The notes below the pieces were generated by a model that made no database searches, was not told the DNA's origin, and worked only from the letters and a program-made list of their open reading frames with translations. From NCBI GenBank assembly GCA_018992685.1, contig JACVGT010000003.1, forward strand, positions 64,001 to 128,000: a stretch of DNA of 64,000 nucleotides, in the 5' to 3' direction. A program made the position numbers and the translations under genes. Positions 1 to 64,000 of this stretch are shown here, in pieces (within the stretch, counting starts at the first letter, position 1; the number at the start of each line of letters is the position of its first letter). The DNA comes from Theionarchaea archaeon (GTDB taxonomy: Archaea > Methanobacteriota_B > Thermococci > Methanofastidiosales > SZ-28-30).

Positions 1-153
1 CTGGGCCAAGAGTTGGTCCAAGGACTGCTTCTCTTCCTTCTCAGTCCTGGTTTTCAGCTCGGGGGGCCCGCAGTATGCATCAACAAATCCTTCAAAATGC
101 TTTTCAACTCTCAGAGCCAGAGTGACGTAGTCTTCTCCCCACGTGGTGGTCAT
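1..153 (-). CDS. N-terminal part of a DUF885-like protein (runs off the window start)
   Basis: Manual translation from ATG at 153: MTTTWGEDYVTLALRVEKHFEGFVDAYCGPPELK..., resembling the Y-x2-L-x-LR...G-x-VDAY-x-GP N-terminus of DUF885-annotated proteins. TTTTAA box ~28 nt upstream. Confidence 0.6.
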   Translation of the reverse strand, partial: MTTTWGEDYVTLALRVEKHFEGFVDAYCGPPELKTRTEKEEKQSLDQLLAQ

Positions 154-256
154 GGTACGACTTCCGGCACGTCCTTAAAAAGGTTGTACTTTGACCTCTC
201 GAGAGAAAGCCCCACAAAAACCAAAACTCTTATAAGTCTGATGGAGAATAACCATC

Positions 257-1570
257 ATGAACAAGGTATGTGCTCTCATCCTGTTTCTGCTCATTCCTTA
301 CCTGGCTGCATCTCAATTAGAGGTCACTTCCTTCACGTTCTCCCCACAGGAGCCTCAGCCGGGAGAACAGGTAATCCTTACAGTCCGATTGGCCAATAAG
401 AGTTATGATCAGGATATTGAGGCAACCTGCAGACTGTTTGTCAATGATGAGTTATATGATGTGAAAGTGGTTCCGGTTGGTCACCGTTCTTCCTCAGGAG
501 TTACTTTTGAGTGGATAGCTCACCCAGGAGAGCATCACTTTGCGCTTCATACATCCTACTACCAGGAACAGATAGAGTATTCTGATACCTTTCACCAGAA
601 CCTCACCGTCCCGGGATCACAGGAAGAGTATGACTACTTTTCAGAAGCAGTTTCCCTGTATAACAGTGAGAAATACCTGCAGGCAAAGGTGGTCTTCGAC
701 CAGGCACGGAAAGCATTTGAAGATAAGAATGATACAGATAATGCTGTGTTGTGCGAGGAGTACATTCTGAAATGTGAGCAGTATATTGAAGCGAATCAGT
801 GGTACACTCAGGCAGAGGAAGCATACTACCAAGAAGATTATGTCAATGCGCCAGTATACTACCAGCGGGCAATGTCATTTTATGCTCTGCTGGGCGACGG
901 AAGGGCTGCTGAATGCCAGGCACGCCTTGATGAAATAGAGGAAATTCAGAAAAAGGCCAAGGGAGAGGGATATCTCTCATATGCATTTCTGCTGTTGCCT
1001 GCAGGTGCTCTGGTGGTGGCAGTGTGGTGGCTGAGGAAAAAGAAGGGGAGTCCTGAATTGCCTGATTATGTGCCGGAAAAGAAGCTGGAAAAACGCCAGC
1101 AGAGAAGGCAGGAGAAGCCCTTGTTCAAAGATGCAGTCGAGCCCGGCATTGTCAGGACCCTTGATGCCATTGAATCACAACTGGATACGCAGAGCCCTGA
1201 TACCTTCAAGTCTTTGGTGCGAGAATTCAAAAAACAGGAACAGAAGTTCGTTCAAGAAGAGCATGGGCCGGAAGAGGCCCAGCAGATTGAGCAGAATATG
1301 GAAACCCTCAAAGACAAGATCAAGGAAAGAGGGAAGAGGCTCCAGGACATTCAAAGATTGAAGGACCTCTCCAGTTCGTGTGATGCGCTCCTCAGTGGAC
1401 CAGTAGGCAATCTTGTGGACGCATACAACCAGTACGCACGGCTGCAGAATGAACTGGACAAGATTTCCGGTACAGAGTCCCCAGAAGAGGAAGAAGTAAA
1501 AGAAAAACTGAAAGAATACTACAACTTCATTCAGGAGAAAGCAAAGTCTGAGCAATCTGAGTCGCTGTAG
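257..1570 (+). CDS. Cell-surface membrane protein: signal peptide, CARDB/Ig-like domain, TPR-like repeats, TM helix, cytoplasmic coiled coil
   Basis: 437-aa ORF with hydrophobic N-terminus, 'FSPQEPQPGEQVILTVRLAN' Ig/CARDB pattern, helical A-x3-Y repeats, and TM 'YAFLLLPAGALVVAVWWL' followed by RKKK. Confidence 0.7.
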   Translation: MNKVCALILFLLIPYLAASQLEVTSFTFSPQEPQPGEQVILTVRLANKSYDQDIEATCRLFVNDELYDVKVVPVGHRSSSGVTFEWIAHPGEHHFALHTSYYQEQIEYSDTFHQNLTVPGSQEEYDYFSEAVSLYNSEKYLQAKVVFDQARKAFEDKNDTDNAVLCEEYILKCEQYIEANQWYTQAEEAYYQEDYVNAPVYYQRAMSFYALLGDGRAAECQARLDEIEEIQKKAKGEGYLSYAFLLLPAGALVVAVWWLRKKKGSPELPDYVPEKKLEKRQQRRQEKPLFKDAVEPGIVRTLDAIESQLDTQSPDTFKSLVREFKKQEQKFVQEEHGPEEAQQIEQNMETLKDKIKERGKRLQDIQRLKDLSSSCDALLSGPVGNLVDAYNQYARLQNELDKISGTESPEEEEVKEKLKEYYNFIQEKAKSEQSESL

Positions 1571-1952
1571 CTATGAAGGACTTGCACGTTTCGTGCATGG
1601 TTTTCTCTCGGTAGTGCTGTTTTCCCTGTTCTGTGGTGACGTCTTCACCTAAGAGCTCGCAGCACACGATGGTTCCATGCACTTTTGTGAATTCGTTCAA
1701 GAATTCTTTGACCAGGGTTTCTACATGGGTTTTGGATGGGATATCCTCTGGAGTTTTCCGGCCATATACCACTCCAATGCCCATGAGAGCACCGGTCACT
1801 GCTCCACATACACTACCCATCTTCATTCCAGACCCAAATCCCTCACCAATGGCAGGGATACAGGAGCACGTCTTTCCTGCGCTCTCAGATAGGACCAGGA
1901 GCACGGATTGAGTGCAGTTAAATCCTGAATCGAAATACTCTGTCGCTTTCAT
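1527..1952 (-). CDS. C_GCAxxG_C_C family putative redox-active protein
   Basis: Motifs NCTQSV, CGAVTGA, VCCELLG and a C-terminal Cys. Confidence 0.88.
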   Translation of the reverse strand: MKATEYFDSGFNCTQSVLLVLSESAGKTCSCIPAIGEGFGSGMKMGSVCGAVTGALMGIGVVYGRKTPEDIPSKTHVETLVKEFLNEFTKVHGTIVCCELLGEDVTTEQGKQHYREKTMHETCKSFIATATQIAQTLLSPE

Positions 1953-2722
1953 GGGTACACCTTCAGATCTTCAATGGAGACCACAATGGAGGACCCTGTC
2001 ACAGTGTGATGAACCGAGACAAGCCCACCACAGGTTCCTCCGTGCGGGAGAAGAGTGTCTCGCTGCCACCTGCCTGCATTCTCGCCATCATACAGCAGAT
2101 CATCCTTGAGGTACAGCCAGTTTGTCTCACAGTTCTGAGACCCGGAAAAGACGAATAGGGTGGCTGTCTTTGAAATGAAAATGAACAGACGGCGGTTTTC
2201 ATAATCCAGATAGTACAACGTTTCGGGGAGGAAAGCACTGGTGGGGATGAGTATGTCTGTGTCCTGTATCAGGTATTCGACTTTATGCATACCCACAATA
2301 GTCTCATCTGTGATCTGCTGGTAGATGCGGGTCAGAGAATCGGATTCTTGAAAGTGCACGTACACCTCAGAGCCCATGTGGACGTAAATGGCGGGATAGT
2401 AGGAGAAATGGAACGTGTCAAAGATTGCCAGGTTTTCTTGCCTGCTGACCCAGATGATATCGAGATGGTATGTCTCATAGAGTTCTTCCACAAGGGGCTT
2501 TACCGTCTCGCAGGTTGAGCAGGTAGGACTGTACAAATACAGTACCACAGGAGAGAATTGATCCATCAATTCCAGGATCTGTGCATCAGTGAGGTCTTTG
2601 TACACGCGAGGCCCACTGGATGGTTGGGGTGTTGACGATGGCGTACTTGATTCAGATGGCCCAGGAGTCTGTCCAATACAGCCTGCAGCCAGCAGCAGGA
2701 GAATGATCCATCCACGCTTCAT
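1949..2722 (-). CDS. Thioredoxin-fold lipoprotein
   Basis: Start moved to MKRG behind SD GGAGGTGA. Lipobox LLAAGCIG, Ser/Pro/Thr linker, CSTC motif and cis-Pro 'YYPAIY'. Confidence 0.75.
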   Translation of the reverse strand: MKRGWIILLLLAAGCIGQTPGPSESSTPSSTPQPSSGPRVYKDLTDAQILELMDQFSPVVLYLYSPTCSTCETVKPLVEELYETYHLDIIWVSRQENLAIFDTFHFSYYPAIYVHMGSEVYVHFQESDSLTRIYQQITDETIVGMHKVEYLIQDTDILIPTSAFLPETLYYLDYENRRLFIFISKTATLFVFSGSQNCETNWLYLKDDLLYDGENAGRWQRDTLLPHGGTCGGLVSVHHTVTGSSIVVSIEDLKVYP

Positions 2723-2822
2723 ATGTAGAACCATCACCTCCACATTTAAAAAGGTGTGGATTTCCCGGTTCACGGAACTGCGCACCACAGGTCCTTACCT
2801 ACCTGGCAGGCGCGGAGGAGAG

Positions 2823-3620
2823 TTACTCTCCATACCTCCTTCTTCTCTTCTGAAATTCCCGGATGATTCTGAGAAAGTCCACTTTTCTGAAGGCAGGGAA
2901 GTATATGTCACAGAAGAATAGTTCTGAGTATGCAGCCTGAAACAGGAGAAAATTGCTCAGCCTGACTTCTCCCCCTGTTCTGATAATCAGGTCAGGATCA
3001 GGTCCTGCTCTGTACAAGTGTTCCTTTATGACTTTTTCTGTAATATCGTTCACCCTGAATCCGCCCTCAGTTATCTTCTTCGCCACCTTCTTGAAAGCCT
3101 CAATAATTTCCAGCCGGCCCCCATAGGCGATGCACACGTTAAAGAACTGGTTATCATAGTTCTGGGTTGCTTCTTCTGCAGTTTGGATGGCTTTTCTGAC
3201 TTTTTCAGGAAGAAGGCTCAGATTGCCCAGGGCCCGTATGCGGATTCTGTTCCGGTGTATCCTCTCATCCTCGGCAATTTCGTAAAATTTTTTTTCAAAA
3301 AGGTCCATCAAATGGTTAACTTCCTTCTTGGATCGGTTGAAGTTCTCTGTAGAAAAAGCATACACGGTGATTTCTTTGATCCGCAGCTCACTGCACCAAT
3401 CCAGAATCTCTTCGATCTTATAGGCCCCTTGCTGATGTCCCTTCAGGGTCAATACTCCAATTTCCCTGGCGAACCGCCTGTTTCCATCCATAATGATGCC
3501 AATGTGTTTCGGGATGGTCCCCTTGTGAATTTCATCAATGAGATGCGCTTCATATATGTAATACACAGGGCGCATAAGGAATGAAGGAATGTGTGAATAA
3601 AGGAAAGATTTCAAATGCAT
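2823..3620 (-). CDS. uppS: Polyprenyl (undecaprenyl-type) diphosphate synthase, cis-prenyltransferase
   Basis: Motifs HIGIIMDGNRR, YAFSTENFNR, YGGR, DPDLIIRTGGEVRLSNFL and RRRYG. Confidence 0.96.
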   Translation of the reverse strand: MHLKSFLYSHIPSFLMRPVYYIYEAHLIDEIHKGTIPKHIGIIMDGNRRFAREIGVLTLKGHQQGAYKIEEILDWCSELRIKEITVYAFSTENFNRSKKEVNHLMDLFEKKFYEIAEDERIHRNRIRIRALGNLSLLPEKVRKAIQTAEEATQNYDNQFFNVCIAYGGRLEIIEAFKKVAKKITEGGFRVNDITEKVIKEHLYRAGPDPDLIIRTGGEVRLSNFLLFQAAYSELFFCDIYFPAFRKVDFLRIIREFQKRRRRYGE

Positions 3621-3722
3621 GCTGAAACGTTACCTATTCCTTTTTTATATAGTTTATCATGGAACGCTGTATTTAGTGAAAGTTCACTACACATTTCTGT
3701 GTAATCAGACACCTGCAGGAAT

Positions 3723-4277
3723 TCATCTGTCCGCGACTCCGGAACCCCAGGGGGCATCACACGTATCTCTGAATGCAATATCAGAAACAGGTTTTCGGTC
3801 TTTTGGCTTGGGGTCTTCAGCCGGGTACCCTGCGGTCACCAGTGCTACAACCACTGCTTTCTTGGGAAGGTTCAGTGTTTTCTTGACTCTCTCTTCTGAG
3901 AACCAGCCAATCCAGCATGTCCCAAGCCCTCGTGCATGTGCTGCAAGCAGCAGATATGTCACTGCATTGGACACATCGGAGACCTGCCACTTCTTCAGGA
4001 CGATGGAGGGAGTATACCATGCAACAAAAACCACAGGAGCTTCTCCGATTTGCTTGCTGAAAGGAATGATAGCATCGCGCAATCCGCCTCTCAGGCTCGC
4101 TTTCTTTTTCTGGTCTCTTACCACTACAAATCGCCAGGGTTGATTATTGCTGGAAGAAGGTGCCCATCTGACTGTTTCCAGGAGTTCTTCAATGAGCCTG
4201 TCTGGTACAGGCTTGTCCAGATACGACCGGATACTTCTCCTTGTCTTCAGTCCTTCAATGAGGGTTATGTCCTTCAT
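3723..4277 (-). CDS. Nitroreductase family protein
   Basis: Motifs RRSIRSY, APSSSNNQPWRF and GLGTCWIG. Start after GGTGA SD. Confidence 0.93.
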   Translation of the reverse strand: MKDITLIEGLKTRRSIRSYLDKPVPDRLIEELLETVRWAPSSSNNQPWRFVVVRDQKKKASLRGGLRDAIIPFSKQIGEAPVVFVAWYTPSIVLKKWQVSDVSNAVTYLLLAAHARGLGTCWIGWFSEERVKKTLNLPKKAVVVALVTAGYPAEDPKPKDRKPVSDIAFRDTCDAPWGSGVADR

Positions 4278-4282
4278 TTGAA

Positions 4283-5083
4283 TCACCACGTTCTATTTGA
4301 ACGGTGGTAGTGAAATAGATAGTGGTTGGCATATCCTGCATAGGGGCCGAAGTACTGCCTGCCAAAGGTCCCTGCATCCACCGAAGGACTGTACAGCTGC
4401 GTGATGCATGCCTTGATATGAGTGTCACAGGGAAATGCTTCCAGATTGTCCAAGGAAAACAGGAGAACACAGTCTGCCACTTTCTGGCCCACGCCTGGAA
4501 GCTGAAGCAGCGCCTTCTTGGCCTCCTGGTACGGCATCGTTCTCAGATCATGAAGGGCGAATCCATCAGCTACCGCCTGCGCTGTCTTCTGCACGTACAC
4601 GTCTCTGTAGCCCAGCCCGCATGTCCGGAGTACATCAAGAGGTGCATCAGCCAGAGCCTCAGGTGATGGAAACTCATATCCTCTATGGGAGGGCAGAGGC
4701 CTGCCAAACGTCCTGCACAGTGTCTCAACAATCTGCCTGATACGGGGAACGTTGTTAAAGGATGAGCAGATAAAGGAAATGAGACACTCCCACGGGTCCT
4801 GACGGATCAGACGGAGCCCATACAATGCGGTTATTGCCTTGTGCATGTGACGATCTTTGTCAATAGCAGAAATGATGAGGTCCAGGTCATCATCCAGTCT
4901 GAAGTACCATGTCAGGAAATTTTCATCGCAGGTACAGTGGGTACCTTCATTTTCAAAGAGGCGAATGAATTCTCCTCTGACAATCCCCTCCCAGGTTCCA
5001 TTGAGGTTCTGCCACCTGAACACCTGCCCGGAATTCAGCGTGTGATGAAGGTTCAGTGGCTGGGAAAGATGGACAGTGTGCAT
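4283..5083 (-). CDS. ogg: 8-oxoguanine DNA glycosylase/AP lyase, OGG1-type (HhH-GPD)
   Basis: Motifs TLNSGQVFRW, RQDPWECLISFICS-NN, GLGYR, HhH LPGVGQKVADC (catalytic Lys) and FPCDTH (catalytic Asp). Confidence 0.92.
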   Translation of the reverse strand: MHTVHLSQPLNLHHTLNSGQVFRWQNLNGTWEGIVRGEFIRLFENEGTHCTCDENFLTWYFRLDDDLDLIISAIDKDRHMHKAITALYGLRLIRQDPWECLISFICSSFNNVPRIRQIVETLCRTFGRPLPSHRGYEFPSPEALADAPLDVLRTCGLGYRDVYVQKTAQAVADGFALHDLRTMPYQEAKKALLQLPGVGQKVADCVLLFSLDNLEAFPCDTHIKACITQLYSPSVDAGTFGRQYFGPYAGYANHYLFHYHRSNRTW

Positions 5084-5137
5084 TGCGCCTGGTAGTGACC
5101 TGAACTTTTAAGCATTTCACCCATCCTTCCGGCCGGT

Positions 5138-6706
5138 CTATCTGTTCCGGGGGTTCTTCCTCACGAGATCATAGACGATCACGGCACATGCAGCCAATAG
5201 AATTCCATACACCAGCTCAGTTCTGAGGACAGCACGGGGAATAACTCCTGTCTTTTTCGTCGGAGCCCTGTACAGTTCCCATTTTTCAGTCTCTCCGATC
5301 TTTATGAGCTGGGAAGGTGCCTGTCTGCCCCGTGGCAAGACAAAAACAGACGCAGATTTTGGATCTGGCTCGTAATCAGATGAAACCTCCTGCCACATTC
5401 CCAGAGTCTGAGGTCTACCTGTGGCAGCAGTGACCAGGCATCCCATCATTCCGCTGGGAATAAAGACAATCTCGTCTTCCCGAGAGTTCTTCTCGATAAT
5501 CTGTACCATTGCCAGGTTTTCCGGATTCAGATAGGAATCTGAGGGCAATTTAAGGAGTATGAGGAACAGTGACGGAATTCTGAGAGTGATACGTGATTGC
5601 GGTCTCTGATCTACTGGGGGCCGTCCTTCCTGGATTGAGAGGCGAGGTGCACTCTCCCCTCTCGGGATTCCGGAGTCGACAGTTCCTGCACCTCCTATCC
5701 CTCTATTCAGGTCTCTTCCTCCCATCATGCCTACAGTTGGTGCAACCAGAGTTAGCACCAGTAATGAAGCCACCACAAGGAAACTCCTCTTTCCCGGTGA
5801 AACCAACCCCTCAAGGTGGGACAGAAAAATCCCGGAAAGCATGGAAAGAGGAAGCAGTGCGTGGCCAGTGAATCGTCCCGCATACGACATGGCTATGGGT
5901 GCCATGCATACCAGAATACACACAGGAATCAGGAACTCACCTCTCTTCTTTATGCATATGACACTTCCCAGCACTCCCAACAACCAGGGAGCGACGAGTA
6001 CCAGCACTCTGGAACTGGGAGAATTCGCAGATAGACTGCTCAGATTTGTCACAATGTGGAGGAGCCACGGTATATAGAGAATTAGAGAACCTCCTGCGAC
6101 CTTGATACCAGCGAGAGCCTTCTTACTCACTACACTGTACAACAGGAGGGCACAGACCACAATGGGCGCCATGCTGATGTGCGTATACAGACAGCCAGCC
6201 AGGACCACCACTGCTGCAAGGTATTTCCCTCTGTCAAACCAGTAGAACAAGAGAGGCACAGCCACGAGAACCAGGCCAGCAGCCGATGTGACAGACTGCA
6301 GATTGAAATATTCATAACAGGACGACAAGACCAGCACAGAATAAAAAGCGGTTCGAGGGGAGTAGATTTCTCTGGAAAACCACCACAGCGTCCCCAGAGA
6401 TGCAGGAAACATTATGAAACTGGTAATTCGAGAAACAGTTGCAATATTCGAAACTTCTGAGAAAAGCATCATGATGACATGGAGCAGCGGGGGGTATAGA
6501 TGGGGCCTTCCCAGGGGGGCAAACTCCCAGAAATCCCACAGAACGATTCCCCCAGCTTTCTCGAAAGAGACTGCAACTGAGGCATGGTAGTAGATGTCAA
6601 CAAAAACTGGATACAGATCCCATCGCGCAACAAGCAGCACACAGATGGCTCCTATTATACCTGCAGACAGCAGGTCATAGATGCGAGAGTCCTTGGCAGC
6701 TGTCAC
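5138..6706 (-). CDS. Multi-pass membrane protein, GT-C-like glycosyltransferase candidate
   Basis: About 10 hydrophobic segments. First-loop 'VDIYYH...G...WD...GRPHLYPPLLH' pattern is typical of GT-C-fold proteins. Confidence 0.6.
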   Translation of the reverse strand: MTAAKDSRIYDLLSAGIIGAICVLLVARWDLYPVFVDIYYHASVAVSFEKAGGIVLWDFWEFAPLGRPHLYPPLLHVIMMLFSEVSNIATVSRITSFIMFPASLGTLWWFSREIYSPRTAFYSVLVLSSCYEYFNLQSVTSAAGLVLVAVPLLFYWFDRGKYLAAVVVLAGCLYTHISMAPIVVCALLLYSVVSKKALAGIKVAGGSLILYIPWLLHIVTNLSSLSANSPSSRVLVLVAPWLLGVLGSVICIKKRGEFLIPVCILVCMAPIAMSYAGRFTGHALLPLSMLSGIFLSHLEGLVSPGKRSFLVVASLLVLTLVAPTVGMMGGRDLNRGIGGAGTVDSGIPRGESAPRLSIQEGRPPVDQRPQSRITLRIPSLFLILLKLPSDSYLNPENLAMVQIIEKNSREDEIVFIPSGMMGCLVTAATGRPQTLGMWQEVSSDYEPDPKSASVFVLPRGRQAPSQLIKIGETEKWELYRAPTKKTGVIPRAVLRTELVYGILLAACAVIVYDLVRKNPRNR

Positions 6707-6952
6707 CTTCCCCTTCTGGACATCTCTATTAATAAATGTTCAGGTTGCTCTGGGCTCTCGCTATTCTTCACGACCTCAAATCGCGATTCAGTGGCAATCA
6801 ATCCTGAAAGCTCCTCCATCTTTGTGAGCCGCCCATCTTCTCCCATTCTCACGCCACTGAGTCTGTTTCTCAGGGCAATCTCACAGTATGCCCACACCAT
6901 CTTCCACGAACCCTCAAACATCCCTTCTTCTCCCTCTAACTAGCATAAATAA

Positions 6953-6968
6953 CCGAAAGCTTTATATA
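6953..6968 (+). promoter_or_regulatory. BRE/TATA promoter driving the putative ncRNA
   Basis: CCGAAAGC-TTTATATA matches archaeal BRE+TATA, with predicted TSS ~6991. Confidence 0.7.
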
Positions 6969-6990
6969 GTGTTGTTAATCAATATTACAT

Positions 6991-7091
6991 AGCAATCTTC
7001 GGAGGTGTTACCAGGATTGCGACTCTGATTTCCAGGGGTTGGGGTTTCTCCTAACACGAGAAAAGGGTCCCAGGAAGCCCCAACCTTTTTT
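6991..7091 (+). ncRNA. Putative ~100-nt structured non-coding RNA of unknown family
   Basis: Own TATA box, hairpin GCAATCTT/AGGATTGC, long stem GGTTGGGGTTTC/GAAGCCCCAACC ending in T6, and no credible ORF. The next gene has a separate TATA box. Confidence 0.55.
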
Positions 7092-7129
7092 GAAAAAAGT
7101 ATTTAAGTTATAAGAGAGGAGAGAAACAG

Positions 7130-7543
7130 ATGAAATATATCTGGTTGGTAGCAGTATTCATCGGGATTGCAGGTATTTTCCTGGGATTCCAGCGCTATCA
7201 AGTAGACCACACAGAAGCTTTTGGAATGTATCCGTGTTTTCTGTGTGCAGCAGTGGATCCCGAGATGGACGTGATGGTATTTTCTGCTGTAGAATGCCCA
7301 TCATGCGATCTTGCAGTGGAACGGGTATTGCGGTTCTGCAGGCTGACGGGAATTCAGTACCGGGGTGCTTACTATGACGACTCACAGGAGACAGGTGCAG
7401 TCCTGCAGGAGCTGGGATTGGAGAAGAGAACAGATTTTCTGGTGGTAGTCTTTCACAGGGGAGTCATTATAGGAACCAGTACCAGTGCTGGTGCAGTAGA
7501 GGAGTACCTCTCTGACATAGCAAAGGAGGTGGCCCGGCTGTGA
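7130..7543 (+). CDS. Membrane-anchored small thioredoxin-like protein with two CxxC motifs
   Basis: N-terminal TM helix, CFLC and CPSC motifs. Overlaps the next gene (GTGA). Confidence 0.65.
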   Translation: MKYIWLVAVFIGIAGIFLGFQRYQVDHTEAFGMYPCFLCAAVDPEMDVMVFSAVECPSCDLAVERVLRFCRLTGIQYRGAYYDDSQETGAVLQELGLEKRTDFLVVVFHRGVIIGTSTSAGAVEEYLSDIAKEVARL

Positions 7544-9225
7544 CGTACAAGGCTCCTCGGAGACTTGCCCAGCTTCTGACAATCATTGTGGTGAGTACTG
7601 GGGCTGTGGGTATTACGTTGTACTTTGTGGTGGTGCCTTTTCTGTATGCTCCCTACCAGTATTCTTCTGTTTCCGATCCACTAAGGATTCTGCAGTTTTA
7701 CATACTGGAGAACGCTATCCCATGGTTTCCCCTGGGGATTCTAGTCCTGGTATTCGCCATTTTTGGTCGGTTTTTTTGTGGGTGGGCCTGTCCTTTTGGA
7801 TTCTTCCAGGACATTGTCCACGTGTTTCGAGGCATAGATCTCCCCAGATCACTGCACAGTGTCATGACAAACGTGAAGTACGGTGTGCTGGTGGGAGTGT
7901 TTGCGGTGTGCTACTACACGGGAACTCCCTACTTTGATCGAATCAACCCTTTTGGTACGCTGGTAGCTGCAATTCCCCGCATGCTGGTGGTGGGATTTGC
8001 TGTGGACACCTGGATTATCATCCGGCTGACCATATTCTTCTTACTACTGATTTCATTTCTGTTTGTACACCGGTTCTGGTGCCGGTATTTATGTCCGGTG
8101 GGAGCCATGGCCGCAATCTTCAACAAGATTTCCCCCTTTCACCTCCAGTTTGATCCCTCTCGATGCTCACGGTGTGAGGACTGTCTTGAGGTCTGTCCCA
8201 CACGGGTGAACATTTTTGAAGTGGCCCGCAAGAGACCAGCAGAATGTATTCTATGTGGTGATTGCGCAGATGCTTGTTCTCAGCAGGCGCTGTCGTTGTC
8301 ATTTTCTGAAAAGGTTGTTATTGAGAGATACATTTCTCCTGAGGAATCATATGGACCATTGCACTATCCTCTTCCCCCCACACAGTATCCACAGAGAGGC
8401 TATCCTCCAGAGGGAGAGGACAAACCCATTTCTGACGTGAGTTTGAGAAAACTGAGGGGAATCAAAGGGAGGATCATCTGTTTTTATGAAAAAGAGAAAG
8501 AGATCCCCGCGTACCTCAAAGAGATTGAGAACCTTCCCAACATACAGAGCTGGCTGGTCAACATGCAGGAAAGCATCAACCTTGTCCAGCACTATCTACT
8601 CAAAGGACCTGCCTTATATATCAATGGACGAGTCTACACCGGGGACATGGGGGAGGATGCAGTGGTGTCCTACATGGTGAAAGACTATTTCATGCTGAAA
8701 AGGCTGAACCTTGTCTTCGATACCTCACGCTGCAGGCCCTGCAAAACCAGAGATTGCATGAATGTGTGCGAGAGAATAGACGTCACATTTGAATCCAGAA
8801 TCGAAGTTCATCCTCTGGCTGAGATGGACTGCTTTGCCTGCGGCGAATGTATTGTGGCCTGCAAGAGGGGGGGAGTGGGATTGGTTTATGGAGAACCCAA
8901 GATCAACTTTGAATTGAACCTTGCTCATCTTGAATCCCTCCAGGAGAAATTGCTGGAAACAGAACCCATGACCTTGAAAGCCTTCATTGAAAGAGATTCT
9001 GTACACTGCAATAAGGTCATTACCATGATGGCTGCTCTTGCTTTCCTGTCCAGAGGAAGAATCAGCTTTGAGCTAATCGATGCCCTAGAAGAACCTGAGA
9101 GGGCGAAAATTCACGAAATTAATTTCCTGCCAACGATTGTGGTGGGGCAATTCAAGACCCTGGGAGTCCCCACAGAGGGATCGCTGGTGCTCCTGATTAG
9201 AAGAAATGCAAGGTGGAAGGCATGA
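7540..9225 (+). CDS. NapH/MauN-type membrane polyferredoxin with extra ferredoxin and thioredoxin-fold domains
   Basis: CGWACP and CRYLCP motifs, 2x[4Fe-4S] (CSRCEDCLEVCP, CILCGDCADAC), further Cys clusters, and a C-terminal Trx-like domain. Confidence 0.8.
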   Translation: MTYKAPRRLAQLLTIIVVSTGAVGITLYFVVVPFLYAPYQYSSVSDPLRILQFYILENAIPWFPLGILVLVFAIFGRFFCGWACPFGFFQDIVHVFRGIDLPRSLHSVMTNVKYGVLVGVFAVCYYTGTPYFDRINPFGTLVAAIPRMLVVGFAVDTWIIIRLTIFFLLLISFLFVHRFWCRYLCPVGAMAAIFNKISPFHLQFDPSRCSRCEDCLEVCPTRVNIFEVARKRPAECILCGDCADACSQQALSLSFSEKVVIERYISPEESYGPLHYPLPPTQYPQRGYPPEGEDKPISDVSLRKLRGIKGRIICFYEKEKEIPAYLKEIENLPNIQSWLVNMQESINLVQHYLLKGPALYINGRVYTGDMGEDAVVSYMVKDYFMLKRLNLVFDTSRCRPCKTRDCMNVCERIDVTFESRIEVHPLAEMDCFACGECIVACKRGGVGLVYGEPKINFELNLAHLESLQEKLLETEPMTLKAFIERDSVHCNKVITMMAALAFLSRGRISFELIDALEEPERAKIHEINFLPTIVVGQFKTLGVPTEGSLVLLIRRNARWKA

Positions 9226-9776
9226 AAACGGTGGTGGGCATTACAGGTGCTTCAGGAACGATCTATGGGATCAGGCTTCTGCAGGTCTTGCCGGGTGAGA
9301 AGTTCGTGGTGGTTACTGAAAATGGGAAGGCCCTGATCACTGAGGAAACTCAGTATTGTCTTGAGGACATTAAGGGCATGGGGACGGTTTATGAAGATCA
9401 TGAACTGGATGCTCCCTTCTCCTCAGGGAGTTTTCTCTTTGACAGCCTGGTGGTGGCCCCTTGTTCGACCTCAACATTATCCAAGATTGCCTGTGGAATT
9501 TCAGATACACTGATTACCCGATGTGCATCCGTGGCTCTCAAGGAGCGGAGAACCCTGGTGCTCGTTCCCCGGGAAACACCACTGAGCACAGTCCTGCTGC
9601 AGAACATGGCAAAGTTGTCCATGCAGGGAGCTTCCATCCTGCCTGCCATGCCTGCTTTCTATCAAAAGCCTCAGACAGTGAAAGACATGGTTGATTTCGT
9701 GGTGGGAAAGATCCTGGATCAACTAGGAGTAGAACACCAGCTGTTTCAACGATGGAATCCTCTCAAAGTTCCCTGA
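9222..9776 (+). CDS. ubiX: Flavin prenyltransferase UbiX
   Basis: Motifs VGITGASG, SSGS, APCS-TL-KIA-G, LKERR-LVLVPRETP and PAMPAFY. Confidence 0.95.
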   Translation: MKTVVGITGASGTIYGIRLLQVLPGEKFVVVTENGKALITEETQYCLEDIKGMGTVYEDHELDAPFSSGSFLFDSLVVAPCSTSTLSKIACGISDTLITRCASVALKERRTLVLVPRETPLSTVLLQNMAKLSMQGASILPAMPAFYQKPQTVKDMVDFVVGKILDQLGVEHQLFQRWNPLKVP

Positions 9777-10034
9777 GGATGACACAGGCAGAATTCTGAC
9801 TGGGACAGATCTGGTAGGTCCCGCTCACTTGGATCATGGACAAATGAGTCCTGGAGCAGCTCTCTCATGTTTTCCTGGAAGGTTCAATCGTACTATTTCA
9901 GGAGATTTATGAAGGAAAACCATCTTATTTTCTATTTGGAATTCATTTCTTGTCTTTTCTCAGCACTATTCTCCTCTGCTCCTTCTTTCTACTCGTATCG
10001 TAACCTTTATATAATTCAGAGAACACCTTCAGGT

Positions 10035-10898
10035 ATGAAGACTGCTCTCCTCATGGGTATTCTTACAGGCCTCCTTATGGCTACAGGCTACATCATCGGG
10101 ATGGTGGTGGGCATTGATCCCTTCATCATGGTGACGGTTGCATTTGCTCTGGCCATGGCGCTGAATCTTGTGTCCTACTGGTATTCAGATAGAATTGTCT
10201 TGAAAATGTATGGAGCAGATACTGTTTCTGAGAATATTGCTCCTGAACTGTATTCCATGATCTCCCAGCTCGCTCTGAAAGCAGGAGTTCCCACACCCAA
10301 GATTGCCATCATCAACAGTGAGACTCCCAATGCTTTTGCCACAGGACGGAACCCTGACAATGCCGTGGTGGCAGTAACAAGTGGTGCTCTCAGCTTGCTG
10401 CGCAGAGAGGAGTTGGAAGCAGTACTGGCTCATGAACTGGGCCACATCAAGAACAAGGACATGTTCATCTCAACAGTAGCTGCTGTTCTTGCAGGAACTA
10501 TTGGATATTTGGGATTCATGGGGCGCATGATGCTGTGGACCAGAGGGTCACGGAGGGATTCTGGTTATGAACAGCTTATTGGAGTAGTGCTTCTTGCTGT
10601 TTTCATTCCTCTGGCAGCTTTGATGATCCGTCTGGCCATTTCACGCGGCCGCGAATATCAGGCAGATGAAAGTGGAGCCGTCATTTCTGGAAACCCCAAT
10701 GCACTGGCAGATGCACTGATCCGCATAGAAGACGTGGTCGCCCGCAGGCCCCTCAGGCAGGGAAGCCCTGCCACAGCCCACCTGTTCATTGTCAATCCGT
10801 TCAAGGCAGATAGCCTCATCCAATTACTGTCTACCCATCCTACCACGGCTTCACGGGTAAAAAGGCTGCGGGAATTGGCGCAGACTCCCTACCGATAG
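10035..10898 (+). CDS. htpX: Zinc metalloprotease HtpX (M48)
   Basis: Motifs PNAFATGR, HELGH, SR-REY-AD and STHP. Leaderless start 29 nt after TTTATATA. Confidence 0.95.
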   Translation: MKTALLMGILTGLLMATGYIIGMVVGIDPFIMVTVAFALAMALNLVSYWYSDRIVLKMYGADTVSENIAPELYSMISQLALKAGVPTPKIAIINSETPNAFATGRNPDNAVVAVTSGALSLLRREELEAVLAHELGHIKNKDMFISTVAAVLAGTIGYLGFMGRMMLWTRGSRRDSGYEQLIGVVLLAVFIPLAALMIRLAISRGREYQADESGAVISGNPNALADALIRIEDVVARRPLRQGSPATAHLFIVNPFKADSLIQLLSTHPTTASRVKRLRELAQTPYR

Positions 10899-10935
10899 AC
10901 CAAACCTTTATATTCTTCAAATGCTATTCCCCCCT

Positions 10936-12186
10936 ATGAAAGTCCCCTACGGCAGCAAATTGGCCTTGTACCGCCTGCCTGACATGTCGCTGGCAGACAT
11001 TGTGAAAAGGGCTGCTCAGGAAAAGGTGACTGGATATATCAGGGTGACGACAGAGAAAGAGGAACTCGTTGATTTCTACATCTTCCTCTTGAGAGGAGAT
11101 GTTGTAGGTGGGTATTCAGAATCTGGCAAGGAACAGGTGTTCGGTGACCCTGCATATACTGGTGCTTTTTACCCCTTTGACAAAGGATTAGTTGACGTGA
11201 GGGGTCTGGGGGAGTCGGTGGTGTCTCTGCTGGCAGGTAACTATCCTGAAATGGCAGTGAGTACCTCTACCATACCCGACATTCCTGAGGAGGAACGCGT
11301 GCCGGAAGACACCCGATACCTGGTGATAGCAAACATGAGGATACCACAGGGTGATCTGCTGGACTTTCAGTTGGCTGTCCATGTTACTGATTTCTGGGAG
11401 CTCCTTGATGATCTTGAACAGCGTGCCCTCACTGGATATTTCAGAATTTTTGCAGAAGAAGATGAAGCTCCTCGAGATGGCTGCGTGTTCTTCTCAGGAG
11501 GGAAAGCAGTGGGTGCATTGTATGAGTCAGCAGCGGAGTTGAAGTATGGAGATGAAGCTCTATTCAAAATACTGTTCATATTTTCCTTAGAGAAGGGAAT
11601 TATTGATTTTCATGAGTTGAAACCCATATATCTGAAGACTGTGTTGAAGTATTCTGCCCTCAAGCTGTCTGGAACTCCTCAGGAGGTCTTCCACCGTATA
11701 GAAGAGGAGGAACTGGAAGCCATAACAAAGGTCCGCTCTTACTTTGGGATTCCAGAGGGAGACCAGGTTATTTCTACCCATGTACGAGAGCTGGCTGCCC
11801 TGGAAATTCTGCTCCGGACTCTCAAGGACAGAGGAATCGAAGGATATCTGGTGCTGTCCTCACACAGAGGGGCGGGTATCATGATTGTTCAGGGAGGTCT
11901 TCCTCGCGCTGCATTCCACCAGTCAGGCGACAGAGAATTGCAGGCAGGGAAAGCTCTGGAGGCATTCATGGATCAGATCCAGGAAGAAACGAATGTCAAG
12001 ATATTCACGCTCTCCCGTGAAGAAGTGGAAAAAGCCCTGAACCGCAAGGAAGCCTCTATCAGGGATTCAGACTCTGTGAGCGAGGCCATTGTGCATGAAC
12101 TGGGAGAAGATCTCTTCATTGAAATCAAGGAAGCTCACCGGTTCAAAGCAGAGTTTGAAAGGCGGAGGAAGAAGGTCAGTGATTAG
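10936..12186 (+). CDS. Protein of three tandem DUF2226/PATAN-like domains
   Basis: Three internal repeats of pattern '[IV]P-x-G...(T/E)GY[IFL]-x-[VIL]...G-x2-(V/R)-x-(G/A)'. Confidence 0.6.
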   Translation: MKVPYGSKLALYRLPDMSLADIVKRAAQEKVTGYIRVTTEKEELVDFYIFLLRGDVVGGYSESGKEQVFGDPAYTGAFYPFDKGLVDVRGLGESVVSLLAGNYPEMAVSTSTIPDIPEEERVPEDTRYLVIANMRIPQGDLLDFQLAVHVTDFWELLDDLEQRALTGYFRIFAEEDEAPRDGCVFFSGGKAVGALYESAAELKYGDEALFKILFIFSLEKGIIDFHELKPIYLKTVLKYSALKLSGTPQEVFHRIEEEELEAITKVRSYFGIPEGDQVISTHVRELAALEILLRTLKDRGIEGYLVLSSHRGAGIMIVQGGLPRAAFHQSGDRELQAGKALEAFMDQIQEETNVKIFTLSREEVEKALNRKEASIRDSDSVSEAIVHELGEDLFIEIKEAHRFKAEFERRRKKVSD

Positions 12187-12226
12187 AAAGAGAACACTTC
12201 GAAACCATCGTTCATGACAGCAGTTG

Positions 12227-13360
12227 CTATTTGAATGCCAGTTTTATCAATGGTGGTGTAATGAAGGTGGTTACCAGCACTATGGCCACTGTCAGTGAAT
12301 AAACCAGAGATGAGATGACACCAGCTGTCAGCCCCATGGACGCGATGATCAGCGCCACTTCCAGGCGAGGGACCATTCCAACGCCAACCTGCAGAGCTTC
12401 ACGTGGAGAAAGACCTCCCACAACCGCCAGGATTCCTGATCCCAGAACCTTGCCTCCAATGGCTGCAACCACCACCAGGACTGCCATTCCCAGCATGGTG
12501 ATCTCATGAAGGTTGGTATTCACACCAATGTTGACAAAGAAGAGAGGAACAAAAAAGCCATATCCTATTGCATTGATCTTGCTCTCAACGGATTCCTTTC
12601 GGGAGCTTCTACTCATGACAATACCAGCAATAAAAGCTCCTGTGATTCCTGCTACCTGTGCTCGCTCTGCTATAACAGCCATGGACAACACGAAAATAAT
12701 GGCCACAGCCAGGGACGCTTCCTGCGTTCGCATTCGTGTGACCCAGGTGTCCAGCCTATCAGAAAGCCAGAACCCTGCTTTCAAACTGACTATGAAGAAC
12801 AGGGCCATGACACCAGTGAGCTCCAGGACACCCAGAACGGAGAATTCCTGATCAAGTGAAACTCCTCTCACAACGGTAAACACAATAATGCCGATGACAT
12901 CGTCAATAACAGCAGCTCCCAGGATGGTCATCCCCACACTTGTGTTAAGCTTCCCGATATCCATGAGCGTTCTCACGGTAATCCCCACACTCGTTGCAGT
13001 GAGGATTGTACCCAGGAAGAGTGAATCGACTGTGTTCCATCCATACGAATACCCTACCAGAAAAGCAAGACAAAAAGGAAGTCCCACTCCTCCCAGGGCC
13101 GCAAGCAGCGAGACCAGGCCGGTTTTCTTCATTTCCTCAAGGTCAGTTTCAAGCCCTGCCAGAAACATCAGAAGAATAATGCCGATTCCTGAAATATCAT
13201 TCATGGCGGGGTCAGGGGAAAAAAGGCGGAGCAAGGAGGGACCAAGAGCAAGACCCACCAGGAGTTCCCCCAAAACAGATGGAAGTTTAGCTCTTTCGGC
13301 TAATTCTCCTCCAATTTTGGCCATCAGCAAAAAAAACATAATCTGTATTAGAAATTCCAT
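12227..13360 (-). CDS. Cation:proton antiporter (CPA2/NapA-like)
   Basis: Motifs LPSVLGEL, LMFLAGLETD, ATSVGIT, GAAVIDD and GMVPR. Confidence 0.93.
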   Translation of the reverse strand: MEFLIQIMFFLLMAKIGGELAERAKLPSVLGELLVGLALGPSLLRLFSPDPAMNDISGIGIILLMFLAGLETDLEEMKKTGLVSLLAALGGVGLPFCLAFLVGYSYGWNTVDSLFLGTILTATSVGITVRTLMDIGKLNTSVGMTILGAAVIDDVIGIIVFTVVRGVSLDQEFSVLGVLELTGVMALFFIVSLKAGFWLSDRLDTWVTRMRTQEASLAVAIIFVLSMAVIAERAQVAGITGAFIAGIVMSRSSRKESVESKINAIGYGFFVPLFFVNIGVNTNLHEITMLGMAVLVVVAAIGGKVLGSGILAVVGGLSPREALQVGVGMVPRLEVALIIASMGLTAGVISSLVYSLTVAIVLVTTFITPPLIKLAFK

Positions 13361-13370
13361 GATATCACTG

Positions 13371-13883
13371 TCATATGAGTATTCTCAAGATGAGGAGCAG
13401 GTCCTTGACTCCTATGAGGCCAATGCACTTCCTGTTCTTGGTCACGGGCAGATGTCGAATCTTGTTATTGCGCATGATACGGGCAGCATCCTCCAATTTT
13501 GCATCAGGAGAAATGCAAATTGGATTCCGGGTCATAATGTCACCGACTGTTTCTGCACTTCTAAAAAACAGAGATCTGTACCCCAGCCCACCAATGCCGG
13601 TATGAGGAAGGGGTTTAGAAATCAGCTTCATCAGATCACTTTCTGTCACCAATCCCACAACGTCTCCCTTAGAACTGACAACGGTAAAACAGGTTTCCTC
13701 CTTTTCTTTGAGCTCATGCAGGAGATCCTGAAGAGACATGTCCTCCTTCACTGAAGGGATGTCTCTCATGATGTCTTTCACCTTCATTTTTGCAGGAAAT
13801 ACAATTTCTTTCCGAGTTTCAGCTTTCTGAGAGGTTTTCATCTCCTCGAGAGCTTCGTGCAGAAAACTCCTCTTGATGGGCAT
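13371..13883 (-). CDS. CBS-domain pair protein, probable antiporter regulator
   Basis: Two CBS motifs (VKDIM...VVGLVTESD; VGDIMTRNP...IRHLPV...IGLI). Confidence 0.9.
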   Translation of the reverse strand: MPIKRSFLHEALEEMKTSQKAETRKEIVFPAKMKVKDIMRDIPSVKEDMSLQDLLHELKEKEETCFTVVSSKGDVVGLVTESDLMKLISKPLPHTGIGGLGYRSLFFRSAETVGDIMTRNPICISPDAKLEDAARIMRNNKIRHLPVTKNRKCIGLIGVKDLLLILRILI

Positions 13884-14052
13884 CGTTGATTCTTTCTTAG
13901 AATAGACTTATAAGGTTTTCCCAGCAATGAAAATGGCTACCAGCAGGAGCAAAAGTGACAGGAAAGAACCCACAGCCTGACAAGCCCCCAGTATCTGACG
14001 GTCGAATGACGTGACGTACCACCAAAAAGAATGGACACAGAAGGGTACATTC

Positions 14053-14460
14053 TCAGCTGAACTCTAAGAATCTAATTTCCACTATTTCTGGTAGGCTTTT
14101 CAATTCTCTCTCCAGCTCACTGCTCACGACATCTGCCGTGCACATATCCAGCATTTTTACTGACGTGTACAGACCAGGGTCATCTTCTACCATTTCGCCT
14201 TCTGCATAGATGATGTTAATGTTGTGGGTCCCCAGCATGGAATCCACTTTGGCCATAGCCCCGGGAACATTTTTCATAAGCAGATTCATTTCCACCAGTT
14301 TGACCCCTGAGGATGCGAGCTTGGTAATAACAGCTTCCCGTGACCGCGTGTCTGCCTCGATGAGGACGTATGCACCTGAGTCGATTCTGAGTATCTCTGA
14401 GAGTTCTTGGGGAAGAATCAGCGACTTGCCTTTGACCTTGACGATCCAGTAATTCTTCAT
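14053..14460 (-). CDS. AbrB-like N-terminus plus ACT-domain regulatory protein
   Basis: 'GKSLILPQEL...I..G..V' swapped-hairpin-like N-terminus and ACT signature 'NVPGAMAKV...L..HNINI'. Confidence 0.7.
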   Translation of the reverse strand: MKNYWIVKVKGKSLILPQELSEILRIDSGAYVLIEADTRSREAVITKLASSGVKLVEMNLLMKNVPGAMAKVDSMLGTHNINIIYAEGEMVEDDPGLYTSVKMLDMCTADVVSSELERELKSLPEIVEIRFLEFS

Positions 14461-14962
14461 AGCAACACCTCAAGCTCAGATTCCAGAAGCCTTCTTATTA
14501 AGGTTTTTGGCTTCTCATCGTACGTCACTTCTTGATTCATGAAGCTCATCATACAGGCAATTGAGGAAATGTCGCAGCTTCTCCAAGCTCCGGGCGGCTT
14601 CATGAATTTCACCATGATCCTGGCTACAAGTTCTTGATTATTGTTCCCTTTTGTACTTAAAAACCTGTAGATATTAGCTTAATCTACAATTTCCTTTCTC
14701 GTGTGAAAATCACAGTCCCATTTTTCGCAAGAATGACCCAACTCATGGTATATTCTGTTGTAGATTTCGCAATCTACTGAGTCCCTGGGAGGGTAAGATT
14801 GGAGATTCTTGAGAAATTATGAAAGGATCGTAGAGTGTAACCCGAAAAACTTATATCCTCGGTGTGCTATAATAAGGTAGTCAGGAGAACTGAGCATATC
14901 AATCAAGACGGAACGAAAGGTTTATAAACGCTCAGTGGGAAGTCCAGAGAAAAGGTGTAGAA

Positions 14963-16099
14963 ATGGATAAGCGAGATCTTAAAATCCTGGAAAAGCTGTA
15001 CGAACATGGTCCGAAGAATCTGCCACAGTTGGTTCGTTCTCTAGAAATCCCTGAAAAGACTACCTACAGACGAATCAGAAATATGGAACAACGGGGATAT
15101 CTCATTGCCACAGTAAAACCTAACTACAAGGCCTTGCGAATGCGATACATCGTAGTTTTCTCTGAGGCTCTTTCTCACAAGGCAAAGGACATGTTATGTT
15201 CTCCCGACATCAAAGGTGTGTCCAATTGCATCGGATATATGAATGGATACTGCACTACTCACGCAGTAGCAGAGAAGAATGTAGATGACTTCAAACGCTA
15301 TGTAGAGTACCTGCGAGGAGAAGATATCGTCAGCAAGTATAGAATGTATGAGACTGTGCGGTTCCATCAGATTCCGGTAAAGTCGGACGCATATCTCGAA
15401 AGAAGACCCTTTGATTGGGATGCCTGGATTGATTCGGTGCAAGAAGGAAAACCAGAAGAAGAGAAAAAGAGGAAGAGAAAAACGAAGTTCGATAAGTTAG
15501 ACCTCTTCATGCTTAAGGAGCTGGAGCTTAACCCACGACAGGAATGGGTGGAGATCGCTGAAAAGTGGAAGAAGGTTACTGATGATGAGCTTTCCATTGA
15601 CTCGCTTTCCAAGAAGATTGGATGGCGATTCTCCAATCGTCATCAGAACCTGATTGAAACGTTTTTCGTGGCTGCTTCCAAGATGCGCGGAGAAAGACTT
15701 TTCGACTTGACCAATCTCTTCTACGTTGCATTGCATGCCAAGAATGAAAACTACGCTTACGGAATCGGACGGGCACTCAATGGTCTCTCCGGTCTTCCTG
15801 CCTTTGCATACTGGTCAAAGGTGCAGGGAATCCCATCTGTAATCTGCAAGTTCCAGATGTACAAAGAAGATTGTTTCGACTTCTTTGAAGCACTGTTGCG
15901 TCTGCAGGACTCAGGCGTCTTAACTGGTGTGGAAACCTACATGCTTTCACGACAGAAGGCACTTTCTCGAACAATTCCACTGGAACTGTTCGAGAGTGGA
16001 GACTGGAAGAAGATCAACTTCGAAGACTACAAGGGGGGTGAAAATTGTGAAGAAGTCTTCAGCACGACTACTGGCACTGGGAGGTCTGGTCAGCCCTGA
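14963..16099 (+). CDS. Lrp/AsnC-like regulator with two wHTH domains
   Basis: N-terminal MDKRDLKILEKL...LEIPEKTTYRRIRNMEQRG and a second HTH 'DKLDLFMLKELELNPRQEWVEIA'. Confidence 0.75.
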   Translation: MDKRDLKILEKLYEHGPKNLPQLVRSLEIPEKTTYRRIRNMEQRGYLIATVKPNYKALRMRYIVVFSEALSHKAKDMLCSPDIKGVSNCIGYMNGYCTTHAVAEKNVDDFKRYVEYLRGEDIVSKYRMYETVRFHQIPVKSDAYLERRPFDWDAWIDSVQEGKPEEEKKRKRKTKFDKLDLFMLKELELNPRQEWVEIAEKWKKVTDDELSIDSLSKKIGWRFSNRHQNLIETFFVAASKMRGERLFDLTNLFYVALHAKNENYAYGIGRALNGLSGLPAFAYWSKVQGIPSVICKFQMYKEDCFDFFEALLRLQDSGVLTGVETYMLSRQKALSRTIPLELFESGDWKKINFEDYKGGENCEEVFSTTTGTGRSGQP

Positions 16100-16181
16100 G
16101 CAAGCAGATCTCTCCGGCGACTGCAATCCGGGAGTGAAATGCAGGTCTTCGTGGAAACCTGCAGGGAATCATCCGGATTGA
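16047..16181 (+). CDS. Putative 44-aa peptide MKKSSARLLALGGLVSPEQADLSGDCNPGVKCRSSWKPAGNHPD
   Basis: SD GGGGGTGA 5 nt before GTG. Overlaps the regulator 3' end, and a long T tract follows its stop. Confidence 0.45.
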   Translation: MKKSSARLLALGGLVSPEQADLSGDCNPGVKCRSSWKPAGNHPD

Positions 16182-16188
16182 AACGTAC

Positions 16189-16230
16189 TTCTCTTTTTCA
16201 TTTTGTTTTTTTTGTTTTATTTTTTCTCTT
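16189..16230 (+). terminator. Oligo-T archaeal terminator
   Basis: Multiple T4-T8 runs directly after the stop at 16181. Confidence 0.65.
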
Positions 16231-16403
16231 GATCCTTTGTCCTCCTAAGCATCATATACAGGTCTCACACAGTTTTGATACAGTTTTCTCATATTGATAA
16301 TTCTTTAGATCTGAAAAGAGTGTTAATACAGGAATGGAATTCCTGAACTCCTTCCATCTTGGCCAGAATATTCATTCTCTTTCGCATTTCCATATCCTAC
16401 GGA

Positions 16404-16451
16404 CCGAAAGATTTATATACTTGAAGTTAACTTAACATTAGGTAAAGGTAA
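16404..16451 (+). promoter_or_regulatory. hsp20-cdc48 promoter with putative heat-shock repressor operator
   Basis: CCGAAAGA-TTTATATA followed by imperfect palindrome TTAACTTAAC-N5-GTAAAGGTAA over the predicted TSS. Confidence 0.6.
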
Positions 16452-16468
16452 GAAAGAGGTGATAAATA

Positions 16469-16936
16469 ATGGCATGGGACATCTTTGATGAAATACAGAG
16501 GATGCAGGAAGAGATGGACCGGATGTTCAATGACTTCTTTCGACGTCCTTATTATCGATCACTGGGGCCAGGAAGGTCACCACAGGAATCGGAACTGAGG
16601 GCGACCCCCCGAAAGAGGGAAGCCTTAACTGACGTACAGGAGACTGACAAGGAGGTTATCATAACAGCAGAGCTGCCAGGAATGACCAAGGAAGATATTG
16701 AGCTGAGCATAACCTCTGAAAGACTGGAAATAAGGGCAGAGTCTAAAGATGAACATAGCGAGTCAAGAGAAGGCTTCAAGGCATCAGGAAGGCAGTACAC
16801 GGGCTTCTATCGGAGCATCCCGTTCCCAGTACCTGTGAAGGCTGACGAGGCCAGAGCAACCTACAAGAACGGTGTCCTGGAGGTCTTTCTGCCCAAGAAA
16901 GACGTCGCTGAATCAAGGAATATCGAGATAGACTAG
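16469..16936 (+). CDS. hsp20: Small heat shock protein Hsp20
   Basis: Motifs DVQET...AELPG, A-YKNGVLEV-LPK. SD GAGGTGA. Confidence 0.96.
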   Translation: MAWDIFDEIQRMQEEMDRMFNDFFRRPYYRSLGPGRSPQESELRATPRKREALTDVQETDKEVIITAELPGMTKEDIELSITSERLEIRAESKDEHSESREGFKASGRQYTGFYRSIPFPVPVKADEARATYKNGVLEVFLPKKDVAESRNIEID

Positions 16937-16968
16937 TAGCATCAGTACTTTTCCTCTTTCTTTTTTGA

Positions 16969-19110
<2,142 letters not shown>

Positions 19111-19160
19111 ATCTTTCCCTTTCTTTCTTTGGCTTCTTCCTTTTCGGATTATTTTTTTCC
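19111..19160 (+). terminator. Pyrimidine/T-rich terminator after cdc48
   Basis: Successive T-rich tracts including T7. Confidence 0.55.
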
Positions 19161-19327
19161 TGCATTGTGATGCTGCCTTCCCCTCAGGGTGGCCTTACAC
19201 TCTGGAATTCTTGGCTTCATTGGCATCACATTGGGCACGTTTTCAAGATTCTCTTTTTGACCCGGGTGATTTGAACGACTGCATGACCATGCAAAAACTT
19301 ATATAGGTCGTATCAGAAGACAAAGGT

Positions 19328-19474
19328 GGAGGAAAGGAGGATAGAACTGTGTGTCTATCTAAATACTGGGTGTCTGCTGTAGTTCTGGCTATATGCCAGG
19401 AAGCTGCAGCGTAGCTGTTCGCGAAGAGCGGACAGAGAACGCAGTAGTCCCTTTCTCCTCCTGATTTTGAGGAG
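19328..19474 (+). promoter_or_regulatory. Structured 5' leader (riboswitch/attenuator candidate) of the GH3-radical SAM operon
   Basis: TATA at 19298-19305, three hairpins, a closing stem, a 7-bp pseudoknot and an alternative SD-sequestering hairpin (detailed in findings). Confidence 0.55.
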
Positions 19475-19482
19475 GTGGAAAG

Positions 19483-20991
19483 ATGAATACACATCTACTG
19501 CAGAGAGTAGAGAAACTTGCAGGAGACGATAGTGCTCTAGAACATGCTGAAAAAGTGCAAGAACAAGTTCTACGCAGTATTCTAAAGGCAAACAGAAATA
19601 CTGTATTCGGCAAGGACCATTCATTCTGTGAGATTGATTCCATAGAGTCTTACCAGAAGAGACTACCTCTGGCTCGTTACGATGACTTCAGACTGTATCT
19701 TGAACTGATGAAGGCCGGTGTCCCACATATCCTTCTAGCAGAGGATTTTCCTCGTTGGGCAGAAACCAGTGGAACGCTCTCTTCTCCAAAGCTGTACCCG
19801 ATTCCCGAGGTCATGGCAGAGCATTTTGGCAGAACCCTGGCCAAGATTGTGGTGAGCTGCGTGGAGGAAGAGCCATCCAGAAAATTCCTCCTGGAAGGCA
19901 AGATGCTCATGGTGGTGGCTGATGTGGCAAGCCGGTATGTAGCAGGCAAACCGGTGGGGTACATTTCAGGTGTGGTATCCCATGATGTACAGCAGCTGCC
20001 AGGGATGGCAGAGGCCTTCACTCCTTCTCAGAAGGTGTTAGCTATGGGAGATTGGGAAGAACGGTGGCTGGAACTGACGAGGCATGCTTCGAGAGAGAAT
20101 GTTACCATGAGCTGTTCCACGCCTCCCATTCTTCTGTCATACTTCAAGAAAGTGATTTCAGAATACCGTCCTCTCCTAGGCCTACCCGACACCATACCAA
20201 CGATCTGGCCCAACCTTGAGCTTATAACAGGAGCAGGGGTAAGAATGTCCCTGTACAGGAAGCAGTACCAGAAGCTTCTGGGAGACCAGGTGTGTTGCCG
20301 GGAGTTCTACTGTGCCACAGAAGGGTTCTTCGCCTATCAGAAAGATGAGAGAGAGGGGCTTACACCTATTCTCAACCATGTGTTCTACGAGTTCATTCCG
20401 CTTGACGAGTGGAACCAGATGGAAGAACCCCACAACTACAAGACTCATCCCCTGACGCGACTTTCCTACACTCGGGTTTCCCTCAACACGGACTACGTGC
20501 TGGCAGTGACTACTCCCGGTGGGCTGTACAGCTACATCATTGGGGATATCGTTCGGTTCATTGGGCCTGACAGACTGTTTTGGGTTGGCCGGCTAGGATG
20601 GGAAAGCAGTGTGGCTGGAGAGAAGTTCAACGAAATGCACATGTCCATGCTGAGGCAGTCAATGGAATCTACGCTGGGTGTTGAGATCACCAACCACATG
20701 GCAGCAGTGAAGGACGACCCTTTGCGGTACGTCTTTGCCTTTGAATTCGAGGAGAGCATTGATGTGAACACAGTCGTTGAGACAGTGGACAGGTCACTAC
20801 GGGAGGTAAATGCCATATATGATGATTTGAGGAAAAAAAATGTACTCAAATGTCCAGATATCGTTGCTCTCCAGAAAGGAACTTTTGATCGCTATATCAA
20901 GCGGAAACAGAAAGAGGAAAAGTCACTTGGGCAGATTAAGCCACCGTTGTTTGCAGATTCCGCCTTGATAGATGAGTTGGCAGAAGACTAG
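19483..20991 (+). CDS. GH3-family acyl-adenylate/amide synthetase-like protein
   Basis: Motifs 'NTVFGKDH-F..I.S...YQ..LP...YDD', P-loop TSGT...K..P, Y-ATEG, GLYSY-IGD-V-F, and GQIKPP at the C-terminus. Confidence 0.88.
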   Translation: MNTHLLQRVEKLAGDDSALEHAEKVQEQVLRSILKANRNTVFGKDHSFCEIDSIESYQKRLPLARYDDFRLYLELMKAGVPHILLAEDFPRWAETSGTLSSPKLYPIPEVMAEHFGRTLAKIVVSCVEEEPSRKFLLEGKMLMVVADVASRYVAGKPVGYISGVVSHDVQQLPGMAEAFTPSQKVLAMGDWEERWLELTRHASRENVTMSCSTPPILLSYFKKVISEYRPLLGLPDTIPTIWPNLELITGAGVRMSLYRKQYQKLLGDQVCCREFYCATEGFFAYQKDEREGLTPILNHVFYEFIPLDEWNQMEEPHNYKTHPLTRLSYTRVSLNTDYVLAVTTPGGLYSYIIGDIVRFIGPDRLFWVGRLGWESSVAGEKFNEMHMSMLRQSMESTLGVEITNHMAAVKDDPLRYVFAFEFEESIDVNTVVETVDRSLREVNAIYDDLRKKNVLKCPDIVALQKGTFDRYIKRKQKEEKSLGQIKPPLFADSALIDELAED

Positions 20992-21017
20992 GTACATCAG
21001 GGGTGGTGAGAAATCTC

Positions 21018-22496
21018 ATGGTTCGATTCCTGCTAGTGAACAGTCACAAGTGGGAACCTCCATCCCCTCCTGCTGCTCTGGATTATGTAGCAGAGCAGTT
21101 GGAGGGTGAGGGTGTTGCCACGGATCTTGTGGATGTAGCCTTTACCAGTGAAGATGATGTGAGAGCCTTGCTTCAGACCACGCACTACGATGGTGCGTGC
21201 ATGACTATCCGCAACCTGGAACGCACCGCCTTTTCTGAGACTCTCCATTTTCCTCTCCCTGCCACGAGGTCCCTCGTCCACTTGATAAAGAGCTACTGCA
21301 AAGGGCCTGTTGTGGTGGGAGGAAATGGATTCTCCATCTTGCCAGAGAGGATTTTGGAGTATGTAGGAGCAGATTACGGCATCTACGGGTGTGGAGAGAC
21401 TTCTCTTCCTTTACTACTCAGGTACATACTCCATGGGGCAGGAAACATATCTGAAATTCCGTATGTGGTCCACCGTGAAGACGGCACAGTGAAGCGCAAC
21501 CCACCTGGACCCTTCAGAAGAGAGCTCCCTGTGGTGAAGAGAGGGCGAGTAGACTATCACATGTATTACAGCCCGGGCCACCAGCACTTTTCTGGATTTG
21601 GAGTCGTTGAGACTAAGAGAGGATGCCCTCACCGGTGCATCTACTGTGTTGAACCCTTCATCAAGGGGAAGCAAGTGCGAGTAAAATCACCTGGTTCTGT
21701 GGCAGCAGAAATTGACTGGTTTCTTGACCAGGGTATCAGCTACTTGTTCATTGCAGACAGTGAGTTCAATGCAGACTACGAAGCTGCAGTGAACCTGGTT
21801 ACCTACCTTAAACAACATGGATATCACCGGAAGATCAGATGGATTGCATATGTGACCCCCACTCTTTTTACAGAGGAACTGGCAGCACTCTTGTCCCAAT
21901 CGGGGGTTCTAAGTCTCATGATAGACTTCGGCCACGTCAACCCGACGATCCTCTCAAACCTTGGGAAGGCCCACACACCTCGGGACATTGAACGTGTCAT
22001 AGCATGGTGTGACGAATATGCCATACCCTTCAGGGGGAGTCTGATGCTGGGAGGTCCTGGGGAAACATATGGCACCATTGAGGAAGCTATAGAATTCTTC
22101 AAGAGGTACTCCTGCAAAGTATTCACGATTTTGGGGATCCGCGTGTTTCCCAATACTCCACTGGGAGAAGCTGTCCAGAGAGAAAGAATTTCAGAAAACC
22201 CACATCTCTGTGGAAAGGTACTCCAGAATGACGATCTCTTGGAGCCAGTCTACTATATTTCTCAGGACCTAGGAGAAAATGTCTTCACGTACTGCGAGAC
22301 CCTCACTGGTGACTCAGAGCAGTTCTATACAGTTACTTCTCCCTTCAGATTGACAAGAATCATGCACGGACCTTTCAGAGGAGTCCATCCTGAATATGAA
22401 CTCTATGGCTGTCCCAAGACCCGCTATCTAACCCGCCTTTCGAGAGATGCAGTTGAAGCTCCGCTTTTTGAGGAAGATGAGGAGAGGTCTTCATGA
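21018..22496 (+). CDS. Cobalamin-binding radical SAM enzyme
   Basis: N-terminal B12-binding domain (IRNL, VVVGG-GFS, G-GE), TKRGCPHRCIYC motif, and LGGPGET. Confidence 0.9.
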   Translation: MVRFLLVNSHKWEPPSPPAALDYVAEQLEGEGVATDLVDVAFTSEDDVRALLQTTHYDGACMTIRNLERTAFSETLHFPLPATRSLVHLIKSYCKGPVVVGGNGFSILPERILEYVGADYGIYGCGETSLPLLLRYILHGAGNISEIPYVVHREDGTVKRNPPGPFRRELPVVKRGRVDYHMYYSPGHQHFSGFGVVETKRGCPHRCIYCVEPFIKGKQVRVKSPGSVAAEIDWFLDQGISYLFIADSEFNADYEAAVNLVTYLKQHGYHRKIRWIAYVTPTLFTEELAALLSQSGVLSLMIDFGHVNPTILSNLGKAHTPRDIERVIAWCDEYAIPFRGSLMLGGPGETYGTIEEAIEFFKRYSCKVFTILGIRVFPNTPLGEAVQRERISENPHLCGKVLQNDDLLEPVYYISQDLGENVFTYCETLTGDSEQFYTVTSPFRLTRIMHGPFRGVHPEYELYGCPKTRYLTRLSRDAVEAPLFEEDEERSS

Positions 22497-22655
22497 ACGA
22501 AATGTCTTTGAAAAATCTCCTTTGATGCTCTGGAGTGTGGCGTCAGGTGTTGGTCTTTCTGCCTGACATGGGAGTCACTACGTGCAACACCCAGCATTGC
22601 CTAGATATTTCTTCACGGGGATCCACAATATGATACTGTTGATCTCCCTACGTCT

Positions 22656-23351
22656 CTAGTGACCTGTAGCCTTTCCCAGGGTCATTCCGTAAAGCAGTAC
22701 CAGAAAAGCGATGATACACAGTGTATAGAATATCCAATCGAAGGCAGTACCGAAGTAGAAGGACCCGATTCCATTGGCCAGGCTATAGGTTAACCAGGCC
22801 GCTGCCACAAGAAGGACGCTGATTCTCCGGGGATTGTCGGGTTCGAGCCGCAACCAGATGTAGAAGAAAATCACAGCCACTAAGGATAGTATGGGAAAAA
22901 TGAATCCCGTGGCCACTACCACGAATACGTTTTTGAGAATAGCCTCTGTGGAAAGCGTGAAGGGAAAACACAGGATGACTGCCAGCATAACCACAAAAAG
23001 CAGGATGCTGAAGGGTTTGCGCATGAATGAGTGCGCCTTGAAGTACAGGAGAGATGTGCCGTAATACAAGAGGGCAAGGGACAAAGCAGCCAGAAAGGCA
23101 CCCAAGAGGGCAAAGTACATGTTAGTAGTGGGATCATCAAAGTAGCGCATGGAGAGAATGGGAATCTGCGACAGACCAAAAAAGGAAAATCCAGTTCCCA
23201 GTATCAATGGAACTTCCGATTTCTTCTGAGAGTAAATCCTGAAAAAATACACTGCCAGCAAGAATTTCACACCAATGCTTACAAGGGTACTGGTCCATCT
23301 CAGAATCTCCAAAGTAAGGATTATGATCACCTCTTCTCCCCCTTTTTCCAC
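22656..23351 (-). CDS. Hypothetical ~7-TM membrane protein
   Basis: 231-aa ORF consisting almost wholly of hydrophobic helices. Start uncertain. Confidence 0.7.
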   Translation of the reverse strand: MEKGGEEVIIILTLEILRWTSTLVSIGVKFLLAVYFFRIYSQKKSEVPLILGTGFSFFGLSQIPILSMRYFDDPTTNMYFALLGAFLAALSLALLYYGTSLLYFKAHSFMRKPFSILLFVVMLAVILCFPFTLSTEAILKNVFVVVATGFIFPILSLVAVIFFYIWLRLEPDNPRRISVLLVAAAWLTYSLANGIGSFYFGTAFDWIFYTLCIIAFLVLLYGMTLGKATGH

Positions 23352-23544
23352 CCATTTTACTTAAATAGTTTTCGGTTGAGGCTGCAAGATGTTGTTTTGA
23401 CTCGAACCAAGGATAGAGGAGAATTCTCATGAACACATGTTGAAACGTACGTGATCTTGCTCATGGGATAATCACGCCCATATGTGGGAATCAGGAGAAG
23501 GTTCGTAGAAACCTTTTTTAGGTTCTCCTTTGTCCTGAGGGGAC

Positions 23545-24303
23545 ATGATTGACTATCACATTCATTCCACGTTTTCCATCGATGGAAGATCACATGCCAG
23601 AGACTATCTGTTCTCAGCCATGGTCCTCGATCTCGAGGAAATTGGCTTCTCAGAACACGTGGATCTGGATCCCACGTTGGGAGGATTCAACTACCTGGAC
23701 TACCCCGGGTATGAAGAAGCTCTTGAACACCTGAAGGTTGAATCCCCTGTGGTCATCAGGCGCGGAATAGAGGTCAGTCACCAGAAGCATCTGGAACCAT
23801 CGATCCGGGACTACATATCCTCTACATCATGTGACTATGTGATAGGATCTGTTCATGAAGTGGATGGCGTGACAATGGATGACACTTTTCTAGACCATTC
23901 AACTCCTCACTCTTATTTTGAAGCAGTCCAATCGATGGCAGCTTCTGGTCTGGTGGATGTGGTGGGCCACCTTGAGTATTTCAAGAGGTGGGGAGGTAAC
24001 TACTCTTCTTCAGACTGTAAATCAGTCATTTTGCCCGTATTGCAGACGATTGTTGAGAAGAGCCTGGTCCTGGAGATCAATACTTCCGGGCTGCGCCATC
24101 CTGTGTGTGACACCTACCCGTCTCTCAACGTCCTGAAGTGGTACAGGGACCTTGGAGGGATCCTCATAACACTGGGGTCTGATGCCCATGAAGCTTCCCA
24201 GGTTGCATTCCAATTCGAACCTGTGCTTCTCCAGCTCAAGGAAATTGGGTTTAGTCATCTCGTCACCTTTGACCACAGAACCCGTAGCTATCACCGTTTT
24301 TGA
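23545..24303 (+). CDS. PHP-family histidinol-phosphatase (HisJ/HisK-like)
   Basis: Motifs DYHIHS-FS-DG, GFSEH, GSVH, GH, EINTSGLR and GSDAH. Confidence 0.9.
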   Translation: MIDYHIHSTFSIDGRSHARDYLFSAMVLDLEEIGFSEHVDLDPTLGGFNYLDYPGYEEALEHLKVESPVVIRRGIEVSHQKHLEPSIRDYISSTSCDYVIGSVHEVDGVTMDDTFLDHSTPHSYFEAVQSMAASGLVDVVGHLEYFKRWGGNYSSSDCKSVILPVLQTIVEKSLVLEINTSGLRHPVCDTYPSLNVLKWYRDLGGILITLGSDAHEASQVAFQFEPVLLQLKEIGFSHLVTFDHRTRSYHRF

Positions 24304-24383
24304 TTCCAGGACTCTCACTTCCACTCCTGCTTTTCTATCCCCACTACCGAAAAGTTTATATTATGCAACATTGATTAATAACT

Positions 24384-25088
24384 ATGATTAAAGCTTTCGC
24401 CATCACCATGTTAATAGCAATAATGGGAAGCTCGATCTCGGAATTCAGTCTTTCTCCACATGATGAGTTCAGACTGCATTTCCAGCATGATTACGTGTTC
24501 AGTATAGAAGAATGCGGTGCCCAGTGTATTACCTTGACCGTTTCTCAGATGACTGATGGAATCCCCACATGGACGGGTCAGTTGTTTGACCTCCAGGAGA
24601 AAAAGAGTTATCCACTGCAGATGGAATTTGAGGACGTTCAATTCGAGTCTGTCTATGTAGTGTCCATTGATGCAGTAAGTGTCTTGAGGATCAGCTATCG
24701 GGAACCTGTGGTCACACAGTCTCAGGAGCGGCTGGTGAAAGCTTCCTCTGAGAAGGAGACAATGAGAACCGCCTCGTGGGTGATCATTCTTGAGCTGAGT
24801 GCGGTAGTTTTTTTGGTTTTCTTGGCGGCCTACCGCATCCTGCACAAAGACAAGAGCAGGTCACCTGAGGAGGAAGGTGAATTTACCGGGAGCCCACACT
24901 TGCCTCGTCCTGTTCTAGGATTTCATGACGAGTGGCAGCCGGGAATCCCACGTTGTGAAGAGGAAGACTCAGATCTAGAACTGCTTCAGCGCATCAGGGA
25001 ACTGGAGAACCTCAAAGAAATGGAGATGCAGCGCAGAATGAGGAGAAGGCAGGAAGAAGCAGAAAACATGGGACTGGACTGGATCTAA
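24384..25088 (+). CDS. Hypothetical secreted/single-pass membrane protein
   Basis: Signal-like N-terminus, internal TM, charged tail. Leaderless start behind BRE/TATA at 24347-24360. Confidence 0.7.
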   Translation: MIKAFAITMLIAIMGSSISEFSLSPHDEFRLHFQHDYVFSIEECGAQCITLTVSQMTDGIPTWTGQLFDLQEKKSYPLQMEFEDVQFESVYVVSIDAVSVLRISYREPVVTQSQERLVKASSEKETMRTASWVIILELSAVVFLVFLAAYRILHKDKSRSPEEEGEFTGSPHLPRPVLGFHDEWQPGIPRCEEEDSDLELLQRIRELENLKEMEMQRRMRRRQEEAENMGLDWI

Positions 25089-25091
25089 CAA

Positions 25092-25697
25092 TCAGATACA
25101 GACAGATTCTTTTTCCAGGAATCCCATTTCTTTCTCCGAGAAAGCTTCGGGATCCACGGGAATGAGTATAATCCCCCCGTGACGGGAGATGACTTCACGG
25201 ATGATGTAGAGCTGTTTGAGAACTGGTTCGAATTTGTTGTGGACGATGAGGTATTCCAGTCCATCCAGCAGGATGACGGGGTCCTTCTGGTCAAATACGG
25301 CTTCACTGATTATGTAGGACAGCTTGTGCAGCTGCGTTGGGTACAGGACATTCTCATCTTCTTTTTGACTCAGCCACAGAGTGGGGGCCTCACACAGGTT
25401 GTAGACAGTTCTTATTCGAGGAGGGCTCATCCGGGTTATGATAAGACCGGTGGCATTCTTACTGAACCAGTCTGCAAAAAGTGAATAGGAGCGTCCCACA
25501 TCTCTTCCTTTTACCAGATACATGGTTCCTTTTTCCAGATGCGGTCGTTCTGAAGGTACTTCTGTGGGCTGGGCAAAAAATCGGGTCAACTTGAAAGCAG
25601 CGAGAGCAAGAAGGGCCAGTACTGCAGTGTGTAGCCCTGAGTACTGAACCATGCTTTGAATTACTACCCTTGTCTCAGCCTGTATCACGAGCACCAT
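25092..25697 (-). CDS. DUF835-domain protein (inactive KaiC-like fold) with N-terminal TM
   Basis: Motifs GLIITR-P, LWLS, P-QL-KL and ILLDGLEYL-HN-F. SD GGAGG overlaps the gyrB stop. Confidence 0.85.
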   Translation of the reverse strand: MVLVIQAETRVVIQSMVQYSGLHTAVLALLALAAFKLTRFFAQPTEVPSERPHLEKGTMYLVKGRDVGRSYSLFADWFSKNATGLIITRMSPPRIRTVYNLCEAPTLWLSQKEDENVLYPTQLHKLSYIISEAVFDQKDPVILLDGLEYLIVHNKFEPVLKQLYIIREVISRHGGIILIPVDPEAFSEKEMGFLEKESVCI

Positions 25698-25707
25698 GCT
25701 TTTCCTC

Positions 25708-27672
<1,965 letters not shown>

Positions 27673-27759
27673 CTACAAAGGGATACCATTCCGCATGAGG
27701 TATCTCTTTTCCTCAGCGGATGAAAAGACTGCTTCAGTCATGAGAAAAGAGAATACAGA

Positions 27760-28329
27760 TCAGCTTACAACTTTGGCTTTGACAATTTCAACTCTTCTCA
27801 AAGGATACACACTCTTTGCAGCTCTGAAAGCATCAGAAGCCACTTTGCTGAGGAATAGCTCCTGTACGAATTGCTCAAGCGTCAAATTCGAAGCAGATTC
27901 TGAAATTGCTTGACTGATCGCCTTTCGCAAAGCCGCTTCCTGCTGGTTGGTGGTAGTCCGGTAGCACAGCCCTGCCGCAGTGACCCGTACCTTCTTTCCA
28001 TCTTTCGTGGCAATGTCGGTGATGGCCTCTACTTTCGTGTTCCGTCTCCTAATCTGAGCCCTCATGTACGAGCGAGAAACCTCGTGACGCAGAAACTCGG
28101 TATGAGCTTCATTGCCCTGCACCTCGTTTATCTTGAAACAGAGTTTGAGGTGACTTTTCTTGAAGTCTCCACTGAGTTCCTTTCCACTGACATCCACAGT
28201 TCTTCCAATGAGTTTCTTGGGGTCATCTGTAGGAGTCTCCCCCACATGCTGCTTTCCGAACATGGAGGGAGCATAGATGCCATACCATTCTTTTGCTTTC
28301 CATGGGTCTTTCTTTCGAAGTTTTGCCAT
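27760..28329 (-). CDS. rps3ae: 30S ribosomal protein S3Ae (eS1)
   Basis: Motifs DPWKAKEWY..YAP, IGR-V, TKDG and YPLRRVEI. Confidence 0.95.
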   Translation of the reverse strand: MAKLRKKDPWKAKEWYGIYAPSMFGKQHVGETPTDDPKKLIGRTVDVSGKELSGDFKKSHLKLCFKINEVQGNEAHTEFLRHEVSRSYMRAQIRRRNTKVEAITDIATKDGKKVRVTAAGLCYRTTTNQQEAALRKAISQAISESASNLTLEQFVQELFLSKVASDAFRAAKSVYPLRRVEIVKAKVVS

Positions 28330-28598
28330 CAAATCACCTTGATAGAGCACACGAGAAATTTCCCCCTTATAAGGTTAATCCTCGGTGATCATCATAGTAC
28401 AAGATGACACAGACTCTTATTGGCTCGTTTTAAAGGTTTCCCTCATGAGACGTCAATATGAATAAGGGCAGCTCTTTTCAGAGGGTCAAGCTGGGGATAG
28501 GTTAAAAAGCGTTGGGCGTGAGCTGCAATCACGGAAGAATCTGAGACCTTTGAATCACTGTCTCAGAAAGGTTACAGCAAGAAGGGAGAGCGATCTCA

Positions 28599-29645
28599 AT
28601 GTTACCTTCAGAAACCATAGGACACATTGCAGTAAACGTGCCAAAGGTGGAACTTCATCTTCATCTAGAAGGGGCCATTCCTTTGGAAACACTGTTCCAC
28701 CTCATTCAGAAAAAGGGAGAACCTTCTATTGAAAATATTGACGATCTGCAAAGAAAACTGACGTACACTGACTTCGATCACTTTATTGACACATGGATCT
28801 GGAAGAACACCTTTATTACGGAGGAAAGAGACTTTGAGTGGATTACGTACGATGTACTGCGTAGTCTTACTTACCATCATGTGAAGTATGTGGAGGCCTT
28901 CTATTCACCGAGTGATTATTTTGGACAGGGATTTTCCACACAAAAGATTACCGAGTACGTTATCAAGGGCAAAGAAAGGGCCTACCGTGAATGTGGTATT
29001 CAGTGTGAACTGATCCTGGATGTTGTCCGGGGGAACAGTCTGGATTTGTGCATGCAGCAAGTTGAGGATGTGGAACCGTACCTGGGAAAGGGTGTGATTG
29101 GCATTGGACTTGGAGGAAGAGAGCAGAAATACCCTGCAGACACGTACAGCCTGGTATACAGGCAGGCCAAACAGAAAGGGTTCAGAGTTACAGCACATGC
29201 GGGAGAAGCAGATGGTCCTAAATCCATCTGGGCAGCCATCAGGGCATTGGGCTGTGAACGCATAGGGCACGGCGTGAGAGCCTTTGAAGATCCTGAACTG
29301 GTGCGTCTGCTCAGGGAGAAGAACCTCCCCCTGGAAATGTGCGTGATCAGCAATGTCCGAACAGGAGTTATTCCTTCTGTTGAAGCCCATCCCATTACAG
29401 AGTACTTCAGAAAAGGATTGCTGGTTACTGTCAATTCTGATGATCCCACCATGTTCAACACCACGGTGAGCAGAGAGTACAGCGTGCTGGCAGAGCAATT
29501 GGGATTTTCTTTGGAGGACCTGAAACGTATTAGTTTCAATGGGATTACTGCTTCTTTCTTGCCTGAAAAGGATAAAGAATCATTGAAATGTTCTTTCGAG
29601 AAGGAGTGGGATGCCGTACTGGATACGTTCGTGCAGCACAGTTAG
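28599..29645 (+). CDS. add: Adenosine/adenine deaminase (amidohydrolase)
   Basis: Motifs PKVELHLHLEG, TAHAGE, ERIGHG, SN and NSDDP. Confidence 0.92.
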   Translation: MLPSETIGHIAVNVPKVELHLHLEGAIPLETLFHLIQKKGEPSIENIDDLQRKLTYTDFDHFIDTWIWKNTFITEERDFEWITYDVLRSLTYHHVKYVEAFYSPSDYFGQGFSTQKITEYVIKGKERAYRECGIQCELILDVVRGNSLDLCMQQVEDVEPYLGKGVIGIGLGGREQKYPADTYSLVYRQAKQKGFRVTAHAGEADGPKSIWAAIRALGCERIGHGVRAFEDPELVRLLREKNLPLEMCVISNVRTGVIPSVEAHPITEYFRKGLLVTVNSDDPTMFNTTVSREYSVLAEQLGFSLEDLKRISFNGITASFLPEKDKESLKCSFEKEWDAVLDTFVQHS

Positions 29646-29693
29646 CCTTTGAAAGAGCGACAACATTTTTAAACCAGCAGGAAGATTTGAACC

Positions 29694-30230
29694 ATGGTGC
29701 ACTTCATCACATCCAATGCCCACAAATTTGCTGAAGTAAAGAAGCTGACAGACATTCCTCTGGTCCAGATGAATCTCCCCTATCCTGAGATCCAGGCAGA
29801 TACTCTCCAGGAAGTCGCGGAATATGGTGCTGAATATTGCTATGAACGAGTAGGAGAACCGTGCTTTGTGGAGGATTCAGGGCTATTCTGTGATGCGCTC
29901 CTGGGATTTCCGGGACCATACTCCAACTATGTGGATCGGACTCTTGGATGTGATGGGATCTTGCGCTTGGTTTCCCAGAATAGGAAAGCACACTTCACTT
30001 CTGTAATTGCCTACCATGACGGTTCAAAGGTCAACCTTTTTATGGGCGAGGTCGGAGGTACCCTCACAGAAACCAAAAAAGGCGAAAAAGGCTTCGGGTT
30101 TGACCCTATATTTGTCCCCGAAGGTGAAACCAGAACCTTTGCTGAAATGGAGACTGAAGAGAAAAACTTATATTCCCATAGAGGAAAAGCGTTTACAGCG
30201 TTTATTAGCTATTTGAATCAGGTGAGATAA
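29694..30230 (+). CDS. rdgB: XTP/dITP diphosphatase (RdgB/HAM1)
   Basis: Motifs [25 protein letters not shown] and SHRG. Confidence 0.95.
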
Positions 30231-30682
30231 TGGCAAAAATGCATTCAAAGAAAAGAGGAAAATCACGATCAAAACGTCCCCTGCGGACTGCTTCCCCCAC
30301 GTGGTCAGAGTACTCCAGAGAAGAGGTCACCGATCTCGTCCTGAGATACAGGAAGGAGGAGTTTTCACCGAGCACGATCGGGGTTGTGCTGCGCGATCGG
30401 CACGGCATTCCTTCTGTAAGACTGGCAACGGGGAAGAAAATCACCAAGATTTTGGAGGAACAAGATGAGGCTCCCAGTCTTCCTGAAGACTTGATGAATT
30501 TGATGAGGCAGGCTGTAAACCTGCGCAAACACATGGAAGAACATCCCGGAGACTTACATTCCAGGAGGGGGCTGCAGCTGTGTGAGTCCAAGATCAGACG
30601 TCTGGTCAAGTACTATCGCGGAAAGAAGCTCCCTGCAGACTGGAGGTATGAACCCGAAAGGGCCGAGCTTCTGGTGAGATAG
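30230..30682 (+). CDS. rps15: 30S ribosomal protein S15 (uS15)
   Basis: Motifs MHS--RG-S-S-RP, IG--LRD-HG, LPEDL and [11 protein letters not shown]. Confidence 0.97.
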
Positions 30683-30684
30683 AC

Positions 30685-31908
30685 GTGTCTGAATTCGAAG
30701 AGGCGCTTGTTGAAGCTTCCCGAACCCTGCAGGATAATCAACCTTTTCAGGTCGTCACACACGGAGATGTGGATGGAGTAGCTGCGGGCGCTCTTGCTGT
30801 ATCTGCGTTTGATTGCAGAGTGATTATTCAGAAGCGACTGGCTCTGCAGAACCTGGATTCTTCCCAGTTCACGCTGTTTCTGGATATGGGAAGCTCTCAA
30901 TCCCGAGAGATTGAAGAGAGGCTCTCACAGTACCTGATCATTGATCATCACCCTTCACCAGATTATGGTCCCCGGACTGTCAATCCATGGAAATACGGCA
31001 TTGATGGAACCCGTGAACTGTGTGCTGCATCCACCTTCTATCTCGTGATAAAGAGGTTGGGCGATGAATTCAAAAGACTGAGCTATCTCGGTCTGGTGGG
31101 TGCACTGGGTGACAGACAGAGTGTGGAACCCAGGAATGCTGAACTCTGGAAAGACGCAGTGGAGGCAGGAGTGCTCCACGGAACGGTCCTGTTCAATGCA
31201 TATGAGCTCTCAGAGTTCGTGCAGGTAGTCAATGCGTGCTGCAGAAACAGCAAGAAAGAACTGGGGATGGATGTATGTCTGCTCAGAAACTATCAACAGG
31301 GAAAGAGAGAGCTGGAAACATATAATCGTGTTTTTGAAAGAGATTTGCAGCACCTCACCGATAAATGGGAAATGATAATCAGAGAGAATGAAGGAAGAAT
31401 CTCTCTCTACATATACGATGATGCTATCACCAGAAAGTATGCTGGGGAACTGGCCACAAGACTGGCCCGGTCCTATGAAAGACCAGTGATCATCTTGGCC
31501 CATGATGGAGAAGGAATCAAGATCTCAGGGAGAGCCACTTCCGCACTTGTTAGAAAAGGTGTGCACCTGGGAAATGCATTTCAGGGATTCGGGGGTGGGC
31601 ATGATGTGGCAGCGGGTGCTTTTCTTGAGGATGAAGACATGATAGAAACATTTATACAGGTCACTGACCAAAGGCTTCATCGCATGATTGCTCCTGTCAG
31701 AGTAGAGCTTGATATTCCGGTCAAGGACGCTTCTCAGGTAATGAAAGCTTTGGCCGTCGATAACAAGGGATATGACACTGTTGACATTGTGGCAAAAGGA
31801 GATCACATCCTGGTGACTGCTTGGGGCCAGCCGGGAACAGTGAAGAATACTATCGATGATATTCTGGCCTGCGTCATATCTGCGTTGAGCATGATGGAGG
31901 GAGAGTAA
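30685..31908 (+). CDS. RecJ-like DHH/DHHA1 phosphoesterase fused to a C-terminal KEOPS Pcc1-like domain
   Basis: Motifs HGDVDG, LDMGS, IDHH, GALGD and GGGHDVAAGA. The last ~74 aa resemble Pcc1. Confidence 0.8.
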   Translation: MSEFEEALVEASRTLQDNQPFQVVTHGDVDGVAAGALAVSAFDCRVIIQKRLALQNLDSSQFTLFLDMGSSQSREIEERLSQYLIIDHHPSPDYGPRTVNPWKYGIDGTRELCAASTFYLVIKRLGDEFKRLSYLGLVGALGDRQSVEPRNAELWKDAVEAGVLHGTVLFNAYELSEFVQVVNACCRNSKKELGMDVCLLRNYQQGKRELETYNRVFERDLQHLTDKWEMIIRENEGRISLYIYDDAITRKYAGELATRLARSYERPVIILAHDGEGIKISGRATSALVRKGVHLGNAFQGFGGGHDVAAGAFLEDEDMIETFIQVTDQRLHRMIAPVRVELDIPVKDASQVMKALAVDNKGYDTVDIVAKGDHILVTAWGQPGTVKNTIDDILACVISALSMMEGE

Positions 31909-33185
31909 TGCTTGATATCAATTTGATAAGGGAATCACCGGAAATAGTGAAAGAATCCATGAGAAGACGTCAAATGGATACCGCTGTGGTAGATGAGGTT
32001 AGGACTCTGGATGAACAGTGGAGAGACGTCCTCACTGAAGGAAACAGGCTGCGGCACAGGAAGAACATTCTTGCAGATGAAATCAAAGAGTTGAGAAAGC
32101 AGGGAATGGATATTTCTGAGAAGATAGAAGAATCAAAAGCACTTCCACAGAAAATCCGTGATCTGGAAGAAAAAGAGAGGAATCTCAGATCACAAATTCA
32201 GCAGTCGATGTTGCAGATACCAAATCTGCTTCATGAATCCGTTCCGTACGGGTTGGACGACACTGAAAATGAAGAAGTGAAACGCTGGGGAACATTGCGG
32301 GAATATGATTTTGAACTGAAAAGTCATGTAGACGTCATGGAAGCACTGGGTTTACTCGATACGGAACGAGCAGGCAAGGTAGCAGGATCACGGTTCTTCT
32401 ACCTGAAAAATGAGGCAGTTCTCCTGGACATGGCGCTGATTCATGTTGCTCTCCAGCATATGAGATCAAAAGGGTTCAACCTCATGGAAACTCCTTACAT
32501 GCTCAACAGGAAATCAGTTGAGGGCTGTGTGGATATGAGTGCTTTTGAAGATGTTTTGTATAAGATTGAGGGTGAAGATTTGTATTTGACCGCCACGTCA
32601 GAACATACGTTGGCTGCCTATCATATGGATGAGATTCTTGAAGAAGAAGTGTTGCCTCTGAGATACGCAGGGTTCTCAGCATGCTTCAGAAGGGAAGCCG
32701 GGCCCCATGGAAAGGACACGAAGGGGGTGTTCAGAGCCCACCAGTTCAATAAAGTTGAACAGTTTGTATTCTGCACACCACAGCAATCATGGGATGAGCA
32801 CGAGAAGCTTGTCCAGAATGCAGAAGAAATCTTCCAGAAACTGGAACTGCCGTACCGGGTGGTCAATGTGTGCACAGGGGACCTTGGGGGAGTTGCAGCT
32901 AAGAAATATGATATTGAAGCGTGGATGCCAAAACAGGAAACATTCAGAGAGGTCGTATCCTGCAGTAACTGTACTGATTATCAGGCAAGGGAGCTCAATG
33001 TGAGGTTCAGAACTCCTGAAGGGAATGAGTTTGTCCACACCCTGAACAGTACTGCTCTGGCTACATCGAGGGCCCTGGTGGCCATCTTTGAGAATTACCA
33101 GCAGGAAGATGGCTCGGTGATAGTCCCCAGCGTGCTCAGGGATCTGGTGGGCTGCGACGTACTCACGCCGCCTGAAGGAACATGA
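31908..33185 (+). CDS. serS: Serine--tRNA ligase (standard type)
   Basis: N-terminal coiled coil and motifs ATSEH, CFRREAG, HQFNKVEQF, EVVSCSNCTDYQ and HTLNST. Confidence 0.97.
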   Translation: MLDINLIRESPEIVKESMRRRQMDTAVVDEVRTLDEQWRDVLTEGNRLRHRKNILADEIKELRKQGMDISEKIEESKALPQKIRDLEEKERNLRSQIQQSMLQIPNLLHESVPYGLDDTENEEVKRWGTLREYDFELKSHVDVMEALGLLDTERAGKVAGSRFFYLKNEAVLLDMALIHVALQHMRSKGFNLMETPYMLNRKSVEGCVDMSAFEDVLYKIEGEDLYLTATSEHTLAAYHMDEILEEEVLPLRYAGFSACFRREAGPHGKDTKGVFRAHQFNKVEQFVFCTPQQSWDEHEKLVQNAEEIFQKLELPYRVVNVCTGDLGGVAAKKYDIEAWMPKQETFREVVSCSNCTDYQARELNVRFRTPEGNEFVHTLNSTALATSRALVAIFENYQQEDGSVIVPSVLRDLVGCDVLTPPEGT

Positions 33186-33535
33186 ACACATTCTATTGTG
33201 AACCAATAACTGTCACCTTTGCCAGTGAACCGCTCCTGGAAAAGAAACCCGGCCCCCCCTCAGCCTTTGTGTGGAGAGAAACTCGTTACAGCGTTACCGC
33301 AGTGCTCAAGATGTGGCACGACTACAGCGTTCGTGGAACACTCCAGTCTTTCTATAATGAGAAGAGAGGTAATGCTCCTGAGATGACTCAGCGTGAGAGA
33401 GGCTCCTGGGGAGTGGGGAGAGACTACTACCGGGTTGAGACCGACTCTGGCGAAATCTTCGACGTCTATTATGACCGAGCCCCGAGAAAGCACACAAAAG
33501 GGGAGTGGATACTGCTCAGGAAAGTGGGGCCATGA
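33182..33535 (+). CDS. DUF6504-like hypothetical protein
   Basis: Pattern 'P-AF-WR---Y-V--V---W ... YYRVET--G--FD-Y-D----W-L'. Confidence 0.7.
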   Translation: MNTFYCEPITVTFASEPLLEKKPGPPSAFVWRETRYSVTAVLKMWHDYSVRGTLQSFYNEKRGNAPEMTQRERGSWGVGRDYYRVETDSGEIFDVYYDRAPRKHTKGEWILLRKVGP

Positions 33536-33649
33536 ATTCTGAAGTCTTCTCAAGGTCATGTGGGGAACACGCTCGGAAAGGCCTGGACTCAATGAAAACA
33601 TTTATTAACCCCAGATCAATCACAGGGACAGTAGCATGAGGTTGTAACA

Positions 33650-33871
33650 ATGAACGACATAGAGTGGGAAAATATATTTCAGGATGAAGAGACTCTCCTC
33701 AAGGTGTCAGCCCTCTCTTACTTGGGACTAGCCCTGTACTTGTCTTTGAGGAAGAAATCACCTCCCAGGAAGGTGCAACCTCCTCCAGAAGAGCGACCCA
33801 AGAAGAGACCCCTTACTCTGAGTGAAATGATTGCAAAGATGATTGAAGAAACATATGGGGTTCAGAAATAG
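33650..33871 (+). CDS. Small single-TM hypothetical protein
   Basis: 73 aa, SD GAGG, upstream TATA, one hydrophobic helix followed by basic residues. Confidence 0.6.
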   Translation: MNDIEWENIFQDEETLLKVSALSYLGLALYLSLRKKSPPRKVQPPPEERPKKRPLTLSEMIAKMIEETYGVQK

Positions 33872-34129
33872 GCTCCTTGTCAGATAGAAGCTTTCTTCAG
33901 AGTACCGTATCACCGATCTCTTGCCCCGGGGCTGCCACCGCCATTGCCTATATTATATGTGATTTTTCTACAAATACACTCTTGAAAGTACGTCATTAAT
34001 CATACCCTGTTGATATCGCTGCACAATCTTTATATGTCCCGATGCTATGAGCGCCATGAGCGAGAGGCAGGTATTGCAGGAGACCTGTTCTCCTCGAATC
34101 AATGCCGAGAAGGCTAAGGAGTATGAGAA

Positions 34130-35122
34130 ATGAGCAAAGTACGTTCCATAATCTTGCTGCTCGTGGGAGTCAGTATCCTCTTCCTGATGGTGCATCTTGC
34201 GGGAGCTGCTGACGTTGCAGATGTTCTGAGAAAGGCAGATGTCTCCTTTTTCGCACTGGCGTTACTGTGCGAAGGACTAGCGATTCTTCTGTGGGCATTT
34301 CGATGGAGAATCCTCCTGAGTCCCTTCAAGTCGGTGTCTCTGAGGAACACAGCCAAAGGGATCCTCATTGGAGTGTTTTTCAACAACATAACTCCCGTAG
34401 CCAGAGCGGGTGGAGAACCTTTCAGAGCATACTACATGGAGAAAAAAGAAGGTGTTCCCCTTGAGGATGCTTTTGCCACAGTGACTATTGATCGTATTCT
34501 GGACAGCGTTCCTTTCATGGTTATCATCACCGCCTCTCTTGCCTACTTTGTGATTCTTCTGGACATCAGTCTCAGAATAACTATAATTTTGTGTGTGGCC
34601 CTGTTCCTTAATTTAATGTTACTATCAGTGGTTCTGTACTTTTCTTTCAATTTGAAGGCAGCCAAGAAATTGATGTTTTCTATATTGCGATTTGTGGCCC
34701 ATTTCTCTAATAGACTGGAGAAGTATGAGAGCAGGATTGAGGCTGCAGTGGAACAATACCATGAAGCGGTGAGGACGCTTTCTTCACAGGGCGGGGATTT
34801 GATGAAATCTCTTTCGATATCATTTGGGTTTTGGCTTCTCATGATCTTGAGAAACTACATGATCGTTTTGGCCCTTGGTTATAAGATTAATTTCATGGTT
34901 ATCATGGTTATACAAGCCATGAGTATTCTTGTCGGGATTGTTCCCTTCCTTCCAGGAGGATTGGGGTCTATTGATGGAATTATGGTTTTCCTGTTCATGT
35001 CGTTCAAGTTCCCAGCAGCGGCTGCAGTGACTGTTTCTCTTTTGGATCGATTTGTCAGTTTCTGGATGATGATGGGTGTGGGAGCAGTTGTGGTATTTGT
35101 GGAGCGGCAGTACTTGAAATAG
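34130..35122 (+). CDS. UPF0104 / LPG-synthase TM domain flippase-like protein
   Basis: Motifs RW--LL, FFNNITP-ARAGGEP-R, DRI-D, PGGLG and LLDRFVSFW. Confidence 0.88.
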   Translation: MSKVRSIILLLVGVSILFLMVHLAGAADVADVLRKADVSFFALALLCEGLAILLWAFRWRILLSPFKSVSLRNTAKGILIGVFFNNITPVARAGGEPFRAYYMEKKEGVPLEDAFATVTIDRILDSVPFMVIITASLAYFVILLDISLRITIILCVALFLNLMLLSVVLYFSFNLKAAKKLMFSILRFVAHFSNRLEKYESRIEAAVEQYHEAVRTLSSQGGDLMKSLSISFGFWLLMILRNYMIVLALGYKINFMVIMVIQAMSILVGIVPFLPGGLGSIDGIMVFLFMSFKFPAAAAVTVSLLDRFVSFWMMMGVGAVVVFVERQYLK

Positions 35123-35203
35123 CGAACTGAAAGGTATCATCTTGAGTGGCAGAAGAGTGCTGGAACGACTATTGCATCAGTGTTATGTAGGGTTGGACAG
35201 CTC

Positions 35204-36178
35204 TCAACCTCTTTGAGATGATTTTTCCCTCTTTTCAGATTCTGGATTGCTCTCTCCTGAGAACGTCACATTGAGATGATCCACTTCCCCGAGTCTTTTC
35301 AAGACTCGCAATGCTCTCAATGTAATCCACTTTGAGGGCTTTCCTCGCTCCCCCAACAATTCAAACTTCTTGGGATATGTTCTCTCAAGAATCCACCTGC
35401 CTTCAGCCTGCTTTGATCGTACGAGGGTCACAGACTCATCCATTCTCTCGTCTCTTACACCCAGTTCTGTAAGAACGTCAAGTACATCCAGAACATCAGA
35501 TTGCCAGAACAGTGGAAAGGCAAACCGCGTCCAGGAAGGTTTCTTGGTTCTCTCCCCCTGAGCATCTCTTCGATACCAGTATATTCGATTCTCAAGATAC
35601 AGTTCAGCATTGCGCTCGATGACCTCTCTTACCTGTCTTGTGACCAGTGTAGATGGGAGCTTGGCAAGGGCAGAAAGAGCCTTGATACCCCCCATATAAC
35701 ATGCTGTTGGAATCACCTTGTCTTTCTCCAGAGGATACCACGCACAGGACCAGTCTTCCCCGGCACCAATGAGAAAATCAAGGGCTTTGTGCAGTCGTGA
35801 ATCTGCTTCGTATCCGAACAAGAGAAGAAATTTCATGATTATTCCAGTGAGGCAGAATTCATCTGTCAACCATTCCTTTTTCTTCCTGCTGGCAGCAGAG
35901 CTGAAGGATCCATCTTCCAATTGAAAGCTGAAGACGAATTCCAGCGCTTTCTCGATGCGTGGATCTCTCTCAAATCCCAGTTCAGACAGCAGCAATAGCT
36001 GGAACACGCTATTCTTATAGCCCCAGAGTCGTCGTGGATTTCCCCACGATCCCTGTTCATCTTGCAAGGAAAGGATCTTCATGACTGCTTCCTGACGGGT
36101 GATCAGCTGCCGCGATCTCTGAACTCTTGGATCGTGTTCTGGGATATCCAGTAGGTCCCTCAAGGTCCAATATTGCAC
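35204..36178 (-). CDS. Prenyltransferase/squalene-cyclase-repeat (alpha/alpha toroid) protein, possibly frameshifted at its 5' end
   Basis: QW-like repeats (QDEQGSW, QLEDGSF, QAEGRW), F-FP-FW--D-L and PSKWITLRAL. Confidence 0.75.
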   Translation of the reverse strand: MQYWTLRDLLDIPEHDPRVQRSRQLITRQEAVMKILSLQDEQGSWGNPRRLWGYKNSVFQLLLLSELGFERDPRIEKALEFVFSFQLEDGSFSSAASRKKKEWLTDEFCLTGIIMKFLLLFGYEADSRLHKALDFLIGAGEDWSCAWYPLEKDKVIPTACYMGGIKALSALAKLPSTLVTRQVREVIERNAELYLENRIYWYRRDAQGERTKKPSWTRFAFPLFWQSDVLDVLDVLTELGVRDERMDESVTLVRSKQAEGRWILERTYPKKFELLGERGKPSKWITLRALRVLKRLGEVDHLNVTFSGESNPESEKREKSSQRG

Positions 36179-36393
36179 AGCTGGATTTGAATCAGAGAGG
36201 AGCAGTCACATTCATACAATTATTCCAGCTACCGCCTTTAAATAGCTTCTTCCGTCATCCGTCATCACGAGAATCTCTTGTATATCTGATGACGTGTGTT
36301 CCTGCCACGAATTGATCCTCCAGATGCCTGCACAGCAGTCATATCACGAGTATCAATCCATAGGTTTTTATTTCTCCTCGAGATGGTAAAGAA

Positions 36394-36921
36394 ATGCAGC
36401 ATGAAATTTCGGGAGAGCTGTTCCAGTGGATCAGAATTGACATTTCCTCAGAAAGCGTGTGGGGAAACCGCCATTACCTCCTGTGTAAGAGTGAGGAAAT
36501 CCAGAACAGGGGGGAGAATGTTTTCTTTGGGACTGGATGGATCGTCTTCGCAGGGAACGGAAAAATCAAAGAGTTCTACCTCCATGCTGCAGACAGCTTG
36601 ATCTTCAATAGCGCCAGCCTTTTAGCGTCAGATGTCACTGCAAACCAGACATCTTTATCCACTTCTTATCTGTCACTGGTAAAAGTCTCTGGCCCAGGAG
36701 TGGTATTTGCACACGGCAAAGACTTTGCAGAATTCTATCTTGAGGAATCTGAATTCATCGAAGCCAGGACAGATTGTATTGCCGCCATGGATGACAGTGT
36801 CACTTTTGAACTGGGAGCCAAAACCTCAGTGCTATCGGGGCCAGGAGCTGTTCTGCTGGATTGTGGATTCTCTGAGAAGGAGGAGGAATCAAAACCCTAC
36901 ACTTTTTTTGATCAAGTATGA
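36394..36921 (+). CDS. AIM24-family protein (divergent)
   Basis: Motifs M-HEI-G, VKVSGPG-VF-HG, AAMD-SV and LSGPG-V. Confidence 0.7.
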   Translation: MQHEISGELFQWIRIDISSESVWGNRHYLLCKSEEIQNRGENVFFGTGWIVFAGNGKIKEFYLHAADSLIFNSASLLASDVTANQTSLSTSYLSLVKVSGPGVVFAHGKDFAEFYLEESEFIEARTDCIAAMDDSVTFELGAKTSVLSGPGAVLLDCGFSEKEEESKPYTFFDQV

Positions 36922-37850
36922 TTCAGAAGCTGGCAAAGACATATGGATATAGACAGGAGATTCTTGAAAGGTACTGTGAACTCTTTGGCGATGATATCGA
37001 ACTGTTCCTGAAGGCGAACGAGGCAGAGCCTCGGACATACATCAGAAGCAATTCGCTGAAGATTTCATCTTCTGAGCTGGAACAACGGTTATTGAAAAGG
37101 GGAGTGCAGTTGCGAGAGGTTGAACATGGGTTTCTCATTGAAAGATCCCCTTTTTCAGCAAGCTCCACTCCGGAATATTTGTTGGGATACTTTTATATCC
37201 AGGGGATTGCAGAAATGCAGATTGCACCTTTGTTACATCCCGAAGATGTGGTTATTGATATGTGCGCAGCACCGGGCGGAAAGACAACCCATTTAGCACA
37301 ATTAATGAGGAACGAGGGAGTCATATTAGCCCTGGATGTGAATGAGGAAAAAATAAAAGCGTTGAAGGCCAACATTCAGAGGATGGGAGTTACAAATACC
37401 ATCGTGTATGCTGTGAGTGCTCTTGATTTTTCCTACACGTGTTCCCGGATCTTGCTGGACGCTCCCTGTACAGGGTCGGGCATAATCAGAAAAGATCCCA
37501 CCCGAAAGTATTCACGGGGTTCCACAGATATTGCCTTTTGTTCGAGGCTGCAGAGGGATTTGCTCAGAAAGGGTGTGGAATCCCTGGTTCCTGGTGGCAT
37601 CCTGCTCTATTCAACCTGCAGTCTGGAACCAGAAGAGAACGAGATGGTCATTGATTGGTCACTGAGAGAACTTCCCGTCGTTGTGGAACCTCTTGAATTT
37701 ACCGTCAATGGGGTTTCTGCGGCAGAAGGCATCACCAGCCCCTTTGGCATGGTCCTTCACAGAGACATCAGGAAATGCAGGAGAATCTTCCCTCATGTTC
37801 ATGACAGTAACGGGATGTTTGTGGCACGGCTGAGAAAGTGTCATGACTGA
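36918..37850 (+). CDS. NOL1/NOP2/Sun family RNA m5C methyltransferase
   Basis: Motifs DMCAAPGGKT, ILLDAPCTG-G and YSTCSL-PEENE. Confidence 0.95.
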   Translation: MIQKLAKTYGYRQEILERYCELFGDDIELFLKANEAEPRTYIRSNSLKISSSELEQRLLKRGVQLREVEHGFLIERSPFSASSTPEYLLGYFYIQGIAEMQIAPLLHPEDVVIDMCAAPGGKTTHLAQLMRNEGVILALDVNEEKIKALKANIQRMGVTNTIVYAVSALDFSYTCSRILLDAPCTGSGIIRKDPTRKYSRGSTDIAFCSRLQRDLLRKGVESLVPGGILLYSTCSLEPEENEMVIDWSLRELPVVVEPLEFTVNGVSAAEGITSPFGMVLHRDIRKCRRIFPHVHDSNGMFVARLRKCHD

Positions 37851-37925
37851 AGGTAAAAAGGTGGGAGGGCCGATTTCTCATTCAGGCGGGGAATGATTTT
37901 TAAACAGTGACTGCATCACCTTTCC

Positions 37926-38273
37926 ATGTATGAAGCAGGTCTCACCTATGCTCTGGTGGCTGGATTTACAGCTACGGTACTCATGTTGTACGCTGTGGAG
38001 AAGAGAGATGACCGTCTCTTTGTGTTTTCCCTGATGTTCCTGATCATTTCATGGAGTGGTATTGAATGGGCTCTGTGGCTGGAGGGGTGGAACTTGTTTG
38101 AGATGGTATTCACACCCATTGTTCCTTTGGCCAGCTTCTTTGTGGGTTGGACCCTCTTTGTGATATATGTAGCAGAGAAGTATTTCAAGAGGCGATACTG
38201 GATTACTTTCTTGATAGTTCTGGGATTCTTCACCTGGGTGTCCACATTCTGCATGAACTGTCTTGCTGATTAA
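37926..38273 (+). CDS. Small 4-TM hypothetical membrane protein
   Basis: 115-aa hydrophobic ORF with a leaderless start ~30 nt after TTTTTAAA. Ends in CMNC. Confidence 0.7.
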   Translation: MYEAGLTYALVAGFTATVLMLYAVEKRDDRLFVFSLMFLIISWSGIEWALWLEGWNLFEMVFTPIVPLASFFVGWTLFVIYVAEKYFKRRYWITFLIVLGFFTWVSTFCMNCLAD

Positions 38274-38300
38274 GTGCATTCCTGTTCTTGAATTGTTGCT

Positions 38301-38912
38301 TCAGAAGATCTTACTGATTTCTGATGCAATTGCTTCTTTCACATTGGGCAGCTCTCTGTTTGCGTCAATTTCAATCCATTTTTTCCCCAGAAAAGACTCC
38401 TGGCACAACCTGTCATACACGTGAACGACCTTCCCAAGGAAGGCAGTGTCAGCTTCGTGCCTGTCAAGTTCATCTTTCTGTCTTTTCTTCCGTATTCTTC
38501 CAATATTTGGAGGGACTCTCAAGTAGAACACGATATCTGGAAGTACAACTTCCAGGAGTCTGACGATGGTTTTGGCCTTTTCATAGTCGAGCCCATGGGC
38601 ACACTGAAAAGCAATTGTTGATGTAATGTATCGGTCAGCCAATACAACTTTACCTGACTTCAGGTGTCCCCTGATATCTGATTGATCCTTTAGTATGTCT
38701 GCAGCGTACGTTAGAAATTGTACAGAAGGAGAGAGATGTTTCTCCCCCAGAAGGAACTCCTCAATGACTCTCCCCCACGGACTTTCATAATCGGGGTAGT
38801 GGTAGGTTTCTGTCAGGATGCCTCTGGATTCTAATAGTTCATGGGCGTAAGTACACACGGTTTGTTTTCCTGATCCATCTATACCTTCAAAGGCCAGAAA
38901 GGTTCTACTCAT
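38301..38912 (-). CDS. tmk: Thymidylate kinase
   Basis: Motifs FEGIDGSGK, ADRY--S--AFQ and PD-VFYL. Confidence 0.93.
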   Translation of the reverse strand: MSRTFLAFEGIDGSGKQTVCTYAHELLESRGILTETYHYPDYESPWGRVIEEFLLGEKHLSPSVQFLTYAADILKDQSDIRGHLKSGKVVLADRYITSTIAFQCAHGLDYEKAKTIVRLLEVVLPDIVFYLRVPPNIGRIRKKRQKDELDRHEADTAFLGKVVHVYDRLCQESFLGKKWIEIDANRELPNVKEAIASEISKIF

Positions 38913-39077
38913 GGTGCAGATATTGTCTGAGCATAAAAAGGATTTCCTTTGACGAGAGTTCCCATCAGATATGTTGGGACCTCAGTAATCATGAAAGACA
39001 CTCATAGAGAGGCACATGAATAGAGGGGGAGGACCTGACGGAGCAAATTTATAAGGGTTCCTGTACTGTAGCATCTC

Positions 39078-40817
39078 ATGAATGTCAAAGCGATTGGTTT
39101 GGTAGTATTTCTACTTATAGCGTGTTCACACTCTGTTAATTCGCAGGGATATCAGGTGATGAATGCCTTTATTGAGACAGAGAGTGGAAAGCGCACAGTA
39201 GAAATCCGGTTTACCCCTGGAAATCAGGAGTGGGCAAAAGATATTTTCAATACGGTAAGAAAAGGGTTTCCGCTTCTAGAAGAACACATTGGGGTCCCTT
39301 GTCCTGTCGACTGGGACATTAAGATCATTGAGGCCAGCAGTCTTAAACAAGGGGTTGGAGGCGTCAACAGAGGTCCTGATGGCATCGAAGTTCCTGCTGA
39401 CACATCGCCAGGAGTGATAATCCATGAACTATCCCACTACTGGTTCGGGCAGCAGCCTTCCCTCAGGTGGAGCAATTGGGTGCTGGAAGGGTTTCCCGAA
39501 GCATATTCGGTATCTGTCCTGAAAGAGTTGGGACATTCTGAGGCCTACTCCTTGTGGTATGGCAGACTGGATCAATACGAAGAAGCCAGAGCAGCTATTG
39601 GAGACCTGCCCTTGAATGAAGTGGGATACACACCTAATTTTGAAGATCCCCGGGTCAGCATGCTGTACAGCAAGGCCATGGTATTCAGCACGTGGATGAT
39701 CTTGTACTTTGGGGAAGAGACCATGCACACAATTAATCAAAGAGTTATCTTTGAGAACCCCCTCTATTCTGAGGATTACCAGGCTATTGTTGAAGAGATT
39801 ACTGGAGAGGATCTAGACTGGCTGTTTTCAGGATGGGTCTACCAGGGCGATTACTTCTATCAGAAGGAAAAGGTGTCTTTCCGGTGGTTTGCAGGTGATG
39901 GAGACAACGATGGGATCAGTACTCTGGAGGAAATAAGGGCAGGCACTTCCCCGTTGGTGGGAGATACTGACGAGGACGGACTGCCAGATGGATATGAAGC
40001 ACTGATCAAGACTGATCCAAACAGCAAGGACACAGACAATGACGGACTTGAAGACGCGGAAGAGGTCTTGGTTAACATGGATGGGAAAAACACTGAATGG
40101 GGAGAACCCGTCCTCTCCGATGGGGAAGGTGGAAGCTCTCTTTCAGAGTCTCAGGACATCAGAGGACTTTATGCTGCTGCTGATAAGAGATACCTCTACT
40201 TTATGATAGAAATGGACAGCCCTTCAACAGTGTATCACACTGGCATACGGATTGATGTGGACAATGATGAGAAGACTGATTTCATCTTCTTCAGAGTGTA
40301 CGATAACCTTTACTTGAGTATCTGGGAAGAAGGAGAGTGGGTGGAGACTATTGCAGATCCTTCTCTCCTGAAGGGAACCTTCATGGTGGTGGACACGGTA
40401 ATGGAAATCAGGATACCGCGGAGAATGAGCCAGGTCACCTTTCCTGATACCTTCTCCGTGTGGGCGTACGAGTTCTCGGTCGTGGAAGGTGAGGTTGGAG
40501 ACAAGACTTCCACAGTGACTCTTTCTGTAGATGAACTGGTGCAGGACACGAGCAGCCCATTGAATCCAGATACAGATAGAGATGGGTTGCTGGACGGTGA
40601 AGATCCTAATCCTTTGGTTCCGTCTCCAGAGATATCATCCCCCGAGACTCCCTCAGCACCTCAGGAAGAGGAAGCACCACTCGAACCTCAGCCCTCAGAA
40701 TCCCCAGTACAGACTTCAGAACCACCCACAGCAGAATCCCCTCAGGAGACACCCCTTGCAGGGTGGGCTGCGGTTGCAGGAATGATTCTTTTCTTACGCT
40801 TCTTGAGAGCACGGTAG
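39078..40817 (+). CDS. Secreted M1-like zinc metallopeptidase with Ca-binding TSP3-like repeats and C-terminal membrane anchor
   Basis: Signal peptide, HELSHYWFG...W--EG, Y-K, DxDxDG repeats, P/E/S/T linker, and a TM followed by a basic tail. Confidence 0.8.
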   Translation: MNVKAIGLVVFLLIACSHSVNSQGYQVMNAFIETESGKRTVEIRFTPGNQEWAKDIFNTVRKGFPLLEEHIGVPCPVDWDIKIIEASSLKQGVGGVNRGPDGIEVPADTSPGVIIHELSHYWFGQQPSLRWSNWVLEGFPEAYSVSVLKELGHSEAYSLWYGRLDQYEEARAAIGDLPLNEVGYTPNFEDPRVSMLYSKAMVFSTWMILYFGEETMHTINQRVIFENPLYSEDYQAIVEEITGEDLDWLFSGWVYQGDYFYQKEKVSFRWFAGDGDNDGISTLEEIRAGTSPLVGDTDEDGLPDGYEALIKTDPNSKDTDNDGLEDAEEVLVNMDGKNTEWGEPVLSDGEGGSSLSESQDIRGLYAAADKRYLYFMIEMDSPSTVYHTGIRIDVDNDEKTDFIFFRVYDNLYLSIWEEGEWVETIADPSLLKGTFMVVDTVMEIRIPRRMSQVTFPDTFSVWAYEFSVVEGEVGDKTSTVTLSVDELVQDTSSPLNPDTDRDGLLDGEDPNPLVPSPEISSPETPSAPQEEEAPLEPQPSESPVQTSEPPTAESPQETPLAGWAAVAGMILFLRFLRAR

Positions 40818-40841
40818 CAGCGTTCACACTCTGTTTTTTTA

Positions 40842-40867
40842 TGAGCTTCTGGAGAGTCAGAAGCTCA
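40842..40867. terminator. Perfect 10-bp hairpin flanked by T tracts
   Basis: TGAGCTTCTG-N6-CAGAAGCTCA with T7 runs on both sides, downstream of the peptidase gene. Confidence 0.55.
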
Positions 40868-40950
40868 CTCCTTCGTTCTTTTTTTCGAGATTTCTTACTA
40901 CATTACTGGTAAGAAAGCCAGTCAGTCTCCTGAGAAAGACGTGATCTTTC

Positions 40951-40995
40951 CGAAAGACTTATAAACTATCTCACTAGTTGGTAGTTTAGCTAAAC
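40951..40995 (+). promoter_or_regulatory. Promoter and palindromic operator of the wHTH regulator
   Basis: CGAAAGA-CTTATAAA, with perfect palindrome GTTTAGCTAAAC at 40984-40995 over the predicted TSS. Confidence 0.55.
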
Positions 40996-41055
40996 ACGCT
41001 GACTGGAGCTTGGATTAAGGAAATAAATTCAAAAATGAAGGTTCTGGTGATCTAC

Positions 41056-42030
41056 ATGGGCGAATTATCGCGCCTGAGAAAAACGAGAAACTTTCACAAG
41101 ATATTTGAGCAAATTTTTGAGGTGCCTGGAATACCCATATATGAGATAGCCCAGAAAGTTGGAGTGTCTCGAAATACCGCGTCCAAGTACCTGCAGGAGA
41201 TGTATGAGGATCAAGTTCTTGTAGGACCTCAGCTCAGGCTGCTGCCAACGGTCAACTACAAAGAATTTGTTTATCTAATGAATTTTAAGAATCCTTTTCA
41301 CTTATTTGAGGGATTAAGGGAGTTCCCTCACGTTCTCTATCATGGAATGGCTTTTGGAGACTGGAATGCCATGGTAGTTACTGACCGGCTACTGGATTTT
41401 TCTCAACTGCTCGGGTTTGAGAACACTGTGTACCAGGGGGTACGATATCGATCGTACACTCCCAAGGTGGATCATCTTCTCTGGGAGAAAACATTTCATA
41501 GATGTGCTGATTATATGAAGACCTTTACCAAGAGAAGAGAACACAAGAGTCGGGTCCTGGCCCCTTCACTGGATTGGGGAGAAGATCAGTGGAACATATA
41601 CCAGGCGTTTCGGTTCAATACCAGAAAGACTGTCACTACCACACTGAAAAGAATTGGAGTACGCTATGAGACGTACGTTGCATGGATAGAGAATCTGGAC
41701 TCGCACTGTACGGTTCATGCTGGGTTCTATCCCGAAGGATACGAGACCTACATGACCTACTGCTTCTTGTTCTCAACAGAATATGAACAATCAATAAAGA
41801 CTCTCTTTTCTTTTTTCCCCACTACACCTGTCATCATCGAAGTGGGAGATCAATTGATGGTGTTCGTTAATGTTGCCCTCTCTGGTGTGAATAGAGAGTT
41901 ATTCTGTTCAATCTATGATATGAAAGCCCGGGACATCATACAGGGGTTCAAACAGGCAGTAGCAGTCTTTCATTACCCGCATGCCACACCGTGGAAAAGA
42001 TTTCTTTCAGAAGAGAAGCGTACCCAATAG
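41056..42030 (+). CDS. Winged-HTH transcriptional regulator (paralog of 60164-61108)
   Basis: HTH 'IYEIAQKVGVSRNTASKYL'. Shares P-LRL, KE-VY-M-F--P and YPEG blocks with 60164-61108. SD GGTGA. Confidence 0.8.
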   Translation: MGELSRLRKTRNFHKIFEQIFEVPGIPIYEIAQKVGVSRNTASKYLQEMYEDQVLVGPQLRLLPTVNYKEFVYLMNFKNPFHLFEGLREFPHVLYHGMAFGDWNAMVVTDRLLDFSQLLGFENTVYQGVRYRSYTPKVDHLLWEKTFHRCADYMKTFTKRREHKSRVLAPSLDWGEDQWNIYQAFRFNTRKTVTTTLKRIGVRYETYVAWIENLDSHCTVHAGFYPEGYETYMTYCFLFSTEYEQSIKTLFSFFPTTPVIIEVGDQLMVFVNVALSGVNRELFCSIYDMKARDIIQGFKQAVAVFHYPHATPWKRFLSEEKRTQ

Positions 42031-42155
42031 GCGCGCGTGGCGCTGTCTTCGACATTGTTGCTGTCAGAATAAAGCTCTCAAGCACGGGAATGATTCCACT
42101 CTGAACGATACGGCGCTACATGAAAAGGCTTATAAGACAAAACGAAGAGGGCTTA

Positions 42156-42331
42156 CTGAGCGAAAGCGGAAGGTGAGAAGTGTGCCGAAGGAATCTACTT
42201 TCTCAGATACTCCTCTTTTCGGAGAAGAATCCTGGATTGAACCCCTCAGGATATTCTTTCGATCACCTTCTTACAACCTCTGGATCGTAGCTGGATTTTG
42301 TTACCATTTCTGCTCAGAGAGGAGGTTCTCT
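42156..42331 (+). promoter_or_regulatory. Structured 5' leader (or 58-aa uORF) of the FemAB-like GNAT gene
   Basis: TATA at 42129-42136, nested stems CTGAGC/GCTCAG and GAAGGTGA/TCACCTTC, two inner hairpins and an SD hairpin. Confidence 0.5.
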
Positions 42332-42332
42332 A

Positions 42333-43409
42333 ATGACAAGAATTATCCAGACTGTTGAAGACGTTAATAGGAATACGTGGAACGCCCTTGTGGGCACAGA
42401 TAAAGTGGAGACAACGTATGATTGGTTTCTATTCTGCGAAGACGTGAAGCTATCTCCATCCCTTACCTTCTGTCATGCAGTATATACAGAAGACGACGAG
42501 ATAAAGGGCATCATGCCAGCTTACTCTTATCCCATCTATCTGTACAACTTCGTCCGAGAGTCAGGCGTGCGTCCTTTGGCACGGTTGTTCCCGAGGATGA
42601 AGACCAGGTTCAACATGTCCAAGGTACACATTCCTCTTTCGTGCGACTTTCGATTTTTCGGAAATATGTCCTATTTTCACGCCTGCCTAAAGGGAATAGA
42701 AGAGCACATCAGAATCAATAATCATTTCCTTCTCGTTCTTCAGGATTATAAGGAGTCACTCAGCCTCCCAGGATATGTAAAAACAAATGGGTGGCCAGAG
42801 GTATGCCTGGATCCCTATCCTTCATGGGAGAGATACCTTGAATCACAGAAAGGCAAGAGAGCAAAAAGCATTCGGTATGAATACAGAAAAAGTGTTGACT
42901 TAGGAACAAAGACTTTCATGACGGACGACATCGATCAGTACACAGACCTGCTCTATGACATGTATCTGAACGTATGCGATAGGAACGAAGGCATGATTAC
43001 ATATCCCGGAGATTTCTTCAGGAAAATGGAAGATCATCTCTCGCCGTATTCGAGGTGTATATTTGCAGAAGATGGCAACGACATTACAGCATACCTCTAT
43101 CTTCTGGAGAACGAGAACTGGATCTCGTGCAAGTATGCGGGGCGAACCTACGAGTCCGAGGACCCGTATGTGTACTTTCGACTGATGTACGAGATGATAA
43201 AGTACGCTGCCCGGAAAAAGAAGCCAATTTCGGCAGAAAAAGCAGCATACGAGGCAAAACTGAGGAGAGGATTTAGAATTGTGCCACGGTTCAACTATCA
43301 TCGCTCATACTACCCCGTTGTGGGAGATTTATACCTCAAAATGTATAAGACGATTGTTCAGTTCAAGAAAATAGAGAATCTGGAACTTCTGGAATCCCTT
43401 CAGGATTGA
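42333..43409 (+). CDS. FemAB-like (peptidoglycan-bridge type) double-GNAT protein
   Basis: Patterns 'WNAL', 'SWERYL....KRAKSIR.E', 'FF..M', 'YF.LMYE.I.YA' and 'YEAKLRRGF'. Confidence 0.8.
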   Translation: MTRIIQTVEDVNRNTWNALVGTDKVETTYDWFLFCEDVKLSPSLTFCHAVYTEDDEIKGIMPAYSYPIYLYNFVRESGVRPLARLFPRMKTRFNMSKVHIPLSCDFRFFGNMSYFHACLKGIEEHIRINNHFLLVLQDYKESLSLPGYVKTNGWPEVCLDPYPSWERYLESQKGKRAKSIRYEYRKSVDLGTKTFMTDDIDQYTDLLYDMYLNVCDRNEGMITYPGDFFRKMEDHLSPYSRCIFAEDGNDITAYLYLLENENWISCKYAGRTYESEDPYVYFRLMYEMIKYAARKKKPISAEKAAYEAKLRRGFRIVPRFNYHRSYYPVVGDLYLKMYKTIVQFKKIENLELLESLQD

Positions 43410-44860
43410 ATTTCTTCCCGGTCGAAAAGGAATTTACGCAGATCAATGATCTTGAACGCCACAATGCACAACGCGTAGAATCCCATGCCCAGTCCAATGC
43501 CCAGGAACATTCTCTGGTAAAATGCGACAGCAAAGGCCAATACACCTAGAGAGAGGCATCCCATCTTCAAGATGTCTGATTTCACCGGAGTATAGTACGC
43601 ATGGTTTCTCATCTTCATACTCAGATACACAAACTTCACAACCATTGAGGTCAGTGTGGCAAGTGCAGCTCCGGTTATTCCCATTTTCGGAATGAGATAT
43701 ATATTGAGGAGTACGTTCAAAATAAGAGCGAATACGGTAATGTACATGGGAATCCTTGGCTTGCCCATCCCCTGAAAAGTGACAGAGAATATTGAGCAGA
43801 ACGACATGAAGAACATTGCCAGGGAGAGCACCATCAATGCAGTGGATGCCACAACATATTCGACTCCAAAGAAAAGTTTGATCAATCCCTCAGCATACAC
43901 TACAAACAGAATAGTCAGGGGAAAGGTGGCACCAGACGTGTATTTTAAAGCATCACAGAGGTATGTGCCCACGTAGCCTTTTTCTCTGGCCATGTCTTCT
44001 GAGACTGCAGGGAGCAGGGGCAGAGCCACACTTGAGGCGACAGATGTCATGATTCGGGCAATGGGAACTGCTGCATTGTACAGCCCAGCATATGTAACTC
44101 CCAGAAAGTAGGTAATGCAGAAGATGTCAAAGCTCATCAGAATCATCATGGACACACTGGTAATGGTTTTGGGAATGGCAAAGTCAATGAGCTTTCCCAG
44201 GAGACGTACTGACTTTGATCCCCCGGTGAGTGTGAGTTCGCCCCTGAACTTCCTTCTGTAGAACAGGTATGCAGCTGCCAATCCTGAGATGTCACCCAAG
44301 AGGATTCCGAAGACTGCACCCTCAGCGCCCATACCAGAAGAAACCAGTACTATGGCAGCCGCCAGGACTACGAGGTTGTACACCAGGAGTGAATAGGTGT
44401 AGAAAGGAGATTCCTGGTATCCCAGAAATATTCCGTCAATGACTAACCACAGAGCTTCTACAGGCATGACCAGAACCACAATTCTAATGAGGATGCCCAG
44501 GTCAGGTTCGTGGAAAATGGTGTTGGCAATGAAACTGGCAGCCAGGAGGACGAGTACAGTAACAACCAGAGACAGAGGAAAAAGATAGTGCATGGCTGTG
44601 GCCAGATAATTCTGAGCAGTCTTCATGTTTTTCCTGGCTATCTCTTCAGAAAGGTACTTTGAGAGGGCTGCTGCAAATCCTGTGAGAGTAAAGGAAGCAG
44701 TGATGATGATAACAGGTTCTACTGCACTGATAAGTCCGTATCCTCTTACATCCAGCATACGGGCCATGCTGATCTTGTAGAAGTATCGCACGAACCCAAT
44801 GGCAAACATAGCCATGAAGACATTAAAGGTATGGCGGGCCAGTCTGTTACTTCGATCCAT
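43400..44860 (-). CDS. Flippase, MOP/Wzx polysaccharide-exporter family
   Basis: About 14 TM helices and motifs AR-L----YG, AG-YNAA, FFG-EY and LN--LIP--GI-GAALAT. Confidence 0.9.
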   Translation of the reverse strand: MDRSNRLARHTFNVFMAMFAIGFVRYFYKISMARMLDVRGYGLISAVEPVIIITASFTLTGFAAALSKYLSEEIARKNMKTAQNYLATAMHYLFPLSLVVTVLVLLAASFIANTIFHEPDLGILIRIVVLVMPVEALWLVIDGIFLGYQESPFYTYSLLVYNLVVLAAAIVLVSSGMGAEGAVFGILLGDISGLAAAYLFYRRKFRGELTLTGGSKSVRLLGKLIDFAIPKTITSVSMMILMSFDIFCITYFLGVTYAGLYNAAVPIARIMTSVASSVALPLLPAVSEDMAREKGYVGTYLCDALKYTSGATFPLTILFVVYAEGLIKLFFGVEYVVASTALMVLSLAMFFMSFCSIFSVTFQGMGKPRIPMYITVFALILNVLLNIYLIPKMGITGAALATLTSMVVKFVYLSMKMRNHAYYTPVKSDILKMGCLSLGVLAFAVAFYQRMFLGIGLGMGFYALCIVAFKIIDLRKFLFDREEIQS

Positions 44861-45083
44861 GGAGAACTCCTCGGCAGTTAACGATATGACGTCGTGATAC
44901 GCTACCCGAAGCACCCTTTTAATAGTTTGTGTTGAGGAGGAGAGGGAATCCCTTGGTGTGACATTTCATTGTGACAGTGTCCAGGAGACAGGAAGGGAAC
45001 GAATGGTGCCCTCGCCACAGATATTTTTCTTGCTGTAGAGGGAGGTTCTTTGGCTGTCGATAGTAAATGATTCCTGTTCGTGG

Positions 45084-46367
45084 CTATTTTCTGGGTTTGT
45101 GCGCAAGATCAACCTTCACGTGAGAGACTACTGTTCTGAACTTCCCTCTGCCAGTTTCAGGGATGTGATCCACCCGCTCAAATTCCACCGTCACATCTGA
45201 ACCCACAGCACATTTGACATTGGTCACGAGCAGATTCTCCAATTCTACCGTAAATGAAGGGTGAGGTATCACCTGTACGGTTATGTGCTCGCAGGTATTC
45301 TGAGTTACCCTGAACTGCTTGATATGAGGAATAGAAAAGAAATGCGCAATGAGGCGAGTGGGAGGTATCAATTCTCCAGAAGGCGAAACAATAAAATCGT
45401 CGCACCTCCCTTCAATATCCTTGAGAACAGGTAGTGTTCTGCCGCACTGGCAGGGCTCGTCAGAAGGGATTCCAATGTCCTGTAACCGATATCTGATGAA
45501 TGGCATGGCTCTATTCCACAAGTTTGTAACAACGATCTCACCTCGCTCTCCTGGAGCCACAGCCTCTCCATCTCTCAGGAATTCTACAATTCCCCCATCT
45601 ACGTCAATGTGCATGGAATGGTGTTTACATTCCCAGGCGATTGAGATCATTTCATATGCGCCATACTTATTATAGGTGGGGCAGTTGAAGATTCTTTCTA
45701 TGTAGGCTCTATGCCAGGGCAGTGAGAGTTCTCCTCCCAAGAGTATCATTCTTGGGTTACTTCTCACACGAGATCTTTCTGCTGCGTGAGCAAGAGCCAC
45801 CATAGCAGATGGATGCCCAGCCAGTATGTACGGACGCTCTTTTTCTATTTCCTTGACAAGTTCTGTATCAGATCGCCCTTCCATGATACCCTGGGTTCTC
45901 AGAAACGACATGTTCTCGTAAAGTTCATACTCTTCTGGGTCTCTGCAAAGGATACAGAACTTATGCCAAGGCCTCACTCCCTGGGCCAGGTGGCTTCGCA
46001 ATGATACTGCTCGCATCCTGCTGACTGCATATGGATCATGCAAGACTCTGAGCACGCTCCCTGATGCCCCCGAAGTCAACTCCACTGAACAATTCTCTTC
46101 AGAAAACCCTGCAGCTACACTTCTCACAGGATACCCCTCCTTGATTTCTGCCTTGGACGTGAAGGGGATCTTCTTCAGGTCGTCCAGCGTCTTGATGTCC
46201 CATGGGTTGATGCCTGCATTTCTAAATTTCTCTTTGTAAAGCAGGGTATTTCTGTATGCAAACCTCACGATATATCTCATTCGTTTTTCCTGGAATCTTT
46301 TCACGTATTCTGGAGAAGCATATTGTGTTTTGTATGCTACAGGAACGTATGCAAATGCTTTCCACAT
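45084..46367 (-). CDS. CapK/PaaK-like adenylate-forming enzyme 1
   Basis: Motifs TSGASG, YGAYE, RYRLQD, EGRCDD and GRGKFR. SD GAGGTGA. Confidence 0.88.
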   Translation of the reverse strand: MWKAFAYVPVAYKTQYASPEYVKRFQEKRMRYIVRFAYRNTLLYKEKFRNAGINPWDIKTLDDLKKIPFTSKAEIKEGYPVRSVAAGFSEENCSVELTSGASGSVLRVLHDPYAVSRMRAVSLRSHLAQGVRPWHKFCILCRDPEEYELYENMSFLRTQGIMEGRSDTELVKEIEKERPYILAGHPSAMVALAHAAERSRVRSNPRMILLGGELSLPWHRAYIERIFNCPTYNKYGAYEMISIAWECKHHSMHIDVDGGIVEFLRDGEAVAPGERGEIVVTNLWNRAMPFIRYRLQDIGIPSDEPCQCGRTLPVLKDIEGRCDDFIVSPSGELIPPTRLIAHFFSIPHIKQFRVTQNTCEHITVQVIPHPSFTVELENLLVTNVKCAVGSDVTVEFERVDHIPETGRGKFRTVVSHVKVDLAHKPRK

Positions 46368-46390
46368 GAATTCACCTCTGACAAGACTCA

Positions 46391-46460
46391 GCAGCATTAG
46401 AGCGGAAAGAACTTCTAAAGTTCCTGGTTTGACCGCAATAGCAACTGCTCCAATGACTAC
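46391..46460 (-). promoter_or_regulatory. Structured 5' leader of adenylate-forming enzyme 1
   Basis: A 13-bp interrupted stem GTAG-T-CATTGGAGC/GCTCTAATG-CTGC begins at the predicted TSS, with inner hairpin GAACTT/AAGTTC. Confidence 0.45.
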
Positions 46461-46648
46461 TTCTACCTGTAGAAGATCTTAATAAGCTTTTCTTCAGCAT
46501 CCTGCAAGGAGATACTGACGTCTCCTGGGACCATTGGCATACCTGTTCTAAAATCTGTGCATAACCTCTTCAGGGGTATACTTGATGTGTGGTCTGAACC
46601 CATTGGATGGTGGCACAACCTTTATTAGTAATATCCTAAATTTTTCAT

Positions 46649-47908
46649 ATGCTGCTCGAAACAGCTCGTCTCTTGTGGAAGATCCGAAATGAACAATGGC
46701 TTTCTCCTGAGATATTGGATGACATTCGACAAAAGAGACTGAGAGAAATAGTTCATCATGCGTACAACAATACTCGGTTCTACAGGGACTTGTTCACCAA
46801 GAATGGTATTGCCCCTTCAGACATCAAAACCAAAGAGGACTTGACTCTTCTTCCACCCACTACCAAGAGTGATCTTCAGGACAGGTTCCAAGACCTGGTG
46901 GCTGTCGGGTATTCTCCTGAGAACTGTTACGTGTACCACACGTCAGGGTCCACCGGTACCCCTGCTACCATGTTGTATGATTCCTTTGCCAAAGCCTACA
47001 CAGGGGCTGAAGACTACGTTTTCATGTTTGACGTGGGGTACAAGCCCTGGGAGAAGATTGCCTACACCAAGAGAACGCCCTGGACGTCCCATCCCTTACA
47101 GGCTCTTGGAATCATGCGGGCCTGCCACATATTGTCCTCTCTTCCTGAGGAAGAACAGGCGCGTCTCCTCCAGAAAGTGAATCCTTCACTCGTCGTTTCC
47201 TATCCCCTTCTTCTCCATTCCATTGCCAGGGCTGCTCGCAATGAGGGCTGCAACATCCATCCGAAGGCCGCAATCGTCGGTGGGGAACTCCTCACCCCAC
47301 AGGTACGCGCTTTCATTGAAGAGGTTCTCTCTACCTCAATCTTCGAGACCTATGCTACGGTAGAATTCGCCACCATAGCCAAGGAATGTTCTCTCCACAA
47401 CTGGCACATACACAGTACCCGCTGCCTGGTTGAATTCGTGGACGGAAGAATACTAGTTAGCGGGCTTATCAACAAAGCCCTTCCATTACTGCGTTATGAG
47501 ATTGGAGATAGAGGAGCACCTAAAGAAGGGGTCTGCCCCTGCGGAAGGGGGTACCCCATGATGCAGATTCTTGAAGGACGATCTGGAGATCTCTTCATTC
47601 TTCCCAATGGGAGGGAAATCCCTCCGCTCCGCGTGTTCAAGACACGGCTGATACTGGACAGCAATGAGGCGGCCAAAAGGTATCAGATAATCCAGGAGGA
47701 TTATGACCATTTCACCATTCGCGTGGTTCCCACTCCAGCTTTCACGGATGTCATAGCCCAGCAACTGAAAGCACAATTAGTAGAAGACCTGCAGTATCCT
47801 GCGACTGTGGACATTGAGGAGGTAGACACCATACCCCTGATTGATGACCGCAAGTTGAGGGTCAATATCTCTCGCGTCAGGAAGAAGTGCTGTGAAGATT
47901 CCGGATAG
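46649..47908 (+). CDS. CapK/PaaK-like adenylate-forming enzyme 2
   Basis: Motifs TSGSTG-P, YATVE, RYEIGD, EGRSGD and RKLR. Confidence 0.88.
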   Translation: MLLETARLLWKIRNEQWLSPEILDDIRQKRLREIVHHAYNNTRFYRDLFTKNGIAPSDIKTKEDLTLLPPTTKSDLQDRFQDLVAVGYSPENCYVYHTSGSTGTPATMLYDSFAKAYTGAEDYVFMFDVGYKPWEKIAYTKRTPWTSHPLQALGIMRACHILSSLPEEEQARLLQKVNPSLVVSYPLLLHSIARAARNEGCNIHPKAAIVGGELLTPQVRAFIEEVLSTSIFETYATVEFATIAKECSLHNWHIHSTRCLVEFVDGRILVSGLINKALPLLRYEIGDRGAPKEGVCPCGRGYPMMQILEGRSGDLFILPNGREIPPLRVFKTRLILDSNEAAKRYQIIQEDYDHFTIRVVPTPAFTDVIAQQLKAQLVEDLQYPATVDIEEVDTIPLIDDRKLRVNISRVRKKCCEDSG

Positions 47909-48028
47909 CTGCAGCTGTGGATCAGGGAACAAAGTGACTCAAAAAGACACCGATTGATGCGAGTGTGAGAAGATGAGAGACATTCATGAGAGGACTACAC
48001 TTATAAGGAACAAAAAGAAGGGAATCAA

Positions 48029-49285
48029 ATGCTAGTCCAGACACTGTCTTGTCTGCCACAGGTTCTAGCCAGGGAGTGGAAGACCACAGCTTCTATTCAG
48101 AGATATTCACTGGCTGAGATGCGCTCTCTATTACGAGAGGTATTTCGCACCAATCCATTCTACAAGACAAAACTGGAGAATCTCAATATTGAGAAAATAC
48201 GATCAATCGAAGATCTGTCTGCTATCCCTTTTACCACAAAGGGTGAGTTGCGGAAAGCATTTCCTGGTGCCATTTCTGAAGGGTACACTCCCGAGAAATG
48301 TGTCCATGAATCAACCTCAGGTTCGACAGGTGATGTGCTGAGCATCTATCATGATCCCTTCGCCTGCAGTTACTATGACGCGATATCTCTCAGGGAGTAC
48401 ATCGGACTACACATGTGGCCCTGGTACAAAATGTCGTACATCAGATTCGAGCCTCAACCCAGGAGGGCCTTCGAGCAGATAGGTCTCCTCCGCAAGTACT
48501 ACATCCCTGTTACTGCCTCTGCAGAAGAACAGCTTCGCCTGGCGCAGAGTCACAATCCACAGGTTATTAGCGGGTACCCTTCCTCACTATATGAAATAGC
48601 CCGTATTTACAGGGAGGATTCAGTCTCTTGGGATTTGAAAATGATCCTGTCGAACTCTGAACTGCTTACCGATTCCATGAGGGAGTACATGGAATCTGCG
48701 TTCGGCTGCCCTGTCTACAACGACTACTCTTCCTTTGAACTGCATAACATAGCGGCTGAATGCCCCTTTAAAAGCTTGCACATACATGTTGACAATAACA
48801 TTGTAGAAATCATCAGAGAAGGAGAACAGGCAGCTCCAGGAGAGACTGGTGAGATAGTGGTCACCAACATTAGAAACAGGGCCATGCCCTTCATACGGTA
48901 CCGGACAGGTGACTATGGAGCACTCGATGAAGAACCCTGCCCCTGCGGGAGAGGACTACCAGTTCTCAAGAGTATTGAAGGACGGAAAGACGAGTATCTG
49001 ATCTTGCCATCAGGGGGCCACGTTTCTCCCCGCGTATTTGATCCACTGGATTCAATCTTTCACCAGTACGTTTCCAAGTTCCAGATTATTCAAGAGCGGA
49101 AAGACAGATTTCTGATAAAGGTGGTCAGGGAAGGGAATTACCATGATGGCGTGACAGACATGCTTGTCAAGGAGGCTAAGAGGTGTTTTCCGCAGCCAAT
49201 AGAGGTGGAGGTCATACCAGTGGAAGATATTTCCAGAACTGGAAGGGGAAAGCTCCGTGCAGTCTTGTGCGAGGTGGCCTCATGA
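48029..49285 (+). CDS. CapK/PaaK-like adenylate-forming enzyme 3
   Basis: Motifs TSGSTG, YSSFE, RYRTGD, EGRKDE and GRGKLR. Confidence 0.88.
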   Translation: MLVQTLSCLPQVLAREWKTTASIQRYSLAEMRSLLREVFRTNPFYKTKLENLNIEKIRSIEDLSAIPFTTKGELRKAFPGAISEGYTPEKCVHESTSGSTGDVLSIYHDPFACSYYDAISLREYIGLHMWPWYKMSYIRFEPQPRRAFEQIGLLRKYYIPVTASAEEQLRLAQSHNPQVISGYPSSLYEIARIYREDSVSWDLKMILSNSELLTDSMREYMESAFGCPVYNDYSSFELHNIAAECPFKSLHIHVDNNIVEIIREGEQAAPGETGEIVVTNIRNRAMPFIRYRTGDYGALDEEPCPCGRGLPVLKSIEGRKDEYLILPSGGHVSPRVFDPLDSIFHQYVSKFQIIQERKDRFLIKVVREGNYHDGVTDMLVKEAKRCFPQPIEVEVIPVEDISRTGRGKLRAVLCEVAS

Positions 49286-50217
49286 TCCGGAGGCTTCGCA
49301 TCTCTGATACTGATCAGTTTGTGGAGATTTTGAACAGTGCCTTTGGCAGGGAGCTCCATCACATTGGAGGACAATATGGAGCCACCAAGAGGAAAATGAT
49401 GGTTCAGTATCTGGGAATTCGAATGCTGCAGAGACTGTTTGGAGATGTCAGGGATCTGCAGGACATATTTGCGTACTATGATGGGCGCACTGTGCTGGGT
49501 ATCACTCAAATGGTCCTCATGAACGCGCACAAGAATCACTGGTATTCTGAGATGACTGCAGTCAGGGAAAACCTCCAGAAGAAGGGAGTGGGCACAGCTC
49601 TGAAGCAATTCACCATAGAGTATTACACAGGGAAGGCACGACGGTTTTTTGGGAATTTGAGGGAAGAAAACGTGGCTTCATTGAAAACTAACGCTCGGGT
49701 GGGGTATGTCCCATATGTGAGGGATATTCTGTTCAAGAGAGAACCTTCCAGAAAAGGTGAGAGGAGACATATTGAAGGCTTCAGACACTTTAAAGGAGAT
49801 GAGAAAGGAGTATTCGATCTGTATATGAGAACCACTCCTCCAGACATTAGAGAACTGGAGGACAAAGTCCTCGATGACTTCGGTCTGGGGGCAGTGATGA
49901 AGGTACTGGCTCTTCTGGGCGCGGTCACAGGCGTAGGAGATAATCGGTACGTCATTGAACGTGATGGCAGAATCTGTGCCTACTTTTCCTTTGAAAAGCT
50001 GTGGTCAACCTACGAGAATGTTGAGCTCATGGTGGACCCTACATGCCCTGAAGGCCCGGACATGGTAAAGGATGTTGTCCTGGCAGTGTCACCCTCAAGT
50101 CACTTGGTCTGTTTTGTCCCCGAATACCGGGCAATTGAGAAGCAGGGGCTGATCAAGGCCGGGTTTGAGGAAGAAGAGCCATATCTGAGAATTGTGCGAG
50201 TTTTTCAAGGTGGGTGA
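49282..50217 (+). CDS. GNAT acyltransferase (two-domain)
   Basis: ATGA coupling to the upstream ligase, acyl-CoA motif A 'AVRENLQKKGVGTAL' and 'ENVASLK....GY'. Confidence 0.85.
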   Translation: MIRRLRISDTDQFVEILNSAFGRELHHIGGQYGATKRKMMVQYLGIRMLQRLFGDVRDLQDIFAYYDGRTVLGITQMVLMNAHKNHWYSEMTAVRENLQKKGVGTALKQFTIEYYTGKARRFFGNLREENVASLKTNARVGYVPYVRDILFKREPSRKGERRHIEGFRHFKGDEKGVFDLYMRTTPPDIRELEDKVLDDFGLGAVMKVLALLGAVTGVGDNRYVIERDGRICAYFSFEKLWSTYENVELMVDPTCPEGPDMVKDVVLAVSPSSHLVCFVPEYRAIEKQGLIKAGFEEEEPYLRIVRVFQGG

Positions 50218-50222
50218 GGTTA

Positions 50223-51251
50223 ATGAATGAGGAATCAGAGGTATCTGTACACAGGACTGTCCGTGATTTCACTGAGAAAGAGTGGAACAGGGTGGCGGGC
50301 AGTATGTTTCCTGAACGTTGCCATGGCTGGTATCGGGCTGTCGAAGATTCCCGGATGCGGGACTTGTACTATGTGGCGTTCAGGGAAAAGCGTACCCTGG
50401 CTGCAGCCCTTGGCTGCTATCCTTTTGTTGAGAAGCAATTCGGGATTAGTGTTCCCTTTCTTGAGGTGGGATGTCCTCTCGGCACAGCATCATCATTCTT
50501 CCCTCAGAACCCCGAGCATATTCCACCCCTTTTGAGAGGGATAGAACAGATCAGGAAACAGGAGAAGATCAGAGGAACACTGATTTTTGATCTCAAACAG
50601 GAAGAAGCTGATTTTGTCAAGGAAGGTCTTAAGGGATTCTCACTGTTCCGTGCACTGGAGAGAACGTACATTGATCTCGATTTCTCTGATTTTGACGACT
50701 ACCTGGATTCCCTCGATTCGAGTGACAGGAGGAGTATCAGGAAGACTCTCAATAGGGCTGAGAAGCGGTGGAAAATAAACCACGTTCTCACAGGCGAACT
50801 GTCAAAATGGGGGCACACTGCTCACCAGTTGCAGGGGTATCTGTGCGGAGAGCACCGTGACTTCCGTATGCATCTCAGTGAGCAGTTCTATGAAGCTCTG
50901 GAGACGAACATGAAGGGCTCAGCAGAACTGACTGTGTTCCTGAAAGACGACATACCTCTGGCCACTGGGCTGGTGCTTAACTCTCAAGAAGCAGCTGTCC
51001 ACAAGTTCCCGGGAATAGATCCTCAATACAGACAGTATCAGGCTTATTTTCTGCTGTACTACGAGGGGATCAGAACAGCCATTGAACGGAAGCAAAAAAG
51101 AATCTATTTCGGCACGACTACCTATGGTTTCAAGGAAAAGATAGGCTGCGGAAGAGAACCGCTGCTGGGGTTTGTCAAGTTCATGAATCCAGTGACCACT
51201 CGTTTGTTGGGACACTATCTTGCCTGGAGATCATCGCAAATGAATCGGTAG
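50223..51251 (+). CDS. FemAB-like double-GNAT protein 2
   Basis: Patterns 'EWN', 'FSDFDDYLDSL....R.SIRK', 'FY..L', 'YF-LYYE-I--AIE' and 'G-TTY-FKEKIG'. Confidence 0.8.
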   Translation: MNEESEVSVHRTVRDFTEKEWNRVAGSMFPERCHGWYRAVEDSRMRDLYYVAFREKRTLAAALGCYPFVEKQFGISVPFLEVGCPLGTASSFFPQNPEHIPPLLRGIEQIRKQEKIRGTLIFDLKQEEADFVKEGLKGFSLFRALERTYIDLDFSDFDDYLDSLDSSDRRSIRKTLNRAEKRWKINHVLTGELSKWGHTAHQLQGYLCGEHRDFRMHLSEQFYEALETNMKGSAELTVFLKDDIPLATGLVLNSQEAAVHKFPGIDPQYRQYQAYFLLYYEGIRTAIERKQKRIYFGTTTYGFKEKIGCGREPLLGFVKFMNPVTTRLLGHYLAWRSSQMNR

Positions 51252-51449
51252 CTCAGATTGTCGTTCTCAAGGAAAAGAAGAGAAAGACGAGAACCTGGGT
51301 TTCATTTGTCCTATTTGAGTGCGGGGACCAAATTGAAGCCAGAAGGATCAGAACACAGCTGCAAAGATGCAGAGTATCATTCCTATGCTCTCTGAGGTAA
51401 TTTGACGCCCTCCGGTAATATTATAAAGGTAACCTGCAAAGAACCCTCG

Positions 51450-52766
51450 GTGACAGAAGAGCTTACTCCAACGGAGATACTGGAACTGGAACTTCCTCCA
51501 GGAATAAGTGTCCTGATTGTCGGTCCTCCTGGGAGTGGGAAGACTATTCTTGCCCAGCAGCTGGTATATCGGGCTTTGAGAAAAGGAAAGTCTGCCATTG
51601 TAATGGCATCCAAGAGTCAGATTAATGCACTACGCCTGCAGGAGAAGATTTTCGGATGGGATGTTTCTCTGGACCTCAGCGAAGGAAGGCTGGGCCTCAT
51701 GGAAATCGAGAACGTCGGTGATCCAGCAGAACTGAATATTGGGCTTGCCCAGATCATACAGGAAGTGACGCCTCCTCTGGCCCTTGTGGTTGTGGATTCA
51801 TTGACAGTGCTGATGGTGGCCATGGAAGAGAGGAACATTATGAAGTTCACAGAAGGACTGGCCAGGAAACTTCAGGACCACAGAGTCAGTTCACTGCTCC
51901 TTGCTACTCCCACCAAGGAGACGGAGGATTTTCTCACCAAGATGAAGTCGCTGGTTTCGTCTGTCATCGAAATACGCCTGACTGAAATCGGGACAATCCG
52001 CAGGTACATGCGGATTTTCAAATTCCTGGACAGAAAGCATTCAACCTTATGGTACCCTTTTGAGATTACAAATGAAGGGATCAGGTTTGCAGCCTCTGCG
52101 GTAAAGACTCCAGATACTTTTCTATTTGATTTGGATGGCACCTTGGTGACCATGGAACTGGATTTTGTGAGCATCAGAAAAGAAGTGGACGACATTCTTG
52201 TCAGATGGGGATATCCTGGTGAGCTTCTGGATGAGGTCAAGTCCACGCTGGAAATCATCCAGGATGCAGTGTTCTACCTCAAGACTCACAACCAAGACGG
52301 AGAAGGACTGAAGAAGGAGGCAGAGACGTATCTGGAGCAGGTGGAGATGGAAGCTGCATCCAGAGCTCAGCCCATCCAGGGAGCCAGGACTGTTCTGCAG
52401 ATACTGAAGAAAAAGAAGAGGAAAGTGGGAATCATTACCCGGAATCATCGTGAAGTAGCATGTCGGGTGTTGAAGCGATGCAACCTGGAACAGTATGTGG
52501 ACCTTCTGCTGGCAAGAGATGATGTCGAACGGGTCAAGCCCCATCCTGACCATGTTCTCGAAGCTATAAAGAGACTGGGATCAGAGCCTGAGAAGACAGT
52601 GGTCCTGGGAGACCATCACTACGAGATTGAGGCGGGAAATGAGGCAGGCTGTTTTACCATTGGCGTCCTGACTGGGTCGGGAACCAGAAAAACCTTGAAA
52701 GATGCAGATCTCATCTTGAATTCTGTTGAGGATTTAAGAGAAGTATTTAGAACTGTGGGACGATAA
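51450..52766 (+). CDS. KaiC/RecA-like ATPase fused to HAD-family phosphatase
   Basis: N-half has GPPGSGKT, VVVDSL and R-MRI-K. C-half has FDLDGTL, ITRN, KPHP and GD---EI-AG. GTG start ~30 nt after TATA. Confidence 0.85.
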   Translation: MTEELTPTEILELELPPGISVLIVGPPGSGKTILAQQLVYRALRKGKSAIVMASKSQINALRLQEKIFGWDVSLDLSEGRLGLMEIENVGDPAELNIGLAQIIQEVTPPLALVVVDSLTVLMVAMEERNIMKFTEGLARKLQDHRVSSLLLATPTKETEDFLTKMKSLVSSVIEIRLTEIGTIRRYMRIFKFLDRKHSTLWYPFEITNEGIRFAASAVKTPDTFLFDLDGTLVTMELDFVSIRKEVDDILVRWGYPGELLDEVKSTLEIIQDAVFYLKTHNQDGEGLKKEAETYLEQVEMEAASRAQPIQGARTVLQILKKKKRKVGIITRNHREVACRVLKRCNLEQYVDLLLARDDVERVKPHPDHVLEAIKRLGSEPEKTVVLGDHHYEIEAGNEAGCFTIGVLTGSGTRKTLKDADLILNSVEDLREVFRTVGR

Positions 52767-53244
52767 TCATGTCCTGTTTTCCAAAGGCGGTGTACTGTCC
52801 TTGGAGATAGAATTTTCCTGTTATGGCGGCTACTGCTGCATCCAGTTCGTGGGGGTTGGCTGGGACCTCGTCGATCTCGTAGGAGGCAAGATCTTCCACT
52901 CCAGCGATTCTGAGGATTTTCTTTGCAGCATAAGGGTACACTTCAATTACCGGACAGGCAATGCGATCTCTTATTGCCATCCCTCTCTGCGTGAGAGACT
53001 GCATGCCCTTGAAGGTGAGAGGAAGTATAGGGAAGCGGGTTCGGAGTTCTCTGTCACCATCTCTGAAGGGCTTCCCATGGAATGAGAGAGGAGCATCGAT
53101 TGCTGCAAGATCAATGCTGTTCTCACCGAGTATGGTGAGGATTTCAGTGTCCTCGTATATGGTATAGAACCGGGTCCTGGCATTGAGGATACACAGTCCC
53201 GTAGGTCGAGATGCTACTCCAGCCAAATCTATGCCTGCAATCAT
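52747..53244 (-). CDS. DUF429 family (RNase H-like fold) protein
   Basis: Motifs GIDLA, AIDAPLS, IEVYP and HELDA. Confidence 0.85.
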   Translation of the reverse strand: MIAGIDLAGVASRPTGLCILNARTRFYTIYEDTEILTILGENSIDLAAIDAPLSFHGKPFRDGDRELRTRFPILPLTFKGMQSLTQRGMAIRDRIACPVIEVYPYAAKKILRIAGVEDLASYEIDEVPANPHELDAAVAAITGKFYLQGQYTAFGKQDMIIVPQF

Positions 53245-53351
53245 ATACTGAATGCGAGGGATATGGTAATAAGGATGTGTACACTATCTCAGGATTACGC
53301 TTGAAGAGGGAAACCGCAAACCATATATATGGAAGTTGTGTAGAAAAAGAG

Positions 53352-54692
53352 ATGATTAGCAAAGGATTGCTTCTGCTGGGCATTGTTATCCCTTATCTTC
53401 TGATGGTTCCTACTCAGGAAAAGATTACCATTACACAATTTGACCAGTACTATGTTTTATTGCCATCAGGGAATCTGGGAGCCACCTGGGACATTACCAT
53501 TTTACCCGAAGGCTATGTGAATAGCATGATTCTCCATGCCTTTTTTTCGAAGAGAGCGTATGTAAATGATGTAATTGTATCCGATGCTCAAGGCAGTCTC
53601 AACTCACGGATGATTGACAGGGAGGGCGTTCCCCTGATGGAAATAACCTTCAGAGAGCGACTGATCCAAGGAGAGGAATATCACTTTACGTGTGAGCTGG
53701 ATGTGTGGAAGGCCGTGGACATCGGAGAAACAGAAGGAAGTTTCACCTTACTCACAGGATACAACTTCCCCATTGAGAAGCTCAATGTCACAACCGAACT
53801 GCCCACGGGGTCCAAGTTGAGGAGCTACTTTCCCGCAGACGGAAAGGTGACTTCAGGAGAGAAATCTTCAGTCTTCTGGTCCATGGGTTCTGTTCCTGCA
53901 GGATACAATATCCAGATCAGTGTCTCGTTTGATCTCCTGTCTCAGGCTTTTGCCGACGGCTTATTCGCAGATGGAGTGAACCTTTACAACCTTCAGGATT
54001 TCGACAATGCTGCTGAAAAGTTCCAGCAGGCTGAAGACGTCTACCAATCACTGAACCTGCACCAGAACGTGACTGAGTGCAGCGTCTATTTGGATCGTAT
54101 TGAAGGAATGAAGATCGGACTTCCCGTTTTTGAAGAAGCTCTCACCCTGTATCAGAACAGAGACTATGCGCAAGCAGCTCTGAAGTATGCTGAAGTACTG
54201 GCCGTGTACCAGCTGCATCAAATACCCACAGACGACGTTGATGAATATATTGAGAAATGTAATACATTCGTTGAAGCCTACAGCGAGCTCGAAAAAGGAG
54301 ATGAACAGACTGACATGGGAAACCTCACAGAGGCTGTCAATCACTATAAGAAGGCCAGAGAGCTTTTTTCCCAGCTCGGGGATACTGTCATGGTTTCACA
54401 AGTTGATTCCACAATTCAACAGGTTACACAAGCTACCCCGCAGCCAGAGGACGCGCCCACTGAGAGGAGGGGAGGGAAAGGTGTGGTACTGATTGGACTG
54501 GTGGCCGTAGTCGGCATTGGAGTTGCATTGTATGTCATGAAGATGAAGAAGCCCACCCCTCTGCGTACTGAGGATGAGATTAGGGAAGAGATGCGGCAGC
54601 TTAAAGCACGATTTGTCTATGGAGAAATCAACAAGACAGAATATGAAGAACAACTCGCTTCTCTGGAGCAGCAAATCAAGGAATTCAAGTGA
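53352..54692 (+). CDS. Surface protein with beta-rich domain, TPR-like repeats, TM and C-terminal SHOCT-like motif
   Basis: Signal peptide, helical repeats resembling 257-1570, TM, and 'LKARFVYGEINKTEYE'. Confidence 0.72.
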   Translation: MISKGLLLLGIVIPYLLMVPTQEKITITQFDQYYVLLPSGNLGATWDITILPEGYVNSMILHAFFSKRAYVNDVIVSDAQGSLNSRMIDREGVPLMEITFRERLIQGEEYHFTCELDVWKAVDIGETEGSFTLLTGYNFPIEKLNVTTELPTGSKLRSYFPADGKVTSGEKSSVFWSMGSVPAGYNIQISVSFDLLSQAFADGLFADGVNLYNLQDFDNAAEKFQQAEDVYQSLNLHQNVTECSVYLDRIEGMKIGLPVFEEALTLYQNRDYAQAALKYAEVLAVYQLHQIPTDDVDEYIEKCNTFVEAYSELEKGDEQTDMGNLTEAVNHYKKARELFSQLGDTVMVSQVDSTIQQVTQATPQPEDAPTERRGGKGVVLIGLVAVVGIGVALYVMKMKKPTPLRTEDEIREEMRQLKARFVYGEINKTEYEEQLASLEQQIKEFK

Positions 54693-54901
54693 TTCTTCTC
54701 GATTCTGGGAAAAGGTGAAGGGAGCAGGTACACTCATATGCAGTTTTCCCTTTTTCAGCTGGTGAACTGAATGGAACTGATTGGAGTGAGTTGTAGTCAC
54801 ATATCCGCTAAAAAAAAAGATGAAGGAGGAATGCGGGGGTGATCTCTTTTTCTTGACCCTCTTTTTGCGAGCATTTTCGGTTACTGTGCCCTTATTTCTC
54901 T

Positions 54902-56749
54902 TCACAGCTCGTCAAGGCATTTTTCAGCCCTTTCCATGGCAGCTGTTGCCTGCAGTGCCCAATAGTTGGCTGCTATGTAGTTACTTTTTTGGTAGTTTTC
55001 TTCTGCGAGCCTGAGATATTCCTCGACCTGATTGAGCAAGTCTTCACATGGTGTTGTGTCTTTTCCTTCACTTTCCAGCAAGGCGAATTGCTCATTGAGC
55101 GATTCCAGAATGTTTCGTGCTTCTTGTATTCGATTATTGGCCAGCGTCTGGATTTGTTGGTTGCTGTCGGTGGGTTTGGTGATTAGCTGGGCGGCACCAG
55201 GAATTGCGACTTTGTTCGAAATTGCCAGGGGAGAAAATACTGTTTCAGAAGAAACGCTGTCTGTCCCCGAAGCATTGCCTGAGAATAGTACTACACCTCC
55301 AGTACTCCCTGAAAAAACGGTGTATTCCCAGACGAAGTTGACAGACTGACCGCTCACCAGATCAGCCTTAACCGGAGCAGGCCCTGAACTCAGTGCTGCT
55401 GAAGCTGTTCCTATGGTGATTACTGTTAAAGGAGAAGGAGTGACAGCAGTTATTGTGACACCTGAGAGGTTCGTTACTTCCATTGTGACAGTCACCGTAT
55501 CACCAGAGAGAGCGAGGTCGGGCTCTGCAACCAGTGTTGCACTCAGCGGATAGGTGGCACTGTAGTACTGTTTGAGGAACTCATCCCAGAATGTATTCTC
55601 TGCCAGCGCAGTGGACGTTTCATAGCTTGATTGGTATCCCGTGGATGTTGAGGGAAAGTAGATGGACATCCCATGGGCATTACGGCTCCCGTATCCGTGA
55701 CCTTCTGCAACCACCGCTTGATCTATGGCTTTCATCACCTGGCCAGCATCGCGCTGAAGCGTGGGATGAGGTACAGAACTGGCTATGAGCTGAGCGAAAT
55801 GGTATAGATCAATGTAGTCTAAATCTGAAAACGCTTCTGCTTGAGTTCTGGCTGCTTGAATGAGTGGTTCATATCCTTTTGCTCCAGCCAGATGTTGGGC
55901 AAATACATTCAGTGATTCCACGACCGTGCTGGTGGGGTTTAGATGTGCTGCAGACTGCGTTTCTGGTCCCAGTCTTCCGTAAAAATTGACGTATGTTTCT
56001 ACTATCTTGCTGCAAACAGCTTCCAAGGAAGCCTCAGGAGTATTGACCAAATAGTCTAGGAATCCTATGTAGTCCCAGCCGTCTCCCGGTTCATATTCTT
56101 CTGAACCCACAGCAAAGTGAGCGAAGGGTAAAATCTCATGATCGACTTCCACCATAGCCATAAAGCAGGCATCGAATCCCACAATATCCAGCGGACAGTC
56201 CCCATTGCAGGTGATACTGTCCAGAGCCGTTCTTACCTCGGACAATGAAAGCTCGTCACTATCGGTGTCGTCAACGCACACTGCCCTGACCGGGGCTGGG
56301 ACTCCCTTCCATCCAGATCCATGATCCCAGAATACGAGCAGGTAGTGATCTGCTGAATAATTGGTCTGGGCCCACTGTACAAAATCCACTAGTGTATTAG
56401 GGTTTCCCATATTGACTTCGCCCAGGTCGCCAACCAGCTCGGAGGTAATGAGCGTATCGTACCCGTTCGTATCACGGGTAACACGGTATCTCTTGGCAGT
56501 TTCCCAGTCTCCATTGGAGTTGTCATAATCGTCATGTCGATCAATTTGCACGACAATGTTGACTTTGGATGTTGAGCCGACAGCTTCCATCTCGTTGAGA
56601 TCATCGATGGCAGAAGGCTCCAGGTTGTTGTCTCCGTCCATGTACACCATGACTGTCCAGTTGGCTGTTGCATGAAGGGGAAAAGGGGCTACAGAAATCA
56701 GAATGCAGAATAAAAGAGGGGCAACTACGGTCAATTTCTTGCTGTACAT
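54902..56749 (-). CDS. Secreted clostripain-family (C11) cysteine peptidase with C-terminal Ig-like and helical domains
   Basis: Motifs WTVMVYMDGDNNLE, NMG-P-TL--F, WDHGSGW (catalytic His), FDACFM (catalytic Cys) and SEE-EPG-GW. Confidence 0.92.
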   Translation of the reverse strand: MYSKKLTVVAPLLFCILISVAPFPLHATANWTVMVYMDGDNNLEPSAIDDLNEMEAVGSTSKVNIVVQIDRHDDYDNSNGDWETAKRYRVTRDTNGYDTLITSELVGDLGEVNMGNPNTLVDFVQWAQTNYSADHYLLVFWDHGSGWKGVPAPVRAVCVDDTDSDELSLSEVRTALDSITCNGDCPLDIVGFDACFMAMVEVDHEILPFAHFAVGSEEYEPGDGWDYIGFLDYLVNTPEASLEAVCSKIVETYVNFYGRLGPETQSAAHLNPTSTVVESLNVFAQHLAGAKGYEPLIQAARTQAEAFSDLDYIDLYHFAQLIASSVPHPTLQRDAGQVMKAIDQAVVAEGHGYGSRNAHGMSIYFPSTSTGYQSSYETSTALAENTFWDEFLKQYYSATYPLSATLVAEPDLALSGDTVTVTMEVTNLSGVTITAVTPSPLTVITIGTASAALSSGPAPVKADLVSGQSVNFVWEYTVFSGSTGGVVLFSGNASGTDSVSSETVFSPLAISNKVAIPGAAQLITKPTDSNQQIQTLANNRIQEARNILESLNEQFALLESEGKDTTPCEDLLNQVEEYLRLAEENYQKSNYIAANYWALQATAAMERAEKCLDEL

Positions 56750-56944
56750 CTTTTTCCTCCTATTCATCTTATTCTTCTAATAAGGATTAGTATCTTTATA
56801 AAGCTTTCGGTAATAAGTAAGAATTCCATGTGATTTTCAACGATACTTCAAGATTTGCAAGTTCAAATTTTGAGAAAAGTTCTCACATAGCTGCAAGATA
56901 TGTAATAGTAGAAGTTCATGCATGATTAGGTCTGGTCAGAAAAT

Positions 56945-57349
56945 TCAGTCGACGTGAGAAAGAGTAATATGCATCTTCTGACGAGGATTCTTCATCTTGC
57001 TGATGAGATCCCTATTGAGGTCGATGGCAGCTTTTGAAGCATGTATCAAGAGAGTTCGGGGGCACAGGAATGAACTCTTTCTTAGTATGATTGCTCTCGT
57101 ATCGGTGAATTGCAGGGAAGGATGGATGAAGCCAGTAATTCTTTCCACTATACCGCCTGCTGCGATCACAAGTGTGACATGTGAATTCTTCAGAGAGAGC
57201 AACTCGTCTCTTAGATCGGACAATGCGTGAGAGGCACGAACTCCTATGATGCAGTCTCCTTTTCTGGTAAGCCAGTCCTCCGTGGTGACTTCGATAGTGG
57301 TACGGTGCAGGGCTAACATATTTGGATGGCCGTATGCTGTAATGTCCAT
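56945..57349 (-). CDS. DUF371 family protein
   Basis: Motifs GHPN--A-H-TT-E-T, LT-KGDCIIGV, RKS-F---RT and KAA-DL-R. Confidence 0.9.
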   Translation of the reverse strand: MDITAYGHPNMLALHRTTIEVTTEDWLTRKGDCIIGVRASHALSDLRDELLSLKNSHVTLVIAAGGIVERITGFIHPSLQFTDTRAIILRKSSFLCPRTLLIHASKAAIDLNRDLISKMKNPRQKMHITLSHVD

Positions 57350-57399
57350 GAACCCTGTTGGGACAAAGGCTTAAATCTATTGCTCTTCTACGCACTGGC

Positions 57400-58194
57400 A
57401 TGATACGGAAGGCCGTCGGAGCCGATGAGGAGGATCTGAGACGACTGTGTATGGCTGTGAATGAAAAGGATTACGTTCTGAACCTTCTGTCCGGGTGGCT
57501 GAAGGAGGGTTCGTTGTGCGTACACGAGAAGGAAGGGGCCATTGTGGGCATGATACGGTGCACCTCTTCCAGAGATCATCAGGGACACCTCGGCGCAGTG
57601 AGAGTTCATCCCCGACACCGGAGACGGGGCATTGCAGCTGCCTTGACTGAGCACTGCATTGCACAATGCCGGGCTCCAGTGGTCAGGCTGGCCGTTGTGG
57701 ACAACGAAGCCAGCGAGAACCTCGCCAGAAAGATGGGATTCACCCAGGTGGCAGTGTTCACTCCACTCACTCACCCTCTTCTGGATGTGTCTCCCGTGTC
57801 ATACAGAGCAGGGACAGGAAAAGAGGCCCTCCGCCTACTCAGAACCTCCGGAATGTTCAAAGAGAACGCTTCTCTGCTTTCCACCAGTTTCATGTTCTAT
57901 ACTCCAACAGAGGAGCTCTTGGATCCCCTCTTTGTTGCAATGAGTCAAGACCAGGAGCATCTGATAGTAGTTGATTTTATGGTTGAAGAGGCTTTGGGAT
58001 ATGCATCGCAGATTGCCTACTGTGATTGTGACCCTCAGCTTGTTCGCGCAGCCCTCTATGAGTCCCAAGAGAGAGGCATGAAAGAGGTCTGGGCAATCAT
58101 CCCCAAGAAAGACACGGTGGTGAATATGTTGACAGCACTTGGATTCGAGGGGCGGGGAAAGACCATCAAAGTGTTCGAAAGGCAAGCAGAATGA
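57400..58194 (+). CDS. GNAT acetyltransferase
   Basis: Motifs RVHPRHRRRGIA and N-AS--LA-KMGF. Confidence 0.88.
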   Translation: MIRKAVGADEEDLRRLCMAVNEKDYVLNLLSGWLKEGSLCVHEKEGAIVGMIRCTSSRDHQGHLGAVRVHPRHRRRGIAAALTEHCIAQCRAPVVRLAVVDNEASENLARKMGFTQVAVFTPLTHPLLDVSPVSYRAGTGKEALRLLRTSGMFKENASLLSTSFMFYTPTEELLDPLFVAMSQDQEHLIVVDFMVEEALGYASQIAYCDCDPQLVRAALYESQERGMKEVWAIIPKKDTVVNMLTALGFEGRGKTIKVFERQAE

Positions 58195-58298
58195 ATCACT
58201 TTGCTTGGAATACATGTTTTCTTTCTTCTGTGTTATCTTGGATCACTTTCATAGAAAGCTATATATAGGGAAGACTGAACACAGTACGAGGTGTTTGC

Positions 58299-58601
58299 AT
58301 GCCGGAGAAGAAAACGAAGCAAGAAGTGAAAGATGAAGACGTCGTGTACATCGGTAGAAAGCCGGTGATGAGCTACGTGCTCGCTGCCGTAACTCAGTTC
58401 AATATTGGAAATTCAAACAAGGTGGTGCTCAAGGCCAGAGGGAGGGCTATATCCAAAGCTGTCGACGTGTCTGAGATTGTCAGGAACAAGTTCATTCAAG
58501 AGCTCAAGGTCGATGACATAAAGATCGGGACAGAGGAGGTCAAGCGCGAAGACGGGTCTGCATCAAATGTGTCCTCCATTGAGATCTACATGTCGAAGTA
58601 G
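58299..58601 (+). CDS. albA: DNA/RNA-binding protein Alba
   Basis: Motifs [22 protein letters not shown] and VSSIEI. Confidence 0.97.
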
Positions 58602-58800
58602 TCCACCTCATCATATTTCCTTTTTAATTCTTTCCTTTTCCTGGAGCCAGTGGCATGTGATTCCGAACTGCAATATGATTCTACTTATTCTCTCACTGTC
58701 TGGGGAGGTACCAGATTCTTCTCACGTCCAATGATCTGGCTTTTCCACAGTGGCAGTGATGAGAGTAAACCTTTTTATTTCCACCAAAGAAACCACACCC

Positions 58801-59754
58801 ATGATGCGAGGAAAACTGGACCCAGAAAGGCTCAAGAATCTTGTTATGCCTTATCTGGGAGCACTGAACCCCATGGTTTGTGTTCCTCCGAGGCTAGGTG
58901 AGGATGCTGCAGTGATAGACCTGGGCTGCACGTACCTAGTACTCGCTTCAGACCCCATTACCGGAGCAATAGATAATATCGGCATGTATTCCGTCAATGT
59001 GAATGCTAACGATGTAGCCTGTATGGGGGGGACTCCTCAATTCTTCTTGTCTGTGATATTACTCCCTGAGGCTTATACTGATAGCCAGCTGCAAAAGATA
59101 GCTTCAGATATCTCAAACGAGGCCAAGACCCTCAATGTGGCCATTGTGGGGGGACATACAGAGACCTTTCCCTTTGATGACCCAATAGTAGTGGGGACAA
59201 TGGTGGGAACCACTGATACTGTTGTCACGTCTGCAGGAGCACATTTTGGTGATAATATTCTCCTCACAAAGGGAGCAGCAATTGAAGGAACCAGTATTCT
59301 TGCCACAGATTTGTATGACGTGCTCAAAGAGAAGGTAGACCTCCATCTCCTGAAGAGGGCACAGAAGTACCTCGCGCGAATTTCAGTGGTAGAGGAAGCC
59401 TTGCTTTCCAGAGAATACGCTACAGCCATGCATGATCCCACAGAAGGAGGAATTGCAGGGGCTTTGAATGAACTTGCCGATGCCTCCAAGGTCGGGTTCT
59501 CTGTGGACACGGACAAGATTCCAGTGTCTCAGGAGACGAGGGCTATCTGTTCTGCACTCTCTGTAGACCCACTGAGGCTCATCAGTTCAGGTTCACTGCT
59601 CATCACCGTTCCGAAAAATACCACTCCCGATCTTGTGGAGTCGCTGAAAAAGAACGGAATACCGGTTGCCATAATTGGTGAAATCACAGAGGGCAGAAAT
59701 CTTGAACCTGCAAAACAGGATGAATTGTGGCGAATACTTGAAGAGTCTCCATAG
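58801..59754 (+). CDS. AIR-synthase/HypE-related (PurM-like) protein
   Basis: Motifs GKL, GEDAAV, DPITG, NANDVA, GGHTE, MHDPTEGG and SSGSL. Confidence 0.88.
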   Translation: MMRGKLDPERLKNLVMPYLGALNPMVCVPPRLGEDAAVIDLGCTYLVLASDPITGAIDNIGMYSVNVNANDVACMGGTPQFFLSVILLPEAYTDSQLQKIASDISNEAKTLNVAIVGGHTETFPFDDPIVVGTMVGTTDTVVTSAGAHFGDNILLTKGAAIEGTSILATDLYDVLKEKVDLHLLKRAQKYLARISVVEEALLSREYATAMHDPTEGGIAGALNELADASKVGFSVDTDKIPVSQETRAICSALSVDPLRLISSGSLLITVPKNTTPDLVESLKKNGIPVAIIGEITEGRNLEPAKQDELWRILEESP

Positions 59755-59763
59755 AATTTATGA

Positions 59764-59991
59764 TCAAATGGCAATCATCGTAGAAGTCATCTGAACAGAT
59801 GGGATGGTTCTCACATTTTCTGTAATAAAGGTATCCAGTTTCTTCAGTTCATCAACAGTGATCTTGGCAATGACATCATACTCCCCGTACACCACGTAGG
59901 CTTCTTCCACATAAGGCATACTTTTCATCTTCTGGACAACCTCTCTTTCTTTTCCTGCGTCTGTCACGCACAGTACAAATGCTGTAACCAT
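59764..59991 (-). CDS. Stand-alone Lrp/AsnC ligand-binding (RAM) domain protein
   Basis: Motifs AFVL----G-E, VYGEYD-IAK and T-TMI. SD GGTGA. Confidence 0.9.
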   Translation of the reverse strand: MVTAFVLCVTDAGKEREVVQKMKSMPYVEEAYVVYGEYDVIAKITVDELKKLDTFITENVRTIPSVQMTSTMIAI

Positions 59992-60163
59992 GTTCTCACC
60001 AGATGTGAGGGGTTTCCTGTACTTATAAACCTTTTGATTTCCAGTTCCAAAGTCCTACTGAAGTGATCTCTCTCGTTCTCGAAACATAAACCCTCTGGAA
60101 AGCTGCAGCACCCGGATTCGGACCATACGTGAATTGAATCGACAGACACTCTCAATTTCCCTC

Positions 60164-61108
60164 TTATAGCGGATGTTCTCTCCTATTCTGGTAGATGGGA
60201 AGCACGTATTTCAGGTCTTCTGCAATTCCATTGTCCTGCATCCAGTGAAGGATGCCGAAGAATTCTGTGAAAGAAGAACTGCGCAGAATGTTGACCCAGG
60301 CAACGAGATGATTCTCCACTTTGAAGGTCAACCCCGTGCAGGGGAGCTGCAGGAGGAAGTCTGACAGCCCTTTCTCGTAGTCAGTCTTCAGGAGGAGGTA
60401 GAAATCCGCATACATGGAAGCTCCTTCAGGATAGTAGGGGACTGTGACAATGCAATTTTCTTTGACTCGATCATAGCTCTGATAGAAGAGCCACTTCGAG
60501 ATCTTGTGTTTCTTTACAATTTCAGTGAACGTTCTTCTCATATTGTACTTCAGATCGTAAAATAACCGCCATTCCAAATCAGTCCAGACGATTTTTCTTG
60601 AGGGGAGGTCTGTAGAGAGAAACCCTGGTTCCAATTTCTCCTCCTGCAAGTTTTTCTTGAATTCATCGAATACATCCCGATAGGTCGTATGTGTCACGTG
60701 GGTGAAGGAGTAGTCTCCTCGAAATCCTTCCAGTACTGTTTCTTTATGACTGGGATGCGACTCGAAATCCATGGGAGAATCCGTAAACACAATCAGGTCA
60801 AAAGCACCTGACGTTAAACACTGGAAAATTACTCGGGGATTCCCTTCGAGTTCTTGAAAAACTCTCATAGGTTTGTCAAATTGCATGAAGTACACATATT
60901 CCTTCAGATCTTGAAACATCTTGAGTCGTAGTCCGGGAGGGAAAAGGATCTCGTGGTCGATCATGTGGTTGTAGTGAGAGGTTACTGTATTCCTCGCCAG
61001 CCCCAATTTGCGAGATATGCTTGTGAGGGAAATCCTTTCATCCTGAACAAGTTGCTCATAAATGCTGAGACGAATATCCGCTTTTTGTGGTTCAGTCAAT
61101 CTGCTCAC
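60164..61108 (-). CDS. Winged-HTH transcriptional regulator (paralog of 41056-42030)
   Basis: HTH 'LTSISRKLGLARNTV' and a second HTH-like segment after 'W---EW'. Confidence 0.8.
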   Translation of the reverse strand: MSRLTEPQKADIRLSIYEQLVQDERISLTSISRKLGLARNTVTSHYNHMIDHEILFPPGLRLKMFQDLKEYVYFMQFDKPMRVFQELEGNPRVIFQCLTSGAFDLIVFTDSPMDFESHPSHKETVLEGFRGDYSFTHVTHTTYRDVFDEFKKNLQEEKLEPGFLSTDLPSRKIVWTDLEWRLFYDLKYNMRRTFTEIVKKHKISKWLFYQSYDRVKENCIVTVPYYPEGASMYADFYLLLKTDYEKGLSDFLLQLPCTGLTFKVENHLVAWVNILRSSSFTEFFGILHWMQDNGIAEDLKYVLPIYQNRREHPL

Positions 61109-61205
61109 TTTATCTACCCATGTTTTTTTATACAGAAAGTCTATATAAAGATTTGTACCGTTCAGCTCGATAGCTAAACTGGCACAATGTACTATCGCCC
61201 CCCTC

Positions 61206-61230
61206 GAGATCGGTCCACTGGACCGATCTC
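61206..61230. repeat. Perfect 25-bp palindrome
   Basis: GAGATCGGTCCA-C-TGGACCGATCTC, overlapping the stop codon of the upstream minus-strand gene. Confidence 0.85.
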
Positions 61231-62404
61231 ACACCTTCTTTTGGCAGTATTTCTGGGACAGAGCATTCAGGAGCGAGGTGTGAGCTCTGACAATGTGGTG
61301 GATACCGCTCCCGTATTGCAGTGCTTTCTTAGATTTTGAAACAAGTGGCTTCGGGATACCGGCCAAAGCTGCGATCTTTCTGAGGAATTCCTTTCTCCGG
61401 GGGACAAAGTGACGATACGTTGGCACGCCCAGTACTGCTTCTACAAGGTCAGTACCCAGGTAGGGGTACCGTATTATTTTTGAGAAATGTTCAGCAACCT
61501 CACAATCCCGTTCCAGTCCCAGATAGAGATTCTCAAGATCCTTTCTCATCACAGGGTGGACGTGAACTCCCTCCCTGAATGCTTTTTCATATTTGAAGTA
61601 TCCGCCAAAAAGCTCATCTGCTCCCTGGCCAGATATGAGAAGAGTTCCTTCATATTCCCGACAGAGGAAAAAAAGGAGCAGCCCAATTTCAACATTCAGC
61701 AGTGTCACCTCAGAGAGCAACGCACAGACCTGAGGAATGGCTTCCACGATATCATGCGGGGACACCACTATCTCTAGAAGTTCTTCTCCAAGAATGGAGG
61801 CTGCCTCTCGGGCATTTGCTATGTCCTGGGAAGTCTGTAGGCCACAGCTGATAAGAAAGCTGTCAGAAAGAAAAGCCAGCAAGGTACTGTCAATTCCTCC
61901 CGAAAACATGACGGCTGATCCCTTGTCGGTCTGTTGTTGAGTAGTCTTTCGCAGTATGTCCAGAACTTCTGCAGGATTGTCAGTGAACCTCTCTTCCAGC
62001 ATGTGGCGGTAGCAAATGGTTCCCGGCAATCGGACTAGCTCCCCGGGAAGAACTGGCCGGCCACCCTCAATGTTATGGGAGGCAAAATTCTGTCTGCGGT
62101 AATACAGTGGTTTAAGTCCCACAGGGTCTTTCAAGAGATAGGTTCTCCCTTCTTTCCTTACAGCACACGCATATCCGCCTTTGACGGTGTTGAATATGGT
62201 CCTTGCTGCCTGTATGGGATCTGGTTCCACCTCAAAAAAGGTATTCAGGTAGTGAGCAGGATCAGATATTCCGTAAAGGTCTGCATCGCACACCAGATTC
62301 TCACTGATTCCTTCGACCTGAGAACATGCCATGTCCCCCCGCTGCAGGGAAATTTCCATGGATGCTGCCAGTTCTTTCACTTTGTTTCCGCCGCATATTC
62401 TCAT
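61229..62404 (-). CDS. Asparagine synthetase-like protein with degenerate glutaminase domain
   Basis: Motifs DPVGLKPLYY, FSGGIDS, SGQGADELFGGY, R-PYL and KKALQYGSG. Confidence 0.85.
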   Translation of the reverse strand: MRICGGNKVKELAASMEISLQRGDMACSQVEGISENLVCDADLYGISDPAHYLNTFFEVEPDPIQAARTIFNTVKGGYACAVRKEGRTYLLKDPVGLKPLYYRRQNFASHNIEGGRPVLPGELVRLPGTICYRHMLEERFTDNPAEVLDILRKTTQQQTDKGSAVMFSGGIDSTLLAFLSDSFLISCGLQTSQDIANAREAASILGEELLEIVVSPHDIVEAIPQVCALLSEVTLLNVEIGLLLFFLCREYEGTLLISGQGADELFGGYFKYEKAFREGVHVHPVMRKDLENLYLGLERDCEVAEHFSKIIRYPYLGTDLVEAVLGVPTYRHFVPRRKEFLRKIAALAGIPKPLVSKSKKALQYGSGIHHIVRAHTSLLNALSQKYCQKKV

Positions 62405-62455
62405 GAAATGGATTCCGGACGAAAGATTTTTAAGGTTTTGGCAAAAGGATGAATA

Positions 62456-63226
62456 ATGAATGAGGATTTATACCTTCGCATTTATCGCAGATTAAACAAA
62501 AAAGGGGACGTATTTGATCTTTCCAGCAACCTTGAAATCTCTAAGGAAGTATTATTCGCGATTCTATCTCAAAAGATCGTCAGGAAAACAAAACGAGACT
62601 ATCACGGATTGAAACGGCAGAGTTCCAGACTGCTTGAGCAATGGAAAAAAGGGAAGAGCCTCTTGAGATTATCAGAAGAAAGGCACTTTGCCCCCGTCCT
62701 GATTTCATCCTTTGTCCTGAGGGAATTTGGTATCACGAGAAAGGAATTCTATGAGTATCTCAGGAATCCAGAGAAAATAGGAGATCCTAGGATACGGAAG
62801 GAACTTCTGGAAGTTCTTGCGGAAGAGGTGGTATATTCCCCTGAAGCCATTGAGATTCAACACAAGAACGGAAAGTCTGCTGAGAAAAGAATCAGCCAGT
62901 GGCTGGACGAAAAGGGCGTTTCGTACATTACAGAGGGCGACGTCCGTGACCTGTACAAGAAAACCCCTGATTTCCTCCTGCAGGAATGCTTCACCGTTGA
63001 CGGGAATGCAGTGCACTGGGTGGAAAGCAAGGCCTCCTTTGGGGACAAGATCCAGATGAAAGGAGATTATCACAGACAGCTCAAATACTATGTAGATCTC
63101 TTTGGGAGGGGCCTGGTCATATACTGGCATGGATACTTGAATGATTCTGCATGCGTCCAGGACTTCAATTACGATTCTCAGATCCTGATCGCCAATTCTG
63201 GCATAATTGAGGGAGATAATGTTTGA
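62456..63226 (+). CDS. TPD-domain / C15orf41 (CDIN1)-like PD-(D/E)XK nuclease
   Basis: Motifs KTPDFLL, WVESKASFGD and QL--Y---FG-G-VIYW-G. Confidence 0.85.
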   Translation: MNEDLYLRIYRRLNKKGDVFDLSSNLEISKEVLFAILSQKIVRKTKRDYHGLKRQSSRLLEQWKKGKSLLRLSEERHFAPVLISSFVLREFGITRKEFYEYLRNPEKIGDPRIRKELLEVLAEEVVYSPEAIEIQHKNGKSAEKRISQWLDEKGVSYITEGDVRDLYKKTPDFLLQECFTVDGNAVHWVESKASFGDKIQMKGDYHRQLKYYVDLFGRGLVIYWHGYLNDSACVQDFNYDSQILIANSGIIEGDNV

Positions 63227-63770
63227 GCTGAAACGGAAGCTCATACATGGTCTTGGATTATGTGTGCCTGTGATATATTGGATGACCTCAAGGGAGTATA
63301 CGTTGCTGTTTCTGGGAATTGCTGCAACCGGAGCAGTGATCATTGAAGTGTTACGTGCAGTTTGGGAGGATTTTAATAGTTTGCTATTGAAATTATTTGG
63401 CAAGTTTGCCAGAGATCATGAAAGAACGCACATTACTGGAGCAACGTGCTTTTCAATGGCAGCTCTGCTTGTAGTGGCGTTGTTTTCAAAACCTGTGGCA
63501 GTTTCCAGTTTGTTGTTTCTGACTTTGGGGGATTCAATGGCTGCAGTCATTGGAACTCGATTTGGAGTACATCGGATTCAGGGGAAATCTCTGGAAGGAA
63601 GTGCAGCCTGTTTCGGTGTGTGTTCTGTAGTAGGATGGTGTGCTCTGGGATGGGTGGGTGTTGCAGGAGCTGCAGCAGCCACAGTGGTTGAATTGCTGCC
63701 CAGTCCTCTTGATGATAATGTGAGGATTCCCCTGGCATCTGGCAGTGTCATGCATTTACTTCTGATCTAG
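63219..63770 (+). CDS. Dolichol/phytol kinase-like membrane protein (CTP-dependent)
   Basis: Motifs RKLIH, GD--AA--G, KSLEGS and DDN--IP. Confidence 0.88.
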   Translation: MFELKRKLIHGLGLCVPVIYWMTSREYTLLFLGIAATGAVIIEVLRAVWEDFNSLLLKLFGKFARDHERTHITGATCFSMAALLVVALFSKPVAVSSLLFLTLGDSMAAVIGTRFGVHRIQGKSLEGSAACFGVCSVVGWCALGWVGVAGAAAATVVELLPSPLDDNVRIPLASGSVMHLLLI

Positions 63771-63865
63771 TTTCTTCTGGGCAATGATATGACTTCGATT
63801 GTAAGAAAGCTGCCATCCCGATAGAAGCTTCGAAACCTTTAAATAGCTGTGTCTCTTCTCACACC

Positions 63866-64000
63866 ATGATGAAGCTCCCGATAGTAGTGTGTCTTTTGAT
63901 TGTAGCAGCAATAACTGCCTACAGGGATCCAAACATGACTGTCCCAGACCAGGTTGAAATTAAGAGTGGGGAAACGGGACGAATCGAGGTTACCCTGGAA
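63866..64000 (+). CDS. N-terminus of a secreted protein (runs off the window end)
   Basis: MMKLPIVVCLLIVAAITA signal peptide, leaderless start ~28 nt after TTTAAATA, open to the window end. Confidence 0.65.
   Translation, partial: MMKLPIVVCLLIVAAITAYRDPNMTVPDQVEIKSGETGRIEVTLE

What the first reader, a model, noticed from the sequence alone, without database searches (positions are those of the whole stretch)
19328..19474. Riboswitch-like leader with pseudoknot and switchable SD sequestration upstream of the GH3-B12 radical SAM operon
Seen, ~25 nt after TATA (19298-19305): a closing stem GGAGG-AAAGG (19328-37) / CCTTT-CT-CCTCC (19450-61). Hairpin 1 is GATAGA/TCTATC (19340-59). Hairpin 2 is GCTGTAGTT-CTGGC / GCCAG-GA-AGCTGCAGC (19376-19410; 14 bp including two G-U). 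Hairpin 3 is CTGTTCGC/GCGGACAG (19415-35). The hairpin-1 loop ACTGTGT (19346-52) can pair with ACGCAGT (19439-45), forming a 7-bp pseudoknot. The 3' strand CTCCTC (19455-60) can instead pair with GAGGAG (19469-74), the SD of the GH3 gene, so the two folds are mutually exclusive. Known: very few riboswitch classes (fluoride, TPP) are reported in archaea. By eye this does not match the cobalamin, SAM-I or c-di-AMP consensus. Inference: a new translational riboswitch or attenuator, perhaps sensing a cofactor, substrate or product of the operon.
Basis: partly seen in the sequence, partly recalled or inferred. Interest (0 to 1): 0.8.

Follow-up and report, generated by a model that had tools for sequence, protein, structure and literature searches.

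The report
Conserved switch-like leader of archaeal GH3 genes
A roughly 155-base structured leader in front of a GH3-family enzyme gene in uncultured sediment archaea is strongly conserved and can fold in two ways that hide or expose the ribosome binding site, so it is a credible new gene switch whose trigger is unknown.

Summary
The leader folds far better than shuffled controls (z -5.3, 0 of 200), and no Rfam family matches.

The element is conserved upstream of GH3 orthologues at 12 loci, giving 9 distinct sequences. A diverged version precedes a GH3 paralogue. The 5' 35 nt and the 3' 45 nt are 70-98% identical, while four-fold codon sites are near saturation.

A 5'-terminal purine strand (A) and the Shine-Dalgarno/start strand (C) both pair with one pyrimidine strand (B). 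The two folds differ by only 1.2-4.8 kcal/mol in 9 of 9 leaders. This gene's SD is the most sequestered of 564.

Corrections:
- Hairpins 2 and 3 are lineage-specific.

Weak points:
- There is no compensatory covariation.
- B:C pairing is no better than composition predicts.
- There is no TSS or RNA data.
- No conserved aptamer core is evident.

Verdict: a real, new cis-regulatory leader, most likely an effector-controlled translational switch. "Riboswitch" is unproven (about 0.3).

The parts
19280..19293 (+). Inverted repeat TGCAT-N4-ATGCA abutting the BRE/TATA. Candidate transcription-factor site, separate from the RNA element.
   Evidence: Read. Perfect 5-bp arms in 6 of 9 distinct orthologous leaders and one mismatch in L027. 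Absent in L033 and L035. Partly kept in L031 and in the paralogue L016.
19298..19305 (+). TATA box (CTTATATA).
   Evidence: TTATA(T/A) begins 28-29 nt before the first G of GGAGG in all 11 of the 12 leader-bearing loci where it is on the contig; L029 is cut.
19327..19328 (+). Predicted transcription start (inferred, not measured).
   Evidence: In 5 of 7 third-group GH3 paralogue loci the ATG lies exactly 28 nt after the first T of TTAT, which is leaderless-like spacing. TATA centred near -27 and pyrimidine -1 / purine +1 are reported for Thermococcus (PMC5316973 passages).
19328..19342 (+). Strand A: 5'-terminal purine tract (GGAGGAAAGGAGGAU). It is SD-like and acts as the anti-sequestor.
   Evidence: Pairs with 19447-61 (14 bp) when the SD is held free. 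Columns 1-12 are invariant in 9 of 9 leaders. It forms a direct repeat with the true initiation region.
19346..19356 (+). P2 5' strand (ACUGUGUGUCU).
   Evidence: Nearly invariant across orthologues. Pairs with the segment just 5' of strand B in 8 of 9 leaders.
19364..19375 (+). Second copy of the ACUG(G)GUGUCU motif. It is the alternative partner of 19436-46 in the SD-sequestered fold. Specific to G000 and G001.
   Evidence: MFE helix 19364-75 / 19436-46. Alignment.
19376..19435 (+).
   Evidence: Sequence and architecture are not conserved outside G000 and G001. The middle domain is still unusually stable in 6 of 11 leaders (z -2.4 or lower).
19436..19446 (+). P2 3' strand (AGAACGCAGUA).
19447..19462 (+). 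Strand B: pyrimidine tract (GUCCCUUUCUCCUCCU). It is the shared partner of A and of C.
19470..19485 (+). Strand C: SD AGGAGGUG, spacer GGAAAG and the AUG start of the GH3 gene.
   Evidence: Predicted P(SD unpaired) is 0.0017, rank 1 of 564 SD-bearing ORFs in the genome.
19483..20991 (+). GH3-family adenylating/amido-synthetase gene (502 aa).
   Evidence: Pfam GH3 N, M and C domains. NCBIfam OlsH scores 182.6 bits, below the 620 cut-off.
21003..22496 (+). B12-binding radical SAM gene (497 aa), co-oriented, 11 nt downstream.
   Evidence: TIGR04072 scores 221.9 bits, below the 360 cut-off. It follows GH3 in 12 of 14 loci searched; the other 2 contigs end first.

Best explanation
This is a cis-acting structured 5' leader of about 155 nt. 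It forms a new RNA family attached to GH3-family genes in Theionarchaea-like archaea, and it works as a three-strand translational switch.

The strands. The transcript is predicted to begin with a purine strand A (GGAGGAAAGGA...). A nearly invariant P2 strand (ACUGYUGUGUCU) follows, and then a variable hairpin domain. Next come the P2 partner, a pyrimidine strand B (UCCUUCCUCCUCC) and the initiation region C (AGGAGGUGGAAAG-AUG).

The two states. B can pair with C, which buries the SD up to the start codon (OFF). This state is slightly favoured thermodynamically. B can instead pair with A, stacked on P2, which leaves the SD free (ON). A:B can form first during transcription, because C is made last.

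Proposed trigger. I propose that an effector binds the invariant 5' block and the P1-P2 region, holds A:B+P2 together and so turns translation on. The effector is most likely a small molecule linked to GH3 chemistry. A protein is the alternative.

Shown here: the sequences, their conservation, the alternative complementarities, the near-equal predicted energies, the unusual SD sequestration and the gene association.

Inferred: the TSS, that switching happens in vivo, its direction, and the existence and nature of the effector.
For: Stability. z = -5.26 for the window leader. z is -2.3 or lower in 8 of 11 leaders.

Conservation:
- The element lies upstream of the GH3 orthologue in G000, G001 and G002.
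- It is also present at 9 of the 11 metagenome orthologue loci that have upstream sequence. Together these give 9 distinct sequences.
- The 5' block is 0.77-0.94 identical and the 3' part 0.70-0.98. Four-fold degenerate sites are 0.31-0.60 identical.

Both pairings are kept:
- A:B duplexes are -14.6 to -18.4 kcal/mol and B:C duplexes -14.6 to -19.8.
- The constrained ensembles differ by 1.2-4.8 kcal/mol in 9 of 9 leaders.
- Transcripts cut before C close with A:B+P2 in 9 of 9.
- A(+P2):B beats shuffled controls, with z from -2.5 to -6.2 in 11 of 11.

Genome background. This SD has the lowest unpaired probability of 564 SD-bearing ORFs, 0.0017 against a median of 0.40.

Paralogue:
- A GH3 paralogue (31% amino-acid identity) has a leader of the same length class and the same promoter type.
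- It has the same 5' motif and an analogous alternative pairing, made with different strand sequences.
- The 5' motif pattern hits only these 5 leaders in 133 genomes, with 0 hits for the reversed control.

Length. Median archaeal 5' UTRs are short, 12 nt in T. onnurineus (PMC5316973 passages). A conserved leader of about 155 nt is therefore exceptional.
Against: Covariation and pairing statistics:
- P1, P2 and B:C are 87-88% paired against 50-73% in slid controls.
- Most of those pairs never vary, and only 1 pair per structure changes on both sides.
- Substitutions between close relatives keep predicted pairs no better than slid controls.
- B:C is not better than mononucleotide shuffles of C in 10 of 11 leaders, with z from -0.3 to -1.9. 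It could follow from a pyrimidine tract lying next to a purine-rich SD.

No obvious aptamer:
- The invariant nucleotides are mostly helix strands.
- The bulge between P1 and P2 is only purine-rich, and the distal domain varies.

Exceptions:
- L027 does not keep P2 in register.
- The paralogue leaders fold no better than shuffles, z about -1.6.
- The covariance model does not recognise them, at 12.1 and 8.1 bits.
- One orthologue lineage (L031 = L036) does without the structure.

No TSS or RNA data exist.
Confidence: 0.5

Rival explanations
1. Ribosome- or uORF-driven switch. The 5' end is itself an initiation site: a terminal NUG, or GGAGG followed 5 nt later by an AUG. Ribosomes that start there keep strand A and the P2 strand unpaired. 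B then stays on C, and the GH3 gene is repressed. When A is paired, the uORF is closed and GH3 is open.
For: - A short ORF starts at NTG immediately before GAGG in 11 of 11 leaders (ATG 6, GTG 2, TTG 3). It reads MEER/K... and is 12-62 codons long.
- An internal AUG lies 5 nt after GGAGG in 6 of 9 distinct main-family leaders.
- The NTG lies within 1-2 nt of the spacing at which leaderless paralogues start.
- A is a direct repeat of the true initiation region.
Against: - The conserved nucleotides CUGYUGUGUCUAU are read in three different frames among the leaders, and stop positions vary.
- The window's own leader and two others lack the internal AUG.
- 5 of 11 terminal codons are GUG or UUG, whereas leaderless mRNAs use AUG in 94.9% of cases in T. 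onnurineus (PMC5316973 passages).
- The pyrimidine -1 / purine +1 rule favours a start at the G after the T, which would exclude the NUG.
Confidence: 0.12
2. Static structured leader. There is no effector. The fold only throttles translation through a permanently occluded SD, or protects the 5' end of the mRNA, and the A:B complementarity is a by-product of an SD-like 5' sequence.
For: - The SD-sequestered state is favoured in all 9 constrained comparisons and is the MFE in 6 of 9.
- B:C is explained by composition.
- There is no covariation and no aptamer-like core.
- The L031/L036 lineage functions without it.
Against: - It does not explain 77-94% identity of the 35-nt 5' block at saturating divergence.
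- It does not explain an A(+P2):B complementarity well above shuffles.
- It does not explain why two folds stay within 1-5 kcal/mol in every lineage and again in the paralogue, which uses different strand sequences.
Confidence: 0.18
3. DNA-level element. The invariant +1 to +35 block is an operator or initially transcribed promoter element for a transcription factor, perhaps the same one that reads the upstream TGCAT-N4-ATGCA repeat. On this view the RNA structure is incidental.
For: - One-sided invariance of the 5' strands of P1 and P2 while their partners vary.
- A conserved promoter palindrome shared by orthologues and partly by the paralogue.
- In G000 the block contains an inverted repeat, GATAGA-N8-TCTATC.
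Against: - It does not explain the equally conserved pyrimidine tract and initiation region 120 nt downstream.
- It does not explain the strand asymmetry of folding (z -5.3 against -4.2).
- It does not explain the stable but sequence-divergent middle hairpins.
- It does not explain the extreme SD occlusion.
- The inverted repeat is imperfect outside G000 and G001.
Confidence: 0.08

Closest known systems
Translational riboswitches with SD-sequestering expression platforms. The bistable adenine 'add' ON-switch type is recalled, not tested here. The fluoride riboswitch of Thermococcus kodakarensis is stated to be the only experimentally shown natural archaeal riboswitch as of 2021 (PMC8241225 passages).
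   Same: It lies in a 5' UTR. One strand alternates between an anti-sequestor helix and an SD-sequestering helix. The two states are close in energy, and the element goes with one functional gene family.
   Different: No Rfam family matches, even at E up to 10. No conserved unpaired ligand pocket or covarying aptamer stems are evident. The ligand is unknown. The invariant parts are the switching strands themselves.
Leader-peptide translational attenuation (erm/cat type; recalled).
   Same: A short upstream ORF overlaps the first strand of a set of alternative helices that occlude the downstream SD.
   Different: The peptide is not conserved beyond MEER/K. The conserved bases are read in three frames. 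The start codon is absent or non-AUG in several members.
Self-inhibitory leaders opened by a trans factor, such as the rpoS leader opened by small RNAs, and RNA thermometers (ROSE, fourU); recalled.
   Same: The SD is buried by an upstream pyrimidine-rich strand.
   Different: Here the opener (strand A) is built into the same RNA at its 5' end. The B:C helix (12 bp, about -15 to -20 kcal/mol) is much more stable than typical thermometer helices. No complementary partner was found elsewhere in the genome.

Membership tests
Any curated RNA family (Rfam 15) | Covariance-model score at or above the family's gathering threshold | tested here: not met
   No match in the 64-kb window at gathering thresholds. 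In 18500-20500 at E up to 10 there were only two chance-level hits, both inside the coding region.
Riboswitch (metabolite-binding mRNA leader) | Conserved aptamer: covarying stems around conserved unpaired nucleotides | tested here: inconclusive
   87% of cells pair, but only 1 pair changes on both sides. Pairwise substitutions are no better than slid controls. The invariant bases are mostly helix strands, and the distal domain is variable. Nine sequences give little power.
Riboswitch (metabolite-binding mRNA leader) | Expression platform with mutually exclusive helices that control the SD or a terminator | tested here: met
   A:B against B:C in 9 of 9 leaders, with ensemble differences of 1.2-4.8 kcal/mol. 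An analogous alternative exists in the paralogue. These are predictions only.
Riboswitch (metabolite-binding mRNA leader) | Direct, selective binding of a small molecule | not testable with these tools
   Needs in-line probing, SHAPE or ITC with candidate ligands.
Riboswitch (metabolite-binding mRNA leader) | Recurrent association with genes of one pathway | tested here: met
   Found only upstream of GH3-family genes: orthologues plus one paralogue group. The motif gives 5 hits in 133 genomes, all GH3 leaders. Covariance-model hits above 100 bits occur only there.
Leader-peptide attenuator | Conserved, translatable upstream ORF whose peptide or codons are conserved | tested here: not met
   An ORF is present in 11 of 11, but its length is 12-62 codons, the conserved bases are read in three frames, and starts are ATG 6, GTG 2 and TTG 3.
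RNA thermometer | Weak, meltable SD helix with no need for an anti-sequestor | tested here: not met
   B:C is -14.6 to -19.8 kcal/mol, and a conserved competing strand A exists. Temperature response itself was not tested.
Small protein gene or antisense gene | Open frame conserved across relatives | tested here: not met
   The 83-aa antisense ORF (19243-19494) is not kept in frame or length in relatives. The 23-codon ORF from ATG 19393 meets a stop in G001 (read).

The most novel reading that the evidence does not exclude
A new riboswitch class native to archaea. The invariant 5' block together with the P1-P2 junction would bind a metabolite of a GH3 acyl-amide or amino-lipid pathway, and so switch on translation of two paralogous GH3 genes.
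Probability: 0.3. Interest if true: 0.8.

Novelty: new member of a known kind. Interest (0 to 1): 0.55.

Why it matters
Natural RNA switches are barely documented in archaea. In the passages I read, only the fluoride riboswitch had been shown experimentally as of 2021 (PMC8241225). Archaeal 5' UTRs are usually very short (PMC5316973).

This leader gives a compact, testable case of SD-based translational control in an uncultured archaeal lineage. The anti-sequestor, sequestor and SD strands are clearly assigned. There are two natural contrasts: a paralogue built from different strand sequences, and an orthologue lineage that has lost the structure.

It also flags GH3-type enzymes as regulated functions in archaea. 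These enzymes are related to the bacterial ornithine-lipid synthetase OlsH but score below its cut-off.

If the effector is a metabolite, the leader would define a new ligand class and could serve as an inducible tool for archaeal genetics.

Tried and rejected
- Expression data. No RNA holder was listed among the public runs, so the TSS and expression could not be examined.
- Strain variants. Laying DNA contigs of 4 runs on 19230-19520 gave one near-identical strain with a single G-to-A change (X7) and G001-type contigs in the other three runs, which added nothing to the comparison.
- 16S rRNA. It is not in the assembly, so the anti-SD sequence is recalled, not checked.
- More homologues:
  - The first metagenome scan failed because the machine was busy. 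The repeat worked.
  - The genome-contig scan added nothing beyond G001 and G002.
  - Class and phylum searches found the orthologue in only 3 of 133 genomes.
- Other copies in the genome. There are none, by BLAST or by pattern.
- Covariance model R1. Outside G000-G002 the best score was 22.6 bits, driven mainly by SD-like sequence. These hits were treated as noise and not followed up.
- Long-range target of the 5' block in the operon mRNA. No site was at a conserved position.
- Coding explanations. The antisense ORF and the small sense ORFs were rejected.
- Kink-turn (L7Ae) reading of GGAUGAG / GA-UCC. Considered by eye. The GA before UCC is present in only 2 of 9 leaders, so it was rejected.
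- T-box-like reading of the 5' UGGA. Pure speculation, dropped.
- Transcription attenuation. The T4 run in the B:C loop of G000 and G001 is not conserved, so it was rejected.
- Cross-family duplex matrix as a covariation test. Not discriminating.
- Literature:
  - The phrase 'archaeal riboswitch' returned 0 papers.
  - The 'Theionarchaea' listing (15 of 53 papers shown) had no title on RNA regulation.
  - Supplements are closed, so lists of candidate motifs from comparative-genomics papers could not be checked.

Full report
**1. Observation**

- A TATA box (CTTATATA) lies at 19298-19305.
- GGAGGAAAGG at 19328-37 is complementary to CCTTTCTCCTCC at 19450-61.
- The three hairpins are present.
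- ACTGTGT (19346-52) is complementary to ACGCAGT (19439-45).
- CTCCTC (19455-60) is complementary to the SD GAGGAG (19469-74).

RNAfold of 19328-19485 gives -66.6 kcal/mol. The z-score is -5.26 against 200 dinucleotide shuffles, none of which folds as well. The reverse strand gives z = -4.21.

The MFE contains hairpins 1-3. It also contains a 12-bp helix, 19451-62 / 19470-82, that buries AGGAGG-U-GGAAAG right up to the AUG at 19483.
- With the SD region held single-stranded, the best fold is -63.7 kcal/mol.
- That fold closes with a 14-bp helix, 19328-42 / 19447-61, stacked on 19346-56 / 19436-45.

No Rfam family matches. This holds for the whole window at gathering thresholds and for 18500-20500 at E up to 10.

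**2. Context**

Upstream lies a CDC48-type AAA ATPase gene that ends at 19110. Downstream lie a GH3-family gene (19483-20991) and, 11 nt later, a B12-binding radical SAM gene (21003-22496).
- NCBIfam places the GH3 protein nearest to the OlsH lyso-ornithine-lipid synthetase model (182.6 bits, cut-off 620).
- It places the radical SAM protein nearest to TIGR04072, 'lipid biosynthesis B12-binding/radical SAM' (221.9 bits, cut-off 360).
- Both scores are below the cut-offs, so these are family-level hints only.

The genome is a 3.0-Mb assembly in 45 contigs. Record titles of its nearest relatives call them Theionarchaea or Thermococci archaea.

**3. Relatives**

The GH3 orthologue was found in 3 of 133 genomes of the class, which is also the phylum. 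All three are in one genus: G000, G001 (86% amino-acid identity) and G002 (67%).

A metagenome scan returned 19 loci, of which 12 are orthologues at 58-71% identity.
- 11 of those 12 have upstream sequence.
- 9 of the 11 carry the leader.
- 2 (L031 and L036, identical) have an AT-rich, nearly unstructured leader of 128 nt at -10.4 kcal/mol.

With G000-G002 this makes 12 leader-bearing loci and 9 distinct sequences, because L026 = L025, L029 = L011 and L034 = L033. The radical SAM gene follows GH3 in 12 of 14 loci searched; the other 2 contigs end first.

**4. What is conserved**

Alignment A3 shows three zones:
- a nearly invariant 5' block of about 35 nt (UGGAGGAAAGGAUGAGAAAACUGCUGUGUCUAUCUA in most members);
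- a variable middle of about 75 nt;
- a conserved 3' part: the partner of the CUGCUGU segment, a pyrimidine tract UCCUUCCUCCUCC, a short loop, and AGGAGG(G)UGGAAAG-AUG.

Pairwise identities show where selection acts.

| Region | Identity |
|---|---|
| Four-fold degenerate sites of the GH3 gene | 0.31-0.60 |
| 5' block | 0.77-0.94 |
| 3' part | 0.70-0.98 |
| Middle | 0.53-0.84 |

The two ends are therefore under strong purifying selection, and the middle is close to neutral in sequence.

The promoter is conserved too. TTATA(T/A) starts 28-29 nt before the first G of GGAGG at all 11 of the 12 leader-bearing loci where the TATA is on the contig; L029 is cut.

An internal calibration places the TSS.
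- In a third group of GH3 paralogues, 5 of 7 loci have the ATG exactly 28 nt after the first T of TTAT, as expected for leaderless mRNAs.
- A Thermococcus transcriptome paper reports the TATA box centred around -27, a pyrimidine at -1 and a purine at +1 (PMC5316973, passages read).
- Together these put the TSS at 19327-19328, so the RNA would begin with the purine tract.
- This is inference. No RNA run holds the region.

**5. Architecture**

Three strands matter.
- A is the 5'-terminal purine tract.
- B is the pyrimidine tract.
- C is the SD and start region. A and C are direct repeats of each other.

The energetics are consistent across the 9 distinct leaders.
- A:B duplexes are -14.6 to -18.4 kcal/mol and B:C duplexes -14.6 to -19.8.
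- Ensembles with C forced free and with A forced free differ by only 1.2-4.8 kcal/mol.
- The SD-sequestered side is always slightly favoured.

Transcripts truncated just after B close with A:B, continued by a second helix P2, in 9 of 9. P2 joins the invariant CUGYUGUGUCU to the segment just 5' of B. In register, P2 holds in 8 of 9, and L027 is the exception.

The unconstrained MFE is the sequestered form in 6 of 9. It is the A:B form in 3 of 9, where a 5-bp hairpin still covers part of the SD.

**6.

- The 'pseudoknot' pairing is real and is the best-kept long-range contact, but it nests as P2 once hairpin 1 is open.
- Hairpin 1 is a good helix only in G000 and G001. Elsewhere it needs a bulge or is lost.
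- G000 and G001 carry a second copy of the ACUG-GUGUCU motif at 19364-75, which takes over the P2 partner in the sequestered fold.
- Hairpins 2 and 3 belong to the variable domain.

**7. A second family member**

A GH3 paralogue with 31% amino-acid identity exists in G000 (contig 12), G001 and G002 (cut by the contig end).
- It has the same promoter type and a leader of the same length class.
- It has the same opening motif, GGAGGAAAAGA...ACUGUGUGU.
- Truncated, it closes with AGAG.CGAGAUACUGUGU / CACAGUAUUUC.UCUC.
- Full length, UAUUUCUCUC can instead pair with GAGAGAGAUG across the start codon.
- The two states differ by 1.8-3.7 kcal/mol.

So the logic recurs with different strand sequences.

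The shared 5' pattern hits only these five leaders in 133 genomes and never in the reversed control. This paralogue is not followed by a radical SAM gene, so the element goes with GH3.

Two caveats apply. The paralogue leaders are not more stable than shuffles, z about -1.6. The covariance model built from the main family scores them at only 12.1 and 8.1 bits.

**8. Tests against chance and background**

In favour:
- Whole-leader z is -2.3 or lower in 8 of 11 leaders. The sequence-divergent middle alone reaches z -2.4 or lower in 6 of 11.
- Among 564 crude ORFs (at least 200 aa, with an SD-like motif) in the genome, this gene has the lowest predicted SD accessibility. The value is 0.0017 against a median of 0.40, and it ranks 13th by local MFE.
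- A(+P2):B beats mononucleotide shuffles in 11 of 11, with z from -2.5 to -6.2.

Against:
- B:C does not beat shuffles of C in 10 of 11. It is what a pyrimidine tract next to a purine-rich SD would give.
- Formal pair counts show 87-88% of cells paired against 50-73% when partners are slid. Most pairs never vary, and only one pair per structure has changes on both sides.
- Between close relatives, substitutions keep predicted pairs no more often than in slid controls.

Structure is therefore supported by thermodynamics, by conserved complementarity and by recurrence in a paralogue. It is not supported by covariation.

**9. Coding alternatives**

- The 83-aa antisense ORF is not conserved.
- A short sense ORF starts at NTG just before GAGG in 11 of 11 leaders (MEER/K..., 12-62 codons).
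- The conserved bases are read in three frames, stop positions vary, and 5 of 11 starts are GTG or TTG.
- An internal AUG 5 nt after GGAGG is present in 6 of 9 but is absent from the window's own leader.

A ribosome-driven version of the switch stays possible, but it is not the simplest reading.

**10. Mechanism and odds**

The best reading, at about 0.5, is an effector-controlled three-strand translational switch.
- A:B+P2 forms first during transcription.
- B:C is the slightly more stable end state and blocks initiation.
- An effector that holds the invariant 5' block and the P1-P2 region keeps the SD open.
- In the ON state the 5' end is also base-paired, which might protect the mRNA. This last point is inference.

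That the effector is a metabolite, which would make this a true riboswitch, I put at about 0.3. The reasons for not going higher are that no aptamer-like core or covariation is visible and that the invariant bases are the switching strands themselves.

Rivals:
- a uORF- or ribosome-driven switch (0.12);
- a static occluding leader (0.18);
- a DNA-level operator (0.08).

**11. Novelty**

No curated family matches. Covariance model R1 finds the element only in G000-G002 among 34 genomes of the order. Scores there are 117-142 bits, and the next best hit is 22.6 bits.

My literature searches turned up nothing on it, but supplements were closed and the searches were narrow.

It is a new member of a known kind, an SD-sequestering regulatory leader. 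It comes from a domain where such elements are rarely documented (PMC8241225 passages).

Noticed in passing
window 19280-19293: Inverted repeat TGCAT-N4-ATGCA abuts the BRE/TATA of the GH3 promoter. It has perfect arms in 6 of 9 distinct orthologous leaders and is partly kept in L031 and in the paralogue promoter. It looks like a transcription-factor site, so the operon may be controlled at two levels.
   Followed up: partly
L016:1298-1455 (G000 contig 12), L017:1318-1476, L015:1-110: A GH3 paralogue (about 31% amino-acid identity, monocistronic) carries a diverged leader of the same family, with the same promoter type and an analogous alternative pairing over its start codon.
   Followed up: yes
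L031 and L036, about 200 nt before position 3001: One orthologue lineage (60% amino-acid identity) keeps the promoter repeat but has an AT-rich, almost unstructured leader with no purine or pyrimidine tracts. It is a natural loss-of-structure variant, useful as a control.
   Followed up: partly
L012, L018, L019, L020, L021 (third GH3 paralogue group): The ATG sits exactly 28 nt after the first T of the TATA motif in 5 of 7 loci, which suggests leaderless mRNAs. I used this to calibrate the predicted TSS.
   Followed up: partly
window 19483-22496: An archaeon carries a GH3 enzyme nearest to the bacterial ornithine-lipid synthetase OlsH model and a B12 radical SAM enzyme nearest to a 'lipid biosynthesis' model, both below cut-off. 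Abstracts of PMC12493201 and PMC12971839 state that ornithine lipids are absent from archaea, so the product of this pair is an open question.
   Followed up: no
window 19326-19382: A short ORF runs from GTG 19326 (VEERRIELCVYLNTGCLL). An equivalent ORF starting at NTG exists in all 11 leaders, but its frame over the conserved bases differs between lineages.
   Followed up: yes
window 19346-19356 and 19364-19375: The ACUG(U/G)GUGUCU motif is locally duplicated in G000 and G001 only. This gives the P2 partner strand two alternative mates.
   Followed up: partly
L014:2182-2287 (-) = G016 contig 11: The best covariance-model hit outside the genus (21.3 bits) lies about 700 nt upstream of a third-group GH3 gene, in front of the preceding gene. 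The match is mostly the SD-like 3' part and is probably noise.
   Followed up: no
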